Positions 1-64,000 of a DNA stretch of 64,000 nt are shown here, in pieces. Position 1 is the stretch's first letter; each line of letters opens with the position of its first letter. The position numbers and the translations under genes were made by a program. This DNA is from a virus (Duplodnaviria > Heunggongvirae > Uroviricota > Caudoviricetes). The notes beneath the pieces are model-generated. The model was not told the origin of the DNA. It did not search any database and saw only the letters and a program-made list of their open reading frames with translations. The stretch spans positions 236,263 to 300,262 of the IMG/VR virus record IMGVR_UViG_3300020429_000539; one strand, written 5' to 3'.

Positions 1-287
1 TCTTCTGTTCGCTCCCGCAAGAAGTCATCGTCCTCAAGCTTCGAGAATTTGGCAACTTCGATTTTGAAGACTCTAAGTGGGTCTACCTCAAAGATCACGG
101 CATCCCAATTGATTGACTGCTATCCTCGTTTCAGCAAAAACTGGACATGCCCCGACATGATTGGTCATGTCAACGTCGAAGTCATTCGCATCTCATTTGA
201 TAACCTTTCCTCTCTTCCCAATGCCTCGCCTGACCCTGTTATCGCGGTCGAAGGCGAGAAGAGCCTCAGTAAAGCCCCAGGTATTAT

Positions 288-689
288 TTGCTCTCGATGA
301 AGGACGTATTCAACTCTGTTTCTGAGTTCCTCTTTCAGGCTCCTCTCAAGTGGAGCAAGCAAAAGAGCGATGCTACGCTGACAAAGATTGTTGAAAAGGT
401 TCAATCTCAGACAGGCTGGACCTGGAACGAGGCGCTTTTTGCCGTTTTCATCCGAGACTTTATTGGTCCTGGTATCGAAAAAGGGCTTGCGACAATTCCG
501 AGTGGCCTCGAAGACACTCTCCGTATCTACATCACGAAGGGCGATGATTTGCGATTCGCGTCTTTCCCTTACCATTCTCCGAGTCTTGTTCTCGGCGACA
601 TCGTGCCGTATCCGCCTATGGATGGCCCTGGCGGAGGATACAATGACGGCTATCCCTCTGGGGACTATGACCTTGGGGAACCTGGATAA
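288..689 (+). CDS. hypothetical protein
   Basis: 133-aa ORF tightly packed with the next gene; start may be ATG 297. Confidence 0.6.
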   Translation: MLSMKDVFNSVSEFLFQAPLKWSKQKSDATLTKIVEKVQSQTGWTWNEALFAVFIRDFIGPGIEKGLATIPSGLEDTLRIYITKGDDLRFASFPYHSPSLVLGDIVPYPPMDGPGGGYNDGYPSGDYDLGEPG

Positions 690-695
690 ACTAGC

Positions 696-1259
696 ATGTC
701 TAGTAGCCTTGCCAAGAAATGCGATAAAGAGTCAGCAGAAACACTAGATATTGCTGACCTTAGTAGTATCTGTGCTAAGTATCTACTAAACTCTGCTGGC
801 GCTGTCAATCTTGGCATATATATCCGCACAGAGTTTGGCGATTGGCAAGTCAAGGCTTACGTCAATCATAACCTTGTAGCGATTGAAGAACAGGCTCTTA
901 CAATCTTCGAAATGCTATCGGGCGTCGCTGAGTTTGCAGGCACCAACATTACAAACATTCCCCATGTCTTCTCTATTGAAGACCTTGAAGAGCTTATTGA
1001 TGAAGTTCCCTTTTTTCTTGACGGGTACAACTTTATATATTCTCCTATTGCTGGCGAAGAAGAGCAATCGGAGGTTGTTTTGCTTGTAATGGGAGATAAA
1101 CCCTTTACCGTGAAACAAGTTGACGATATGCATGAGATTGCTCTATGCTTTGCGGAGCATGTTCATCGTGCGAAAAATATCAGCAATCGCATGCAGCGCT
1201 TCCTAGAGGAAGATACAGGTTACGGAGGTTACGACGATGACAGTAACTTCCCTTTCTAA
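696..1259 (+). CDS. hypothetical protein, acidic C-terminus
   Basis: 187-aa ORF, no recognisable motif. Confidence 0.7.
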   Translation: MSSSLAKKCDKESAETLDIADLSSICAKYLLNSAGAVNLGIYIRTEFGDWQVKAYVNHNLVAIEEQALTIFEMLSGVAEFAGTNITNIPHVFSIEDLEELIDEVPFFLDGYNFIYSPIAGEEEQSEVVLLVMGDKPFTVKQVDDMHEIALCFAEHVHRAKNISNRMQRFLEEDTGYGGYDDDSNFPF

Positions 1260-1359
1260 CTTTTGGCGACCTTCTAATCATCGGCTGCATATCATGGGTA
1301 GGTCATGCAGCCGATATAGGGCATTAGTTACCTATTTTTTCACATATAGAAGGTCGCTC

Positions 1360-1429
1360 GCCCCGCTACTCGAATGGATGAGTGTTGGACTGCGTAGTCT
1401 AACTAGGGGTTCAAATCCCCTGCGGGGCT
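1360..1429 (+). tRNA. atypical tRNA or tRNA-like gene (nominal GCG anticodon, 8-nt anticodon loop)
   Basis: acceptor GCCCCGC/GCGGGGC; D-stem ACTC/GAGT with TGG in the loop; anticodon stem TTGGA/TCTAA; T-arm AGGGG-TTCAAAT-CCCCT; no encoded CCA. Confidence 0.7.
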
Positions 1430-1450
1430 TTTATCGTAAGGATATATTTT

Positions 1451-3409
1451 ATGAACCGTCTTGTATCGATTATTGTTTTAGCAAGCATTGCGTCTTTATC
1501 GCATTCGCAACCTAATTTTGCCACAAGAGAAATAAGCTCTCGAACTACTAGTTCGGGAAATATTGTAACAACCAACTATGACACTATCAACGGCATTGAT
1601 GTCTTTGGTACAAGTTTCAAAACCATTTACAAGGATGGTCGCGTCATTCATAATGGTCGGCCTACTGCTCGCAGTCTTCCAGCACAGGCGTCGCAACATA
1701 ACCAGGACTTTTCAGCGATAGCTTTTGAGCTTGCAACCGGCATTTCGGCAAGCGAGATTGTCTATTCAAACCCTGTCTATTTTGAACAGAATGGAGAGTT
1801 CAGTCCCTCGACCCATGTTCAAGTTTTTGATGGCAAACATACTCGCACGCTTGTTATCGAACAGGGAACATACAACATCCTGCTCAGTGTGGACGAAACT
1901 ATTGCATGTATGCATCAACAGCCCGATTCAGCAAATGCTGTTTCGGGAGACCTTGATAATACGATTCCGTCTGTAAGATTTCGTCGATGGATTGACGACA
2001 GTCCATTTCCGGGCACTCCTCATCCTACTGGCATACCTGATGAATGGCAGGCTCCTTTTGCTATACATAACACAATCATGAACCAGAAAAGCCTTGCGAG
2101 CCCTCATGGTTGGATTTTTGCTCCTGGTGCATATCTAACGGGTAACAATGTTCGTGCAGAGACGTATGGCGTCAATAACCAGCATATACCTGATGGACCA
2201 GTTTTTGCTTCAAATGCATACACGAATCCAATCCAGTTTGAACATTACTACCGTCTCGACTATGATTGGACTTCTTCTGATTTTCAGACGCTCAAGACTG
2301 CGGCAACTAATGCATTTGTTGTCGGCAACTTATATCACGACTGGATTTGGGGCTATGGGTTTCAAGAAGATGACGGCAACTTTCAGGAAAACAACTACAA
2401 TCGCGGCGGCGTCGGTGGAGATTCGATATTAGCTTATACTGAATACAATCGAGTAGGCTATATAAACAATGCTTTCTTTTCAGGAACACATATTGACGGA
2501 ACGCCTGCGACGGTCATTTTATGGCCTTTTCGTTATTCCCTCAACGGCCCTGACCGTCATAGTGGGTTTGATAATCAAATCTGTGTTCATGAATATCAAC
2601 ATGGAACGACTCTTCGTCTTGTTGGAGCCATGAACTACCAGTGGGTCCAGGTTGCAGCCGTAAGCGAATGCATGAGCGATCTGGTTAGTCTTGTCTATAA
2701 CAACCTTGACCGTGGCGAACTAAATCGTGATGATGTTATTGGATTTGGTGGCTGGGTTGGTTATAAACTAAATGGCTCACTAGGCTTCTTGGATAACTAT
2801 TACTTCGGTATTCGCCCCTACCCAATCAATGTTGAACTCAATCCTATGAGGCTTCTCTACACAGATATAGATGGTGGGTGGGACTTCCCCGATGATGAAT
2901 ACCCCCGCACGCCTAGGACCATAAACTACAGTGGTCATTATGTTGGGCAAGTTCCTTTGATTGCTCTTTGGGAGGTTTATCATGAGTTTATTGAAGATTA
3001 CGGATTTGAAAAGGGCACAGACGAGTTTATGTTTCTTGTTATTGATGCACTGAAAGTTATGAACCCTAATCCAAGTCTTAAAGACTTGAGAGATTCATTC
3101 GTCCTTGCCGATGAACTATTGAACGAGGGCGAGCATCGGACCCGTATTTGGGCGGCTTTCGCGCGTCGTGGCATGGGCGTTGGCTTTGAAATCGATGAGC
3201 GACTTGCCTCTCCCTTTGTCCGAGGCGTCACAGAAAGCAACGCCTCTCCCGATTGGAGTGACTACAATCGGGACGGTATAATGGACGCCAGCGACATCCA
3301 AGCTTTCCTCGTTGACTTTCAGCTTGGGAGCATGCGTGCCGACCTGAATCTCGACAATACGTTGGACATACAAGACGTTTTAGACTGGCTTGAACTTTGG
3401 AATAGTTGA
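1451..3409 (+). CDS. secreted M36 (fungalysin-like) metallopeptidase with C-terminal Phycisphaerae-type dockerin/EF-hand domain
   Basis: signal peptide; GFQEDDGNFQENNY, NNAFF, HEYQH zinc motif, downstream SECMSD, IWAAFARRGMG; C-terminal DYNRDG..D..DIQAF / ADLNLD..LD..DVLDWL repeats. Confidence 0.85.
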   Translation: MNRLVSIIVLASIASLSHSQPNFATREISSRTTSSGNIVTTNYDTINGIDVFGTSFKTIYKDGRVIHNGRPTARSLPAQASQHNQDFSAIAFELATGISASEIVYSNPVYFEQNGEFSPSTHVQVFDGKHTRTLVIEQGTYNILLSVDETIACMHQQPDSANAVSGDLDNTIPSVRFRRWIDDSPFPGTPHPTGIPDEWQAPFAIHNTIMNQKSLASPHGWIFAPGAYLTGNNVRAETYGVNNQHIPDGPVFASNAYTNPIQFEHYYRLDYDWTSSDFQTLKTAATNAFVVGNLYHDWIWGYGFQEDDGNFQENNYNRGGVGGDSILAYTEYNRVGYINNAFFSGTHIDGTPATVILWPFRYSLNGPDRHSGFDNQICVHEYQHGTTLRLVGAMNYQWVQVAAVSECMSDLVSLVYNNLDRGELNRDDVIGFGGWVGYKLNGSLGFLDNYYFGIRPYPINVELNPMRLLYTDIDGGWDFPDDEYPRTPRTINYSGHYVGQVPLIALWEVYHEFIEDYGFEKGTDEFMFLVIDALKVMNPNPSLKDLRDSFVLADELLNEGEHRTRIWAAFARRGMGVGFEIDERLASPFVRGVTESNASPDWSDYNRDGIMDASDIQAFLVDFQLGSMRADLNLDNTLDIQDVLDWLELWNS

Positions 3410-4200
3410 TGCATCAAAAGGTAGAAAACACTGAGTTCTGGAATGAGACCGACCTGCTAACGCGGGTCGGCTCTCGTTTGTATGGTTGCGCGAATCCTGA
3501 CTCCGACGATGACCGTCGTGGCTTCGTTGTTGAACCTGCCGAATACCTACTGGGTCGTGCCAGTTTCGAGCAGCATGAAGACAAAGCGACTGACCTCGTT
3601 GTATGGGGTGTTCAAAAGTTCTTTCATGGGCTAACAAAAGGCTCGCCGAATGTCTTCGAAATCCTGTTCGTACCTGATGAGTTTATCATCAGCGCGACAG
3701 GCCGTGGTCGCGAGGTTCTTCGCCGCCGTGATGTCTTTGTCTGCATGGGTTCGGTCATTCCTATCCGTGGCTTTGCTCATTCTGAATGGCTGAAGGCTCA
3801 GTTGAAGACAAAAAACAAAGCGACAGGGCAGATTTACCATAGCAAGCGGGTTGTAGGGGCCAAGAGAAAGGCCTCTCATGCAGAGCATGGCTATAGCGTC
3901 AAGAATGCATATCACGCCATTCGGCTACTCCATCAAGGCCTTGAGCTTGTTCAGGAGGGTCATATCACGTTTCCTCGACCTGAGGCTGATTTCTTGCGCG
4001 ATATCCGTAACGGAGAGGTTCAGTTCGAGAAGCTTGAGCTTGAATACGAACGGCTTGATGCTCGATTGAGTGAGCTTATTGAGCAGGCACCCCTGCGTCG
4101 CTTTCCTGACCGAGAAGCAATTGATGAACTTTACTACGACATCACAGGCGATGTGATTGTTGATTTTTTGGCAGGTCGTCATGCGAATACTGTTTCTTGA
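3409..4200 (+). CDS. Pol-beta superfamily nucleotidyltransferase (YcgL/RlaP-like)
   Basis: GSRLYG..NPDSDDDRRG motif; GSPNVFEILF; C-terminal KNAYHAIRLL..L..IRNG helical region. Confidence 0.85.
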   Translation: MHQKVENTEFWNETDLLTRVGSRLYGCANPDSDDDRRGFVVEPAEYLLGRASFEQHEDKATDLVVWGVQKFFHGLTKGSPNVFEILFVPDEFIISATGRGREVLRRRDVFVCMGSVIPIRGFAHSEWLKAQLKTKNKATGQIYHSKRVVGAKRKASHAEHGYSVKNAYHAIRLLHQGLELVQEGHITFPRPEADFLRDIRNGEVQFEKLELEYERLDARLSELIEQAPLRRFPDREAIDELYYDITGDVIVDFLAGRHANTVS

Positions 4201-4579
4201 TGATAATGCAATGCGGCACAAAATCTTTCGTCGCAACAGTATTGGATGTTCGGTAGATGCTGTATGGACAGCGAAAGAGGCCCTTGAGTGCCTCCTGGAT
4301 GAGGAAAAAGAATACGACCTCATCATGCTTGACCATGACCTCAATGCTGAAACCGAAAACCAGTTGAATGATGATGAGGAAGATGGTCGATATGTAGTAA
4401 AGAAGCTTGTCGAATCGGGCAGGCATAAAGATGTAACAATTGTCATTCATTCCCTTAATGCCGATGGTCGCAGAAATATGAAAGCACTGCTTGACCAGGC
4501 AGGCTATGCAACGGTACACGATCTGCCTTTTGCTTGGGAACGATTTGAGAAAACAGAGAACGGATGCAGTTTTCGATGA
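4181..4579 (+). CDS. cyclic-phosphate-processing receiver-like domain protein
   Basis: ILFLDD, IMLDHDL and VIHSLN..G motifs; ATG 4181 overlaps the NTase 3' end. Confidence 0.75.
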   Translation: MRILFLDDNAMRHKIFRRNSIGCSVDAVWTAKEALECLLDEEKEYDLIMLDHDLNAETENQLNDDEEDGRYVVKKLVESGRHKDVTIVIHSLNADGRRNMKALLDQAGYATVHDLPFAWERFEKTENGCSFR

Positions 4580-5454
4580 GAGTCAAAAGTCTTGAACTAG
4601 AACACTTCTGCGGCTACGAGCATGCAGTATTTGATTTTGATGACCGGCTGAATGCCTTTTATGGACCGAATGGCTGCGGTAAGTCTACGGCGCTTGAGGC
4701 TCTTCGCATTATAGGAAACCTCAACCGTATCACCGAACGAGAGAATGACTTGTTCTTTCGTAAATTGACCTATCATACTGATTATGACCCGTCTCTTCCT
4801 CACTTTGCAGTAAGCCAGCAACCTCTTCGCATCAAAGCTGTATTTGATGTTGATGGCGAAGAAAGAGTATGCGAGATTACCAGCGAAGGAGTTGTCGAAG
4901 GGGGCAACTTCGACGGAATCCTTCGCAAAGAAACAACAGGCAATAATGACATACTCTTTGTTGATGCTGATAACCAGTCAAACACACAAAAGTTTCAGCT
5001 ACCCGATAAGGCAAAAGAAAAGTTCCTGGAAATAGCTCCGATTGTTTACGGGTACGATGTATCGCTTGGTAAGGATGTCATCACAGAAGAGGGCGATGTA
5101 GAAGAAGTCTATTGGCAGGATATCGTCATAAAGAAAGGAAAGACTCGCGTTCACTACAAATCTATGTCTGCGGGTGAAAAGAAAGTGGCTACACTACTCC
5201 GTAGCCTCTGCAATCCATTCCTTGTCCGCAACGCGAAAATCCTGCTCGTGGACAACATTGAGATGCACGTTTATTTCGAGCGTCACGGACGCATGCTCGA
5301 CCGGATACTCGAAGTCTTACCTGATAAACAGTTTATCGTGACCACTCATTCAGGTGACATGCTGAGACACATCCGAACATCGTATGGAGAACAGTGTCTT
5401 TTCAATGTTCCTGAAATCAAGGGCGAACCCTTGAACAGCGAGAGCCTGCTATGA
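4576..5454 (+). CDS. ABC/SMC-family ATPase without long coiled coil
   Basis: Walker A GPNGCGKS, signature MSAGEK, Walker B LLVDNIEMH, H-loop TTHS. Confidence 0.85.
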   Translation: MRVKSLELEHFCGYEHAVFDFDDRLNAFYGPNGCGKSTALEALRIIGNLNRITERENDLFFRKLTYHTDYDPSLPHFAVSQQPLRIKAVFDVDGEERVCEITSEGVVEGGNFDGILRKETTGNNDILFVDADNQSNTQKFQLPDKAKEKFLEIAPIVYGYDVSLGKDVITEEGDVEEVYWQDIVIKKGKTRVHYKSMSAGEKKVATLLRSLCNPFLVRNAKILLVDNIEMHVYFERHGRMLDRILEVLPDKQFIVTTHSGDMLRHIRTSYGEQCLFNVPEIKGEPLNSESLL

Positions 5455-6728
5455 CTTTCAAGAGTTCCATCCTGCAAGACCTCGAATGGCGAGGCCTTAT
5501 TGCCCAAGTCACCGATGCACAGGCACTCGATGACTACCTTTGCACAGAGGGCGCTACGGTTTACTGCGGCTTTGACGCAACATCGGATAGTCTGACGATT
5601 GGCAACCTTGTTGCGCTTATGACTCTCTTCAGGTTTAGAATGCATGGCGCAAGAGCAATTGTGCTGCTTGGTGAGGCCACTGCGCTTATTGGAGATCCTT
5701 CGTTCCGCGATAACGAACGAGAGGAATGCGGTCGCACGGCTATTTTGCACAACGTCCACAACTTTGAGCAGCAGGTTCGAAAAGTCTTTGGCAAACAAGA
5801 GGAACCGAGCCACCTTCTGATTCGCGGTAATGCCAAGACGTTTGATGACATGAGCTACACGATGTTCATGACGGAGATTGGAAGGCATGTGTGCGTTAAT
5901 GACATGCTTCGTCGAGAGTCAATGAAGCAGCGAAGAGAGAAGGGGCTGACCTTTGCTGAGCTTGGCTACATGGTTATGCAGGCTCTTGATTTCAATGAAC
6001 TTTGGATGTTCGAAAACTGTCGTGTCCAAATCGGAGGAAACGACCAGTGGGGCAACATTTGTTCGGGCATTGACTTGATTCGCAAAAGGCATCAACCAGA
6101 ACACCCGGCCCTGGGGATGACTGTTCCTCTGCTTACTCGTGCTGATGGCTCCAAGATTGGGAAATCCTCGGGCACACCTGTTTGGCTGAGCGAAGAAAGA
6201 ACATCGCCTTGGGAGTTCTTTAACTACTGGATCAATCTGTCTGATGAAGAAGCTATTCAGCACGCAAAATGGTTTTTGCCTCTCAGTAGAGATGCCACAC
6301 AGGCCATTCTTGATGCTGCAACTGAATCAGACGATCCTCGTTCTCTCCAGAAAAGCCTTGCAAGGCAAATGACCTCTTTGATTTATGGCGATGAGGCAAT
6401 GAACCGCTGTCGCCGTGTTTCAGAAGCGCTGTTCAACAATGACATTTCTGAGCTTGATGATGACGATATGACAACTCTCGATGGTCATATTCCTACCGCC
6501 AAGCTGAGCCGTAATTGCCTGAGCGTTCTTGCTGACATGCTTGTTGAGGCAAAAGTTGCCACCAGTAAACGTGATGCAAGGACGCTTCTTGAACAGGGAG
6601 CAATCTCAATCAACGGTCGTCTCGTTCGCTCTGTTGAGGACTTTACTGCTGCCAATCTGCATCTTGACAAGTTCGCGCTGATTCGTCGTGGAAAGAAAAA
6701 CTGGCACCTTGCTGTGCTGGAGGGATAG
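5451..6728 (+). CDS. tyrS: tyrosine--tRNA ligase
   Basis: [15 protein letters not shown] (HIGH variant), [16 protein letters not shown] (KMSKS), C-terminal S4 domain ending IRRGKK. Confidence 0.95.
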
Positions 6729-6729
6729 A

Positions 6730-7047
6730 ATGAAAAAAGGCTTTACCATTATCGAACTGTTGGTTATTATTGCGATTCTCGCATTGCTTACTGGTATTCT
6801 GCTTCCTGCTCTCGGTCAGGCCAAAAAGCGAGCCAATGAACTCAAGGCAGAGCGGCAGCGCGAGGAGCTTCTTCAGAACGAAGAGAGGAGACGAGAAGTC
6901 ATTGATGGCATTCGATACGTTATCGACCCCAAGACTGGGGTCGTCTTCGCTTTTATGCCGAATGGGAGTTCCCTTATCGTTCCCGTTGAACAACACGATG
7001 ATGTTTGGGAGCAGATTGAAAACCTGGATGAACTGGGAGATGAATAA
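6730..7047 (+). CDS. small protein with type IV prepilin N-terminal cleavage/methylation motif
   Basis: [32 protein letters not shown]. Confidence 0.85.
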
Positions 7048-7050
7048 ATC

Positions 7051-7668
7051 ATGTCGAATGATAGAAAAGATGAACTACATAGCATCATACAAGATGGCGT
7101 AGAAGACAGGATAAACGCTATAAGCGAGTTTTTCTCTGCTGCTACTGAGATATCTATAGAGCCTTGCCAACAGTCAGCAAACAGCCCTGACATATGGGTT
7201 ATATTGCTCCGAGATGGCGGGCATAACAAGCCACAAAACATCATGGTATTCTTTGAATACTCTGAAGAGCAAGCCAAGGCTGCCGCTCGACAGTTAGCTC
7301 TTGTGTTTACCGCATTTGGTTATGAGATAGTAGAAGACGGTCAAAGCCTAAGCTTTTCGAAAGAAGAACAAGAACGCATCAATGAGATGGGAGAGTTCTT
7401 CGCTCAGAGTCAAGTAATAACTTCAAGCTTTGCCGCAAGCGAAGACTCATGGAGCATTGTTCTTTCGTCAGATATTCTTCAGAAACAACTTGAAGTAATG
7501 AAACTAGATAAATCATCTAAGATGTCTGTTGTCTTTGCTGAAAAATGTCTAGGCCTATTCCTTGCTTCACAAGATAAGAGCCTGACATTGGCAGACGGAA
7601 CTGAAATCAATATCTATGGCTGCGCTGTCTATGGAGAGTTTGAAGCTGACCCTGATGAGGAGGATTGA
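7051..7668 (+). CDS. hypothetical protein
   Basis: 205-aa ORF in an operon; possible internal two-fold repeat (RINAISEFFS / RINEMGEFFA). Confidence 0.7.
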   Translation: MSNDRKDELHSIIQDGVEDRINAISEFFSAATEISIEPCQQSANSPDIWVILLRDGGHNKPQNIMVFFEYSEEQAKAAARQLALVFTAFGYEIVEDGQSLSFSKEEQERINEMGEFFAQSQVITSSFAASEDSWSIVLSSDILQKQLEVMKLDKSSKMSVVFAEKCLGLFLASQDKSLTLADGTEINIYGCAVYGEFEADPDEED

Positions 7669-8450
7669 TGTCTCCTCGGGTCGGCTTTATCGCAGGTACA
7701 GTAAGAACAGGCACCACCCTTTTGTCCAGGCTGATAGCCGAGCATTCTCAGTGTATCTCGTTTAGGGAGATGCATGTTTCTCGCATTGTCAACGTATCCG
7801 AACTGAATAGGCATGTTCGGAATGCCCTTGCCGCCGGTCTTACTCATAAAGAGATAAAGACGCTTGGCTGTCACTTAAGACTCTTTGAGCCTTCAAGTAT
7901 AGAGACTTGGCTCAAAGCTGCGGCCCTCGCTGTCCAAGACAGATACGATAGACCTCTTCTTGATGTTGTTATTGAAAAAGATCCAGAGCTTTTTCTAGAA
8001 GCCGCAAATCTGCCTTGGCTGCTGAACCATCCCACGATATATACGGTCAGAAATCCTCGTGGCATTCTTGATGCCCAAGACCTTTCTGTAGGCAGGGAAT
8101 GGAGAGAAAGAGCCCTCAGTGAGGCCATATCTGCCTTTATCAACATTGGTCCACATTTGAGCAATCCTTCGCTTTTGATTGTCAGATATGAAGACCTGGT
8201 AACTCATGCCAGAGAAACTATGGAAAGGGTTTTTGAGCATTTGGGAGTAAATACATCAGATGTTAACAAACTAAACCAGTTTAGCTCTTTGCAGTATTTA
8301 GTCGCGCAAAAGAAGTCGATGGAAGATGTCGATAGCACAAGAGCGACTGCTTGGATTGGCAATGAAGAACTTGAATCCATATACTCAGATGCCTCTGAAC
8401 GTATTGGCCGAGACAACATCAGGGCCTATGAAGATGCCTTTGGATATTAG
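7665..8450 (+). CDS. sulfotransferase family protein
   Basis: 5'-PSB FIAGTVRTGTTLL, EKDP, VRNPR, IVRYEDLV. Confidence 0.85.
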   Translation: MMSPRVGFIAGTVRTGTTLLSRLIAEHSQCISFREMHVSRIVNVSELNRHVRNALAAGLTHKEIKTLGCHLRLFEPSSIETWLKAAALAVQDRYDRPLLDVVIEKDPELFLEAANLPWLLNHPTIYTVRNPRGILDAQDLSVGREWRERALSEAISAFINIGPHLSNPSLLIVRYEDLVTHARETMERVFEHLGVNTSDVNKLNQFSSLQYLVAQKKSMEDVDSTRATAWIGNEELESIYSDASERIGRDNIRAYEDAFGY

Positions 8451-8871
8451 AAAGATTCTACAAGATAAGCAATCAATGTCCTGGTTGACTTGTCTAAATG
8501 CAATAGGCTCGGTTCAGTCTCATGAATGGGCTAGGCGGTTTGACCTCGAATATAAGTCAACGTTTATTCCTGTTCCAGAAGGTACTCGCTTTGTAATGCA
8601 TACGATAAGAAGCGGCTCCTTTGGCGTTGTCAGCGGTAATGATTTAGCCGCCCTACAAGGTAATCTATTTACCGCAAATCTTGAGCAACAGACATATGGT
8701 AACACGGATGCCGAAAAAACCGTAAAACGTCTAATCAATGCCTTTATTAGTGTGTTTGGCATCATGGATATGCAAGTTCATGTCATCAAGAGACCACTGA
8801 GATCAACAGGCGAGGTTCTACTATCAGCAGCCGTAATTTCAAAAGGCGAAATCATCCCGAGAAGGGACTGA
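8428..8871 (+). CDS. hypothetical protein
   Basis: ORF filling the operon gap; start uncertain. Confidence 0.6.
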   Translation: MKMPLDIRKILQDKQSMSWLTCLNAIGSVQSHEWARRFDLEYKSTFIPVPEGTRFVMHTIRSGSFGVVSGNDLAALQGNLFTANLEQQTYGNTDAEKTVKRLINAFISVFGIMDMQVHVIKRPLRSTGEVLLSAAVISKGEIIPRRD

Positions 8872-8888
8872 CGGGCGAAGAAATTCGC

Positions 8889-9287
8889 TTGCGAAAAGAG
8901 CGACAGTCTCGCTACAACCGAGAGTGGCTGGTCGTGCTTGGCTACGTGCGCGAGTGGAGAGAGCCCCGTGTCAGTGTTCACTCGAACGAGGTTGAGCAGT
9001 TTGGTAACATAATATTGAACAAGAAGCACAAAGCGGTGCTGGTTGTTGAAGGCAGAGACCCTTTGAGTTATTCGATTGTCTACAATACCAATACATTTTT
9101 CTTTCCGCATATGCTCAACATACTGATATTCGAGAACATGCAGCAGCTTCATGATTTTGCCGATACCATTGCAGACAAGTATCGCAAAGAGACCGGCTAT
9201 CTCGACGTTGATGTTATCGTAAAACGAAAAGCAACCATAAGAGATAGCGAGAGCTTTACAGCTATAGTGTTTGTTCATGAGGCCTAG
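8889..9287 (+). CDS. hypothetical protein
   Basis: ORF abutting the next gene; start uncertain. Confidence 0.6.
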   Translation: MRKERQSRYNREWLVVLGYVREWREPRVSVHSNEVEQFGNIILNKKHKAVLVVEGRDPLSYSIVYNTNTFFFPHMLNILIFENMQQLHDFADTIADKYRKETGYLDVDVIVKRKATIRDSESFTAIVFVHEA

Positions 9288-9986
9288 ATGATTGAAAAAC
9301 AAAAGCAGTTCGAGTATTACTTCCTTCAGGCAATCAATCGCAGACTGCCCGAGTCGAAGCAAATTGAAAACGAGCCTAGCGGTGTTATTGAAAGACTCAT
9401 TGAGGCCTATAAAACGCCTGTCTTTGGAGACACGCCGCGCTCATATCATACCTTTGAACACGTTCTTGAGTGCATTCACACCCTCGTTGAACACAGGGAA
9501 CATCTTGGACTGTCCGAAGAAGCATTCGACCTACTGGTCGTTGCTCTTGCTTATCATGATATCGTGTATGATACAGGCAATACGAGCGCTATTGATACAA
9601 ACGAATACTTGAGCGCAGAGTTTGCCAAAAGCGAACTTGCTTCGCTTGACCTTGATGAAGGCTTCGTTGAAAAGGTTCATCTTCTCATTCGACAAACCGA
9701 CCACAAAGACCTGTTGCATCCCGATTATCTTTGCTCGGTTATTCGAGACATTGATTTGTCGGGCATGGCAAGCGATTATGAAGCATTCGCCGAGCGGTCA
9801 GAGAATATCCGCAAAGAATACGCCCAGTATGATGATGAAGCGTTTATAAAAGGCCGTATTGAGTTTATGGAACAGCTTATCGCAGGTAATAAACTGTTTT
9901 ATACCGACTATTTTAGTAAACTCTTGACCGAGAAGGCTATTAATAACATAAAACGCCACCTTGAAGAAATGAAGGCAACAGCTTAA
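9288..9986 (+). CDS. HD-superfamily metal-dependent phosphohydrolase
   Basis: RSYHTFEH, YHDIVYD, NEYLSA, DIDLS, IRKEY motifs. Confidence 0.85.
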   Translation: MIEKQKQFEYYFLQAINRRLPESKQIENEPSGVIERLIEAYKTPVFGDTPRSYHTFEHVLECIHTLVEHREHLGLSEEAFDLLVVALAYHDIVYDTGNTSAIDTNEYLSAEFAKSELASLDLDEGFVEKVHLLIRQTDHKDLLHPDYLCSVIRDIDLSGMASDYEAFAERSENIRKEYAQYDDEAFIKGRIEFMEQLIAGNKLFYTDYFSKLLTEKAINNIKRHLEEMKATA

Positions 9987-10019
9987 AACCCCTATAAAAC
10001 AAGGGTTAAATGGCCCTGC

Positions 10020-10420
10020 TGCATTTATGCAGGTAACTAAGTTAGACTTTTATAAATAAATAATCTAATAAATAAGCCATTTTGGGCCAATTCTGACCAG
10101 CTTTTGCCAAATTCTCGACTGTCTTTGTAAGATTTTACAAAGCTGACTGGTAGTATACCACAACATATAGTGGCATACAAACTAAAGAGCCACTAATCGG
10201 TCGAGAATTACGCAAAAATGGCTAATGTCTTTTATTATAATAATATTATAAATAACTAGTGCTAGCTATTTGCCAAATTCCTGACTATTCAGCCATATTT
10301 TGCTAACATATACCTAATATATTAGCTTTTTGCAAGATTTTCGGTCGAGGATTTGAAAGAAATGGCACGAAATGGCATAATAAGCCTAACTTATTATTAG
10401 ATAAGTTTAGTTTTGTTGCC
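10020..10420. repeat. AT-rich intergenic region with direct and inverted iteron-like repeats (candidate replication origin)
   Basis: (TTT)GCCAAATTC-(T/C)-GAC units at 10086, 10102 and 10269; reversed units at 10199 and 10343; flanking inverted ATCTAATAA(A)TAAG at 10063/10390. Confidence 0.55.
10158..10173. promoter_or_regulatory. NrdR-box-like site
   Basis: CCACAACATATAGTGG matches the acaCwAtATaTwGtg consensus; only one copy seen. Confidence 0.5.
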
Positions 10421-10424
10421 ATTA

Positions 10425-10631
10425 CTAGCAGTCTAGATTATCGAAATCATTTGGGTCAGGCTCGTCAGGCACTTCCTCTGGCTTGACAAGAGAGTCCTGC
10501 CTTGGGTTTGCAAGGCGGTTCAGTGCCTCTATTGCCCTGAAGTGCCTGTTGTAATCACTCCAACACCCGCTGGGATTGGAGAGTTTGTTTACGAGGATAG
10601 CTGCCAGTATTTCTCTAGGTATGTCTGCCAT
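10425..10631 (-). CDS. small hypothetical protein
   Basis: 68-aa ORF directly preceded by the AGG-N19-GAA motif (10665-10641). Confidence 0.6.
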   Translation of the reverse strand: MADIPREILAAILVNKLSNPSGCWSDYNRHFRAIEALNRLANPRQDSLVKPEEVPDEPDPNDFDNLDC

Positions 10632-10714
10632 AATTGTAAGTTCACTCGTTTGTTGTCTAAATCCTTGTTGAGTGAAATCCCGAGTACCCCATTCTCGGTA
10701 CGCCGATTCTCTAG

Positions 10715-11300
10715 ATACATAGCGATATCAGGAATCGTCTCCCTAGATATCGCGAACTGTAAAGCGGGTTGAGACCAACAATGGTGTGTTACGAACCAAA
10801 CTGGACTGCTTGTTCATTAGCATCCGCCATCTTTGCGGAAAATGAAAGGTTCTCGCGAGAGAACAGTGCGCTATATGCTTGGACGATTCAAGCGTGGCGT
10901 CTTCCTGTCTGTGTATTCAGACTAGCCCCGTAAGAACTTCTGGCAACTCTTCATTCTTACGGTAAAGCGAAAAGAAGCGGTGACTGGCTGAAAGCTGGGC
11001 AAAACCGACTAGAAAAAACCAGGCCCAGCTCCTTGCTTCCTTTGAACAAGGAGATTTCTTCAGCCGTTCTGCGCTCTCTTTTTTGAGTTTGTGCATTCGG
11101 CTGAAGAGTTGCCCTCTGCTTAGGTGGCTTGGCCCATTCGGTAGCTTGAAAAACAAAAAACAAAAACCCGGATGGATTTGCTCTGAACTGGATCGCGAAG
11201 CGAGACAGTTGCGGAACGAAGTGACGCTTACTCAATCTGGTCATTAGAACAAAAGAACAGATGAAGAAGCGATGTCAAAAGCGTTTTGACATCTATCAGT
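10715..11300 (+). ncRNA. candidate large structured ncRNA (~600 nt)
   Basis: no credible ORF; about 11 consecutive hairpins including a GCGA tetraloop (10849-10864); GCCGAT -10-like element at 10702. Confidence 0.55.
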
Positions 11301-11394
11301 CTGAAACAAATGCTCCGACAATGGGAAGGTCTATCTGCACATAAAAGAGGAATGCTCGAACAGGTCGATGAAATATCATCTGGAGGATACCTAT

Positions 11395-11604
11395 ATGGCA
11401 GAAGAACAGTTTGACAAACAGTATGGAATCGACAGAAGAACAAAAGTCCGAGGGCTCGGAAGTAACTCTCCGGATGCAATCGATTGGGATGCGCTCATTA
11501 ACGCAGGTCTAGGACAATCGAATAGACCAAACCAGCCTGAACAGACAATTCTCGGACTGGCGAATCGGCAACAGTCTGATACCAAACAGGCACCAATAGA
11601 GTAA
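11395..11604 (+). CDS. small hypothetical protein
   Basis: GGAGG RBS then ATG 11395. Confidence 0.6.
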   Translation: MAEEQFDKQYGIDRRTKVRGLGSNSPDAIDWDALINAGLGQSNRPNQPEQTILGLANRQQSDTKQAPIE

Positions 11605-11676
11605 CCACATACAATAGGGCTCTGGCTCCGTGTATCTGTCAGGTGAAGAATCATTCGCCTACAATACGAGGATACC

Positions 11677-13593
11677 ATGAGCCGTGAAATCGATCAGCTT
11701 GTCGAAACTCTCAAAACTGCCTGTGATGAGTACTACTTGCATGGCAGGTCGTCTCTGTCTGATGCAGAATACGACAAGCTTGTCGAGAGGCTTGAAGAAC
11801 TAGACCGTGACCACCCGTTCCTTCTTTCTGTTGGAACGGCTATGCCTACAGACTCGGCGCTGACAAAGGTTCAGCATGAAATCCCAATGGGTTCTCTCAA
11901 GAAGATTACTCATGACGAGGGACCAAAGGCATTTGCTACATGGCTCAAGAGTGTTGAGGTTGTTACAGGTCAGAATCCTCGACTTTCTGTTCAGCACAAG
12001 CTTGATGGTTCAAGTATTGCTTTGACATACAGGGAGGGTCGCCTTGTTCGTGCTGCTACTCGTGGAGATGGTACGGAAGGCGAAGATGTTACGCACAACA
12101 TTGTCAAAGCAAGACAAGTCCCGCTGACAATCGCGCAGAAGGGCACAGTTCATGTGCGAGGGGAAATTATTCTCCCGTTGGCCGTTTGGCAGAAGCATTT
12201 GTCTGAAGAAACAGCTAACCCTCGCAATGCGGGTGCTGGTCTTGTCCGTCGAACAGATGGACGGAATGCAAGCCTGTTGCACTTCTTCGCTTTTGACCTC
12301 GTTATTGAAGGCGATGCGCCAATCAACTCCGTGCAACAACAAATCGCAAGTTTGGAAGCTCTCGGGTTCAGGGCCGTTGAGACTCACGTTTTGAATCCTG
12401 ATGCGGTCCAGTCCTTTGTGGAGAAGGTCAATCAAGACCGACCGAACCTTGAGTATGAGATTGACGGTCTCGTGGTCAAGGTTGACAACCTTGAGCATCA
12501 GAAAAAGCTCGGCGACAACAAGGGTTTCCCTTACTGGGCTCGCGCGTGGAAACTGCCTGCTATGGGTGGTCACACTGTTCTTGAAAACGTGACTTGGAAC
12601 CTGCGCACCCGTGGCATGCTGGCTCCTACTGCTCATGTCAAGCCTGTTTCCGTTGGTGGCGTGACCATTACCAATGTGACTCTTCATAATGTCGCAGAAA
12701 TTGAGCGACTTGGAGTCAAGCTTGGCGATACTGTTGAGGTTATTCGCGCCGGCGATGTTATTCCCAAGATTGTTCGTGTTGTCAAGAAAGCTGATGACCG
12801 TCGAGACTTTGTTCCGGCGGAGTTCAATGGCAACAAGACCTACCGTGATGGGCCGATTCTCTACATGGAGAACTGGGAAGACACGGACGATATCAAGAAG
12901 CATCGTGTCCGCAAGTGGATTCAGAAGCGGAACATCTTGAACATCGGCGACTCGGTTCTCGATTCGCTGTGGGAAGCTGGTGTTGTTCGTAGCGTCTTTG
13001 ACCTCTACTTCCTGACCATCGACAAGTTCAAGCAGGCAGGAGTGGGAGAAGGCATTGCTCGTCGTATTCTGCCTGAGATTGACAAGTCTCGGAAGTGTTC
13101 GATGGCTGACCTTGTGGGCTCCCTTAGCATTGACCTGCTTGGTCGTCGCCAGGCGGAGATTATTTGGCGAGAGCTTGATGTCTCAACGCTTGACGACTGG
13201 AAGAACTTGACCCTCCACGAGCTTGCAGATGCGCCAGGTTTTGGTTCCACCAAAGCTGGTCGCATCATGACGAGTCTCGTCAATCATCTCGATGAAATCA
13301 AGGCTCTCCATGACATCTTCGAGATTGATACGACACGGGCACCCAGGCAGCCGCAAGGCAAGCCTTCGGGTAAGCTCGGTGGCAAGTCGTTTTGTTTTAC
13401 GGGCAAGATGTCTCGCCCGCGTGCAGAGCTTGAATCCAAGGTTGTCGCCAACGGCGGGTCGGTTGCTAGCGTGAGCAAGGGGTTGAACTACCTCGTCATT
13501 GCAGACCCCTCAAGCACTTCGAGCAAGGCTGTCAAGGCACGCAAGCTTGGTGTGGAGCTGATTTCCGAAGACGAGTTCATGAGCATGATCTGA
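11677..13593 (+). CDS. ligA: NAD-dependent DNA ligase
   Basis: SDAEYD, HEIPMGSL, KLDG adenylation motif, TRGDGTEGEDVT, YEIDGLVVK, OB fold RAGDVIP, HhH and BRCT; TACAAT -10 upstream. Confidence 0.95.
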   Translation: MSREIDQLVETLKTACDEYYLHGRSSLSDAEYDKLVERLEELDRDHPFLLSVGTAMPTDSALTKVQHEIPMGSLKKITHDEGPKAFATWLKSVEVVTGQNPRLSVQHKLDGSSIALTYREGRLVRAATRGDGTEGEDVTHNIVKARQVPLTIAQKGTVHVRGEIILPLAVWQKHLSEETANPRNAGAGLVRRTDGRNASLLHFFAFDLVIEGDAPINSVQQQIASLEALGFRAVETHVLNPDAVQSFVEKVNQDRPNLEYEIDGLVVKVDNLEHQKKLGDNKGFPYWARAWKLPAMGGHTVLENVTWNLRTRGMLAPTAHVKPVSVGGVTITNVTLHNVAEIERLGVKLGDTVEVIRAGDVIPKIVRVVKKADDRRDFVPAEFNGNKTYRDGPILYMENWEDTDDIKKHRVRKWIQKRNILNIGDSVLDSLWEAGVVRSVFDLYFLTIDKFKQAGVGEGIARRILPEIDKSRKCSMADLVGSLSIDLLGRRQAEIIWRELDVSTLDDWKNLTLHELADAPGFGSTKAGRIMTSLVNHLDEIKALHDIFEIDTTRAPRQPQGKPSGKLGGKSFCFTGKMSRPRAELESKVVANGGSVASVSKGLNYLVIADPSSTSSKAVKARKLGVELISEDEFMSMI

Positions 13594-13823
13594 TGCCCAG
13601 AGACAAGTTTTACAACGAAATACATATTGTTCGCTCAGCGCTTTCGGAGGATTGGTCATCTCGCGATGATCTGATTCGCGAAACAGGTCTTGATGGCTAT
13701 GCGCTGAGCCTATCCCTTAGACACCTTGTTGCGACTGGCCGCGTTGAGTCAGAGAACGCTGTTGCCAGAACAAAGAAGGGTCGCAAAACAAAGGGGTGGA
13801 GGCTGAAGGCCTCTACAGGGTAG
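13593..13823 (+). CDS. small winged-HTH-like protein
   Basis: SRDDLIRETGL..LSLSLRHLVATGRV pattern; coupled to the ligA stop. Confidence 0.55.
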   Translation: MPRDKFYNEIHIVRSALSEDWSSRDDLIRETGLDGYALSLSLRHLVATGRVESENAVARTKKGRKTKGWRLKASTG

Positions 13824-13827
13824 CACA

Positions 13828-14037
13828 ATGCCAAAAGAAATCAGAACCGTTCGTGACCTCAAAGAGCGAATGAAAGATGGCGGCTATTATCTCAGCGAAA
13901 GCTTTGATGCGTGGTATCAGACGCCTGTTCCTGATTTCGATTATGCCACGCCCAAGGAGATGATGGATAATGCCGACTACGAACGACTGGGCGAACTGAT
14001 GGATTGGATTGAAGCAGGCAACCACGGTTCAGCCTAA
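13828..14037 (+). CDS. MbcA/ParS/Xre antitoxin C-terminal-like small protein
   Basis: WYQTPVPDFDYATPKEMM resembles the W..tP..l.g.tP.el motif; no toxin adjacent. Confidence 0.55.
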   Translation: MPKEIRTVRDLKERMKDGGYYLSESFDAWYQTPVPDFDYATPKEMMDNADYERLGELMDWIEAGNHGSA

Positions 14038-14054
14038 AACCGTCTCCTCCACTA

Positions 14055-14093
14055 GGCCTCCGTCTGCGGCATCGTCGCGGGCGGAGGCTTTTT
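14055..14093 (+). terminator. intrinsic terminator
   Basis: GGCCTCCGTCTGCGGC / GTCGCGGGCGGAGGC stem followed by TTTTT. Confidence 0.8.
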
Positions 14094-14376
14094 CGTGCGC
14101 AGATGCAAGTGAAACAGCGGATTGCTACAATGTCTTGGACGAAAGGAAGATTAATGTTGCAAAAAGGAGCCGGACCATGTTGTAACGTATTTAGTAATTA
14201 TGTTTTAATGCTATTGATAGACGGTCATGCAGTACGCTTCCTGTGAAGGGAAAACCAAAGTGCAGCTTTGCTCGTGGTAATAAAGATTAGAAGAGCATCT
14301 GCCCTGGCAAACATTGATAGCCTAGCCGTGCGACTCGGCCAAGCAGGCGGCGTGATCTGGAACCAAACCTGCATAC

Positions 14377-14406
14377 TATAGCGGCCCCATACGTGGGGTC
14401 GCTATA
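14377..14406. terminator. terminator hairpin downstream of the minus-strand ORF
   Basis: TATAGCGGCCCCA-TACG-TGGGGTCGCTATA. Confidence 0.65.
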
Positions 14407-14408
14407 TT

Positions 14409-14693
14409 TTAAGTAATGTTGATAGGAGCGACGCTTTCGATATTGCCATCTTCGTCGCGCATAACTATAGCTATTTTGCCGCCTGCAATTTCTACGTCAC
14501 GCACCAGTGCTAGTATGTGAACTGCTTTTCCAATAGTATTGGCATCATGACATTCATAATACCTAGAAAGGCCTTCTATGAGTAAGCGGTGTTTATCATT
14601 GATATGAAGTTTGATATAATAGAGTTTTTCTTCGCAAGAATCAGTCCTTCTTCTTCGTGTCATGGAATGGATTAGACTGAACAGCCTTTTCAT
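14409..14693 (-). CDS. small hypothetical protein, possibly ribbon-helix-helix-like
   Basis: 94-aa ORF with AGG-N19-GAATA upstream (14728-14702). Confidence 0.6.
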   Translation of the reverse strand: MKRLFSLIHSMTRRRRTDSCEEKLYYIKLHINDKHRLLIEGLSRYYECHDANTIGKAVHILALVRDVEIAGGKIAIVMRDEDGNIESVAPINIT

Positions 14694-14792
14694 TCTTGCA
14701 TTATTCTCGTTTTTGCGACCACTGTCCTTGGTGAAATGTTTGTAAAGGCGGCAAGGTTCTGCCGATATCTTGGTAGATATTGGAGGAACTGT

Positions 14793-15128
14793 ATGGAATA
14801 TATATCCGAAGAAAAGGCGGAGATGTGTGCCGTTTCTGGCCTTATCGAGTTCGCCAGAGTCTATGAGCAGCGATTCGCCCTCGGAGAAATAAGCGAAACT
14901 GAAGCCTGCGACTACCGAGCTAAGCTTGTTGAAGGTTTGCTCTGGATTATTTACAAAGAGCGTCGCAATGATATTCCTATTTCAACTCCTGATAGCGAGA
15001 TGACAAACAGAGAACTCGTCAATTTCATTCACGATGAAGCTCTTGCTCACTATGCTCAAGAAAATCCGCTTTATCTATCCGAGTCTTGGGACGGGAAATA
15101 TGAGATAGCGGAAGACGATATTTTCTAA
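14793..15128 (+). CDS. hypothetical protein
   Basis: GGAGG RBS; TAAA-N14-GCCGATAT sigma28-like promoter at 14743-14768. Confidence 0.7.
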   Translation: MEYISEEKAEMCAVSGLIEFARVYEQRFALGEISETEACDYRAKLVEGLLWIIYKERRNDIPISTPDSEMTNRELVNFIHDEALAHYAQENPLYLSESWDGKYEIAEDDIF

Positions 15129-15184
15129 ACAATTGCAAGGAACTCCAATCGAATCTTTGTAAAAGAAACGATAGGAGTATCTAC

Positions 15185-15445
15185 ATGGCTTGGTATCGTC
15201 AAATCAAAGCACAGTTAGCGGATGGTATGCCAGACCCTCAGGCTGGACCTTCAAGCGATAGAACAGAGCGATATCGTGGCATCATGGTTTACGAGGTTAA
15301 CGTCCCCGCTAACCCCGACCAGAGCCAAGAGCAAGAGGCTGCAAATGATGCAGCCCGCGAACTTTATCAAAGAGTCTGGAATCTTGTAGGCGATGAAGTT
15401 CCAGACTACGATATGCCTAACAAGGCCCCTGTCGCGCGTTTCTAA
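15185..15445 (+). CDS. putative virion internal protein (MAWYRQIKAQ leader)
   Basis: AGGAG RBS; AGG-N18-GTA motif upstream; WY..KAQ leader. Confidence 0.65.
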   Translation: MAWYRQIKAQLADGMPDPQAGPSSDRTERYRGIMVYEVNVPANPDQSQEQEAANDAARELYQRVWNLVGDEVPDYDMPNKAPVARF

Positions 15446-16116
15446 GGCTCAAGAATAACTATTGCTTCATAGGCACGGTCGATGACCGTGTTTTTCTTCG
15501 ATAGTTTGGCAGCAAATTTCCTCACGCTTTGAGATGAAAACTCGTGGCATGAGGCCCTGTAGGTTTGTTTGGGGTTTCTGTTGATGGGAATAGTGGCAAC
15601 TGTCTTATTCCCTATCTTCATTGCTCTGACAACTTCCATGAACGGACAGTAGCAGTGTTCAAGGTAATCAAAAAAGAATACAACATCAAACCGATTGTCA
15701 CTGGAAACATTTTTCATTGAGCCATAAACAAGCTTACTATTCCAATCTTCTCGGAATCTTTTATGAGTTGTTAGGCCTGTATAATCATAGATTTCTAGGT
15801 GACTATCAAGACTTCCGTCAATTGCATCAGCTTCTAGTATTCGATTACCTGCGTTGGCGTATTTTTTGACTATAACGCTTCTTTCTTTGTTTTCGTTTTT
15901 GCGTCTTTCAAAGAAAGATTGAGTCGGTGAGTTTTGAACAAACTCTCGGTTAACCTTTTCCATCCGCATGAGATAACGTCGCCGCTGTTCTGCGATTTTG
16001 ATTTCGTCAAACCCATTGAATATATGTTGACATCTTTGACATTGCAGATACAGATAAAAATGTATCCGAAGGTCTTTGACTTCTTTGTTTTTACAAATTG
16101 GGCATTGATGGTTCAC
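15442..16116 (-). CDS. Zn-ribbon plus degenerate class I SAM-methyltransferase-like protein
   Basis: CPIC..CQRC, RILEADAIDG, FDVVFFFDYLEHC. Confidence 0.7.
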   Translation of the reverse strand: MNHQCPICKNKEVKDLRIHFYLYLQCQRCQHIFNGFDEIKIAEQRRRYLMRMEKVNREFVQNSPTQSFFERRKNENKERSVIVKKYANAGNRILEADAIDGSLDSHLEIYDYTGLTTHKRFREDWNSKLVYGSMKNVSSDNRFDVVFFFDYLEHCYCPFMEVVRAMKIGNKTVATIPINRNPKQTYRASCHEFSSQSVRKFAAKLSKKNTVIDRAYEAIVILEP

Positions 16117-16130
16117 AATGCATTTATCGG

Positions 16131-16742
16131 CTAGGAAAGTTTTATAGCGTTACAGAGAATTTCTTCTGAGGAAGCGGACGCCATATACCATCCAAGAGGG
16201 CCAGATGCAACGCAGTTACGAATAGCTTCCGTATACTGGTCAAGCCAGTTTTGCCTTTGAGTCGCGGAGGCCTTATGCAGATTCTTTCTTTCAAGCTTGA
16301 GCTTCTCAGAGACTTTTGTTTCTGCATCTTTTCGAAGTTCCTTGAATTCCTCAACCGAGTCCGTAACTGGTCCCCAGTGAAGAAGTTTGTCGTCTTTAGA
16401 TATGGCCCAGTAGTCTACTCTAAAGCCAGCGCTTTTGACGAACTTCTTAGTAAACGCGACTGCAAGAGGATTGAAGCCTTCTTCCTCTAGCTCGCTTGTT
16501 TTAATTGCGAATGGTCCGGTTGGTCCTTTTTCGATTGCCAACAAGTCACCCGAGTCAAAATCACAAGTTACCAGAATGTCGATATCTTTGATGGAAGAGG
16601 TTTTATCCGCTATGTTTTCAGCCAAAGAGCCCCAGGCGAATACGCCATTGACACCATCGATCGCAGCAACTTCTGCGGCTGCCTTCTCTATACTAGGCAG
16701 CACGCTTCCGATTGTTGGCAAGGCTCTTTGGTACCATCTCAT
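16131..16742 (-). CDS. minimal nucleotidyltransferase-domain protein with MRWYQRA leader
   Basis: VFAWGSLA..KDIDILV (GS-x-DxD). Confidence 0.7.
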   Translation of the reverse strand: MRWYQRALPTIGSVLPSIEKAAAEVAAIDGVNGVFAWGSLAENIADKTSSIKDIDILVTCDFDSGDLLAIEKGPTGPFAIKTSELEEEGFNPLAVAFTKKFVKSAGFRVDYWAISKDDKLLHWGPVTDSVEEFKELRKDAETKVSEKLKLERKNLHKASATQRQNWLDQYTEAIRNCVASGPLGWYMASASSEEILCNAIKLS

Positions 16743-16858
16743 AACTGTTACTTCTCAAAACGTAAAAAAGATACCTTCTTTCACACGTTTGTCAGGATAA
16801 ATAAAAACTGCAAGTGCTAACTAAGTTATGTAGTCTATCGACAACACACGGAGCAATC

Positions 16859-17419
16859 ATGACAGCAAAGAAAACCAGACCAGATTCGTTTCAGCCGACC
16901 ATTAACGCCATAGCTAAGCGACAACCTGTTATCGATGAACTTATTCATGTCATCCGACAAGAGATGCAACTCCTAAAGGACCATCCGCTTTTCTCTCCTC
17001 CGCAACAGCTTGTAAACTGGGTTGAAGAGCATATTCGAGACCATCTGGTCGTTCGTCGTCGCTTTCAACTGTTCACTAAAAAGATAGAAGGAAAAGACCC
17101 GCAAAAACTTGCTGAGGCTGAGTATCTGAAAATAGATGAAGAATTCATGGAAATCATGACCATGTGCGCTCGCATTACAGATAGGTGGAACATGATTAGC
17201 GAAGAGCTTAATGCCTGGAGAGAAGACATGGATAGGATGACTGATATGTTTATTGAAGACTCGATGGAAGATTCTGAAGATTCCGCATATAAGGAATACC
17301 TGTCTAGCTCCAAATACGATGACCAAGACTATGATGACTACGGGGATGATGAATGGAGTGAAGGGTTTGACACCGAAGACTTCTATGCCGATGAAGATGA
17401 GGACTACAATTTTGAGTAA
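16859..17419 (+). CDS. hypothetical helical protein with very acidic tail
   Basis: GGAG RBS, ATG 16859. Confidence 0.7.
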   Translation: MTAKKTRPDSFQPTINAIAKRQPVIDELIHVIRQEMQLLKDHPLFSPPQQLVNWVEEHIRDHLVVRRRFQLFTKKIEGKDPQKLAEAEYLKIDEEFMEIMTMCARITDRWNMISEELNAWREDMDRMTDMFIEDSMEDSEDSAYKEYLSSSKYDDQDYDDYGDDEWSEGFDTEDFYADEDEDYNFE

Positions 17420-17429
17420 GGCATAGACG

Positions 17430-18218
17430 ATGAGGCAATACCACGAACTGTTACAGCATATTTTAGACAAAGGAGTGAACAAAACAGACAGAACAGGCAC
17501 AGGCACTCTGGCTGTTTTTGGCTACCAGATGAGATTTGACCTCAGCGAAGGCTTTCCTCTGCTCACTACCAAAAAGCTTCACACGAGAAGCATCTTTCAC
17601 GAGCTACTTTGGTTCTTGAATGGCGATACTAATGTCAAGTACCTTCAAGATAATGGAGTGAGCATCTGGGACGAATGGGCCGATGAGAATGGAGACCTTG
17701 GCCCAGTATATGGTCATCAATGGCGAAACTTTGGCGGCGAGGGTGGTGTTGACCAGATTGCAGAAGTTATTCACTCGATAAAGAAGAATCCAGACTCAAG
17801 ACGACATATAGTTACAGCATGGAATCCAAATGATGTACCCAAAATGGCCCTTCCTCCTTGTCATTGCCTTTATCAGTTCTACGTTGCAGATGGCAAGCTT
17901 TCTTGTCAACTCTACCAGCGAAGCTGTGATGTCTTCCTTGGGGTTCCATTCAATATAGCATCTTATTCGCTTCTGACACATATGGTAGCTCAGATTTGCG
18001 GTCTTGGTGTTGGCGATTTTGTTTGGACAGGTGGCGATGTCCATTTATACTCTAATCATCTTGACCAGGCTCGATTGCAGTTATCGCGAGAGCTTCGGCC
18101 ACTTCCAAAATTACGACTCAATCCAGAAGTCGAGTTTATTGACCGATTCACTATCGATGACATAGAAATCATCGACTATGACCCTCATCCTGCTATCAAG
18201 GCTGCCGTTGCTGTATGA
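17430..18218 (+). CDS. thyA: thymidylate synthase
   Basis: [36 protein letters not shown]. Confidence 0.97.
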
Positions 18219-18697
18219 TTGAGATAGTCGTTGCTGCTTCTGAGAATGGTGTGATAGGTAAAGAAGACTCTTTGCCGTGGAAGCAGCGTGCGGATATGCA
18301 GCGGTTTCGGCAAATAACGATGGGGCATCCTGTCATCATGGGACGAAAAACCTATGAATCAATACCTTCTGATCTAGAAGGTAGATATCAGGTTGTCCTA
18401 ACTCGTGACGCCAAATATTTTGTTAATGGCGAAACAATTGTTGCCCATAGTCCCGAAGAAGCTCTCGATGTGGCTTTAGATATTGATAATACTGTTTTCA
18501 TTATTGGAGGAGAAGAGGTTTATAATCTCTTTCTCGAAAAGGCAGATACGATTCACCTAACCAGGATTCACGCCGATATAGAAGGGGACGCTTTCTTTGA
18601 TGTTCCCGAAGACTGGATCCTGGTGGAGGACAATATGTATCCACCTGACAATAAGAATCAGTATGGCTACAGTTTCCAAATTTACAAAAGAGCTTGA
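18215..18697 (+). CDS. folA: dihydrofolate reductase
   Basis: IG...[21 protein letters not shown]. Confidence 0.95.
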
Positions 18698-18707
18698 AGG
18701 GGCGAAT

Positions 18708-19235
18708 ATGTTCATCCTGGCAGACCTTGAGGCAACATGCTGGGAAAATCATAACATGCCAGACTATAACGAAGTCATTGAAATCGGCTTCATTGTTTGC
18801 AATGTAAGAGGCGATGTTCTCGCGTCGTATGAATCTTTTGTCAAACCAGTTATTAATCCAAAGTTATCTAAGTTTTGCAAAAAACTAACTGGTATAAAGC
18901 AGAAACAAGTTCAATCAGCAAAGCTTCTCAAAGACGTAGTTATTGATATGACTGCATGGTTTGAGAAGGATTTTGCGATGGATTTACGAAAAGTAACTTG
19001 GGCATCTTGGGGAGACTGGGACCCGCTCTGTCTTTCAAGGGACTGCGAGCGGCATGAAATTGAGAGCCCTTTTGGTAAGCACTTGAATTTGCAACAGTTG
19101 TATGCAGACCTTCGAGACGTTACTACTAACTTACAGGACGCAGTTGAGCGAGAAGGCGGAACCTGGATTGGCCCCAGGCATAGGGCTCTTTCTGACGCAT
19201 CAAACTCCATGACCGTTGCACGAGTTCTTATATGA
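18708..19235 (+). CDS. DEDDh 3'-5' exonuclease (ERI-1/KapD-like)
   Basis: DLEATC, EVIEIG, LTGI, WGDWD, HRALSDA. Confidence 0.88.
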   Translation: MFILADLEATCWENHNMPDYNEVIEIGFIVCNVRGDVLASYESFVKPVINPKLSKFCKKLTGIKQKQVQSAKLLKDVVIDMTAWFEKDFAMDLRKVTWASWGDWDPLCLSRDCERHEIESPFGKHLNLQQLYADLRDVTTNLQDAVEREGGTWIGPRHRALSDASNSMTVARVLI

Positions 19236-20383
19236 CAGGACCAAATACTCCAACAGAGCGGAACTTTGTTGTCAATGTTGACAGACGACCAGTAAATATT
19301 ATTAATGCGTTCGGTGCGGGCTATGGACAAAGCTGTTTTCCTGATGAAGATTTCTACGGTCAGCCTTGCTGGTTTCGTGGACCCGATGCTATTCAGAACT
19401 TAGTTGACAGGATAGAGGCTCTATATCAGTCAGGGTGGCGAAGGATATGGGTCAATAGACCGATGGGAGCCCCACAGGGCGGGGCACTTGTTCCAAGCAT
19501 GTGTTGGGAAACGATTACCGAAGAGAAGCAAGAGGGCGTGAGAACAATCTTGACTGATTATCTTGCAACAAGACCTGAGCTAAGTTTTGGTATATATATT
19601 GGATACACTTTGCCAGAAAATTGTTCAGTATGGGAAATGTATAATACTAGAACGCCAGATTTTACTAAAAGAGAAGATATACAACAAATCAATTGCAACT
19701 TAAAAGAATGGATTAAGGCCGGCATAAAAGAGATTCACTTTGATGCTGCCGCTACAACAACTAATAAAGAAACATTTCCGCAGCTTGTAAGATTACTTTG
19801 GAGTCAGGGTGTTCTATCGGGAGGCGAGGCTTTTCCTAAAATCGATGTTACGCTGCCTACGGGCGAGCCAGGAAGACTACCGGATCCTGCGTTTACCAAT
19901 CTTGTTCCATGGATGTTTTTGGAACAACATTATAACAGGGGAGGGCCAAATGAGAGGTCATGGCCTTATTGGGAAGTTGATCCAGATCGTAGTATGATGC
20001 ATGTTTGTTTTCAAGGTAAAGTAGACCAAATAACAAATACGGACACGCCGCAGGCTCGCGCCCATATTGATGACTGGGTGGATAGGGGTTTCATTCCTTG
20101 CAGTTGGAATGGAAACTCATGGTTCAATGACTATATATTGTCTACCTATGCTGCCAACCTGGGCGACCAATCGACCTTTGTGAGAGGTAGATTTTTGACT
20201 GGCGATGTCATAACTGGTTCGGGCGGTTCTGTTGAAGGCGGAACTAGCGGCACTTCGCCAGGAGGGTCTGTTGGTGGCTCAACCGGCGGCGTTGTGGATC
20301 CTGATGACGGTAATGACGATGCGTTGCAGACAGGATTTGGGGAGATTGAGGTTAGCGACACGCAGCAAACTCAAATTCCCTGA
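19232..20383 (+). CDS. hypothetical protein (possible TIM-barrel hydrolase) with Gly/Ser/Thr-rich tail
   Basis: 383-aa ORF; GWRRIWVNRPMG and GIKEIHFDAA strand-loop patterns. Confidence 0.6.
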   Translation: MTGPNTPTERNFVVNVDRRPVNIINAFGAGYGQSCFPDEDFYGQPCWFRGPDAIQNLVDRIEALYQSGWRRIWVNRPMGAPQGGALVPSMCWETITEEKQEGVRTILTDYLATRPELSFGIYIGYTLPENCSVWEMYNTRTPDFTKREDIQQINCNLKEWIKAGIKEIHFDAAATTTNKETFPQLVRLLWSQGVLSGGEAFPKIDVTLPTGEPGRLPDPAFTNLVPWMFLEQHYNRGGPNERSWPYWEVDPDRSMMHVCFQGKVDQITNTDTPQARAHIDDWVDRGFIPCSWNGNSWFNDYILSTYAANLGDQSTFVRGRFLTGDVITGSGGSVEGGTSGTSPGGSVGGSTGGVVDPDDGNDDALQTGFGEIEVSDTQQTQIP

Positions 20384-21192
20384 AGCGTCCGAACATGATT
20401 CTTGGAGCGATTGCCTACTTGCCCATACCATCTAGAATCGACAAGTTCTTTCGCAGCTTCTTGATAGTCTTTTGCTTCAATGGCTGCACGGAATTCGGAA
20501 AATCGACTGAGACGGTCGATTCCCAAATTATAAGCCATGTCTGTTAGAATAAGTTGCACTGCGGCTGGTTGGTTTGTATAGGATGGGAATAGTTGTTGAG
20601 CATCTCTAGTTGCTATTTTAATATCTTCGCGAAAAAGCTTAGTAGCATGTTCAGGAGATATAGGCTGTTCGCCATTATAGACAGCTTCAAAATTGTAGCC
20701 AAGTTCTTCTATTCTATTTCTTGCGCTTGGATTGCCAAGAAAAAAGCCGTAACCAATCGATTTACTGTCTGCATCAGGATAGGAGAACAGACTAGGCCTG
20801 CCTCCGTAAGTTTCCCATTGAGCAGTAAACTGTTCTTGAGGATTTAGAGAAGTAGAGACCTGCTGCATGACTTCATTAGCATTTGTAGCGGCAGATTGGA
20901 CTTCTTGATTGATTTGTTGAACTATTTCAGGTGGCGCTTGTTGTATTATGGTCTGGGAGCCGCCGGGTTGAACAGACTCAACTTGATCGATAATAGATTG
21001 AGCCCTGCTTTCATCATGACCGATTTGTTTAATGGCTTCGCTTGGCGATACTCCTTGCACGCTGACAAGGATGATGGCGGCGGCAGGGATAACGCCCAAA
21101 GCGGCTCCCATTCCAAAGCTCTTAGCCCAATCAGCCGCGCGATTAGCTGTGCGGCAAGCGTCTTGTTGTCTTTGATGCTGATACCAGGACAT
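20371..21192 (-). CDS. phage lysozyme (GH24/T4-like) with N-terminal leader and hydrophobic segment
   Basis: WE..YPDA..SIGYG, DMAYNLG, AAKELVDSRWYGQVGNRS. Confidence 0.85.
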   Translation of the reverse strand: MSWYQHQRQQDACRTANRAADWAKSFGMGAALGVIPAAAIILVSVQGVSPSEAIKQIGHDESRAQSIIDQVESVQPGGSQTIIQQAPPEIVQQINQEVQSAATNANEVMQQVSTSLNPQEQFTAQWETYGGRPSLFSYPDADSKSIGYGFFLGNPSARNRIEELGYNFEAVYNGEQPISPEHATKLFREDIKIATRDAQQLFPSYTNQPAAVQLILTDMAYNLGIDRLSRFSEFRAAIEAKDYQEAAKELVDSRWYGQVGNRSKNHVRTLQGI

Positions 21193-21272
21193 AATGTAGT
21201 TTTTCGGCTTTCTAGGGCAGTTTCCTTTGAAAGTTTCGCATCGAGTGATTTTTGTACACAGAAAAGGAGAAA

Positions 21273-21623
21273 ATGACGATGAGTAAAGGTGTTACTTTGC
21301 ACGAGGTAAAGAAAATGGACGCAGATAGCGAACTCAAAATTCAGGCAATGGAAAAGGCTGTTGAGATTATTGACAGCATCATCAAGGCCTCCCATGATCC
21401 GGAAGCCATGATTGCGGGTGAGGCGCGTAAGGTTTACGAAGAGCTAAAAATGTGGGAGTGGCTTGAGAAATATCCTATCGAAGAAGAGAAGAATCGTTGG
21501 CTATACGTAACCATGATAGCCCAAACTCAGTACCGTCATTTGAAGTGGAAGAAGGATCATCCTGTCAAAAATGACAAACCAAAGAGTAAATGGGACAAGG
21601 TAGTAGGCAGAGCGGCTCGCTGA
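21273..21623 (+). CDS. hypothetical protein
   Basis: AAGGAG RBS, ATG 21273. Confidence 0.7.
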   Translation: MTMSKGVTLHEVKKMDADSELKIQAMEKAVEIIDSIIKASHDPEAMIAGEARKVYEELKMWEWLEKYPIEEEKNRWLYVTMIAQTQYRHLKWKKDHPVKNDKPKSKWDKVVGRAAR

Positions 21624-21807
21624 ATAATGTCAGCTTTTTCGGAGACCTCGGCACACGAGGCTACCGGGTGTCTTATCTTCTCAACTATCATACTATACCT
21701 CACGACTTTGTTTTTACAACTGATTGCTTTCTTCTCTCGATTCATCAGATTCGCGATGTGGAAGGCTTTGAGTCTATTTGTGATTATTTAGAAAGTTTCC
21801 AGTATCT

Positions 21808-22185
21808 ATGGGATTTGGCATCGTTCCAGTTTTAGCAGTTTTGGCCGCTTTTGGCATTACTATCCTCTTTTTTGAGAAGGGGGATGATTGGCCTATTGCG
21901 CCTGTGAGGAAAAGATTAGAAAAACTGTTAGCACTGGTCCACCCTAAAGCATCTGAAATGTTTGATTGTCCTGTTTGTACATCTTTCTGGGCCGCTTTAG
22001 TTGTCGATTTATTGATACTGTTCTTCCAAGAAGGAGTATACTTCTTTTGGCCCGTAAGTGGATTTGCTGCTTGTGCTTTTACATGGATAGTTTATCTTTT
22101 TCTGGAAGCTATTGGCGGCGATAAGGAAGAGGAATCAAATGGCTTACAAGATGACAAATCTATGGACGGGGAAGACAACAGTTAG
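21808..22185 (+). CDS. membrane protein, DUF1360-like
   Basis: three hydrophobic segments; FDCPVCTSFW motif. Confidence 0.65.
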   Translation: MGFGIVPVLAVLAAFGITILFFEKGDDWPIAPVRKRLEKLLALVHPKASEMFDCPVCTSFWAALVVDLLILFFQEGVYFFWPVSGFAACAFTWIVYLFLEAIGGDKEEESNGLQDDKSMDGEDNS

Positions 22186-23203
22186 AAACTATATATTGGT
22201 TTTTGCGGCTATAGGTTTATCTGCCTATTTTTTGCATATACCAGGTTGTTCTCTGACTAAAAAAGATCCTAAGCCAGTACAGGTTGATGAGCTTCCAGAC
22301 ACGACCGATGAAGCCAAGAAGGTTGGCGAAATCGGTAACAACGTTGGAGAAGTTGGCGGTCGCATTGGCGCTAGAGCCGATAGCATAGAAGCTAATACTA
22401 ATGACACACGAACTATTTTAGACAATCAACACCCCGGTTCTCGCGACTCAGTAGAGCCACAACTTGATGCCATTGATAACGAAGCAAAGGGACTGCGAGA
22501 TGACAGCGCTGAACTAAAAGTAGCTCAAGAGAGGCTTACCGATATCGAGGGACAGCTACTCGTAGAGCAAGAACGGGTTGAAAGTTTGACAGGCGATTTT
22601 GCAAATGCCAACTCAAAGATTCAAAGTCTTGAAGAAGAAAATAGAGAACTCAAAGACAAGGCCAATCGGTTGTTCAAAGAAAAGATGGCCTGGATTGGCG
22701 TTATATCTGTTTTCGGCATTGGAATTTCGGTCATGTTGATTTTCTTCACTCGAAGCAGCGCTGCCACCATGGTCGCCCTTGGGTTCGCGGCGACTCTGGG
22801 TATCTCTATTGCAGTTTCACTATATATGCAGTATATCGCTTGGGTGACAATAGCTGTCGTAGCAATAACGGCTATTGGAGTGATAGGCTATCTTGTCTAT
22901 ATGCGTATAACCGACAACAAGACTGTAGATGAGCTAGTCAGAACAGGAGAAGTAACAAAAGATTACCTCACGCAGGAAGCTCGCGATCATATCTTCGGTC
23001 GTGGAGCGGAACCTGGCGTTGCGGATAGTATTCAGTCGAAGGGGACAAAAAGGCAGGTGCAAGAAATTAGGCATTATAATACAACGCCTAAGCGTGGCTT
23101 CCAGCTTGCTTCCTCAACTGGAAGCGGCGCAAGGGTCGCTCGTCAGCCGATTGATGGACAGCCATTCATGGTTGTTGAGGACGAGCGGAATTTAGCCTAC
23201 TAA
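22139..23203 (+). CDS. membrane or lipoprotein with coiled coil and C-terminal TM helices
   Basis: N-terminal hydrophobic stretch plus PGC, long coiled coil, about 3 TM segments. Confidence 0.7.
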   Translation: MAYKMTNLWTGKTTVRNYILVFAAIGLSAYFLHIPGCSLTKKDPKPVQVDELPDTTDEAKKVGEIGNNVGEVGGRIGARADSIEANTNDTRTILDNQHPGSRDSVEPQLDAIDNEAKGLRDDSAELKVAQERLTDIEGQLLVEQERVESLTGDFANANSKIQSLEEENRELKDKANRLFKEKMAWIGVISVFGIGISVMLIFFTRSSAATMVALGFAATLGISIAVSLYMQYIAWVTIAVVAITAIGVIGYLVYMRITDNKTVDELVRTGEVTKDYLTQEARDHIFGRGAEPGVADSIQSKGTKRQVQEIRHYNTTPKRGFQLASSTGSGARVARQPIDGQPFMVVEDERNLAY

Positions 23204-23278
23204 GGCCCCAAACCTTCTTACTTAGATCACACTGGAAAGCCCCTTGTCGGGCGACATATGTATTGCGATAGGAGCATT

Positions 23279-24109
23279 ATGACGACGGACATAAACGATA
23301 AAGACGAAAAGATTGTAAAACTCTGGGATGAGTTTGATGTAGAAAAGGCCAAGGGAGATAAGAAATCTCAAGCCTATTTAGAAGCACGAAACCGTCTAAT
23401 AGAAGTTTACTATCCTATGGTATTTCAGATAGCTAAGCGAATGTCTTATAAGCTAAAGGATGTAACCGAGGACGAGCTATCCTCGTTTGGAGTAGACGGT
23501 CTCATGGACGCGGTTGAGGGCTTTGACCGCACCATGGATGTCAAGTTCAAGACCTATGCTATGTATCGAATACGCGGAGCTATTCTGGATAACATACGCA
23601 AGGTTGACTGGGTTCCTCGGCTAGTTCGTAAGCGCCATTCGGACCTTGAGCAGATGCGCCGTAAGTTTGAGGCTGAGTATGGGCGTCCTTTGACCGACAG
23701 TGAAATGGCCGAGAGAATGGGCTTGACTTTAGGGGAATATGAGGATATTCTCCGTCGCTCTACTCCGGTGGCCCTTATCTCGATGGATGCCCGAAGCCGA
23801 GGCGAGCAGGACCACGAAACAGAGACAATCGCCAACATTGCAATGGCGGAGGAAAAAGAGCCCCTGGACGATATGCTCAGGGACGAGATGTACAAGAAGT
23901 TGCTTGGCAAGAACTTCACGCCGTTGGAGCGAAAGATAATCCTCATGCACTATTATGAGGGTTTGACGATGAAAGACATAGCCGATTCAATCGGGTTTTC
24001 CGAATCACGCATCAGTCAGCTACATGGGGATATCATACGCAGGCTAAAAAAGAAGATTGACTGCAATCCGCAATATGCAGAAGACCTGCAAAGAATGCTA
24101 AAAGTGTAA
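23279..24109 (+). CDS. RNA polymerase sigma factor, FliA/WhiG (sigma28) family
   Basis: GLMDAVEGFD, KFKTYAMYRIRGAILDNIRKVDWVPRLVR, region 4 YYEGLTMKDIA..SESRISQLH. Confidence 0.92.
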   Translation: MTTDINDKDEKIVKLWDEFDVEKAKGDKKSQAYLEARNRLIEVYYPMVFQIAKRMSYKLKDVTEDELSSFGVDGLMDAVEGFDRTMDVKFKTYAMYRIRGAILDNIRKVDWVPRLVRKRHSDLEQMRRKFEAEYGRPLTDSEMAERMGLTLGEYEDILRRSTPVALISMDARSRGEQDHETETIANIAMAEEKEPLDDMLRDEMYKKLLGKNFTPLERKIILMHYYEGLTMKDIADSIGFSESRISQLHGDIIRRLKKKIDCNPQYAEDLQRMLKV

Positions 24110-24118
24110 AGGTACGTC

Positions 24119-24673
24119 ATGCTGAGAGCCATAGTAGGAGATATCACGAAGGTACGGGATGTGGACGTTATTGTTAACGCCGCAAACGGTATCGGTGTGA
24201 TGGGCGCTGGCGTGGCTGGGGCTATTTCGCGTTCTGGCGGCGAAAAGTGGTCAAATCAAGTGAGAGATTACGCGAGAGATAATGGCCCATTCGAGGAGGG
24301 CTCCTGTTACTCAAACGATGACGCAGGTCTTCTCAAGCGACGAGGAATCAAGAAGGTCTACCATGCGGTTACGATGAAATATCCAGGTGGACCAACGAGT
24401 ATTGAGATTGTTCTTGAAGCAGTTCGCTCAGCAATCTCAAAGGCCCAACAAGAAGGCCATAACAGTATTGTTTTCCCTGGATTGGGTACAGGGATTGGAG
24501 GATTGGACAAGACTCAGGTCGCTCAGCGGATGGCAACAGAACTGCTTCCCTATCAGAAGAGAATGAATATTGCCATCGTTGATATGAGTCAGGAGTTCAT
24601 TAGTGCATTCAACAAGTCCATAGGACAGGAATCGGAAGGATCAAGAAATGAGACAGGAGACCCACCTAAGTAG
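24119..24673 (+). CDS. macro domain protein (ADP-ribose binding/hydrolase)
   Basis: GDIT, IVNAAN, MGAGVAGAI, FPGLGTGIGG. Confidence 0.92.
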   Translation: MLRAIVGDITKVRDVDVIVNAANGIGVMGAGVAGAISRSGGEKWSNQVRDYARDNGPFEEGSCYSNDDAGLLKRRGIKKVYHAVTMKYPGGPTSIEIVLEAVRSAISKAQQEGHNSIVFPGLGTGIGGLDKTQVAQRMATELLPYQKRMNIAIVDMSQEFISAFNKSIGQESEGSRNETGDPPK

Positions 24674-25289
24674 ACCAACGCTTGTGCTGAACGCGGCATG
24701 GAACCCCATTACCATCGCCTCGGTTCGTCATGCAATCTGCAAGGTTACGTCGGGTCTCGCGAAATTTCTTGATACCGAAAGCTACGTTACCTACGACTTT
24801 TGGGAGTGGGCGGAGCTTGAAGTGCCTGAGGGACAAACTGGCATCTCTATGGCAAGAGGCAGGCACTTGCGACTGCCCGAGATCATTGTCTTGGAGAAGT
24901 TCGACAAGTTCCCGCAGAGGTCCGTCAAGCTGACTCGTAGAAACCTGTTGATTCGTGACGGCTTTCGTTGTCAATACACGGGCAAGAGGGTATCCGGTAA
25001 GGATGCAACTCTTGACCACGTTATCCCGACATCGAAGGGTGGCAAGCACACTTGGGATAACCTTGTGATTGCGTCTTTGGCTGCAAACTCAAAGAAAGCC
25101 GATAAGACTCCAGAACAAGCTGGAATGAAGCTCTTGAAGAAACCTGTAGAACCCAAGTGGAGTCCTGTTTACTCCAAGTTCTCTCGTGTCTCACTAAAGG
25201 GTTCGCACCCTGATTCATGGGCTAAATTCCTGCCTCAAGAGAAACTATGGCACCCCGAAGACTACTGGGATGTCGAACTCAGTAGGTAA
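24648..25289 (+). CDS. HNH endonuclease
   Basis: TLVLNA, RRNLLIRDGFRCQYTG, TLDHVIP.SKGG..WDNLV..N..K. Confidence 0.9.
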   Translation: MRQETHLSRPTLVLNAAWNPITIASVRHAICKVTSGLAKFLDTESYVTYDFWEWAELEVPEGQTGISMARGRHLRLPEIIVLEKFDKFPQRSVKLTRRNLLIRDGFRCQYTGKRVSGKDATLDHVIPTSKGGKHTWDNLVIASLAANSKKADKTPEQAGMKLLKKPVEPKWSPVYSKFSRVSLKGSHPDSWAKFLPQEKLWHPEDYWDVELSR

Positions 25290-25291
25290 CT

Positions 25292-25978
25292 ATGGGAATT
25301 CGCAGGCATCTACGGTATTCAGAGGTAAGAACCCGTAACTCTATTAAGGGCTGGGGAGACCAACTCAAGGACGTACCAGCGTTCGTCTTGGGTAACTCCC
25401 CGGCCCTTAATGATGAAGACCTATCTACGCTTGAGCCATTTGTTACTATTGGACTGAATAGAGCTTTCTATAAAATAGACCCAACCATATTACTGTGGCA
25501 GGATATTGAGTTATGGTTTACTGAGCGCAAAAAGATATTGCGACTCAATGCCATCAAGGTGTGTAGAGATACGGCAGACCCGCAGAATCGTTTCTTTCAT
25601 TATCGTTTACGACCGGGTAACTTTAAGTTACCTGAATCACCGAATAATCTGCATGGCTTCGGCACGACTGGTCCTATAGGGGTTCAGCTTGCCTATGCTC
25701 TTGGCTGCAATCCTATCGTGATATTAGGTATGGATTGTGTGTGTAGAGGCCACTCAACCGATTTCTATGGACGAAACAGGCATCATAAGCCTCATACATT
25801 ATCAAACTGTCGGAAGGGGCTTAAGTGGATAAAAAAGGAAGTTGCCTCAAAACGAGAGGTAATTAATTGCTCTTCTGATAACGAATATTTCAAGTATACG
25901 CCGCTTGAAGAAGTTGTTGCTAGGTTGACGCCGAAATATGCGCAAAATCGAGGCGTATGGGCGAGTAAGCTGGTATGA
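25292..25978 (+). CDS. DUF115/Maf-like (MptE/glycosyltransferase-like) protein, paralog 1
   Basis: AFVLGNSPAL, TIGLNR, LGCNPIVILGMD, VINCS. Confidence 0.75.
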   Translation: MGIRRHLRYSEVRTRNSIKGWGDQLKDVPAFVLGNSPALNDEDLSTLEPFVTIGLNRAFYKIDPTILLWQDIELWFTERKKILRLNAIKVCRDTADPQNRFFHYRLRPGNFKLPESPNNLHGFGTTGPIGVQLAYALGCNPIVILGMDCVCRGHSTDFYGRNRHHKPHTLSNCRKGLKWIKKEVASKREVINCSSDNEYFKYTPLEEVVARLTPKYAQNRGVWASKLV

Positions 25979-26631
25979 TGCGCAACTACCAAAAGTTTCC
26001 GGTCGAAAAATGGGTTGACCTACTTAAGGGTGAACCTGCTTTCATATTAGGCAACTCGCCTTCTATACTAAAACATGACCTAGGTCTAATCTCAAACTAT
26101 TTTACCATAGGCATCAATCGCATCTATTTACTTATGGAACCAACAGTTCTTTTTTGGCAGGATATTGGACTATATGAAGACGGTGGAGATAAGCATGTAG
26201 AAGCCTGCAATTCAATCAAGCTTTGCAGAATTCAATGCGATAAGAGTAGACAATACAACAACTTTGAAGTCACATCAGGCAAATATAGATTTACAGGTCG
26301 TCCCAACAAGTATCAAGGCTCAGGTTGTTCGGCAGCGATTGCTTGTCAGCTTGCGCATGCAATGGGGGCTTCTCATATTGTTTTGCTGGGATGCGACGGT
26401 AAATATGCCGAAGATGGTCGAACAGACTTTTATGGCAAGAACACGCAGCATCGCAGGCACACGGTTCGCAACTTTGACAAGGGTTATGATTTTCTCAAAC
26501 GAGAATGCCCAGTTCCAATCATCAATTGTTCAGAAAATGAAAGATGGCCTCAAGTTTCACTCAAAGATGCTATCGAAGCAACAAAGCCCGTCGAGCGAGC
26601 CATAGGACAGTGGTTCGCCAAGCTTTGTTGA
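25975..26631 (+). CDS. DUF115/Maf-like protein, paralog 2
   Basis: AFILGNSPSI, TIGINR, MGASHIVLLGCD, IINCS; collinear with the upstream paralog. Confidence 0.75.
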   Translation: MMRNYQKFPVEKWVDLLKGEPAFILGNSPSILKHDLGLISNYFTIGINRIYLLMEPTVLFWQDIGLYEDGGDKHVEACNSIKLCRIQCDKSRQYNNFEVTSGKYRFTGRPNKYQGSGCSAAIACQLAHAMGASHIVLLGCDGKYAEDGRTDFYGKNTQHRRHTVRNFDKGYDFLKRECPVPIINCSENERWPQVSLKDAIEATKPVERAIGQWFAKLC

Positions 26632-26722
26632 AAGTGCAATAGAATTTAGTAAGATACAAGAAGCGAATGCTTCAACAGAGGATTCTCTGTCGAGATTATG
26701 CCCTTTTAAGGAGCCATGCAGG

Positions 26723-27859
26723 ATGGCTGAACACGAGCAATCAACCCAAGAAGTGACAAGCCCGCTTTATGCGGATAAACTCGCTGTCTTGAAGGATGGC
26801 AGGTATGAGCATGTTGCTATTATTTGCCATGACAGCCCCGACCCTGACTGTTTTGCAAGCGCTATGGCAATGAAGGCGATTGCCGAGTCATACGGTCTGT
26901 CAGCGGACATTTACTATGGCGGCGACGTTGGGCATACCCAGAATCGAGTGATGGTCAATGTTCTCAATATCATCACCACCAAACTTGATGCCGAAGAAGA
27001 TGAAGAGACAACAGGCACTATTGAGCAGGCTCTCAATACTAGCTACCTGGTTGTTGTTGATACCGCAAACTTTGGCAAAGAGAACTGTCGTTCGATAAAT
27101 AAGTTTGTGAAAGACAAAAGACAACCTGACCTTGTGGTCGATCATCATGAACATAATCCCAGTCTTGAATGTTCATACATTCATGAAATCAAGGGTTCAT
27201 GCTCAACAATCTTTTACCAGATTTTGAAGAGTCACGGAATCGCAATCAATAAGACTCTTGCGACTGCTCTTTACCTCGGCATTAATACAGATACCGCAGA
27301 TTTAAAGGCAGAAGGCACAACCGATGAAGACAGCGACACGTATCAAGATTTGAAGTCTCTCATTGATCTTGAGAAGTTCTTGCAGATTTTGAACTACCCT
27401 AAACCACTGGCCCTGGTCGATTTGAGAAGAAGGGCGTATGCTCAACTCGAAGTCACAGGAAATATCGCAGTTGGAAACGTTGGAGTCATTACGCCTCAGC
27501 AAAGGTCTTTGATTGGCGAGCTATGCGAAGAGCTTCTGGAAGTGGAGAGCATTGATACGGCGGTCATTATGGCTGTTGTTGATGAAGGAATGAAGGGCGA
27601 AAAATGGCTTGTTGCTTCGTTTAGAAGTAGCGTGCTTGCAATCAATACCAAAGATTTTATGACGAGTGTTTTTGGCAAGAGAAATGCAGGCGGAAGAAAG
27701 GGCTCTGGTGCAGCACAAATTGCGCTTGATGCCATTCATAAAAATGCTCTTGACCAGATTCGTCGAGACCATGGCGACAATGGAAAGCTTGCACAATATA
27801 CAGGTTTTCTGTTCCAGGCATATGCAGCGAAGATTAGGGAAGAGAAAGAGAACGTCTAA
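26723..27859 (+). CDS. DHH/DHHA1 phosphoesterase
   Basis: HDSPDPD, VVVDT, VDHH, GINTDT, AGGR. Confidence 0.9.
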   Translation: MAEHEQSTQEVTSPLYADKLAVLKDGRYEHVAIICHDSPDPDCFASAMAMKAIAESYGLSADIYYGGDVGHTQNRVMVNVLNIITTKLDAEEDEETTGTIEQALNTSYLVVVDTANFGKENCRSINKFVKDKRQPDLVVDHHEHNPSLECSYIHEIKGSCSTIFYQILKSHGIAINKTLATALYLGINTDTADLKAEGTTDEDSDTYQDLKSLIDLEKFLQILNYPKPLALVDLRRRAYAQLEVTGNIAVGNVGVITPQQRSLIGELCEELLEVESIDTAVIMAVVDEGMKGEKWLVASFRSSVLAINTKDFMTSVFGKRNAGGRKGSGAAQIALDAIHKNALDQIRRDHGDNGKLAQYTGFLFQAYAAKIREEKENV

Positions 27860-29301
27860 TGCGCCGTAAAGATTTGATAGATGAGATATTCGGTGGCAAC
27901 GGCTCTACAAGTGGAAAAGGGCAAAAAATGAGCAAAGAAGAACTTTCTGGTGTGTTGCTGACTGAATCAACACTTGACCAATATATAACCGCTATGCGCC
28001 ATGTAGAGGGCGGTTCCGCTCAAGACGAGGCAATACAGGAGTTTTTTGGCAGCGATGCATATGAAAACATATCAGACAATGGTTTTCATCCATATTCGCA
28101 TCACAAGCTTCAGTGGGTTCAATCTCAGTACTTTGATAAACTAGGTATGAAACTAATTAAGGCTTGTGATTACGGTTTCATAGGCGAACAGCCTCCGCAG
28201 ATGATAGATATTGAATACGAACCTGATAAAGTATTCAAAGGATACAAGCAGGGTGCAGTCTTTTATGCTTCGGAAGAAGGGAAAAAGGTAGTTATCGTTA
28301 TCCGCGAAAGCTATAACTCAAGTGGTTTTACTTATCAGCTTTATCATAATACGAATAACGAAACTTTGCTAAAGGACTGGATTGATCTCGCTGACGAAAA
28401 CAACTTCTATAAAGGCAAGAAGATAGACGCTTCGTGTCGTTTTCTTGAGCTAACTAACTATTCCTGGGAAGATGTGGTTCTACCTGAAAAGACTCTAGAA
28501 GTTATCAAAAATAACGTGCTTGGATTATTCAAGCATGCCGAGACTTTCCGGAAGTTTGGTATATCTATGAAGCGAGGGCTTATTCTTCATGGGCCTCCTG
28601 GTACGGGTAAAACACAGATATGCAAGGCTATAGCAAATGAGGCAGAAGCTTCTGTTCTTTATGTTCTGCCTTCTGATTTTCAGAATGAGCGAGGCGGAGT
28701 GCGACGGGTTACTCAGATGGCTAAAGACCTTGCTCCGTGTATTCTTATCATAGAAGACATGGATTGGATTGCAAAAAACCGTCACGCAAGCATGGTCGCT
28801 GGCTTTACAATGGAACTCATGAACCAGCTTGATGGGTTGGAAGAGTTTGGCGAAATCGTAACTATTGGCACCACTAATGCTCTTGAAGACCTAGAGAATG
28901 CCGTCAAGAATCGGCCTGGACGATTCGACCGAGTAATCGAGGTTCCTCATCCCGAAGAGGAGCAGCGAGAGGCTATGATTCGTCTTTTCACAAACAGGTT
29001 TACTCTTAGGGACGTAAACGTCGGGAAAATTGCCGAAAGCTTTGATGGACTGTCTGGTGCCCATGTCCGAGATATCTGTCAAACCGCTGCCCACTTTGCT
29101 GTCCGAGATGGAAGTATCGAATCAGACGGCGAAGAGCTTGTTATAACTGAAAAGCACTTTAAGAGAGCATGGAAAGAAGTAAAAGACAAAGATTATTCTT
29201 CTTATCAAGAAACACAGTCAACAGAGGGTAGAAAGCCCAATTTTGGCTTCCAGGCGAGACGCTCTGCTGACTATCTTGATGACGATGATGATCTTCTATA
29301 A
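27859..29301 (+). CDS. AAA+ ATPase
   Basis: GPPGTGKT, IIEDMD, TTN, RPGRFDR. Confidence 0.9.
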   Translation: MRRKDLIDEIFGGNGSTSGKGQKMSKEELSGVLLTESTLDQYITAMRHVEGGSAQDEAIQEFFGSDAYENISDNGFHPYSHHKLQWVQSQYFDKLGMKLIKACDYGFIGEQPPQMIDIEYEPDKVFKGYKQGAVFYASEEGKKVVIVIRESYNSSGFTYQLYHNTNNETLLKDWIDLADENNFYKGKKIDASCRFLELTNYSWEDVVLPEKTLEVIKNNVLGLFKHAETFRKFGISMKRGLILHGPPGTGKTQICKAIANEAEASVLYVLPSDFQNERGGVRRVTQMAKDLAPCILIIEDMDWIAKNRHASMVAGFTMELMNQLDGLEEFGEIVTIGTTNALEDLENAVKNRPGRFDRVIEVPHPEEEQREAMIRLFTNRFTLRDVNVGKIAESFDGLSGAHVRDICQTAAHFAVRDGSIESDGEELVITEKHFKRAWKEVKDKDYSSYQETQSTEGRKPNFGFQARRSADYLDDDDDLL

Positions 29302-29419
29302 ATCTTACCTGACTTCTGGCAATTTCTTTGGTGAAGAAGGGAAGGTAAGGACTTCCGATAGTCGAATAGTTCTCTTACGACTGATAGTAATGAGACAAGA
29401 TTTAATCGGAGGTTTTTGA

Positions 29420-31780
29420 ATGACTACGGCTACTATTGAAGACGCGATACAGCTTACAAGAAAAGATACGATAGACTTTTTCGGTGGTGATGAACTTGCC
29501 ACCGATGTTTTTCTTAAGAAGTATGCTGTAACTCGTCCTGACGGAACTCTAGAAGAATACTTGCCACCTCAAATGTGGGAGCGCATGGCTCGTGCTGCTT
29601 CATCCGTTGAGAAAGACCAGGATACTTGGTATCGTAAGTTTTATTCTGTGCTAGAAGGTTGGAAGGCTGTCCCACAGGGCAGCATTATGTTTGCGCTTGG
29701 AAACCCATACCAGCGTTCAAGTTGTTCCAACTGTTTTGTAGTGCCCATCCATGATGATTCGTTGGAGGGCATTTTTAATGCAGCCAAAGAAATGGCGCAG
29801 ACCTATGCTTATCGCGGCGGCGTGGGTATAGATATTTCTCCATTGCGACCAGACGGTGCCGTTGTTTCTAATGCAGCAAGAACATCGACAGGCGCATGGT
29901 CGTTCATGGACCTCTACAGTTATATAACTAGACACATTGGTCAACACGGTCGCCGTGGCGCTTTGATGCTAACTATCAACGACAGTCACCCTGACCTGTT
30001 GAAGTTCATTACATCGAAGACTGACCTAACTAAAGTGACGGGCGCAAACATTTCTGTCAAAATCAGCAACGCCTTTATGGAGGCGGTTGAAAAAGATTTG
30101 ACATGGAAGATGGAGTTTTCCACTTCGCACCAGAAGGTTGTTCAGGAGATGCCAGCACGCGAGATTTGGCATACACTGGTTGAATGCGCTACAAACACGG
30201 CTGAGCCCGGTATTCTTTTCTGGGACCATATTATAGATGAGTCTCCCGCAGATTGCTATGCCGACGATGGCTTCCGCACAATCTGCACAAACCCCTGCTC
30301 GGAGATTCCTCTTCCTGCTTACGATGCATGCACACTTTTGAGCATGAACATGACTCGTTATACACGAAATGACTTCTCTAGAGATGCTTATTTTGACTTT
30401 GAGGCGTTTGCTGAGGATGTAGAGGTTGCTCTTCGTTTCTTGGATAATGTGAAGGAAATTGACCTATCTTTGATGCCTCTTGAGCAGCAGAGAGAAGTCG
30501 CAGCCAAGGGTCGTCGTGTTGGTATGGGAACTAATGGTCTTGGCGATACGCTTGCCAATCTCGGTATCAAGTATGACAGCGATCGTGCTGTTGAGTGGGT
30601 GGACGAGTTCTATGAGTTCTTCGCAAAAACCGTATACAAGGCGTCCGCTGAGCTTGCAAAGGAAAAGGGCGCGTTTCCTGTGTTTGATGCTGAGAAGGAA
30701 AAGGATAACCCGTTCCTCAACCGCATTGGGATGGCTGGCGTTCCTCGTCGCAACATCGCAGCTTTGACTTGTGCGCCTACGGGCTCTCTCTCGTGTCTCT
30801 GTCAAACCTCATCTGGCGTTGAGCCTGTCTTCCGTAACTTCTACAAGCGTCGTCGTAAGATTACGCACAATGAAGCTCATGACCTGCCACAGGACCAGTT
30901 GCATAAAGATAGCGTTGGCGATCTTTGGCAGGAATATGATGTTGCTCATCGCAACGTTGAACGATTCCTAGACCGTCGTAGTATTTCTTTGAAAAACAAG
31001 AGAGCCGAAGATATCAAGCTTCCCGGCTACTTTGTTGAATCAGACACTATTGATTGGACGATGCGAGTTAAGATTCAGGCTGCCATGCAGAAGTGGATCG
31101 ACCATGCTATCTCATCAACGTGTAACCTTCCAAAGGGGACTAGTGTCGAGACAGTTAAGAAGGTTTATGAAGAGGCCTTCAAGTCTGGCTGTAAAGGCTT
31201 TACAGTCTATGTAGATGGCTGTCGCGATGGCGTCTTGATCACGAAAGATGATGTCAAGCCAACTTCAATATCTAAGACCGATGCTCCTAAGCGGCCTAAA
31301 GAGCTTGATGCAGACGTGTACCACATCACAGTTAAGGGGCAGCAATACTTTGTTATGGTTGGATTGCTCGACGGCGAACCTTATGAGTGCTTTGCTGGTA
31401 AGAACGGTTTCATAGATAACAAGAAAAAGCATTGCAAAATCAAGAAGATCAAGAGAGGCTGCTATCAGGCTATCTTTGATGACGGTGAGGTGATTGACAA
31501 TATCGCGGACCATATCGAGGATGAAGAAGCAGCAATCACGAGACTTATTTCGCTTTCGCTTCGTCACGGAGCGGACATTAAGCATTGTGTTGATTCACTT
31601 GAGCGAGTTCCTGGAGATATGCATAACTTTGCAAGGTCGCTTTCCCGCGCCATTAAGAAGTATATTCCTGATGGCACAGAAGTTACGGGTCGTACCTGCG
31701 ATACTTGTAACGGGGATAATCTGGTAAGAGAGGAAGGGTGCGTCCGTTGCGCCGACTGCGGTTGGGCAGGCTGCGGATAA
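29420..31780 (+). CDS. nrdJ: class II (adenosylcobalamin-dependent) ribonucleotide reductase
   Basis: SNCFV, GRRGALM, TNPCSE, APTGS, C-terminal TSCPD-like and CxxC Zn-ribbon; no beta subunit nearby. Confidence 0.9.
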   Translation: MTTATIEDAIQLTRKDTIDFFGGDELATDVFLKKYAVTRPDGTLEEYLPPQMWERMARAASSVEKDQDTWYRKFYSVLEGWKAVPQGSIMFALGNPYQRSSCSNCFVVPIHDDSLEGIFNAAKEMAQTYAYRGGVGIDISPLRPDGAVVSNAARTSTGAWSFMDLYSYITRHIGQHGRRGALMLTINDSHPDLLKFITSKTDLTKVTGANISVKISNAFMEAVEKDLTWKMEFSTSHQKVVQEMPAREIWHTLVECATNTAEPGILFWDHIIDESPADCYADDGFRTICTNPCSEIPLPAYDACTLLSMNMTRYTRNDFSRDAYFDFEAFAEDVEVALRFLDNVKEIDLSLMPLEQQREVAAKGRRVGMGTNGLGDTLANLGIKYDSDRAVEWVDEFYEFFAKTVYKASAELAKEKGAFPVFDAEKEKDNPFLNRIGMAGVPRRNIAALTCAPTGSLSCLCQTSSGVEPVFRNFYKRRRKITHNEAHDLPQDQLHKDSVGDLWQEYDVAHRNVERFLDRRSISLKNKRAEDIKLPGYFVESDTIDWTMRVKIQAAMQKWIDHAISSTCNLPKGTSVETVKKVYEEAFKSGCKGFTVYVDGCRDGVLITKDDVKPTSISKTDAPKRPKELDADVYHITVKGQQYFVMVGLLDGEPYECFAGKNGFIDNKKKHCKIKKIKRGCYQAIFDDGEVIDNIADHIEDEEAAITRLISLSLRHGADIKHCVDSLERVPGDMHNFARSLSRAIKKYIPDGTEVTGRTCDTCNGDNLVREEGCVRCADCGWAGCG

Positions 31781-31810
31781 TCTCTCTCTTGAAACCCTTC
31801 CTATATGTTT

Positions 31811-31850
31811 GGCCCCTGAGAGTGCTAGGCTCTTGGGGGCCTTTCTTTTT
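31811..31850 (+). terminator. intrinsic terminator
   Basis: GGCCCCTGAGAG / CTCTTGGGGGCC followed by a T tract. Confidence 0.8.
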
Positions 31851-31876
31851 GTCGATAAGCAAAAAAAGGAGTTATC

Positions 31877-32335
31877 ATGGACGCAATAAGAGTTAAAAAG
31901 TTAGATGAAGCAGCGGTAGTGCCTGAATCAGCAAATGAGACAGACGCGGGATATGATCTCGTAGCTATCGATGATGGCGAGTTTAAGAAAGACGAGCATA
32001 GCAATACTCTCTATATTCAATACAGGACAGGATTGTCTATAGCTCCGCCACCTGGATACCATACTGAGATATTCCCGAGGTCAAGTATTAGCAAGACTCA
32101 TTTAATGCTTGCAAATAGCATCGGACTAATAGATGAAGGGTATAGAGGGGAAATTCTTGTAAGATTCAAGGTTATTCCATCGAATATGGGAGCATCGCTA
32201 GTGAAGCGATATCAAGCTGGCGATCGGATAGCACAGTTAGTTATTCGCAAAACTGAGAAAGCCAGCTTTGAACTCGTAGAAGAACTCGATGATACATCAA
32301 GAGGAGATGGAGGCTTCGGTTCTTCAGGAACATAA
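31877..32335 (+). CDS. dut: dUTPase (trimeric)
   Basis: AGYDL, PRSS, GLIDEGYRGE, RIAQL, RGDGGFGSSG. Confidence 0.95.
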   Translation: MDAIRVKKLDEAAVVPESANETDAGYDLVAIDDGEFKKDEHSNTLYIQYRTGLSIAPPPGYHTEIFPRSSISKTHLMLANSIGLIDEGYRGEILVRFKVIPSNMGASLVKRYQAGDRIAQLVIRKTEKASFELVEELDDTSRGDGGFGSSGT

Positions 32336-32347
32336 TGAGCTTTGTAA

Positions 32348-34126
32348 ATGGCGGATTTTGGACCAGAACATATAATCGTTGTATATAGAGATACTGACAG
32401 CGAAAGCTTAGAGTTTGCAGAGCGGTATCAAGAAATACACGGGTTAGCTGACGAGCAGTTGGTTGCTGTACCATGCTCAAGTCGAGAAGTTCTTGATACG
32501 TATACGGATTTTCAGACTGAAGTAGAGAATCCGCTCAAGAGCGCTTTGTCGGATTCTGGTTCAGACCTTCTTGATAGAACTGTCTATGCGTTTGTCTTGA
32601 TGCCTCGTGTTCCTGGTGGCTTTAGGGCAAATGATGAGGTTATATCTTCTACTTCTAGGTTATCAAGGCTTTATAGCTCATTTGAACCTGGTCTAAATAA
32701 TCCGCTTTATGATCCAAAAGTGTTTCGTCGGTATCAAGAATCAGATAACGATATCGCATATATTTGTTCGCGCTTTGACACTCCACAGGCCGCAATAACT
32801 AGAAACTGGTTTGATAATACACAGAGAGCTATTGACCAACTGTTTGTATCTGGTAAGTTTTTCATGGACTCGTATGCCGCTATTTTTGCCAGCGGAGCCG
32901 AACAATACGAGCAAGAGCTTGTAAGTTTTGAAACGGGCTTCATGAATAGGCTGGGTATTGATACAAGAACAACAGTTAGAGTTGATCCCTACGTAGACCC
33001 TATCATACCAAAACTTGATGATGATTCATTTTACTGGGGCTGGGGAACCGAAGAGGGCAGCCTTACATTCTTCGGGACATCTACAAACATACGAGGCTTC
33101 TTTTATAACGCTGATTTTACCGGCGCAGAGACTATGCGAAATATTGATGCTCGTAACTGGCCCTTACTTGCTATTCGGCAGGGGTATGTTGCTACCGCAG
33201 GCGCTATGTCAAATATGAGTATCGATGCCTTTTTAAGACCATTCCCTCTATTCAATGCGCTGTTCAGAGGCGCACGGATGGGAGAGGCTATGTTATATGC
33301 TCAACCTAAGTTTGACACTCCTATGGCTATGTTTGGCGACCCTTTGCTTCAGTATACCTTTCCTCTTGCGGTCGAAAGCACTACTTTTGTTGATGAAGAT
33401 GTTGCATGGATGAGAGCCGCAGACTGTTGCGCTCAATCTGTAATAACAATGTTCCGTAAGAGCAATATCCTTATGGATATGCGCAACGATTTTCTCTCAG
33501 GAGACGACGTAGATGTTCAGCTTGAGCTAAGCCGACTTGCAAATAGGCTCGGCAAGACATACGAAGACCCGAGTTGGCGAAATGACTATATCAACCTCGT
33601 GAGAGCATTTTTTGATATTGTCGTTCAAAGAAACAAGACGTTCTACCCCGCACATTATCCTACTCTAAATGATTATCTAGATGAAACCGATGGTGTTATA
33701 CCTGAAATTATACTTGATGTTTTGAATGATGAGATTTTCAAAGCAACCATTTCAGAAGAGCATCTATATGAAGAAGGAACATGGGAGTTTGAGTTCGATC
33801 TTGAGCATCCTAACGAAGAAGACTTTGCTTTTTATCAGTTTGAGTTAGATATTTCTACTGACATCGATTTTGATGAAAGCGATATTGTATTGAGCAAAAG
33901 AAGCGAGGATTCTGTTCGCGGCTGGTTCCGTCAAAACGAAGATGATGTCTATGAGCAAATGAATATCAATGGTGTGACATCCAATTTTGTTGGTAAAAAT
34001 GTAAAATATGTAAACCAGCCAGGCGAAAAACTTGAAAGGGGAAAGTTCTATTATTTTCGAATAAGACAGAAAGACCAGTTGACGACGTATGATTATAGAA
34101 CTTTCAGAGAAGTCATATACAGATGA
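32348..34126 (+). CDS. TIGR03790-like protein with C-terminal beta-sandwich
   Basis: IVVY...SESLEFAERY, NPLY, SRFD, WGWG, GAMS..P, FGDPL pattern. Confidence 0.65.
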   Translation: MADFGPEHIIVVYRDTDSESLEFAERYQEIHGLADEQLVAVPCSSREVLDTYTDFQTEVENPLKSALSDSGSDLLDRTVYAFVLMPRVPGGFRANDEVISSTSRLSRLYSSFEPGLNNPLYDPKVFRRYQESDNDIAYICSRFDTPQAAITRNWFDNTQRAIDQLFVSGKFFMDSYAAIFASGAEQYEQELVSFETGFMNRLGIDTRTTVRVDPYVDPIIPKLDDDSFYWGWGTEEGSLTFFGTSTNIRGFFYNADFTGAETMRNIDARNWPLLAIRQGYVATAGAMSNMSIDAFLRPFPLFNALFRGARMGEAMLYAQPKFDTPMAMFGDPLLQYTFPLAVESTTFVDEDVAWMRAADCCAQSVITMFRKSNILMDMRNDFLSGDDVDVQLELSRLANRLGKTYEDPSWRNDYINLVRAFFDIVVQRNKTFYPAHYPTLNDYLDETDGVIPEIILDVLNDEIFKATISEEHLYEEGTWEFEFDLEHPNEEDFAFYQFELDISTDIDFDESDIVLSKRSEDSVRGWFRQNEDDVYEQMNINGVTSNFVGKNVKYVNQPGEKLERGKFYYFRIRQKDQLTTYDYRTFREVIYR

Positions 34127-34590
34127 TAGGCACAAAGAACTACAGGACAGTATCGGAAACCATTTCTGAATCGCAAGATTTAGCAGGAGATGCTCTAGAC
34201 AAGCTTTTATGCATGAGAGGTCATATTGTTTCTTCAGAAATTAACCAATACAATCAGTATAGAAGACGGTTGCTAAATACATTAGACGGCACGTATAATT
34301 ACATAGCTGCTAGACACTTCAACCTAAGCCGACAAGTGCAAAACTTTGTAAAAGGTTTGCAACAACACGTTTTGGATAAATATGGTACAGAGTTTGGATA
34401 CTCCACGCTAGATGAGTTTTTGCAAGGACAGTATATCCAGGTTCCACAAACATTTGCAACCATATCTAACTTTTTGGGATACCCGATTACGGAAGTTGGA
34501 GACAAGGCAGCAAACTGGGAAGATTTAGACAACGTGGATTGGAACGAGCTTGATTTGCGATGGGACCGAATAGGATGGGACAATTTATGA
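34123..34590 (+). CDS. hypothetical protein with Trp-repeat tail
   Basis: C-terminal W-x-(D/E)-L repeats. Confidence 0.7.
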   Translation: MIGTKNYRTVSETISESQDLAGDALDKLLCMRGHIVSSEINQYNQYRRRLLNTLDGTYNYIAARHFNLSRQVQNFVKGLQQHVLDKYGTEFGYSTLDEFLQGQYIQVPQTFATISNFLGYPITEVGDKAANWEDLDNVDWNELDLRWDRIGWDNL

Positions 34591-34602
34591 TGGAGACTGC
34601 AT

Positions 34603-35142
34603 ATGCCCGCTGATATTTCAGAAAGTACGCCAGCAGAGACTTATAAGGATTTGCTGCACCTAAACAATAGCGGCAATGGCGCTGATACGACGTTGCGCGC
34701 ATTATATGATGGCGACGGAAACGCTACTCCATTGCAGCTATCAACAAACAAGGTTGCCTTCGACGCAGGCGATGGCGTTCTTGATAATGTAGTTCTGACA
34801 GATGTAAAGCAGACCTATAACGACAAAGGTGGCATCAATACGGCAACAGTCGATTTTGATCTGAGCGAAGGTAATGTCCAGAAGATGACTATAGACACAA
34901 ACATTACTAGTATCACCTTTTCAGGCACTCCAACTTCCGGAGACGCCTATGAACTAACCCTAATCGTGGAACAAGGCTCAGGTGGCGCGAATACAATAAC
35001 ATGGGGCGGCTCTATTCTTTGGAGCGGAGGAAGTTCCCCAACCGTGACAGCCAGTCTTGGTGCTATTGACATTTTCAAGATGTTCTCTACTGATGGTGGC
35101 ACTACCTGGTACGCATGGACGTTAGGACAGGATTTTAGCTAA
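34603..35142 (+). CDS. putative virion fibre/decoration protein
   Basis: G/T/S-rich beta pattern; QGSGGANTITW..W..G..P..IDIF..TDGGTTWY. Confidence 0.6.
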   Translation: MPADISESTPAETYKDLLHLNNSGNGADTTLRALYDGDGNATPLQLSTNKVAFDAGDGVLDNVVLTDVKQTYNDKGGINTATVDFDLSEGNVQKMTIDTNITSITFSGTPTSGDAYELTLIVEQGSGGANTITWGGSILWSGGSSPTVTASLGAIDIFKMFSTDGGTTWYAWTLGQDFS

Positions 35143-37073
35143 TGCCACCTAGGAAAAAAGATACTAAGTCGAAGCAATCTGATTTTACAGAGCTTTTACG
35201 GACTCTCAAGAATGAAGTCAAGGCAGATAATGTTCGTCGTAAGTTTGGCGGCAAACTACCTGATATTATTGAGTTCGTAGAAGGCGAAAAATGGCTAGGT
35301 TTTCCTTTTTATACAAACCCAATTTATCTCTATCCTATGCAGAAGATTCTGCTTAAATGCTTTTATCGGGGTTCTCCTGGTAATGAAAACCTAAAGCTAA
35401 CCGAAGAAGAAACTCGTCTTATCAAAGACTATGGATTGACGGATATTGAGAACGGAAATCTGCTCGAAAAGTGGAATAATAATGAAACATTCCGCGAACT
35501 CGTGCTTGTTTGGGGTCGTCGTAGTGGAAAAGACTTCATCGTGTCTATTATGGCCCTTTACGAGGCTATGAGGCTGCTTGAGACGCCTGGTGGAAATCCG
35601 TATGCCACATACAATCTTGGTCAAGCTGCTCCGATTACGATTCTAACAATCGCTAATGCCATGCAGCAGGCGAAAATTCTCTTCCGTGAGATGAAAGAGA
35701 AGATTCAGATGAGTCCCTACTTTGAAGATAAAGTAGGCAAGATTACTGATGACAGAATCTACCTCCTTACTCCGCATGATAAAGAAGGTAACAAAAAACA
35801 GGCCGAAAGAGGCCTTCCCATGCATCACGGTTCGATTCAGATCGTGGCGGGCCACTCAAACTCAAACTCGCTAGTTGGTCTTTCGTGTTTTGCTATTCTG
35901 TTCGACGAGATTGGTACATACAAAAATACCGCAGGTTCGTCGGGCGGCGACCAGCTTTATCACAACCTTGTTCCCGCAACAAAGACTTACGTCCGTAGAG
36001 AGCCAGTTCTTGATGAAAACGGTAACGAGAAAAAGAACGCCAAGGGCGAGATTGAGATGAAATCGGTTATCGATGGCCGCGTTATCTGCATATCGACGCC
36101 CCGTGGTAAGGAAGGCATTTTCTATGAGCTATACAAGAACGCCGAGAACGTAGACCACCGTTTCATGATGCGGGCACCGACATGGGTTGTCAATCCAAAC
36201 CTTCCTAAGCATCTTTTGCTCGCCGAATCTCCTGACATGAACGATATGAAGTTTGCGATGGAGTATGGTGGCGAGTTCTTTGGCACGGCTGGCGAATCAT
36301 TCTTCAGCCCCGATGACGTAGACCGTGTATTCCGTAATCATCATTTGCCATTCGTAAACCATGGTGTGCCGGGCATAACCTACTTTGCTCACTTAGATCC
36401 TGCTACATCGAGTCACAACTATGCTCTCGTCATAACTCATCAAGAGCAAAGACTTGATAGAGAGACAAATAAAAGAGACTATGTTGTTATTGTGGACCAT
36501 ATTATGTATTGGTCTCCAACGCCTGATAAGATGATTGTCGTCGATGAGGTTGATGAATATGTCATCGAACTCAACAAGAGATTCCACTTTGGCGAGGTTA
36601 CGTATGACCACTGGAACAGTAAGGCAAGTATACAAAAACTTAGAAAACATGGTATACCTGCACGTATGACCCCCTATACAAGACAGTATAAGCAAGAAAT
36701 ATATGATAACTTATTTCAGCTAACTATTTCAAAAAGGCTATTGTGTCCAAGACATAAGCTTCTAGAGACAGAAATGAAAAACTTGCAGAGAAAATGGCAG
36801 GGTAATAGCTTTAAAGTCATGCCAAAACCAGATGGCGATTGCACTACTGATGATATTGTTGATGCTCTTGCTGGCGCATGTTTTAATGTCCGAGGTAAGG
36901 CTACACAGGGTTTACCACAAGGAAAATTGATATCAATGCCAGTATCACCACAAGGAAACAATATTGCATGGAGGTCAATGCAAGGCACGCCTTATGGGGT
37001 AGGCTCAGGCCAGCATGTGATGAATGAATTAGGTAAGAAAACGAGGGTTCACCCCCTATGGCATAGGAAATAA
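35142..37073 (+). CDS. terL: terminase large subunit
   Basis: WGRRSGKD Walker A, ILFDE Walker B, ISTPRG, nuclease HLDPA..YDHW..DDIVDALAG. Confidence 0.9.
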   Translation: MPPRKKDTKSKQSDFTELLRTLKNEVKADNVRRKFGGKLPDIIEFVEGEKWLGFPFYTNPIYLYPMQKILLKCFYRGSPGNENLKLTEEETRLIKDYGLTDIENGNLLEKWNNNETFRELVLVWGRRSGKDFIVSIMALYEAMRLLETPGGNPYATYNLGQAAPITILTIANAMQQAKILFREMKEKIQMSPYFEDKVGKITDDRIYLLTPHDKEGNKKQAERGLPMHHGSIQIVAGHSNSNSLVGLSCFAILFDEIGTYKNTAGSSGGDQLYHNLVPATKTYVRREPVLDENGNEKKNAKGEIEMKSVIDGRVICISTPRGKEGIFYELYKNAENVDHRFMMRAPTWVVNPNLPKHLLLAESPDMNDMKFAMEYGGEFFGTAGESFFSPDDVDRVFRNHHLPFVNHGVPGITYFAHLDPATSSHNYALVITHQEQRLDRETNKRDYVVIVDHIMYWSPTPDKMIVVDEVDEYVIELNKRFHFGEVTYDHWNSKASIQKLRKHGIPARMTPYTRQYKQEIYDNLFQLTISKRLLCPRHKLLETEMKNLQRKWQGNSFKVMPKPDGDCTTDDIVDALAGACFNVRGKATQGLPQGKLISMPVSPQGNNIAWRSMQGTPYGVGSGQHVMNELGKKTRVHPLWHRK

Positions 37074-37082
37074 GGAGCAGTC

Positions 37083-37841
37083 ATGTCTTTCAACCTGAAA
37101 AATAACAAGAAAGTTGCTCAGAACAAGCCTTACCCAAAAAGACTTGTCGATCAACAGGAAGAACTGGGTGAATCCATAGGCTCAGATACGGATTCATACC
37201 AAGGAATACTAGGAGACACGCGAGGCGAAGGGCAGGGGGAGAATCTTGATATCGTCATGGAGGGACAGATGTCTTCGAATGCTCTTGGTTCTCATACAAA
37301 CGACAATTCTCAGCCTGTAACAACCGAGGGACAGATGTCGGCTGCGAAAGATAGTTACATCCCTCATAGAGATCCAAACGTGGACGACCATGTTATGAAG
37401 CCCATGGATGCACTTGCGGAGGCCCATCATCAGAAATATCGACAGGCTTATTTAGCAATAGACGATGATGGCGAGACTGAGTTCTGGGATAAACAGCTTG
37501 GTGTTCAGCAGCATCGCGATTATCCAAAGAAGACTACTGCCGATCCTGCTGCTGCAAGCCAGCTTTCAAATCGCCCAGAAAGATTTGAGAGCCTAGCCTC
37601 TCAGCCAACAGAGGTTGATGTGGATACAAACGCCGCGAACGCGGACAAAAAGGATAAAGTGAAGAAACTACAAGCAGCATCTATCAAAGACATCGACAAG
37701 GCTTTGTTCGATATCTTCTACAAAGCTGCCTCGGAAGAGCGAGAGCTTACGGATGACGAAGCGGACGATGTTATCGAGATGTCGCATGTCAAGGCATCAA
37801 TGCTGTCAGAAATTCAGAAAATATCAGAAAAGGAAGAATGA
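37083..37841 (+). CDS. putative head internal protein
   Basis: MSFNL..KKVAQ leader; xTEGQM repeats. Confidence 0.65.
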   Translation: MSFNLKNNKKVAQNKPYPKRLVDQQEELGESIGSDTDSYQGILGDTRGEGQGENLDIVMEGQMSSNALGSHTNDNSQPVTTEGQMSAAKDSYIPHRDPNVDDHVMKPMDALAEAHHQKYRQAYLAIDDDGETEFWDKQLGVQQHRDYPKKTTADPAAASQLSNRPERFESLASQPTEVDVDTNAANADKKDKVKKLQAASIKDIDKALFDIFYKAASEERELTDDEADDVIEMSHVKASMLSEIQKISEKEE

Positions 37842-38431
37842 ATTTCAACCTAAGCCATTACAAGGAAGCTCGTAGAGGCTCGGAGCCTCCGCAGGTTTTT
37901 ACGCGCCCATACTTTCGTCAAGAGAGAGACGTATACGATACGGTTCATTCTCCAAACGACGGGAAAGGCGACAAGTTAACAACTCCTGGTAGCGAAGGAT
38001 TGCCCGGACAACCAGGAGATATGTCTGCTCCTGCATTTGGGACAAGGGGGCGTGATGGGTCTCCTGAGCCTGATGATTTTTCTGAGTTTAGTTCTCGCAA
38101 CGACAGAGACACTCGCGATCCTAATAAGAAGCTTCCCAGAGATACGGACCCTCCCAATCCGTTTGCTTCTGATTTTCTTGGCAGTCAAGATACCCAATAT
38201 GGACAAGGCCAGGACACTGACTATGGGCAGGCGCAACACGACGGAACGAACCGGGTTAGATCCGACTCGGCTCTGAGCATGGAAAACACCGTGCAGAGGC
38301 AACTTGGAGAGTCAGGAGAGCTTGACCGAAAGCCTTCAATTACAAACATGCCATCGAACGGAAGTTATAACTCGTTGCTAGAAAATGACGATACACCACT
38401 AGGACGCATCCGAAGAATTCAGAGGAGATAA
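37838..38431 (+). CDS. putative head internal protein (disordered)
   Basis: MNFNL..YKEAR leader. Confidence 0.65.
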   Translation: MNFNLSHYKEARRGSEPPQVFTRPYFRQERDVYDTVHSPNDGKGDKLTTPGSEGLPGQPGDMSAPAFGTRGRDGSPEPDDFSEFSSRNDRDTRDPNKKLPRDTDPPNPFASDFLGSQDTQYGQGQDTDYGQAQHDGTNRVRSDSALSMENTVQRQLGESGELDRKPSITNMPSNGSYNSLLENDDTPLGRIRRIQRR

Positions 38432-38433
38432 AT

Positions 38434-39270
38434 ATGAAGCTCAAAGTTACAAAAAAAGCAGGTGGCGAACTGTTTATTCGTGCAGTTGGACGAACCTACA
38501 AGGTTGGTGCCACCATTAAGATGACCTCCGAACAGTATCTTGATTCAACCACTCAAGCCGCTATTCGTAATGGTTTTTTGGAGTTGCTCGAAGGTCAAAC
38601 AGAAAAGAAACCAGATGGAGTTTTCTATGTGAATGTTCATCGCAACGAACTATCTTTTCAGTCTCTTGAGATAACTGTCCCCAAGGGAGCCCGTTTCTTT
38701 GTCCCAACAGAACACGTAGAGGACATGGAAATCGTGATTGCTCATGGCAACGGTCATATTGAGCTAGCCGAAGAAATTGATGCCAAGATTGCTGAAGCAG
38801 AAAAGGCAAGAGAGCAGTCAAAAGCCGACGCCGAAGAACCTAAGAAAACCACAAAGAGAGTAACTAAGAAAAAGTCAACCAAGAAGGCTTCTAAGAAAAC
38901 AACTAATAAAGAAGCTTCTGCAAAGAAAACTAAGACAATCAAACGGTTGTCAGAAGAAGCTCCACAGTCTATTGACCCCAATGAGGGGCAGTCCGAGACT
39001 CATCTGCCAGAAGCAAAGAAAGTAGAAGCGCCAGAGGGAATGTATGCTCATGACCCAACCGGCGAAGGTATGACTGTAAGAACGTCAGAGAAGCCAAAGT
39101 CTAGCCCTAAGACTGAGATGAAGAAATCGCAAGAGGGCTTTGATGATTTGTTCGTAGATGATTCTCAAGAAAATCTTGAACCAGTTACTTTTGTGGACCA
39201 AGAACAGGACCGAGAGAGGTATGCTCAGCTTCGTGGCGAAGAGATGCCTAATAACGATGAGGTCAGCTAA
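38434..39270 (+). CDS. hypothetical protein with two ~50-aa repeats and Lys-rich histone-like segment
   Basis: KKTTKRVTKKKSTKKASKK tract. Confidence 0.7.
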   Translation: MKLKVTKKAGGELFIRAVGRTYKVGATIKMTSEQYLDSTTQAAIRNGFLELLEGQTEKKPDGVFYVNVHRNELSFQSLEITVPKGARFFVPTEHVEDMEIVIAHGNGHIELAEEIDAKIAEAEKAREQSKADAEEPKKTTKRVTKKKSTKKASKKTTNKEASAKKTKTIKRLSEEAPQSIDPNEGQSETHLPEAKKVEAPEGMYAHDPTGEGMTVRTSEKPKSSPKTEMKKSQEGFDDLFVDDSQENLEPVTFVDQEQDRERYAQLRGEEMPNNDEVS

Positions 39271-39272
39271 CC

Positions 39273-40001
39273 ATGTTAGATGTTATCCTGAAAGAACTTG
39301 CAGTGTTTGGTATAACCGTTCAAGACGGAACCTATACTATGCGCGGCAAGTCTATGCAGGGTAAAGAACTTATCGAGACTCTAGAAAGCAAAATCAAGAG
39401 AAATAAGAAACTGCTCTGGGCCATGTGGCACGAAGTTTGTTCTGAACTTCGAAGCGAGACTGAAAACTCGATGCCTGCTGATTCTTTGAGGAACTTATTC
39501 GTTCCTGCCATAAGAAGTTTGTATGAGATATGTTGTTATTTTGATGAACTTGATTCAAATGGCGTAGCCAAAAAGCTTAGGGAGTCTTTGGATAGGGATG
39601 TTGAATCATTTTCAGGTTTAACAATGTCTCGCATCATTGATTATTCCATAGGCATTCAGTGGCTAACTCATCTTGTCCGTAGGGATATGTATATTTCGCA
39701 TCTTGTTCTTAGACTACAAGAACCTAAGAAGGCTGTTGCGGTCGGCGTTTCCGGTCCTTGGTCTAGAACGGATATTCCTATGAGAGAAAGAGTCTTTCAG
39801 TGGTCAGAGATTGCGGAGGAAACGGCTGGTCGAAGTCGTGATAAGCGACATCAGCGGAGATATCGCATGGGTCTAGAACAATATAAAGACCCATGGCCCA
39901 ATGAAGGTTTTTATTGGAGAGAGATACGTAACGAGCCGTTTAGCTTTAGCGATAGTTCCGCAAACCCATACCCACACCGAAACGTACTTTGGAGGTCATA
40001 A
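39273..40001 (+). CDS. hypothetical protein in head module
   Basis: 242-aa ORF. Confidence 0.7.
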   Translation: MLDVILKELAVFGITVQDGTYTMRGKSMQGKELIETLESKIKRNKKLLWAMWHEVCSELRSETENSMPADSLRNLFVPAIRSLYEICCYFDELDSNGVAKKLRESLDRDVESFSGLTMSRIIDYSIGIQWLTHLVRRDMYISHLVLRLQEPKKAVAVGVSGPWSRTDIPMRERVFQWSEIAEETAGRSRDKRHQRRYRMGLEQYKDPWPNEGFYWREIRNEPFSFSDSSANPYPHRNVLWRS

Positions 40002-40510
40002 TGACTAAGCAAATAACAAAAGAGGCGCAGCAATCTTTATTCGATTTTCTTGTTGACCTCATGCCAGATTTACAAATCACAAGGATAAGACAGGGGCCTT
40101 CTGCTGAAGAGAAGAAACTCTTCTCCGTTTGGTCTGATACTGCGAATAAGATTACCGGCAAGAAGTTCCACCGCCCGCCGACGATGAGCGAAGTTGAGGT
40201 AGCTAAGCTTGAGAATGCTGGGCTTATTCAGGTTCAGGGTCGCAGCCTTCGCGTAACAGATAAGGGCGCTAAGGCTATACAGCAGATTATCCTCTCGGAA
40301 GAGAAATCAGTATTTGAGAAGTCATCTTCTCGCTCGGGTCATATTAAGACTGCATCATACCAAACAATGACCGATGAAGAACGGGAAGAAAGAGAAGAGG
40401 AGCTTGCTGACCATACGCCAAGCTTTGCCGAGTATGTCAACTCGCAGCATGACAATAAAGGCAAGAATCGTAAGGCATCTAATTGGTATCAGCATTTGAA
40501 AAACCAATGA
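40001..40510 (+). CDS. winged-helix-like putative internal protein
   Basis: KEAQ and KTAS motifs; LENAGLI..LRVTDKG; C-terminal NWYQH. Confidence 0.65.
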   Translation: MTKQITKEAQQSLFDFLVDLMPDLQITRIRQGPSAEEKKLFSVWSDTANKITGKKFHRPPTMSEVEVAKLENAGLIQVQGRSLRVTDKGAKAIQQIILSEEKSVFEKSSSRSGHIKTASYQTMTDEEREEREEELADHTPSFAEYVNSQHDNKGKNRKASNWYQHLKNQ

Positions 40511-40917
40511 AAACATATCTGATTGAGTTTACTGAAACAACTAAGCGAGTCAAAAATAGAGTTCTCAATAGACTGTATTGGTATGATTCGGTCGGTAAAA
40601 AGATGTATACCATCCTTGGTGACCAGCTTCGTTTTGAATGGAAGCCTGACTTGGGTAGGTCGGTTCCTGCTGCCGAGTGGTCGAATGAACATCAGTCATA
40701 CGTGATGAAAGAAGAAGTCTTTGGTATAGGTTACCAGCGTTCAGACAACAAAGATGATGTAAAGGAGTGGGTTGAGAATGTTGGTAAGAGATTTGGTATA
40801 GAAATCGACCAAACTGAATCGGATAACAAGGGACTTGCCATCGAGGTAGATGATTCAGTTGCTTATCAGGTCGAATACGCAATGGAGAGGCAAAACTTTA
40901 GGTTTACAGAGCTATGA
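40507..40917 (+). CDS. hypothetical protein
   Basis: ORF coupled to both neighbours. Confidence 0.7.
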   Translation: MKTYLIEFTETTKRVKNRVLNRLYWYDSVGKKMYTILGDQLRFEWKPDLGRSVPAAEWSNEHQSYVMKEEVFGIGYQRSDNKDDVKEWVENVGKRFGIEIDQTESDNKGLAIEVDDSVAYQVEYAMERQNFRFTEL

Positions 40918-41132
40918 AGATAATCAAATCAAAGAGCTATGAAGACAAAATCAGAGGAGGACTTGCTGACGAGAAGAAGCCATCTGATTTTGATTCGATT
41001 GAGCTAGAGAAGGGTATCAAAGTTGAAATGGAACATACTGATAGTCGCTCAGTTGCTAAAGAGATTGCTATGGACCATTTGACTGAAGACCCTAACTACT
41101 ACAAGAAGCTGAAGAAAATAGAGAAACATTGA
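40914..41132 (+). CDS. DUF5661-like small protein
   Basis: ELEKGIKVEMEHT..AKEIAMDHL.EDPNYY.KL. Confidence 0.75.
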   Translation: MKIIKSKSYEDKIRGGLADEKKPSDFDSIELEKGIKVEMEHTDSRSVAKEIAMDHLTEDPNYYKKLKKIEKH

Positions 41133-42079
41133 TGCTCAATGACCCTCCCAAGCTATTTGTTGATGTTGCTGATACCCCTTACAAACAAGCTCAGGGGTTG
41201 ATGTTCATTAACAAACTACCTGAAAATGAGGGAATGCTTTTTGATTTTGCAAGGCAAAAAATCCTCTCTTTTTGGGGAGAGAATACCTATATACCGTTGG
41301 ATATTGCTTTTGCGGATACTGAGGGCACGATTCACGAGATTACCAATATCAAACCACTCAACCGCAAACCCGTAAGAAGCAGTGTACCATGCCGTTATGC
41401 GATAGAAGCAAATACAGGATATTTTAGAGAGAATCGCATTGATATTGGCGACAAAATTGTCATAGAAGAAGACCCTGTGAGAGGGAAGTATGTATGTTTT
41501 GCTAAAAAAAGAAGGAATGAGAAGTCAGGAGAAGGAAAAGCTAAACGGACGCAAGTCTCACAGCTACTTAGCTCGGACCCGTCTGGACAATTAGGAGATG
41601 CATACCAGCCACAGGCAGACGAAGAACAGGCACGGTCACAATATGAGTCGCTTCCGAAGTTGACGCCGCAAGACATCGGGATGGCCCTTGAGGATAACCT
41701 CGAAGAGCCTCCTCTCGAAGTTCAGCCGCCCTCAGAAGCTCCTCCACCTGACATGCCAGTCGAGCTTCCGGAGATTCCGGACAGCCCGATAGATGAAGTT
41801 CCTGATTTTGAAAACGCCTTTGACGCGACTGAATGGTCAAAGCCAACGGCACAGAATCAGTTTACCGGACACTTGATGAGGATTAGTTACACGACAAAGA
41901 GCGGAAAGAACATTATCAGAGATGTTGAGCCTCACGGAACTTTTCACGCTGAAACGACGGGTAATGAAATAATGGTAACGTTCGATAGAACTGTAGGAGA
42001 CATTCGGGCTTTTATAATCAGCAACATCACAGCTTATGCTGTTGCCGATGAAGAATTTGAACCGAAGTTTAGGGTTTAA
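41129..42079 (+). CDS. DUF192 domain fused to C-terminal WYL-like domain
   Basis: VADT..QGLMF..GMLFDF..NTYIPLDIAF..AIEANTG; Pro-rich linker; ISYTTKSG..RDVEP..IRAF. Confidence 0.75.
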   Translation: MMLNDPPKLFVDVADTPYKQAQGLMFINKLPENEGMLFDFARQKILSFWGENTYIPLDIAFADTEGTIHEITNIKPLNRKPVRSSVPCRYAIEANTGYFRENRIDIGDKIVIEEDPVRGKYVCFAKKRRNEKSGEGKAKRTQVSQLLSSDPSGQLGDAYQPQADEEQARSQYESLPKLTPQDIGMALEDNLEEPPLEVQPPSEAPPPDMPVELPEIPDSPIDEVPDFENAFDATEWSKPTAQNQFTGHLMRISYTTKSGKNIIRDVEPHGTFHAETTGNEIMVTFDRTVGDIRAFIISNITAYAVADEEFEPKFRV

Positions 42080-42084
42080 TACTT

Positions 42085-43314
42085 ATGGACAATCATGTCA
42101 ATCAACTTGTGAAGATTGCTGGTAGCCTTGATAAGGCTGGTGGCGATAAGTTCGCTTCGCGGCTGGATGCAATATCCGACAAGCTTCTTGGCGTGAAGGT
42201 CGCTCAGTATGTTGGCTTGCAAGGTTATTGGATTCGCAATACACGCTGTTGGTCGAATTGTTACCGTCAAAAGAGAGCAGGCAATCCTGATATGCCAGCC
42301 CAAGAGGTCTGGGGCAAGTGTCATGAAGAGTATCTTGCTTCAATAAATAATGATGGCAGCAAGTGGGATAAATATGCCGAAAGCGAAGAGGGTCGAATCA
42401 AGGTAGCATCCGCGAAGGCTGAGCTAGATGCGAAGCTCGCCAAAGCAATCGAAAGAAATAAGAAAGAAGGCATGTCTCTTGGCAATGCCATTTTTGCTGG
42501 TATTGAAGAAATGCAGGGCGATAACTCTCAAGAGTTCATTCGAATCGCTACTGATTTATTCGAGTTGGCATCGGATGCCTTCGAGAAGTATCCATCCGAG
42601 TCTGTGACTCTTGCTAAGGTCGCTGAGCAACTAACCAAAGAGGCTCAGAGCAGCATCGGCAATTTCTTCAGAGGTATCGGCAATATGGGCCGTGGTATCG
42701 GTAATGCGGTTGGCGATGTGGCAAGCGGCGTCAAGCAGAACATAACCATTAATACTCAGCTTAGCGCGATGGACCGTGCGGTGCAGCAGATTATGGCTGA
42801 GGTTACTCGTCTTAATGAGGCAAAGAATGGTCTTGTTCAGTTTTTGAGCAACAATCCTGGTCGCACGCCAAATCAGGTTCAGAACTCGCAGCAAGTTCTT
42901 GCGGCTCTTCAGCAGCTTATGCCCGGAGATGCAAGACAAGTGGGTCAGAAGTGGCAGAATATTAGACAGCAGATACAACAGAATTTCCAAGGCCAATCGC
43001 AACAGCAACAGGCGCAGCCAGCGGCTCCCGCAGCACAACAAGCTCAGCAGCCGGCTCCCGCAGCATCGCCTGTGACAAATGCGGAGCAAGCTATGCAGGC
43101 AATGAGCAACCTCGACCCGACAACGGCTCTTGAGGTTGCTCGCAGGTTAGAACAGGCAGCAAATGCAGCAGGCATTGGTGGACAGATGTCAGGAGCCCGC
43201 GTGGGCGATTACTTGAGCGGAGATCAGACCGCTCTTGCTAAATCAATGAAGACAGTTAAGCTCGGAGGTTATAACCGAGCTAGGCAAAAGGTTCAAAATA
43301 TTGGAGGAGCCTAA
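42085..43314 (+). CDS. putative head internal protein, Gln-rich
   Basis: many KxA motifs (KIAG, KVAQ, KYAE, KVAS, KEAQ); RCWSNCYRQKR domain. Confidence 0.7.
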   Translation: MDNHVNQLVKIAGSLDKAGGDKFASRLDAISDKLLGVKVAQYVGLQGYWIRNTRCWSNCYRQKRAGNPDMPAQEVWGKCHEEYLASINNDGSKWDKYAESEEGRIKVASAKAELDAKLAKAIERNKKEGMSLGNAIFAGIEEMQGDNSQEFIRIATDLFELASDAFEKYPSESVTLAKVAEQLTKEAQSSIGNFFRGIGNMGRGIGNAVGDVASGVKQNITINTQLSAMDRAVQQIMAEVTRLNEAKNGLVQFLSNNPGRTPNQVQNSQQVLAALQQLMPGDARQVGQKWQNIRQQIQQNFQGQSQQQQAQPAAPAAQQAQQPAPAASPVTNAEQAMQAMSNLDPTTALEVARRLEQAANAAGIGGQMSGARVGDYLSGDQTALAKSMKTVKLGGYNRARQKVQNIGGA

Positions 43315-43317
43315 GTT

Positions 43318-44064
43318 ATGAAGTTTTACACAAACAAAATCTCAACCAACAAAACTGGTAGTTTCTCAGAGCTAATTAAGACGGCCCTGGGCAACGAGCA
43401 GCAGGTTAAGACTGCTTCCTCGGAGGCAAAGCTTAGCAAGACTGCACAAGAAGCTGGCATCAATGATGACGGCGAAGGTAAGCGTGAGGGCAAGCATTGG
43501 ATCGAAGGTTCGCCTTCTGATGACAATGGCGAACCCGAAGCTGATGGAGAAGTTAAGACCGTTGAGCCAGCAGGCCTCGACTCGGGCAAAGAGACCATGA
43601 GCGAAGCCGAAGGCGAGACCAAACTTGCTTCTGACGAGGGCGATTCTGGTCCTGCTAAGGGCGATGGTCCTGGCGATGATGACGACCTCGAAGGCAAGAA
43701 CGAGGGTCGTTTTCCCGAGCCCGACCGTGAGTCGAGCGACTGCTACACGCAGGAAGCCGAGGACGATGGCAAAGCTGAAGTTAAGGCCTCTGCTAAGAAG
43801 CAGAAGAAAGAGGCTGGTGAACTACCTGACGCCCTCAAGGAGCATCAGTTCAAGTCCAAGGACTCGAAGGATGACGATGACGGACACGACGATGCAGACG
43901 GTAAGGAAGACGATGCTGACAAGGAGGCATGCAACGCTTCTGCTAAGGTTTCTAGCCTTGAGAAGATTGCTAACCTTTCGCCAAAGGCTAAGGCTCGTTT
44001 GAAGTCTTACTGGAACATGGTTTATCCCGAAGCATACGCTGACGCGATGACCCAGGATAAGTAA
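43318..44064 (+). CDS. acidic putative scaffold/internal protein
   Basis: KTAS, KTAQ, KLAS, KEAG, KIAN motifs; D/E-rich. Confidence 0.7.
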   Translation: MKFYTNKISTNKTGSFSELIKTALGNEQQVKTASSEAKLSKTAQEAGINDDGEGKREGKHWIEGSPSDDNGEPEADGEVKTVEPAGLDSGKETMSEAEGETKLASDEGDSGPAKGDGPGDDDDLEGKNEGRFPEPDRESSDCYTQEAEDDGKAEVKASAKKQKKEAGELPDALKEHQFKSKDSKDDDDGHDDADGKEDDADKEACNASAKVSSLEKIANLSPKAKARLKSYWNMVYPEAYADAMTQDK

Positions 44065-44094
44065 TCAGTCTGCCAAGGCTAAAAGGAGTCAGTT

Positions 44095-44811
44095 ATGAGT
44101 TTAGTTCCATCAGGTCGGCGTAGGGTCCAAGTTGCGCAAAGTTTCTCTTCTCAGTCCACGGGGCTGGGTGGCGATGATGTTGCGCAGGATTCATTCTATG
44201 CCGACCCGCAACAGCAGCAAGGGCAGCAGGAGGCCCCGGCCTTCGATTTTAATGCTCTACAGCAAAACATGGAACAAGACCAAGCTGCTCCACAGCCTTC
44301 GGCAGAGGATATTGACGGCGCAGTAAACGGAGAGCAAGGCGGAGATTCCGACCTTGCCGGAAACTTGGAAAGCTTCATTATACAGAGGCTTGTTTCACTG
44401 GGTGTCCCCGAGCGAATGTTCGGAGGCAAGGATGGGGTTGACCCGTTCTTCCAATGGGATGAGGATTTGGATAGCGAGACAAGCTCAGGTTTCTATCTGA
44501 TTCCATCGTTTACGGCGACTCAAAAAATTGGCCGAGACGAGGCCAAACAGCTAGCTACTGAGATTGGTCAGAAGTTCAACCTTTCTCAGAAAATCACCAA
44601 AGAAGGCCGAAACTACAAAGTTAAGTTTCAGACCAAAATCGCAGAGCCCGAGGCTGCTCAGTTTGGAACCTCATTGGATGATGTTATCAAGCCAGGAACT
44701 TTTCAGCAAGGAGATTCCAAGGCGGCTTCGAGTAGGCATCCATACATTACAGGTTCCAAAGATAGCGTCTTGGCAAGTATTCAAAAGCAACTCGATAGGA
44801 GAGTAAAATAA
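44095..44811 (+). CDS. putative internal protein
   Basis: AAGGAG RBS; QVAQ leader. Confidence 0.7.
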   Translation: MSLVPSGRRRVQVAQSFSSQSTGLGGDDVAQDSFYADPQQQQGQQEAPAFDFNALQQNMEQDQAAPQPSAEDIDGAVNGEQGGDSDLAGNLESFIIQRLVSLGVPERMFGGKDGVDPFFQWDEDLDSETSSGFYLIPSFTATQKIGRDEAKQLATEIGQKFNLSQKITKEGRNYKVKFQTKIAEPEAAQFGTSLDDVIKPGTFQQGDSKAASSRHPYITGSKDSVLASIQKQLDRRVK

Positions 44812-45593
44812 TGGGCAGACTTCAGAAAACATCTGATCAAGTAAACTTGAGCATCTTTGATACGCTCGCTCAGGAACACATCAACATTGAGGATCGTGAG
44901 CCTGAGATGAAGTCGCGTGCAGAGAGGCAGTCGGCCTTTGATCGCTCATTTGAAGAAATGGCCGACTCTCCTAAGTTGTCGCATAACAGCATCGATGAAT
45001 TCGACCTTGTTCGAGGTCGTCACAGCATTCGCTCGGCTGCCTGTGGCAATATTAGCGACGAAGGCTCCTCCAATAATGCTTACGGAGTCGCTGGTAAGAA
45101 TAGTGTTTTTGATCCCAACTTGTTAGACCGTATGGGCAAAGCTTCGTCAAACCGCGAACGAACAGCAGCAGAGAAGGCCTCTTCTCATGCTATCCGTGCT
45201 GCGAAGCAGTCTGAGTATCGTAATCAGATGTCGCCACAAGTAGGCGAGTCTGATGAGTCATACATCGGTCGTCATGCATCTTCGGTAGTTTCTAACTCGC
45301 AAACAGCACACCGTCATGGTTGGGTTCCAAATGGTTCTATCAGTATCTTTGATAACGAAGATTTTGAGAGAGTCAAGCCAACGCAGGGCGAATCTATGGA
45401 AAAGAAAGCTGCCACCGATGATAAGTCGTGGCAGCAGATCAAGAAGGCAAGCACAACCAAGGAAGCTGCCTCTGGTCTTTTTGATAAGCTAGCAGCGGAA
45501 GATGATTCTGCGAACTACAAAAATACGCAGAAAGAATCAACAGACCGTCTGTTCGATATTCTTCAGTCCCGCATGGGTACTGAGGGGGAGTAA
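44811..45593 (+). CDS. putative internal protein
   Basis: 260 aa; KKAA, KKAS, KEAA, KLAA motifs. Confidence 0.7.
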   Translation: MGRLQKTSDQVNLSIFDTLAQEHINIEDREPEMKSRAERQSAFDRSFEEMADSPKLSHNSIDEFDLVRGRHSIRSAACGNISDEGSSNNAYGVAGKNSVFDPNLLDRMGKASSNRERTAAEKASSHAIRAAKQSEYRNQMSPQVGESDESYIGRHASSVVSNSQTAHRHGWVPNGSISIFDNEDFERVKPTQGESMEKKAATDDKSWQQIKKASTTKEAASGLFDKLAAEDDSANYKNTQKESTDRLFDILQSRMGTEGE

Positions 45594-45596
45594 TGA

Positions 45597-46826
45597 ATGG
45601 CCTTGCCTCCGAGCGCAGTAGATGCGTTGAATACAAGTCAGATGGCGATTGACGATTTGGTCAATAATAACCTTGGGCAAATACCCGAAGGTTTGTCGCC
45701 TGATGAAGTAACGGAATACATGGCAAGGCAGAGGACAATGCTTGAACAAGCGATGAATACTATCCAAGTTTTGAATAACACTCAGAATCAAGTGGGCGAA
45801 ATAGTGGAAGACGCCGAATCAGCGCTTCCAGCTATGGCTTCGTCTTACTTTAACTTGGAGAGACTAGCTCAGGGTATGGGTATTGAAACACCTTTAACAG
45901 AGGAACCTCCTGTCGATGATGCAATGGAGGTTCCTACGCAAGATACAAGCCTCGACCCGAGCCAGAGCCTCTCCTTTGGTTCGCACGTTGATTTATTCAA
46001 CTGGATGGAAGACCAAGTTCAGGCAGGGGCAGATTCTACAGCCCTTAGACAGCAGCTTATTTCTGCTGTTGGCGACAATGAAATCATAACCTCAGACGGT
46101 CTACCTATAGAACCGGCAGAGGTAATTGCTGATATTGTGCCGAAATATGTAGAAGCCTTTGGGCCTGACCCCAGTGATACTGAGATGAGGGCTCAACTAG
46201 CAGAGAGGATTTTTAGAGTTATGCCACAGCAAGATTCAGGTTCGAATGAAATTTCGGTTGTTGAGCGAACTGTGGCCGAGACCAACGCCACGATTCGTCG
46301 AGCAGCTATAGAGTATGCCGCCCACCAGAAAAAGGCAAAGGGAGAGTCTTTCAATCTCAAGAAGACTGCTCAGCACAAGGCTCTAGAGAACGTTATTGTT
46401 CATGGACCAGGTGGTAATCGTATTGATCCATTTACGGGTTATTTGATTAGCGATTGGCACGTATACGAGCGCAACAAGGGTTGGGGCATTCGTCCAGGCG
46501 ATGCTCCGTTTGTTGATTACGAAGCCATCTGGCGAGATACGGTCATGGACAAATATAGCCGTCCATTCCGTGATAAGGACGGCAACTGGGTTGGTGGTTA
46601 CATTCAGAAGCGATTCGAAGTTGATAAGTGGATTCCTGAAACAAACAATCTTCAGTTGAAGCCCGGTCAGCGTCGTAAGCCATATCTTGCCGAGTATCGT
46701 TCGCACGAGGCAAGGCTACAGGATCTTCGTTCTAAAGAAGACTCCCGTGGTCGTGAGTTTAACGATACGAGTAAGCCCTTTAACTGGAAAGAAGCCCAAA
46801 GCGCTAAAAAAAAAGTAACGGGCTGA
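45597..46826 (+). CDS. putative head protein; ends in an A9 slippery run
   Basis: FNLERLAQ, FNLKKTAQ, FNWKEAQ motifs. Confidence 0.75.
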   Translation: MALPPSAVDALNTSQMAIDDLVNNNLGQIPEGLSPDEVTEYMARQRTMLEQAMNTIQVLNNTQNQVGEIVEDAESALPAMASSYFNLERLAQGMGIETPLTEEPPVDDAMEVPTQDTSLDPSQSLSFGSHVDLFNWMEDQVQAGADSTALRQQLISAVGDNEIITSDGLPIEPAEVIADIVPKYVEAFGPDPSDTEMRAQLAERIFRVMPQQDSGSNEISVVERTVAETNATIRRAAIEYAAHQKKAKGESFNLKKTAQHKALENVIVHGPGGNRIDPFTGYLISDWHVYERNKGWGIRPGDAPFVDYEAIWRDTVMDKYSRPFRDKDGNWVGGYIQKRFEVDKWIPETNNLQLKPGQRRKPYLAEYRSHEARLQDLRSKEDSRGREFNDTSKPFNWKEAQSAKKKVTG

Positions 46827-47254
46827 AAACTACCAGTATTTTGCAAAACTCAAAAACCGCACAAGGCCGTCCTATGACGGACCCTTTTGTCATGCCCGAA
46901 ATTGGCGAGACACAGGGCGAGGCGCAGAGGCGAAACTCTCCTGCTTTGCAAAAGACATGCCCTGTGTGCCAGTCTACTAACGCGCCAGAGGCAACCAATT
47001 GCGCAAACTGTGGCTCGTCTCTAGAGACGCCGTACATGGTTCCTAGGCAGCAGAAGCAAAAGATGGCTCAGATTGGTAGCTACATGGTTAATCCACCTGC
47101 CAATCGTAATGTCATGAAGCCAACTACTGAAACGTTTGAAAGACGGGTTAAGAGGCCGATTCAGCAAAACTTGTCTGATGAGCATGCCGATATAACTGAC
47201 GAAGACCACATAATCCAGGTTGGCGAGTCAGCCAACGCTCTTGGTTTAGAGTAA
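46808..47254 (+). CDS. Zn-ribbon protein, probably the -1 frameshift extension of the upstream gene
   Basis: CPVC..CANCG; frame open from the A-run at 46808; no clear RBS. Confidence 0.6.
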   Translation, partial: KKSNGLKTTSILQNSKTAQGRPMTDPFVMPEIGETQGEAQRRNSPALQKTCPVCQSTNAPEATNCANCGSSLETPYMVPRQQKQKMAQIGSYMVNPPANRNVMKPTTETFERRVKRPIQQNLSDEHADITDEDHIIQVGESANALGLE

Positions 47255-47268
47255 GGAGATGAAGAACT

Positions 47269-49536
47269 ATGGCCGGTAAAAAGCCTATCAGGATGCAACT
47301 TCCCGATAAAAACACAAAGCGTATTGCTACCGCTGCGAGAACCAAGACTGGCGTAACACCCACACCAAAGAGTGTTTCTCCTGTTGCGGGTCTTGCTGCC
47401 AGCGCAACTGTTTCGATGCCCCTAACCCGTTCTGCTCAGTCAATCGGAGGTTCGGGCGCATTGTTTACGCAGCCTATGTTCTTCTCGCCGCTGCATACTC
47501 CTCAGAACTGGCAAATTGCTAGCAAGAGACAGGAAGTTTATCAATGGGCACGGTTCTACTATGAAAATGAACCCAAGGTGGCCGCAGGCATCGATTTTTA
47601 TTCTCAGTTTCCTATCAACGGATTCAAACTAGAATGCAAGAGCAAGAAGATTCAAGAATTCTTTGATAGACTTTGCGATAAGCTAGATATGTTACGGATG
47701 CTTCGTCTTATATCGCACGAGCGATTTCTGATAGGAGACGTTTTTGTCTTTCTTGAGTTTGATTCTCCGGACACTCGTGGCGAAACCGATGTTCCACCCG
47801 ATGAGTGGAACCACGCAGACGGAACGATATCTCGTATCATTGTTCTGAATCCTGATTGGGTCGAGGTATATACAACTCCGCTTGCTGATGATCCTGAAAT
47901 CGTCATGCTTCCTGATGATGAACTCAAGAAGATTGTTCAAATGAAGCAGCCTCGCTCCATTTATGACCGTCTTCCTGAACAAGTTAAGGAGCTTGTTGCC
48001 GCCGGTCGTCCTATCCGTCTATCTAATCGTGCTGTTAGTCACATCAAGCATGGCGGCGCTCCGTATGGTGTTTATGGAGAATCTTTGCTTCGTCGTTTGT
48101 TTACTATTTTGGCATACAAGACAAAATTGATGACAGCAAACTGGATTGTGGCCGAGCGCCTTGTTCTTCCTGTTCGTGTTGTTAAGATTGGCGATGAGAA
48201 GCGTCCTGCGGGCGAGGATGATATTGCAGATGTTCAGCAGCAGTTGGGCGCGGTTGCAAACGACCCCAATCTAACCTTAGTCACTCACCATGCATTCGAT
48301 TATGAGTGGTATGGAGCTACAGGCAAGATTCATAATATCACGAACGAAGTAGAGCTAATCGGCAAGGAACTCCTTGACGGCATGATGCTCAACCAGGCGT
48401 TGCTTAATGGTGAGATGGCAGCATATTCATCGGCTCAGGTTGGTGTCGAAATGCTTATTCGTCGCCTTGAGTCTTGGAGAAATGAACTTGCGGATTGGGT
48501 AGAGAAAAACGTTTTCTTGACCGTCGCAAAGATGCAGGGCTTTATCGATGAAGAGGCTACAAAGCAGAGCGGCGAAAAATGCTACATCTATCCAAAGATT
48601 AAGTGGGATGACCTCAAGCTTCGTGACCCATCCAATCGTATACAGCAGGCTATACAGTTGAATCAGAATGGTATCATTTCAAACCAGACATTGCTTGAAA
48701 TGTTTGATCTTGACTATGACCAGGAAGTTCAACGTTTGCGAGAAGAGCAAATTATGGCCGGACCCGCTGGCGATGTCATGGGTGGCGGCATGGGTGGCGG
48801 CGGCATGCCTGGTGGCGGCATGGGTGGCGGCGCAGGCGGCATGCCCGGTGGTGACCCGATGGGCGGCGGTATGGGCGGACCTATGGGCGACCCGATGGGC
48901 GGTGGCATGGGCGGAGCGCCCGGCGGAGGAATGGGAGGAGCCCCGATGGGCGGAGCGCCTGGCGGAATGGGTGCGGCGGCCGGTTCTGCCCCTCAGAGGG
49001 TATACAAGAAAGGCAAAGCGCCTAAAGCGAAAGAACCTTCTCCTGAAGAGCAGATGATGTACCAGCCAAAAACTTTGCAGCTAACCAAGCCAGAAGCAAA
49101 AACTTATAGAATATTGAACGACATCAATCCTCCTCATCAGCTATTTGCTCAGTTCAAAGTTCAGGTTCCTGGCGAATCACAGCCATTTGCTCTCGATTTT
49201 GCCTATCCTGAGATTGGTCTCAACATTGAGGCAGATGGCGAGAAGTGGCACACAAGCGTTGAAGACAAGCAGTCTGACAACCAAAGAGACGTAAAACTTG
49301 CAAATATGGGCTGGACTGTTATCCGTATCAGCGAGTCTGCCTTAAATGAGAATGCAGATGAAGTTAAGAGGCTCTTATTCGATAGTATCAAAGAAGCTGC
49401 TGCTTTAAGAAGGAAACATGGTAAATCTTCAACAAATAAACAAGGAAGGTATGTCCAGGCTTCCTATGAAGAGTTTTCAAGTCCTGGACTAATCAGTATT
49501 AGCAAGGCCAAGTTCTTGCCTGAGGAGCAGCCGTGA
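47269..49536 (+). CDS. portal protein with Gly/Met/Pro linker and C-terminal DUF559-like endonuclease domain
   Basis: position between terminase and protease; IIVLNPDWVEV, HIKH...YGVYGESLL, PVRVVKIG; C-terminal LDFAYP..IEADGEKWH..RD..L..GWTVIRI. Confidence 0.8.
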   Translation: MAGKKPIRMQLPDKNTKRIATAARTKTGVTPTPKSVSPVAGLAASATVSMPLTRSAQSIGGSGALFTQPMFFSPLHTPQNWQIASKRQEVYQWARFYYENEPKVAAGIDFYSQFPINGFKLECKSKKIQEFFDRLCDKLDMLRMLRLISHERFLIGDVFVFLEFDSPDTRGETDVPPDEWNHADGTISRIIVLNPDWVEVYTTPLADDPEIVMLPDDELKKIVQMKQPRSIYDRLPEQVKELVAAGRPIRLSNRAVSHIKHGGAPYGVYGESLLRRLFTILAYKTKLMTANWIVAERLVLPVRVVKIGDEKRPAGEDDIADVQQQLGAVANDPNLTLVTHHAFDYEWYGATGKIHNITNEVELIGKELLDGMMLNQALLNGEMAAYSSAQVGVEMLIRRLESWRNELADWVEKNVFLTVAKMQGFIDEEATKQSGEKCYIYPKIKWDDLKLRDPSNRIQQAIQLNQNGIISNQTLLEMFDLDYDQEVQRLREEQIMAGPAGDVMGGGMGGGGMPGGGMGGGAGGMPGGDPMGGGMGGPMGDPMGGGMGGAPGGGMGGAPMGGAPGGMGAAAGSAPQRVYKKGKAPKAKEPSPEEQMMYQPKTLQLTKPEAKTYRILNDINPPHQLFAQFKVQVPGESQPFALDFAYPEIGLNIEADGEKWHTSVEDKQSDNQRDVKLANMGWTVIRISESALNENADEVKRLLFDSIKEAAALRRKHGKSSTNKQGRYVQASYEEFSSPGLISISKAKFLPEEQP
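48775..48990 (+). repeat. low-complexity GGM/GGP coding repeat within the portal gene
   Basis: tandem ATGGG(T/C)GGCGG-like units. Confidence 0.85.
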
Positions 49537-49973
49537 CCCTAGTTTTTGAACTCATCAAGAAAGCCGAGCATACCGGCGGTCGCAAGCCCATTAAGGAGAG
49601 GGGCATCAAGTGGGAGGAGTCGTATCACGACAAGTCTCTTTCTCTCAAGAAGAAGTTTGATAAGCAGCTTGGTCCAGGCGGGTATTTTAGGTGGGGTGGT
49701 CACGACTCAACCACGAACTCGGATTACTATGTTGTTGTGGGGCCTTCGGTTCACAAGAAGCAGGGCAAGGTATTTTTCTCGGGCATTAAAAAGATGCCTC
49801 CTCTTGCAGATCAGAAGACCAAAACATATTCGCCGTATGGAGAGTATTTTCGTACAATGAAAGCTGCTCTTGCTTATGCAAATGACAAGTGGGGTGTTCC
49901 TACACCAAAAGGTACACCAAACTATACAAAAGAGCAGCTTGAGCCTGTGGATATTCCTCAGCACGTTAACTAA
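49533..49973 (+). CDS. hypothetical protein in head module
   Basis: GAGGAG RBS, GTG start; IKKAE leader. Confidence 0.7.
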   Translation: MTLVFELIKKAEHTGGRKPIKERGIKWEESYHDKSLSLKKKFDKQLGPGGYFRWGGHDSTTNSDYYVVVGPSVHKKQGKVFFSGIKKMPPLADQKTKTYSPYGEYFRTMKAALAYANDKWGVPTPKGTPNYTKEQLEPVDIPQHVN

Positions 49974-49982
49974 GGGGTTATT

Positions 49983-51842
49983 ATGTCTCGCAACGAGCTA
50001 AAAACACTATACAATAAACTTGTTCGCTTTGCGGATTTCCCTATGTACGAGAACCAGGGAGCAGCCGCAGGCGATGAAGCAGAAAAAGCTCGTGTTTCTT
50101 GGAAGAGATTCAACGCGGGCGCTCAATCAAACCTTGTTCAGGGCGGTCCTTTGCCGCCTGAGATTGCCGAACGTCTCAAGAACAAGATGGACGAGTTTCG
50201 TAGCGAGTTTGAGCAGTTCGCCACGAACGATGCCACACAGCAAGCGTTGTCTAAGTATGCAGGTTTGATTTTTGCTTACTATGCGCCTGACTTTATCGGT
50301 AATGACTTTCCGAGTAAGACAAGGAAGCTACCAGATTATCTCAAGCAGACTCTTGAGTTTGTTCGCAGTAACAATATACAGTTACCAACTCTCGGTCAGG
50401 GCGGAGATAAGGGTATAGGCTCTGCTCACTTCATGAGTCACAACGGTCACGCATGGGCCGAATACGCTCAACAGAAACAGCTTGGTGGCCTTGGTCGTGC
50501 GCGTGGTTCGCAGAACCGCGAAGTTATGATGGTAACAAATCCTGCTATTGCAGAACGAAATGGCTGGTCCTATGGTTCGTTTGCTGTTCAAGATGGAGCA
50601 TCGGGCGCTGGTTTGTTCATAGACACTTCAGGCACTACTGGCGAGGGTTTGCAGCCTATTCTTTCGTTGCAAACAGGCGCAGACGCTCGTAAGAAGTTTT
50701 TCCAGCAAGGCTTGGACCCCAAAGGCAGCACGATTGTTCTTCCTCAAGGACCAAACGGTAACACTGCTGAGCCAGCGAAGAAATCTCAGATTGGTCGTTA
50801 TGTAGAGTTCAATGGTCGCGAGATTGCTCAAGACGCAGCAGGTAATCCTGTATGGAAACCAGGCCTAACTCCTGGTCAACAACGAAAAGCACAAGATGCT
50901 TGGGAGCGATATCAGCAGAACATGGAAGCAATGGAGAATGGGACGCTGTATCAAATGCGACTGCAAGAAGATGGCAGTATTATGCTTCGCAATATACAGA
51001 GCAACGAAACCTATCCAATGACTTCATCGCAGCTTCAGTCCTTGTTGAAGCCAGGATATTTAAGACCCGGTGTAACGCTTGCTCTCAAGCCCGCTGAAAC
51101 AGCGGAAGGACAGACCGAGGAAACAGGTAGATTTGGTACTTTTCGTCCATCCGAAGAGCTTATGGCTGACCTTTCTGCGGAAGATGGTCAAGGCTATTTC
51201 CGTATTGAGCAAGCCATAGGCCCCGGTCGTGGACCTAACCGTAATCCGTACAGTTTTGAGTCACTACGAGAGCTTCAGCATTATATTGGCGGTGGACGAG
51301 TATCTTTGAACGCATATCGCTTAGCTGTAATTGGGCCTCAGTTCTCAACTGCTACCAATCTTGGCGAGGGACAGGGTGTTGCGGCTAATCCGTTCATGAT
51401 GAGCCCTGAGCATGCGGTAGACCCTGCTGTCGATTCGCTCGCTGTCGATAGAGGCGTTCAGTGGGGTGTTTACATGACCACTGCTGCTCCTCAAAAGATA
51501 GAGGCTCAGGGTGTTAGAGGTTCTACTCCTTGGCGAAAAATAGCTCTTACAGATACCATCGAGGAAGCATTTAACTCTCTTGCGAGCGAGGCTGCAAAGG
51601 CAGATCCAAATGCAGACTTGGCTGCAATCGGTCAAGACGCTCAAAGGATTGCGCAGCAGGCTCTTGGTAAGGCTAGGGATATGCCTGCCGACGCTCAGTT
51701 GCCCGCGCCTGCGCCCGCTCCTGCTACCACACCTGCACAGCCACCAAACGTTAATGTCCAGAATGACGATAGAGGTATTGTTCAACCTGGAAATAGTACA
51801 ATGGCTTCGTTGCATCGTTTGATGCGGAAACTTAGCAAATAA
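49983..51842 (+). CDS. hypothetical virion-associated protein
   Basis: 619 aa; LVRFAD leader; Pro/Ala-rich tail. Confidence 0.7.
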   Translation: MSRNELKTLYNKLVRFADFPMYENQGAAAGDEAEKARVSWKRFNAGAQSNLVQGGPLPPEIAERLKNKMDEFRSEFEQFATNDATQQALSKYAGLIFAYYAPDFIGNDFPSKTRKLPDYLKQTLEFVRSNNIQLPTLGQGGDKGIGSAHFMSHNGHAWAEYAQQKQLGGLGRARGSQNREVMMVTNPAIAERNGWSYGSFAVQDGASGAGLFIDTSGTTGEGLQPILSLQTGADARKKFFQQGLDPKGSTIVLPQGPNGNTAEPAKKSQIGRYVEFNGREIAQDAAGNPVWKPGLTPGQQRKAQDAWERYQQNMEAMENGTLYQMRLQEDGSIMLRNIQSNETYPMTSSQLQSLLKPGYLRPGVTLALKPAETAEGQTEETGRFGTFRPSEELMADLSAEDGQGYFRIEQAIGPGRGPNRNPYSFESLRELQHYIGGGRVSLNAYRLAVIGPQFSTATNLGEGQGVAANPFMMSPEHAVDPAVDSLAVDRGVQWGVYMTTAAPQKIEAQGVRGSTPWRKIALTDTIEEAFNSLASEAAKADPNADLAAIGQDAQRIAQQALGKARDMPADAQLPAPAPAPATTPAQPPNVNVQNDDRGIVQPGNSTMASLHRLMRKLSK

Positions 51843-51904
51843 TAGAGGATTTTTCTATCACACATGCGTAGTTAGAAGGACCGCAAACAATAAGAGGAAT
51901 ACTT

Positions 51905-54900
51905 ATGGGTTTTACGAAACGAGCATCAAGCACTGGTCGCCCCCTTCATCTAGAGGCACTTAACGTACCTCAGGGTAAAGAGTGGGACTTGATCAACAAG
52001 GATTCGCTAATCAAGACTGCTTCATTGTCGAAAGACAAAGCTGTCGATTTGAATGGTTTTAATCTTGAAGCCGCTATCAAAGAAAGCCCAGACCATCTTT
52101 TTGTTAAGGTTTTTGCAATCAAACAAGATGAGGTCAACGATAATGGCGATGCATTTTCTGCTAGCGAGCTTAAGAAGGCTACAAGCACGTTTATTGGTTG
52201 TCCAGTATTCGTTAACCATCAGAATGATGATGTTGAAAAAGCTCGCGGCATGGTCGTCCACGCATGGTTCGACGATGAAGCCGGTGGTATCTACTGTATC
52301 AACAAGGTAGATAAGACAGCCTATCCTCAGCTTGCTCGCGGTATCGAAGAGGGTTACATTATAGGAACATCGATGGGCGCTCAGGTCGGTCATTCGGTGT
52401 GTTCAATCTGTCACAATAAGGCTCACACTGCTGACGAGTTCTGTACACATATCAGAAATCAGAAGACTCGTAAGTTTCAGATGAGGGCTCATGATTGTAA
52501 ATACCACGAGAGCGCTGGCAAGCCCAGCGATGATTGCCCTGTGTGCGGTTGCCGTCCCGGAGAGAAGCGAGCTAACGCTACCGAGGGCCTCAAGGTCTTT
52601 GAGTGGAACTATGATATCAACTTTATTGAAGATAGCTTTGTTGTAAACCCAGCATGTCACGATTGCTTGGTTTGCGATATCCTAAATGTTCCTGCTATTG
52701 AGAGTCGTCTTGCATCGAAAGTTGCTGAGCTAGAGAAGCTTGCATCTTCATACGAAGAGGGAATGTCTTCGGGCAAGATGGAAAAAGTTGCAGGTAATAT
52801 GGAAGTTCAGGCCCTAAACGATGCGATGAACCTTATTGAAAAGGTTACTCGTTCGATTATGGCGCAGAAACAACAGATTGATATGGAATACGCGAGTGAC
52901 CTCATCGAGGTTCTTGCAAATATTCAAAGCACGACTGACGAACTCATCGAAATGGGTTACAGTCAACTTCCCTCGCCCTCGGAGAGCGAGGTTATGTTTG
53001 GTTCCAATACTTCTGCTTCGCCTGTTGAGGACACAGGAGCGACTCAGGTTGATGACCCCAATATGCTTGGCGCTCAGCAACCTGCTGCTCCGACACAGCC
53101 AGGTGGGGTAGAAACCGGAAACTATGGAAATCAAATTGGTACAGTTACCCGTCCAACGTTTTCCTCCAATAATTCCAGTTCTAGGGAGGAATTTTTGAAG
53201 AGAGCGGAGAACATTATAGAGAATCTAGACAGATTGCGCTCTATCGTTGTCGATCAGGAGCAGCAGGAAGTTGCGGGTATGAGTTCGAAAGAAAACAATA
53301 AGGAGTCAAGTTCTATGGCTAAGCCTAAAGATAATGAGACCAAGACTGCGGCGGGTCAGGGTGTTACGCCAGAACAGGCAGAGGTCATCACTCAGAAGCA
53401 GTTTGATTCTGCCGACCTTCCTTTGCATGGTCGTCAGGAAGACCACTATAATACGATTACGGAAGGTGATGAGCAGATTGGTGGTTCTGAAAGAGTAAAC
53501 GACACTACAACAGCCTCGCCACAAGTTCGCCTTGACAACCCCTACGAGTTTATTACACAGGCTCAGTTGGCGGAAATTCAGGACGGATATATCGTTCGTT
53601 GGGAGTCATACCCAGAGGTAGTTACTGAAAAGCAGTGGGACGAGATTAGCCGAGAGGTTAGCGGTCGTCTTCCTGAGGACTACACGGAAGAAATTACGCA
53701 GGCTCAGCTAAGAAGCTTGCTTTCGACACACCGTTGGGAAGACCCAGCAGTTATTACGCAACAGCAGCTTGCTGACCAGGGCTCCACCATGCCGCACGGT
53801 GGAGATACTTCGCGATGGAAGGCTGCTTATACATTTGACCCCAAGGCTCTTGTTAAGTCTGCTACGAACGCCGTAGCTGACGCTATTGCTAATTACGGTC
53901 TATCTCCAAGCGATATTCAGAAATCTATCGTTGCTATGACGATTACGCCACAGTCTCATATGAAGGCAGCCTACTTGACTCTTGTCAACGCTTTGCCTCA
54001 GAAGATTGAAGACCGTGCTGCTGCTCGTAACCGTAACGCATACTTCAGCCGTGTAGCTGGTTCAAAAACAAACGACAAGCCAATCAACGGTTTCCTCGGT
54101 GCGCTTGCTGATAACATCGGCTATGCAAAGGCTGAGGACTTTATTGATGCTGTAAAGTTTGTTGTAAACGATAAAAACGTATTTGCTTCTGCTGAGCAGC
54201 TTGCTCACAAGAAGCTCGCTTCTGCATCGACGCCTGAAGAGATTCTCGATAAGAATGCCCGCTTCGCTGAGGCTTTCTCCGAGCTTTATGTAGACAAAAA
54301 TGACGGTATCTACAAGCTTTGTGGAACCATTAGGGATGACCTAGAAGGCGCTGATCCACAAGATCAGCCAGTCTTTTTGGAAACTGTTGTAGCGTATTCG
54401 GAGAAGACGGTTGGCAAGCCAATCATTCTCGCCTCGCTTGATATCGATGAAGAGAACAAGACTTTCGAGGCTATTGTTAAGGAAGAGTCTGTTGCTTCTG
54501 ATGAAGAGATGAAGGCTTTTGCTTCGCTCAAGAAGAACAACTTCAAGTCTGCTGAGCATCAGTTTGGCGGTCCTGAGGAAGAGGACTGGGATGAGCAAGG
54601 CGCAGAGAATGCAGCCGATGAAGCCGCCCGCAAAGCAGAGGAAGACGAGAAGCAGCAGCGAGCCGCTTCGCGTAACAAGAAAATGGAGAGAGCCGCTCAA
54701 ATGATGGGCGGACAGATGCCAACAGGACTCGGCGATGGTATGGGTGGCGGCGCTTCGCTTCCAACCCCGCCTGATGCTGCTGGCGCTCAGCCTGGTCTTG
54801 AGAGCATGGATAACGGCGGCATGATGGAGGGCGAGTCTGATTTTGCAGACGGCGACCTTGACCCTGCCCCTCCCGGCTCGAAGTGCCCTGTCTGTGGTTC

Positions 54901-57577
54901 TGAAGATGTTGATATTATGGGCGGACAGGGCAAGTGTAACAACTGTGGCTCTGAGTTCGTCTTCAAGGTTGACATCGAAGTTACCAAGTGGGCGGACCTC
55001 ACCCCTGATGAAGAGGGCGGAGACGACATGGAGGGCGAAGGTTTCGCAGTCGATGATGAGGCTGGCTTCGAAGAGGATATTCCTGTCGCGGCATTTACTC
55101 GCATTACTGACAAGGCTCTCAAGAAGATTGCTGAGTCTGGGACCAAGCTTGGTTCGGTCAGCCCCTACAACGGAACGACCAATACGGTTCGAGTTTCTGA
55201 TAACGAATACCACTGTCTCAGCACTGGCCGTCGTTATTCTATCGCGCAGGCTATGAAGGGCGATGATTGGTACATGCAGTGGACATGGACACCGCCTGTT
55301 GTTGATAGTTGTCCGACTTGCCGTCGCTTGAAGAAAACATTTGCAAGCGCTCTTGAGCAGTTTGGCATGAACGACAAGGAGTTTGAGTCACTGTCCCTTG
55401 AGGACCGTGGTAAAGTCATCATCTCGATGAACAACAAGGGTCTCTTGAACCGCGTCAAGACCGCAAGCAATCAATCGGTATTGGCTGATTTCAAGAAAAC
55501 TGCTTCTCTTGGTGTTGGCGTTGATTTCCCTGTAGAGAACTGCCGCGAGCTTCTTGCTCGTCGTTTCGGCGAGAACGCGATTGCTCTCAGCGGTCCCGAT
55601 GAGGGAGAGAACCTTGTAAACTCTGTATGCAAGCGTCTTGCTAAGGCAAACATCTACAGCGATAAGATTGCTGTCAAGGTTGCAGAGATATGGTCCGAGC
55701 CGGATGCATGTATCGAATGTCTCGAAGATTTCATTCGTAGCGGATTCTCCGCTAAGCAGGCGTCGTTTGTTTGCGACCAACTCAAGACCAAGTATGCTCA
55801 GGTTGTTGAAATGCTTGCAGACGAAATTGAGTCTGACCCATTTGATGATATCGCTCCTGAAGGCGACATGGGCGGAGGATTGGATGATGTTGTCGAGGAC
55901 GTAACTAGCGTGTTCGATGATGTTGACCCGTTCTCACCTGGCGCTGAAGATGCCGGTGTTGTCCAAGTAGAGATTCCTCTTGATGTTCTAGAGAACTTTG
56001 ATGAGGCAATCGACAAGGCTCTTGGTGAAGACCCTGCCCTTGAGGAGCATCACGATGAGCGAGAGCTACCCGAGGGCGAAGCGGAGATTTCGCTTCCAAC
56101 CGACGCAGTAGACGCTATTGATGAAGTTGCGGACGATGCTCTTGACTCTGCTATTGAGGAAGAGCCCGCAACTGAGGAACCCATCGGCGACGACGACAAT
56201 GGTGACGACGACGATGGTGACGACGATGGACCCGATGGTGGCGGCGCTCCTACAAGCGAGATGGGCTACCCCGATGGTAAGGAAGAGGAAGATGGCACTC
56301 AAGTAGTTGAGGGCATGGATTCCGAGCCAAAAGCACCAGGAATGGGGGCCTATGCGAAAAATTCTCAGGGGATTAAGAAGGAATCTTCACAGGAAGTTTT
56401 GAATCCCATACAAGAGGAAACTCAGGAGCAAGTTATGCGTAACTCAGATGCTTTCAAGCGAGGCAAAATTAGCAAGTCCCACAAGGTTACTCTTGACTTG
56501 AACGCTGTTCAGTCATTGCTTGCTAAGCATGCCGGCGAAAGCACAGTGAAGCAGGTAAACGTGCAAGACAAGCCTGAGATTGAGCCCATTTCTAATGTAG
56601 GCAAGTCACAGATGGGCCATGAAGAGAAGCTTTCTCTCGAAGACCCAACAGCCCCTTCAGTAGGAACTGGCGCAACTATGGGCAAGGAGCCCAACGACAT
56701 TGTTCCAACTGATTCGCCAACTGTTCCTCATGGCAGCGGCGAGATGGGTCACGAGTCAGAACAAGGCTACACTTCCGAGGGTGGCAATGAGATGACTGGT
56801 GGAGATAAAGGTGCTGGTAACTCGAAGGCTGCCAAGCTTGATAAGCAAACAGTAAAAACAAGCGGTATGGTCAATGACCTTGCTAACCGCATCATCAAGA
56901 GTGCCGAAAAGGTAAACGAGGCTAAGCCAGTTGCGGACGATGAGGACGTTGCTCCTATCTCCAAGAACGAGGACCATCCTCATACACCTGAAGGCAGCAA
57001 GATAAAGCCATTTGAGTCGTCTGACCATGCTGAAACGGACAGCGTTCCAGAGGCAGGCTCCGGCGCTTACATGGGTCACGAAGAGGAGAGCATTGGCGCT
57101 GTGCCCAAGGCACCCGAGCATCAGCCTGATATCCCATCTGGCGGTGGCTCCAATGCTAACTATGATAAGAATGACAAGTATTCTCCTGAAAAGCAGGAGA
57201 ACATCAAAGGCACGGTCATCGCTGGTGGCGATGAGGAGTCTTTGGCAACCCGCAGGGCCGAAGCTATCAAGGTAGCGGCTCGTATGCTCCAAGCTCAGAT
57301 GATCAAGGCGGACGCTATGCCCGCTAAGGTTGCTGAACTAGAGCGCTACGAGGTTCCGCAAATCCAAGACTTCGAAAGAGCTATGTTTGGGGTTGTCGAG
57401 AAGGGACTCGACACCGTGGCGCGGGGGACAGAAAAGCCCCTGGTTATCTCGGAAAGCAGCAACAGACGGGATGCCGGTATGGAGCTAACTGCTCAAATCC
57501 AGAGCCTCTTTAGGCTCGACGGCGAGAACCGCCTTGCTGCTGAAGATGAGATTGCCCAAATGAGGCGTCTACGGTAA
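51905..57577 (+). CDS. prohead maturation protease fused to long scaffold/internal polyprotein
   Basis: N-terminal NDNGDAF, VFVNH, GTSMG..CSIC, FIEDSFVVNPA (HK97/assemblin-like); Zn ribbons; acidic tracts; located before capsid genes. Confidence 0.8.
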   Translation: MGFTKRASSTGRPLHLEALNVPQGKEWDLINKDSLIKTASLSKDKAVDLNGFNLEAAIKESPDHLFVKVFAIKQDEVNDNGDAFSASELKKATSTFIGCPVFVNHQNDDVEKARGMVVHAWFDDEAGGIYCINKVDKTAYPQLARGIEEGYIIGTSMGAQVGHSVCSICHNKAHTADEFCTHIRNQKTRKFQMRAHDCKYHESAGKPSDDCPVCGCRPGEKRANATEGLKVFEWNYDINFIEDSFVVNPACHDCLVCDILNVPAIESRLASKVAELEKLASSYEEGMSSGKMEKVAGNMEVQALNDAMNLIEKVTRSIMAQKQQIDMEYASDLIEVLANIQSTTDELIEMGYSQLPSPSESEVMFGSNTSASPVEDTGATQVDDPNMLGAQQPAAPTQPGGVETGNYGNQIGTVTRPTFSSNNSSSREEFLKRAENIIENLDRLRSIVVDQEQQEVAGMSSKENNKESSSMAKPKDNETKTAAGQGVTPEQAEVITQKQFDSADLPLHGRQEDHYNTITEGDEQIGGSERVNDTTTASPQVRLDNPYEFITQAQLAEIQDGYIVRWESYPEVVTEKQWDEISREVSGRLPEDYTEEITQAQLRSLLSTHRWEDPAVITQQQLADQGSTMPHGGDTSRWKAAYTFDPKALVKSATNAVADAIANYGLSPSDIQKSIVAMTITPQSHMKAAYLTLVNALPQKIEDRAAARNRNAYFSRVAGSKTNDKPINGFLGALADNIGYAKAEDFIDAVKFVVNDKNVFASAEQLAHKKLASASTPEEILDKNARFAEAFSELYVDKNDGIYKLCGTIRDDLEGADPQDQPVFLETVVAYSEKTVGKPIILASLDIDEENKTFEAIVKEESVASDEEMKAFASLKKNNFKSAEHQFGGPEEEDWDEQGAENAADEAARKAEEDEKQQRAASRNKKMERAAQMMGGQMPTGLGDGMGGGASLPTPPDAAGAQPGLESMDNGGMMEGESDFADGDLDPAPPGSKCPVCGSEDVDIMGGQGKCNNCGSEFVFKVDIEVTKWADLTPDEEGGDDMEGEGFAVDDEAGFEEDIPVAAFTRITDKALKKIAESGTKLGSVSPYNGTTNTVRVSDNEYHCLSTGRRYSIAQAMKGDDWYMQWTWTPPVVDSCPTCRRLKKTFASALEQFGMNDKEFESLSLEDRGKVIISMNNKGLLNRVKTASNQSVLADFKKTASLGVGVDFPVENCRELLARRFGENAIALSGPDEGENLVNSVCKRLAKANIYSDKIAVKVAEIWSEPDACIECLEDFIRSGFSAKQASFVCDQLKTKYAQVVEMLADEIESDPFDDIAPEGDMGGGLDDVVEDVTSVFDDVDPFSPGAEDAGVVQVEIPLDVLENFDEAIDKALGEDPALEEHHDERELPEGEAEISLPTDAVDAIDEVADDALDSAIEEEPATEEPIGDDDNGDDDDGDDDGPDGGGAPTSEMGYPDGKEEEDGTQVVEGMDSEPKAPGMGAYAKNSQGIKKESSQEVLNPIQEETQEQVMRNSDAFKRGKISKSHKVTLDLNAVQSLLAKHAGESTVKQVNVQDKPEIEPISNVGKSQMGHEEKLSLEDPTAPSVGTGATMGKEPNDIVPTDSPTVPHGSGEMGHESEQGYTSEGGNEMTGGDKGAGNSKAAKLDKQTVKTSGMVNDLANRIIKSAEKVNEAKPVADDEDVAPISKNEDHPHTPEGSKIKPFESSDHAETDSVPEAGSGAYMGHEEESIGAVPKAPEHQPDIPSGGGSNANYDKNDKYSPEKQENIKGTVIAGGDEESLATRRAEAIKVAARMLQAQMIKADAMPAKVAELERYEVPQIQDFERAMFGVVEKGLDTVARGTEKPLVISESSNRRDAGMELTAQIQSLFRLDGENRLAAEDEIAQMRRLR

Positions 57578-57606
57578 AGAACCCATAGCCTTAAGGAGAA
57601 TTGCAA

Positions 57607-58158
57607 ATGGCTCTTATTGAAGTATTTCACGTTGTTGCGTCTAACTATGACGTTGACCCAAACCATGATGCAGTGGGACACCCCATTGTTGAAGGTCAGT
57701 TCGTTGCCTTGAACAGTGACGCTTACGTCACTCAGTCCAACGGTAACTCTGAAATCACACAGCGTCCTATCGGTCTCGCTGGCGACACAATCGCTACCGA
57801 TCAGGGCTACACGCCTTACGCTGCTGACATCGTAATCAGCGGCTCTGGTTCGACTCGTTCGACCTCTAACCGCGTCTCTGACTTCTTCGATGAGACTCGT
57901 GGTTCGAGCAAGATCACCGTTTACCACGGTGGCGGCGAGTTCTGGACTGACCAGTACGCTACTGGTCAGAACTGGGAGAAGGGTGGCAACTGCTATGTAG
58001 ATTCGACTGGTCTTTTGACCATGACGAACCCCGGCTCAGGCCGTATAGTTGGTCGCTGCATTACTGGTCCATCCGATTACCCAAGTGGTGTTCCTGGCGT
58101 TGATGTAGAGGGTTCTATCTCTCTTGGTCAGTTCGTTAGGTTCCAGTTGGTTCTCTAA
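57607..58158 (+). CDS. capsid decoration/cement protein
   Basis: AAGGAG RBS; directly upstream of MCP; GLAGD, SSKITVY..GGEFWTDQY. Confidence 0.7.
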   Translation: MALIEVFHVVASNYDVDPNHDAVGHPIVEGQFVALNSDAYVTQSNGNSEITQRPIGLAGDTIATDQGYTPYAADIVISGSGSTRSTSNRVSDFFDETRGSSKITVYHGGGEFWTDQYATGQNWEKGGNCYVDSTGLLTMTNPGSGRIVGRCITGPSDYPSGVPGVDVEGSISLGQFVRFQLVL

Positions 58159-58246
58159 TCCCTAGGTGAGATTAGGAATCTGAGGCTAACTAGCCTAACA
58201 ATTAACTTGGTCTCTATACGGGACTAATGTAAGGAGAAAGAATCAA

Positions 58247-59131
58247 ATGGCTTACACCAAAAACAACCTTTCTGATGAGCAGAAGGAAATGATCATTGCA
58301 CAGGCTCTTGAGACTGAGGAGGGTCGCACGGCTCTCGCTCAGGCCATGGTCGAGCCTATCCGTCGTTCGCTTGAGTACCAGGCTGTTGGTCGCAAGCTTC
58401 TCATGGTTGATGAGTTGCCTCAGGGCGCTCTCGCTCGCTACGAGCGTGACCTCGCAGCCATTGCGCACGTTGTTGCCCGTCGCGGCGCTGTTCCTGACCA
58501 GATTCAGGAAGGCGAGGAAATCCTCGTTCCCACTTGGGAAATCGCCGCTAACCCAACGATTCGCCTTTCCGAGATCAAGGCTCGCCGTTTCTACATCGTA
58601 GACCGCGCGCAGATCAAGGCTAAGGAAGCAATCCAGAAGGAAGAGGACACCCAGATTTTCAACGCTCTCATTGCTGCTGCCGACAACCGTGCGGCTGCTG
58701 GCTCTGCTCAGATCGTTACAGACATGGGCTCGCTCTCGACCACTGCTCTTAACAGCGCATTCCGCTACATCGAGCAGCATGACCTCGTGGCAACTAAGAT
58801 TGTTGTCCACGCTAACCGCTACGCAGATATCCGTACCTTTGGTAAGGACTTCTACGATGAGGCAACCGTTCGTGAAATCCTCACGACTGGTCTCTACGGC
58901 CACCTTTGGACCGCAGACATCCACGTTTCCTCGCGTATGCCAACCAACACCGTTCTCGTTGTTGCTTCGCCCGACACTGTTGGCGCGTTCCCAATCCGCC
59001 AGGACATTACCGTCCTGCCCGCAGACGACCCCAAGAAGCTCCGCCTCGGCTGGGTTATCTACGAGGAAGTCGGCATTGCGGTCATCAACGATTACGCAAT
59101 CTCGAAGATTGAGGTCTCTGAGGCCAGCTAA
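58247..59131 (+). CDS. major capsid protein (HK97 fold, encapsulin-like size)
   Basis: GRTALAQAMVEPIRRSLEYQAVGRKLLMVDELPQG; strongly biased codons; strong RBS; terminator downstream. Confidence 0.85.
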   Translation: MAYTKNNLSDEQKEMIIAQALETEEGRTALAQAMVEPIRRSLEYQAVGRKLLMVDELPQGALARYERDLAAIAHVVARRGAVPDQIQEGEEILVPTWEIAANPTIRLSEIKARRFYIVDRAQIKAKEAIQKEEDTQIFNALIAAADNRAAAGSAQIVTDMGSLSTTALNSAFRYIEQHDLVATKIVVHANRYADIRTFGKDFYDEATVREILTTGLYGHLWTADIHVSSRMPTNTVLVVASPDTVGAFPIRQDITVLPADDPKKLRLGWVIYEEVGIAVINDYAISKIEVSEAS

Positions 59132-59169
59132 TCTCTTAGCTGAAATCTTCTAGCCTCTAAAGCTTCTAT

Positions 59170-59205
59170 GAAGGGCGGGTCCATTGGGCTCGCCCTTCTC
59201 TATTT
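59170..59205 (+). terminator. terminator after MCP
   Basis: GAAGGGCGGGTCC / GGGCTCGCCCTTC stem. Confidence 0.7.
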
Positions 59206-59294
59206 AAGTCCATTTTGCCGATAGAATAGAGTGACTGAATAGAGTTCAAAACTGTCCTAGTCGATGAAGAAGAGGCGCATGCCAAGGAGATACA

Positions 59295-59717
59295 ATGGAA
59301 TTTGAGATTACTTATCGTGAGCTAGCTGAAATGTCTACGAGCCTGAACAGGTTGGTGCAGGTTAATATGCCCGCGAAGTATGCATTTCGTTTGCAGAAAA
59401 CCATGAAAACTCTTCAGCAAGAGTTAAAAGATTTGAACGAGCATAAAGAAACACTTATCAAGAAGTATGGCGAAGAAGTAGATAACGAAAAAGGTCGCAG
59501 CATACAGGTTAAGACCGAGCATGCTGAAACTTTCTGGAATGAATGGAACGAGATTCTTGAAGATACCATTACGATTACGGCTAATCCAATTCCGCTAAGT
59601 CTCATCGAAGATTCAGAGGTTACTATTGCAGATATGGCTTTGCTAGAGCGATTTATAGATGATGATTTATCTAATGATTCAGAGCCGGTGAAAGAAGTTA
59701 CTGAAACTGCAAGCTAA
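59295..59717 (+). CDS. hypothetical protein (DUF1617-like)
   Basis: AAGGAG RBS; MPAKYAFRL..LIKKYG pattern. Confidence 0.7.
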   Translation: MEFEITYRELAEMSTSLNRLVQVNMPAKYAFRLQKTMKTLQQELKDLNEHKETLIKKYGEEVDNEKGRSIQVKTEHAETFWNEWNEILEDTITITANPIPLSLIEDSEVTIADMALLERFIDDDLSNDSEPVKEVTETAS

Positions 59718-59759
59718 AGCGAAAGGTATTTGAACTCATGACCTTGAATATGTAGGTGA

Positions 59760-60155
59760 GCCTTTTATTCAAGGGGTCTTTCGATGATATTATTCGAGAG
59801 CGAGTCCTATAGCTTTTGCAAGGCTAACTCAAATAAAACAAAAGATACCCTGACCCTTGAGCATGCTGTGCGTGCAGTAACGTTTAATAGGGAAAGGCCT
59901 GTCTATGCGCGATGCATGATTTTATGCAGTCGCGCCTGTTCCATAAGGAGGTTTTAAACTATGTATAGAACAAATATTACATTGCGGTCAGACTTGGAGA
60001 AGCTAAATGGCAATGGAGATTGCCAGATTCTCTAATCTGATCCGAACCCTGCCTGGGAACAGGCGCGCCGCCTTCGGGCGGCGAGGTACACGGGGTCTCG
60101 ACGGCGAGGCCAACATTGTTGGTAAGAGGGTTCGACTCCCTAGCCCGTGTCTTTT
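59760..60155 (+). ncRNA. candidate structured RNA ending in a tRNA-like element
   Basis: AGG-N19-GAATA promoter at 59724-59750; nested stems; GGAA and UUCG tetraloops; tRNA-like fold at 60088-60150 then a T tract. Confidence 0.65.
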
Positions 60156-60170
60156 TATCTGGAGAACACT

Positions 60171-60836
60171 ATGCAAGAAATCAAGAGTCCTTCGTTTAGC
60201 GTCATAGCAAAGAAATCGCCTGCCTGGCAAAGAGAGGAAGGCAAAAGCGATAAAGGTGGCCTCAATGAGAAAGGTCGCAAGTCTTACGAACGCGAAAATC
60301 CAGGAAGCGACCTAAAAGCTCCTGTTACAGAAGACAAGCCTAAAGGCGAGCGCAAGAAGCGACAAGATTCGTATTGCGCTCGAAGCAAAGGGCAGATGGA
60401 CGACCATAATATCAACTGTTCAGAAGAACCAGATAAGCCTATCTGCAAGTCACGCCGTCGTTGGAACTGCTCTAGCAAAGAGTTGTCTGGTCTGCTCAGG
60501 GTAATGAAGAGCGAGTCTTATCTGAAGGTTGCAGAGGACGAGCTAGCAGATGCTTGCTGGGAAGGCTACGAGGCTGTTGGAACTAAAATGAAGGACGGTA
60601 AGGAAGTCCCTAACTGTGTTCCAAAGGGTAAGAAGAAAAAGAAAGCTTCTTTCTCGGTCTTGCCCGACATTGATAGGGATCGTCATCCTGAGAGGGCGGG
60701 ACTTGAGGGTCCGTTTAGGCAGCCGAGTGGTCATGTTCTTTACTATGACCCAAAAGAGGGTAAGTATTACGACGCTTCACGAGATATGTATATCGAAGCA
60801 GATGAATACGAGGCCATGCAGCGACCTCGTTCATGA
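60171..60836 (+). CDS. multi-module small-domain protein (DUF6321-like plus two short modules)
   Basis: SPAWQREEGK..GGLNEKGRKSY; CWEGYEAVG.KMKDGKEVPNCVP; GLEGPF..G.VLYYDPKEGKYYD; separated by KVAE and KKAS. Confidence 0.7.
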   Translation: MQEIKSPSFSVIAKKSPAWQREEGKSDKGGLNEKGRKSYERENPGSDLKAPVTEDKPKGERKKRQDSYCARSKGQMDDHNINCSEEPDKPICKSRRRWNCSSKELSGLLRVMKSESYLKVAEDELADACWEGYEAVGTKMKDGKEVPNCVPKGKKKKKASFSVLPDIDRDRHPERAGLEGPFRQPSGHVLYYDPKEGKYYDASRDMYIEADEYEAMQRPRS

Positions 60837-60903
60837 GGTATTCAAGATATTGAATTCAACACGGCCCTTGTGCCGTGTTGTTTTTTAAGCCGATATGCTT
60901 TGT

Positions 60904-62304
60904 ATGAAGTTCCTAAACGTAACACAAAACTCGGTATACCTTGAAGACATTGATATGCACATACCCTTCGAGGATGGGAAGGTTATCGAAATTGACACCG
61001 ATGATGTCAAAAAGAGCCGTGCCTTTCAGAATTTGATTGTTCTGGGAGCCTTCGAAATTGTTGAAGCCAACGACGAGCGAATCGAACAAAACCTGCTTCG
61101 ATTGCAACCAAAAGATGACGATTCAAAAGATGAGGAGGAAGACCGCGAAACAAGCGGAGAGGCTCCCGAGGTTATCATCAAAGGCCACTTCTATGAAGCT
61201 GGTGGATATGCGAAGACGAATCGGAATCTTGCGATTTGTCTTGCCGCAAAAGGTTGCAAGGTTGAGGCTGATGTAACTTCAACTCGAAAGAGCGATTTGA
61301 ATGAGCTTGAGGCCAGAATGATGGCTTCTTTCAAGCAGAAGGTGGGTCGCCAGGCAATACGTATAGACAGCATAATCCCAAGTTTTTCTCAGATTAGCCC
61401 CAAGATGCCTTATCGTATACTTTATACGACAATTGAGGCCTCTTCTATGCCAAAACAAACGGTAGACATCTGTAACTCATACGATGAGGTATGGGTTACG
61501 GCTGACTACTGCAAAGAAGTTATGCAGAAAGAAGGGGTTGCACGACCAATCTATGTTATGCCTAACGCGATACAGACGAAGATGTTTCATGAGCATTATG
61601 AGCCTCATGAGTTTCGTCCGTCGTTGAACTCGTTTGTGTTTTGCAGTCTTTTTGGCTGGGCATACCGTAAGGGGTGGGACGCATTACTGAAGGCCTACTT
61701 TAGGGCTTTTGATGGCAATGATGATGTATCGCTGCTCATTGTTAGCAGGTATCAATATTCATCTGAACGAAGTGGCGTCATCAAGCAAGATATTGACAAA
61801 TATCTCAAGCAATATGGCGGGGCTAATCCCCCTCATGTATGCCGTTGTAGTAGAATTATTCCTGAGTTTGAACTACCTCGCATATATAAGGCCTGCGATG
61901 CATTCGTTCTCCCTTCTCGCGGAGAGGGATTCGGACTTCCTTACGCCGAGGCATCGCTGTGTGGTTTACCCGTTATAGCAACCAATCACAGTGGTCACAC
62001 TATGTTCTTGAATAAAGACAATGCAGAGCTTGTTGATATTGATTCGCTAGAGCCGGTGCCTCGCGGTTCTAGTCATGTTCATTACTGGGACGGACAGCTT
62101 ATGGCTAATCTAAAATCAGAAGACTTTATAGATAGACTGTCTGCATCTATGAGGCGTGTATATGAGAACCATGAAGAGGCAAAGAAAAGGAATAAGCTGC
62201 TGCAACAAGAAATAGCTAATAGCTACTCTTTTCAAAATGCTGCTAATAGGTATTCTGAAAGGATTAGCGAGATATGGAAAAACATTAAGGAGAAGCAGCA
62301 ATGA
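60904..62304 (+). CDS. GT-B (GT4-like) glycosyltransferase with extra N-terminal module
   Basis: GGYAK, RKGWDALL, DAFVLPSRGEGFGLPYAEA. Confidence 0.9.
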   Translation: MKFLNVTQNSVYLEDIDMHIPFEDGKVIEIDTDDVKKSRAFQNLIVLGAFEIVEANDERIEQNLLRLQPKDDDSKDEEEDRETSGEAPEVIIKGHFYEAGGYAKTNRNLAICLAAKGCKVEADVTSTRKSDLNELEARMMASFKQKVGRQAIRIDSIIPSFSQISPKMPYRILYTTIEASSMPKQTVDICNSYDEVWVTADYCKEVMQKEGVARPIYVMPNAIQTKMFHEHYEPHEFRPSLNSFVFCSLFGWAYRKGWDALLKAYFRAFDGNDDVSLLIVSRYQYSSERSGVIKQDIDKYLKQYGGANPPHVCRCSRIIPEFELPRIYKACDAFVLPSRGEGFGLPYAEASLCGLPVIATNHSGHTMFLNKDNAELVDIDSLEPVPRGSSHVHYWDGQLMANLKSEDFIDRLSASMRRVYENHEEAKKRNKLLQQEIANSYSFQNAANRYSERISEIWKNIKEKQQ

Positions 62305-62993
62305 TAATCGTATTTATAGATGCAGAAAATGCTGCGGTTACAATCGTAAACAGCGAACGCGAATCGGTAAAGACATATCCTTGGAATGATTTGAAATCAA
62401 TAGTTCCTCGATTGGGGTCGGATGAGGTATACTATGTCACCGCAGCCGAGTTTGTTCCAGCAGATAATGTTGCAGAGTTACTTGCTTCGCTCACTGGTGA
62501 AGAAATAACCGAAGAAATCAGGCCAACAGGACGTAAGTTTATTCGCTCTACTGTTCCGGGGAAACTCATTGTTCATGGCAATAGCGGCGAACCTCTTGAG
62601 TTTGATAGTCCCGTTGATTTTAAGCCTCTTGATGCTTTGCCGACAAATCTAGAAAGCGAATATCCGAGTCTTTCTATATACATGAATCAAGGCAAAATTG
62701 CTATAGTAGATGAATATGATATCGCTGACATACGAAATAGTTATCAAGCAAAAATGAGCGGCTTCAGAAAGAAGCTCGAAAGCAATAGGGATGAGGCTTT
62801 AGATAAGATGCTCGTCAAGGGAAGCGTTGATGATTTCCTTGATCATATGGATGATGATGCCGATACATCTGATACAATAGAGATAGGTCAAAATGACCTA
62901 AGAGGTAATGCCAGAGAATCTCAAGAGTTCTTTAATACAATAAGACAGTCAGGCATAGAAGTTACTGAACAGGACATAGAAGCAATCGAATAA
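62301..62993 (+). CDS. hypothetical protein
   Basis: 230 aa, translationally coupled. Confidence 0.7.
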   Translation: MIIVFIDAENAAVTIVNSERESVKTYPWNDLKSIVPRLGSDEVYYVTAAEFVPADNVAELLASLTGEEITEEIRPTGRKFIRSTVPGKLIVHGNSGEPLEFDSPVDFKPLDALPTNLESEYPSLSIYMNQGKIAIVDEYDIADIRNSYQAKMSGFRKKLESNRDEALDKMLVKGSVDDFLDHMDDDADTSDTIEIGQNDLRGNARESQEFFNTIRQSGIEVTEQDIEAIE

Positions 62994-63754
62994 TGACAAA
63001 CCTCAAACACCAAGTTCATTCTCCTTCTGCCAGAGCTATCGTGCTACACTATGGCCCTAGCTGGGAGGCTCTTGCGGCTACGTCTCTTATCAAGAGACTT
63101 GTGCAGGAGTATGATGGGAAACTTCGTCTTGATTGGGCAACAACGAATGAAAGTTATCCTTTGTTTAAATACAACTCTAGGATAGAAAACTTGTTTATCG
63201 GTGAGCCCACTTCAAGCGATACATATGATGTAATCTATGATTTGAGCAGAAACGAGCAATCAAGAAAAGTTTGCGAATCCCTAAAAGGAGGCGCTTGCTC
63301 TGTTAAAGATTCGTATTGTTTTGCCTATTTAGCAGGCGAGCGAGTTGACAGTCACGTTCTCCAGGTTTTATTCAAGCTGGCCGGACTTTCTTGGAGAGGA
63401 GAAGGCTATGACTTGGCATATTATCCCAAGAACAAAGTAAAGAAAGGAAAAACAGGTGTTGCTATATCTGGAGACGATTTGAGGGCATATGTTAAGGATA
63501 ACCTAAATCTGTCTCTATCAGAACTTTGGCACATACCACTTCGCAAGAACTTGCTAAAAAGAATAGATGAAATAAATCGTTGCAAACGTATTGTAACAGA
63601 CGACCTATTTACGGCGCATGCCGCTATCGCGCTAAGAAAGCATGTGGAGTTTTTGGATAAGGACGGCTTTCATGCAGAAATTGAGTTCTTTGGTAAGGGC
63701 AATCATTTGCGTTTAAACGATGATAGATGGAAACTTCAAATGTCCGAAACCTAA
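62993..63754 (+). CDS. degenerate GT9 (heptosyltransferase)-like protein
   Basis: ATSLIKRL..Y, LFKYNSRI, YDVIYDL, IVTDD..AHAAIALRK. Confidence 0.6.
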   Translation: MTNLKHQVHSPSARAIVLHYGPSWEALAATSLIKRLVQEYDGKLRLDWATTNESYPLFKYNSRIENLFIGEPTSSDTYDVIYDLSRNEQSRKVCESLKGGACSVKDSYCFAYLAGERVDSHVLQVLFKLAGLSWRGEGYDLAYYPKNKVKKGKTGVAISGDDLRAYVKDNLNLSLSELWHIPLRKNLLKRIDEINRCKRIVTDDLFTAHAAIALRKHVEFLDKDGFHAEIEFFGKGNHLRLNDDRWKLQMSET

Positions 63755-64000
63755 CTCTCGATACGCCGTCGATAGAGTTAAAAAACCTGTTGAGTATAAT
63801 CCCAAATATTTTGGGATATCTGACCTCAAGGGAAGCGGCCTAGGCGTGTCTATCTGTGTGATAGACACGGGTTATCCTAAGCATAAGGATATACCATGCG
63901 TTATGGACCAGGTTATTGACTTTACTGGCTCGCCTCATGGAGCTTTAGATGTTCATGGTCATGCAACTGGTGTCGCTGGAGTGCTGAAGGGTCATAGAGA
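63720..64000 (+). CDS. S8 subtilisin-like peptidase (5' part, runs off the window; absent from the ORF track)
   Basis: manual translation gives GLGVSICVIDTG (catalytic Asp) and DVHGHATGVAG (catalytic His). Confidence 0.85.
   Translation, partial: MIDGNFKCPKPNSRYAVDRVKKPVEYNPKYFGISDLKGSGLGVSICVIDTGYPKHKDIPCVMDQVIDFTGSPHGALDVHGHATGVAGVLKGHR

Follow-up and report, generated by a model that had tools for sequence, protein, structure and literature searches.

The window, the whole stretch of 64,000 nucleotides analyzed here, spans positions 236263-300262 of G000, a marine phage record that is 488,051 bp long and bounded by direct terminal repeats. The major capsid protein of G000 is 54% identical to its Bacillus phage G counterpart, and the gene content includes 63 ARAGORN tRNA calls, a tmRNA, a TyrRS, an NAD ligase and a FliA/WhiG-like sigma factor. 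Two of the tRNA calls (C1:40480-40552 and 46542-46618) have a CUA anticodon, like amber suppressors, and the genes appear to use the standard code. Two tRNA-shaped genes with a long insert in the anticodon or variable region were also observed, L373:622-748 (-, 127 nt) and L369:901-1023 (+, 123 nt), possibly intron-bearing tRNAs or tRNA mimics; the former was missed by ARAGORN and lies directly behind a copy of the promoter motif described below. Many unrelated proteins share an M-x-W-Y-R/Q N-terminus (window 15185, 16742(-), 21192(-) and elsewhere), possibly a virion-targeting signal. At 6733-7047 of the window, a small protein has an N-terminal methylation motif of the prepilin type (PF07963), which is a weak hint at the host.

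The feature under study is a predicted RNA gene of ~610 nt on the + strand (10715..11330), both ends of which are predicted. In five homologues with both anchors, the length is 515-570 nt. Its 5' domain (10715..10846, +), with hairpins at 10722-53 and 10813-46, is near-invariant in close relatives, remodelled in distant ones and aligns poorly across lineages. The variable 3' part (11114..11330, +) comprises an A-rich linker (~11148-68), a hairpin with a GC-GAA-GC loop (11186-210) and a hairpin found in close relatives only (11271-93). The 3' limit was placed with the help of a CAATG-purine anchor at 11319, which is only loosely conserved; no terminator was found on the + strand 3' of the core. 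The unit 10715..11300 delimited in the earlier note is a real structured element, of which the 3' end probably lies at ~11330 and not at 11300.

Transcription is predicted to start at ~10715, behind a putative phage promoter, GTGAA-N24/25-YCGAW (10672..10708, +). About 35 sites of this motif, with its unusually long spacer, occur genome-wide in G000, oriented with the genes: 14 and 18 sites were counted at spacings of 24-25 nt, vs. 0-5 at the 19 other spacings. Of the 20 tRNA/tmRNA clusters, six lie no more than 350 nt from a site (chance 0.0125 per cluster), and nine of the ten homologues carry a relaxed form 244-287 nt ahead of the core (chance 0.025 per search window). The related genome G038 has a spacing peak at 23-25 nt, G065 a weaker one; in G018 and G020, no peak is present. 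The downstream half resembles the sigma-28 -10 element, which fits the FliA/WhiG-like sigma factor of the phage (23258..24109, +; TIGR02479, 185.1 bits, just under the cut-off of 189.6). This factor is predicted to be the likely reader of the motif, and a predicted pair of sigma factor and promoter is now proposed for uncultured phage G-like huge phages.

Upstream of the promoter lie a small divergent gene of 68 aa (10425..10631, -; 29/37 substitutions at third positions; homologue in L108) and an AT-rich block with repeats in both orientations (10039..10420), which holds the lowest-GC 300-nt window of G000. In L002, an IS200/IS605-type element (L002:1415-2750) with a 387-aa TnpB-like ORF, assigned to this family by eye, is inserted opposite window positions 10407-10417. 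Downstream of the RNA, a small gene (11395..11604, +) encodes a 69-aa protein with the motif P-x-x-I-D-W-x-x-L; 30 of 40 substitutions are at third codon positions. It follows the RNA in 6 of 10 lineages and has 16 database matches, usually directly behind the RNA. Neither in PHROG nor in NCBIfam was a family found for this protein, and the Atlas gave no match; the protein is a candidate binding partner. The gene was not found in the carriers G033 and G038, and the RNA does not require it. In the L110-L137 group, a gene for an acidic protein precedes the promoter and ends in a terminator-like hairpin, whereas different genes follow downstream; the RNA is therefore likely to be a transcript of its own.

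Folding, coding capacity and strand

All ten stem pairs that the earlier note had spelled out with letters were recovered at their positions. The segment 10715-11300 folds at -201.8 kcal/mol on the + strand (z = -5.57, 0/100 shuffles as good); the - strand reaches z = -4.55, again with 0/100 shuffles as good. The background for the value of -5.6 is a local folding scan of the surroundings. When the 500 nt around the core were folded in nine homologues (12 shuffles each), the sense z was ≤ -2.9 in eight; the exception is L108, with -1.7, which, like L112, is slightly better folded antisense. As a separate observation, G000 has other long low-coding gaps (C1:98767-99709, 101021-101713, 160890-161801, 179217-180159, 191908-192763 and 212096-212916), none of which has an Rfam match at E < 0.05.

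The absence of a credible ORF was borne out: a hexamer model derived from G000 itself gave negative scores to the listed ORFs overlapping 10632-11394. Comparison with L002, a close relative (ligase 90% identical), revealed substitutions without codon periodicity in the element, and five frame-breaking indels of 1 or 8 nt within 11036-11335. Across the 5' part and the core, 6 substitutions were counted in 321 nt, whereas there are 18-20 per 100 in the genes on either side, where most affect third codon positions. Per 100 nt, the rate is 0.8 in 10715-10845, 2.6 in 10846-11035 and 13 in 11036-11335; the 5' domain differs by one substitution and one indel in 131 nt. The lack of periodicity, the frame-breaking indels and the low rate together indicate that this stretch does not code for protein and is under stronger constraint than its neighbors.

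The + strand had been favored on account of G-U pairs and a GNRA loop. The first argument holds: five helices in 11 sequences contain 18 G-U vs. 0 A-C cells, and the weak helix Y contains 21 vs. 6. As to the second, the GCGA tetraloop (10855-58) is not conserved. Among the homologues, UUCG/GNRA tetraloops are in small excess (8 sense, 1 antisense, 4.2 expected). Three metatranscriptomes contained 0 contigs over the whole 1.9 kb, and the genes there were equally absent, which gives no weight either way.

Core architecture, covariation and distribution

The + strand core begins with hairpin A (10849-64), strand a (RGU, 10865-67) and hairpin B, followed by a pyrimidine strand x (10901-04), hairpin C (10907-22) and a conserved UAGYY (10923-27). 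Next comes hairpin D (10928..10962, +), with 9 bp, all nine with changes on both sides. Its loop (10942-50), with an invariant UCA (10951-53) at the end, provides the 5' side of a long-range pseudoknot, the 3' strand of which is at 11105-13 (+). The most conserved part (10968..11029, +) comprises strand x' (10974-77), CGGN (10978-81), GACUG (10982-86), UGARA (10989-93), which we take to be T-loop-like, helix Z (10994-99/11024-29), NCCGACY (11004-10) and an A-rich strand (11011-21). It is predicted to form an H-type knot: in the model, CGGN would pair with NCCG, helix Z would cross this pairing, and the A-rich strand would follow. Strand x finds a Watson-Crick partner in 9/10 cognate vs. 46/90 non-cognate pairings. 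A variable hairpin E (11031-51, +) and stem F (11060-66/11098-104, +), with a U-rich loop, complete the core. The stem that had been drawn at 11057-107 is present, except that its outer TCTT/AAGA pairs compete with the long-range pairing to the loop of 10928-62.

BLAST, covariance models (R1 and R2) and motif scans yielded a family of 14 distinct core sequences among 16 aligned, from ten lineages. The nine lineages besides the window are huge phages whose capsids resemble that of Bacillus phage G; each record has a single copy, and the distant cores are 52-67% identical to that of the window. In the model-fitted core alignment, 15/15 nested pairs are double-changed, and 93% of the cells are paired vs. 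28-48% in slid controls; the 6-bp helix Z changes on both sides in 6/6 pairs, with 100% of the cells paired. A structure-blind MAFFT alignment of 13 sequences still has 82% of the cells paired over ten window-derived helices (32-48% in slid controls), even with helices A, X, C and Z counted, whose strands are misaligned in many of the rows (54-74% paired).

Against a tree-aware null, simulated on ten lineages with 3000 replicates, hairpin D (79/90 cells paired, 0/3000) and the long-range pseudoknot (53/57, 5/3000) are significant. The pseudoknot duplex is also more stable between cognate strands (-9.7 vs. -4.5 kcal/mol for non-cognate ones; 0/10000 permutations). Stem F (62/68 cells paired, 331/3000), RGU/ACY (466/3000) and CGGN/NCCG (753/3000), the latter two 98-100% paired with one covarying pair each, are not significant against this null because they vary too little despite their high pairing. 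The collection of homologues thus confirmed covariation, which is strong for hairpin D, the long-range pseudoknot and helix Z. Three further candidates found no support: helix Y (UAGYY/GACUG; 2574/3000 under the tree-aware null), a fourth pseudoknot of the stem-F loop with the A-rich linker (9005/20000), and a pairing of the 5' end of the RNA with its 3' end (6081/20000). The invariant CUGA at 11101-04 has two conserved complements, UCA 10951-53 (13/13) and CAG 11061-63 in stem F, which suggest a possible strand-exchange point.

Purifying selection, covariation, the strand-specific G-U excess and the upstream promoter motif all support the possible new large non-coding RNA of the earlier note. 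The element is very probably a functional RNA, and the family to which it belongs, one of large structured RNAs in phages, is real and new; the scaffold function discussed below is a proposal.

The distribution of the family is narrow. With model R1, 8 of 50 related records, most of which are fragments, match at E < 1e-5, with one significant match each, and all 13 matches of the best viral sequence pattern are homologues. Looser viral patterns gave nothing new (4/7 and 13/25 matches non-homologous), six of nine exact 17-mer matches are due to chance, and BLAST against annotated phages returned seven short chance matches. A pattern scan of GTDB gave 91 matches, the best with 21.8 bits under model R2, which were judged to be chance; no homologue was among them. 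Phage G, LR745208 and Tunturi_5 had no match, with only 0-4 candidates scored. In contigs from DNA runs, no form skipping the element was seen, a weak result since it concerns contigs only.

The near-complete carriers G000, G038 and G065 are tRNA-rich. In two complete relatives with capsids 79% identical, G018 and G020, no copy was detectable (1,007,943 of 1,008,921 bases searched, best 22.2 bits), and profile and descriptor searches of both were likewise empty. The tRNA calls amount to 63, 71 and 72 in the carriers vs. 29 and 36 in the non-carriers. As 65 G000 genes share this carrier/non-carrier pattern, the RNA marks a subclade, and the link with tRNA numbers, a comparison of three genomes with two, is confounded with lineage.

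Known RNA classes and a possible scaffold

The RNA could not be assigned to any known class, as the earlier note had stated: cmscan of the window and 11 homologue loci found no Rfam family covering the element. At both gathering and E-value thresholds, these 12 loci gave chance-level matches only, none over the core. No tmRNA was found at the locus by ARAGORN; that of the phage is at genome 50171-50520. Its tag, ANSNTLRMAA, is common to G000 (C1:50171-50520) and G065 (L342-L366 set), while ARAGORN found no tmRNA in G038, G018 and G020. No description of the family was encountered in the literature searched, a scope that left subscription papers and bioRxiv supplements outside, and four core motifs were in no paper's searchable text. 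Six core motifs were absent from six supplementary files of a phage RNA survey (PMC10690425), of which three other files may hold the family.

Since neither a partner enzyme nor a constant downstream gene nor any recognized catalytic signature goes with the RNA, its nearest analogues are ROOL and GOLLD. ROOL is a phage-borne RNA of ~580 nt with multistem junctions, pseudoknots and an unconserved linker, its function being given as unknown in the available text of PMC5737381 and PMC12286853. The present RNA is similar in size, is likewise found in phages and also has several pseudoknots and a linker that is not conserved. In contrast to ROOL, it is confined to one huge-phage subclade, has no homologue in the GTDB pattern scan and lies away from tRNAs: ROOL RNAs are located close to tRNA islands, but here the nearest multi-tRNA cluster is at ~70 kb, and a lone, weak ARAGORN call is 9 kb away. 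The ROOL model RF03087 gave no cmscan match in the window region or the 11 homologue loci. A ROOL family search of G000 and four carriers was empty too, a weak result in view of its lack of a positive control (0/151 Bacilli-class genomes, 0/15 records). With GOLLD, the common traits are a large phage RNA with one conserved and one variable domain, and tRNA-rich phages. GOLLD differs by its length (~800 vs. 515-610 nt) and its conserved 3' domain, which is central here, and the present RNA has its own promoter outside tRNA arrays. The GOLLD model RF02032, which covers the conserved 3' domain, did not match, with a control that was detected only below the cut-off.

ROOL and GOLLD form RNA-only cages via kissing loops that were first detected as covariation (available parts of PMC12286853 and PMC12990946), the cage contacts having first been seen as covarying tertiary pairs (PMC12286853 and PMC5737381, likewise in part). 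Their combination of junctions and pseudoknots is found here as well, with one pseudoknot statistically supported and the H-type knot partly so. By analogy, the reading tentatively preferred, with less than even confidence, is that of a free-standing ~600-nt RNA acting as a protein-free, self-assembling scaffold like ROOL and GOLLD. The host polymerase with the phage sigma factor would transcribe it together with the tRNA arrays. Copies would then oligomerize, the hairpin-D loop of one pairing with the 11105-13 strand of its neighbor, and the invariant 60-nt knot would be the working surface. CUGA 11101-04, with its partners UCA 10951-53 and CAG 11061-63, may act as a hinge for strand exchange, with a closed monomer as one state and a linked form as the other, and the assembly would serve the phage's takeover of translation during infection.

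Purifying selection, covariation, the free-standing context, the promoter class of tRNA arrays and the tRNA numbers of the carriers speak for such a scaffold. Against it, the data do not separate pairing in cis from pairing in trans, the RNA is outside tRNA islands and has no sequence likeness to ROOL or GOLLD, and the further conserved long-range contacts came out negative (9005/20000 and 6081/20000). Moreover, the tRNA correlation is confounded with lineage (three vs. two genomes), and the density of invariant nucleotides equally suits a catalytic or ligand-binding core.

Few bacterial or phage RNAs of >500 nt contain covarying knots; the classes described so far are ribozymes, core machines and, as a recent finding, RNA-only cages. 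To these, the family adds an architecture of its own with a densely packed, invariant core, and its ten divergent lineages are amenable to in vitro transcription and imaging. It provides a direct test of the generality of cage formation among large phage RNAs, a question left open in the available text of PMC12286853.

Other readings of the element

The knotted core could instead be a ribozyme or a tRNA-binding module that processes or holds phage tRNA precursors, an option that is unlikely without being negligible. It would account for the ~30 invariant positions in the nested knot and for a UGNRA segment, presumably T-loop-like, in 9 of 10 lineages, and it agrees with the promoter class common to tRNA arrays and the tRNA-rich carriers. 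Additionally, no RNase P RNA was found in G000 (RF00010, 0/1 genome; control found in 11/14), and cmscan at the loci was equally empty. The core is like RNase P RNA in being pseudoknotted, in its invariant nucleotides, its T-loop-like segment and its tRNA-rich setting, but the model is unmatched, and the knot strands, which in RNase P close the ends of the molecule, are here tens of nt apart. Models of group I/II introns, T-box and self-cleaving ribozymes are unmatched as well, there is only one clear T-loop candidate, and the RNase P of the host should suffice. In a more specific and still less likely form of this idea, the 60-nt knot would be the catalytic center of a large phage ribozyme that acts on tRNA precursors and represents a new class, unrelated to RNase P or self-splicing introns, with the CUGA exchange switching between states.

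With group II and circularly permuted group II RNAs, the size and the long-range loop pairing are shared. The defining catalytic D5, with its AGC triad and AY bulge, and D6 (as described in part of PMC8637638) were not found at the locus with RF00029: the best score, 17 bits, is elsewhere in G000, with a control of 5/14. Neither a conserved GUGYG boundary nor a reverse transcriptase of the group II, retron or DGR type (PF00078, 0/1 genome, G000; control 3/14) was found, and unlike a group II intron, the RNA is not inside a gene.

A protein decoy or tether, which would sequester a host factor (ribosomal protein, polymerase or nuclease) or partner the phage Ro60, is just as unlikely. The point of departure is a Ro60/TROVE gene encoded in 3/3 near-complete carriers, along with a CGAA at 10968-71 that loosely resembles the Y RNA motif. 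Such a gene was observed in G000 (C1:484397-485461, -; locus L264), G018, G038 and G065, not in G020; a Y RNA beside it was not found by Rfam at E < 0.05. That a phage encodes Ro60 recalls the bacterial Y RNA YrlA, but the present RNA is several times longer than Y RNAs. YrlA is characterized by the motif GNCGAAN0-1G, a distance of at most 4 kb from Ro60 and a tRNA-like domain (available text of PMC4201824). Here, the motif occurs in 2/10 homologues at one candidate segment, there is no tRNA-like domain, and Ro60 is at genome 484 kb with the RNA at 247 kb, more than 200 kb apart. The occurrence of Ro60 in the non-carrier G018 also argues against this reading.

The location next to a putative origin, claimed in the earlier note, was not upheld: the AT-rich block has no DnaA box, and in three genomes (G000, G038 and G065) the skews, also those at fourfold sites, pass the locus without a switch. 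The GC-skew minimum of G000 is at genome 94 kb. A one-directional origin would make no switch and would be compatible with these data. This bears on a further reading, that of a replication-priming transcript comparable to ColE1 RNA II, or of a signal in single-stranded DNA, in which an R-loop would expose mini-hairpins on the displaced + strand. GC-GNA-GC mini-hairpins are indeed sense-only (9 in 8/10 homologues vs. 0 antisense, 2.05 expected per strand), and an AT-rich block is upstream of the RNA in L106, L108 and L109 as in the window. According to PMC13037366, mini-hairpins of this type have greater stability in DNA and are found where phage replication is primed. On the other hand, none of the five lowest-GC windows of G038 and G065 lies beside the RNA, the skews show no switch, and the G-U pairs and UUCG/GNRA loops, with their small excess, point to RNA; priming is distinctly doubtful.

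It is very unlikely that the element is a cis-regulatory, riboswitch-like leader of the small downstream gene. The same gene follows in 6/10 lineages, pairings compete at CUGA, and the 5' domain has a weak alternative pairing with the core CGG (489/20000). However, the downstream gene is different in L109 and L111/L137, convergent in L112 and not found in two carriers, no + strand terminator follows the core, and the length would be unusual for a leader.

Even less probable is a packaging RNA forming a portal ring by loop-strand pairing, as do the phi29 pRNA rings (available text of PMC12990946): the loop-to-strand pseudoknot could in principle pair in trans, but the two complete relatives with capsids 79% identical have no detectable homologue, and the locus is away from the packaging genes.

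Chance hairpins or a decayed, functionless mobile element merit almost no credence: no transcript was seen, and the IS605-type TnpB element is ~300 nt upstream in L002, but the element is conserved above its essential neighbors, present in single copy and devoid of group II D5/D6, G000 has no reverse transcriptase, and the substitution pattern against L002 together with the covariation beyond the tree-aware null largely refutes this reading.
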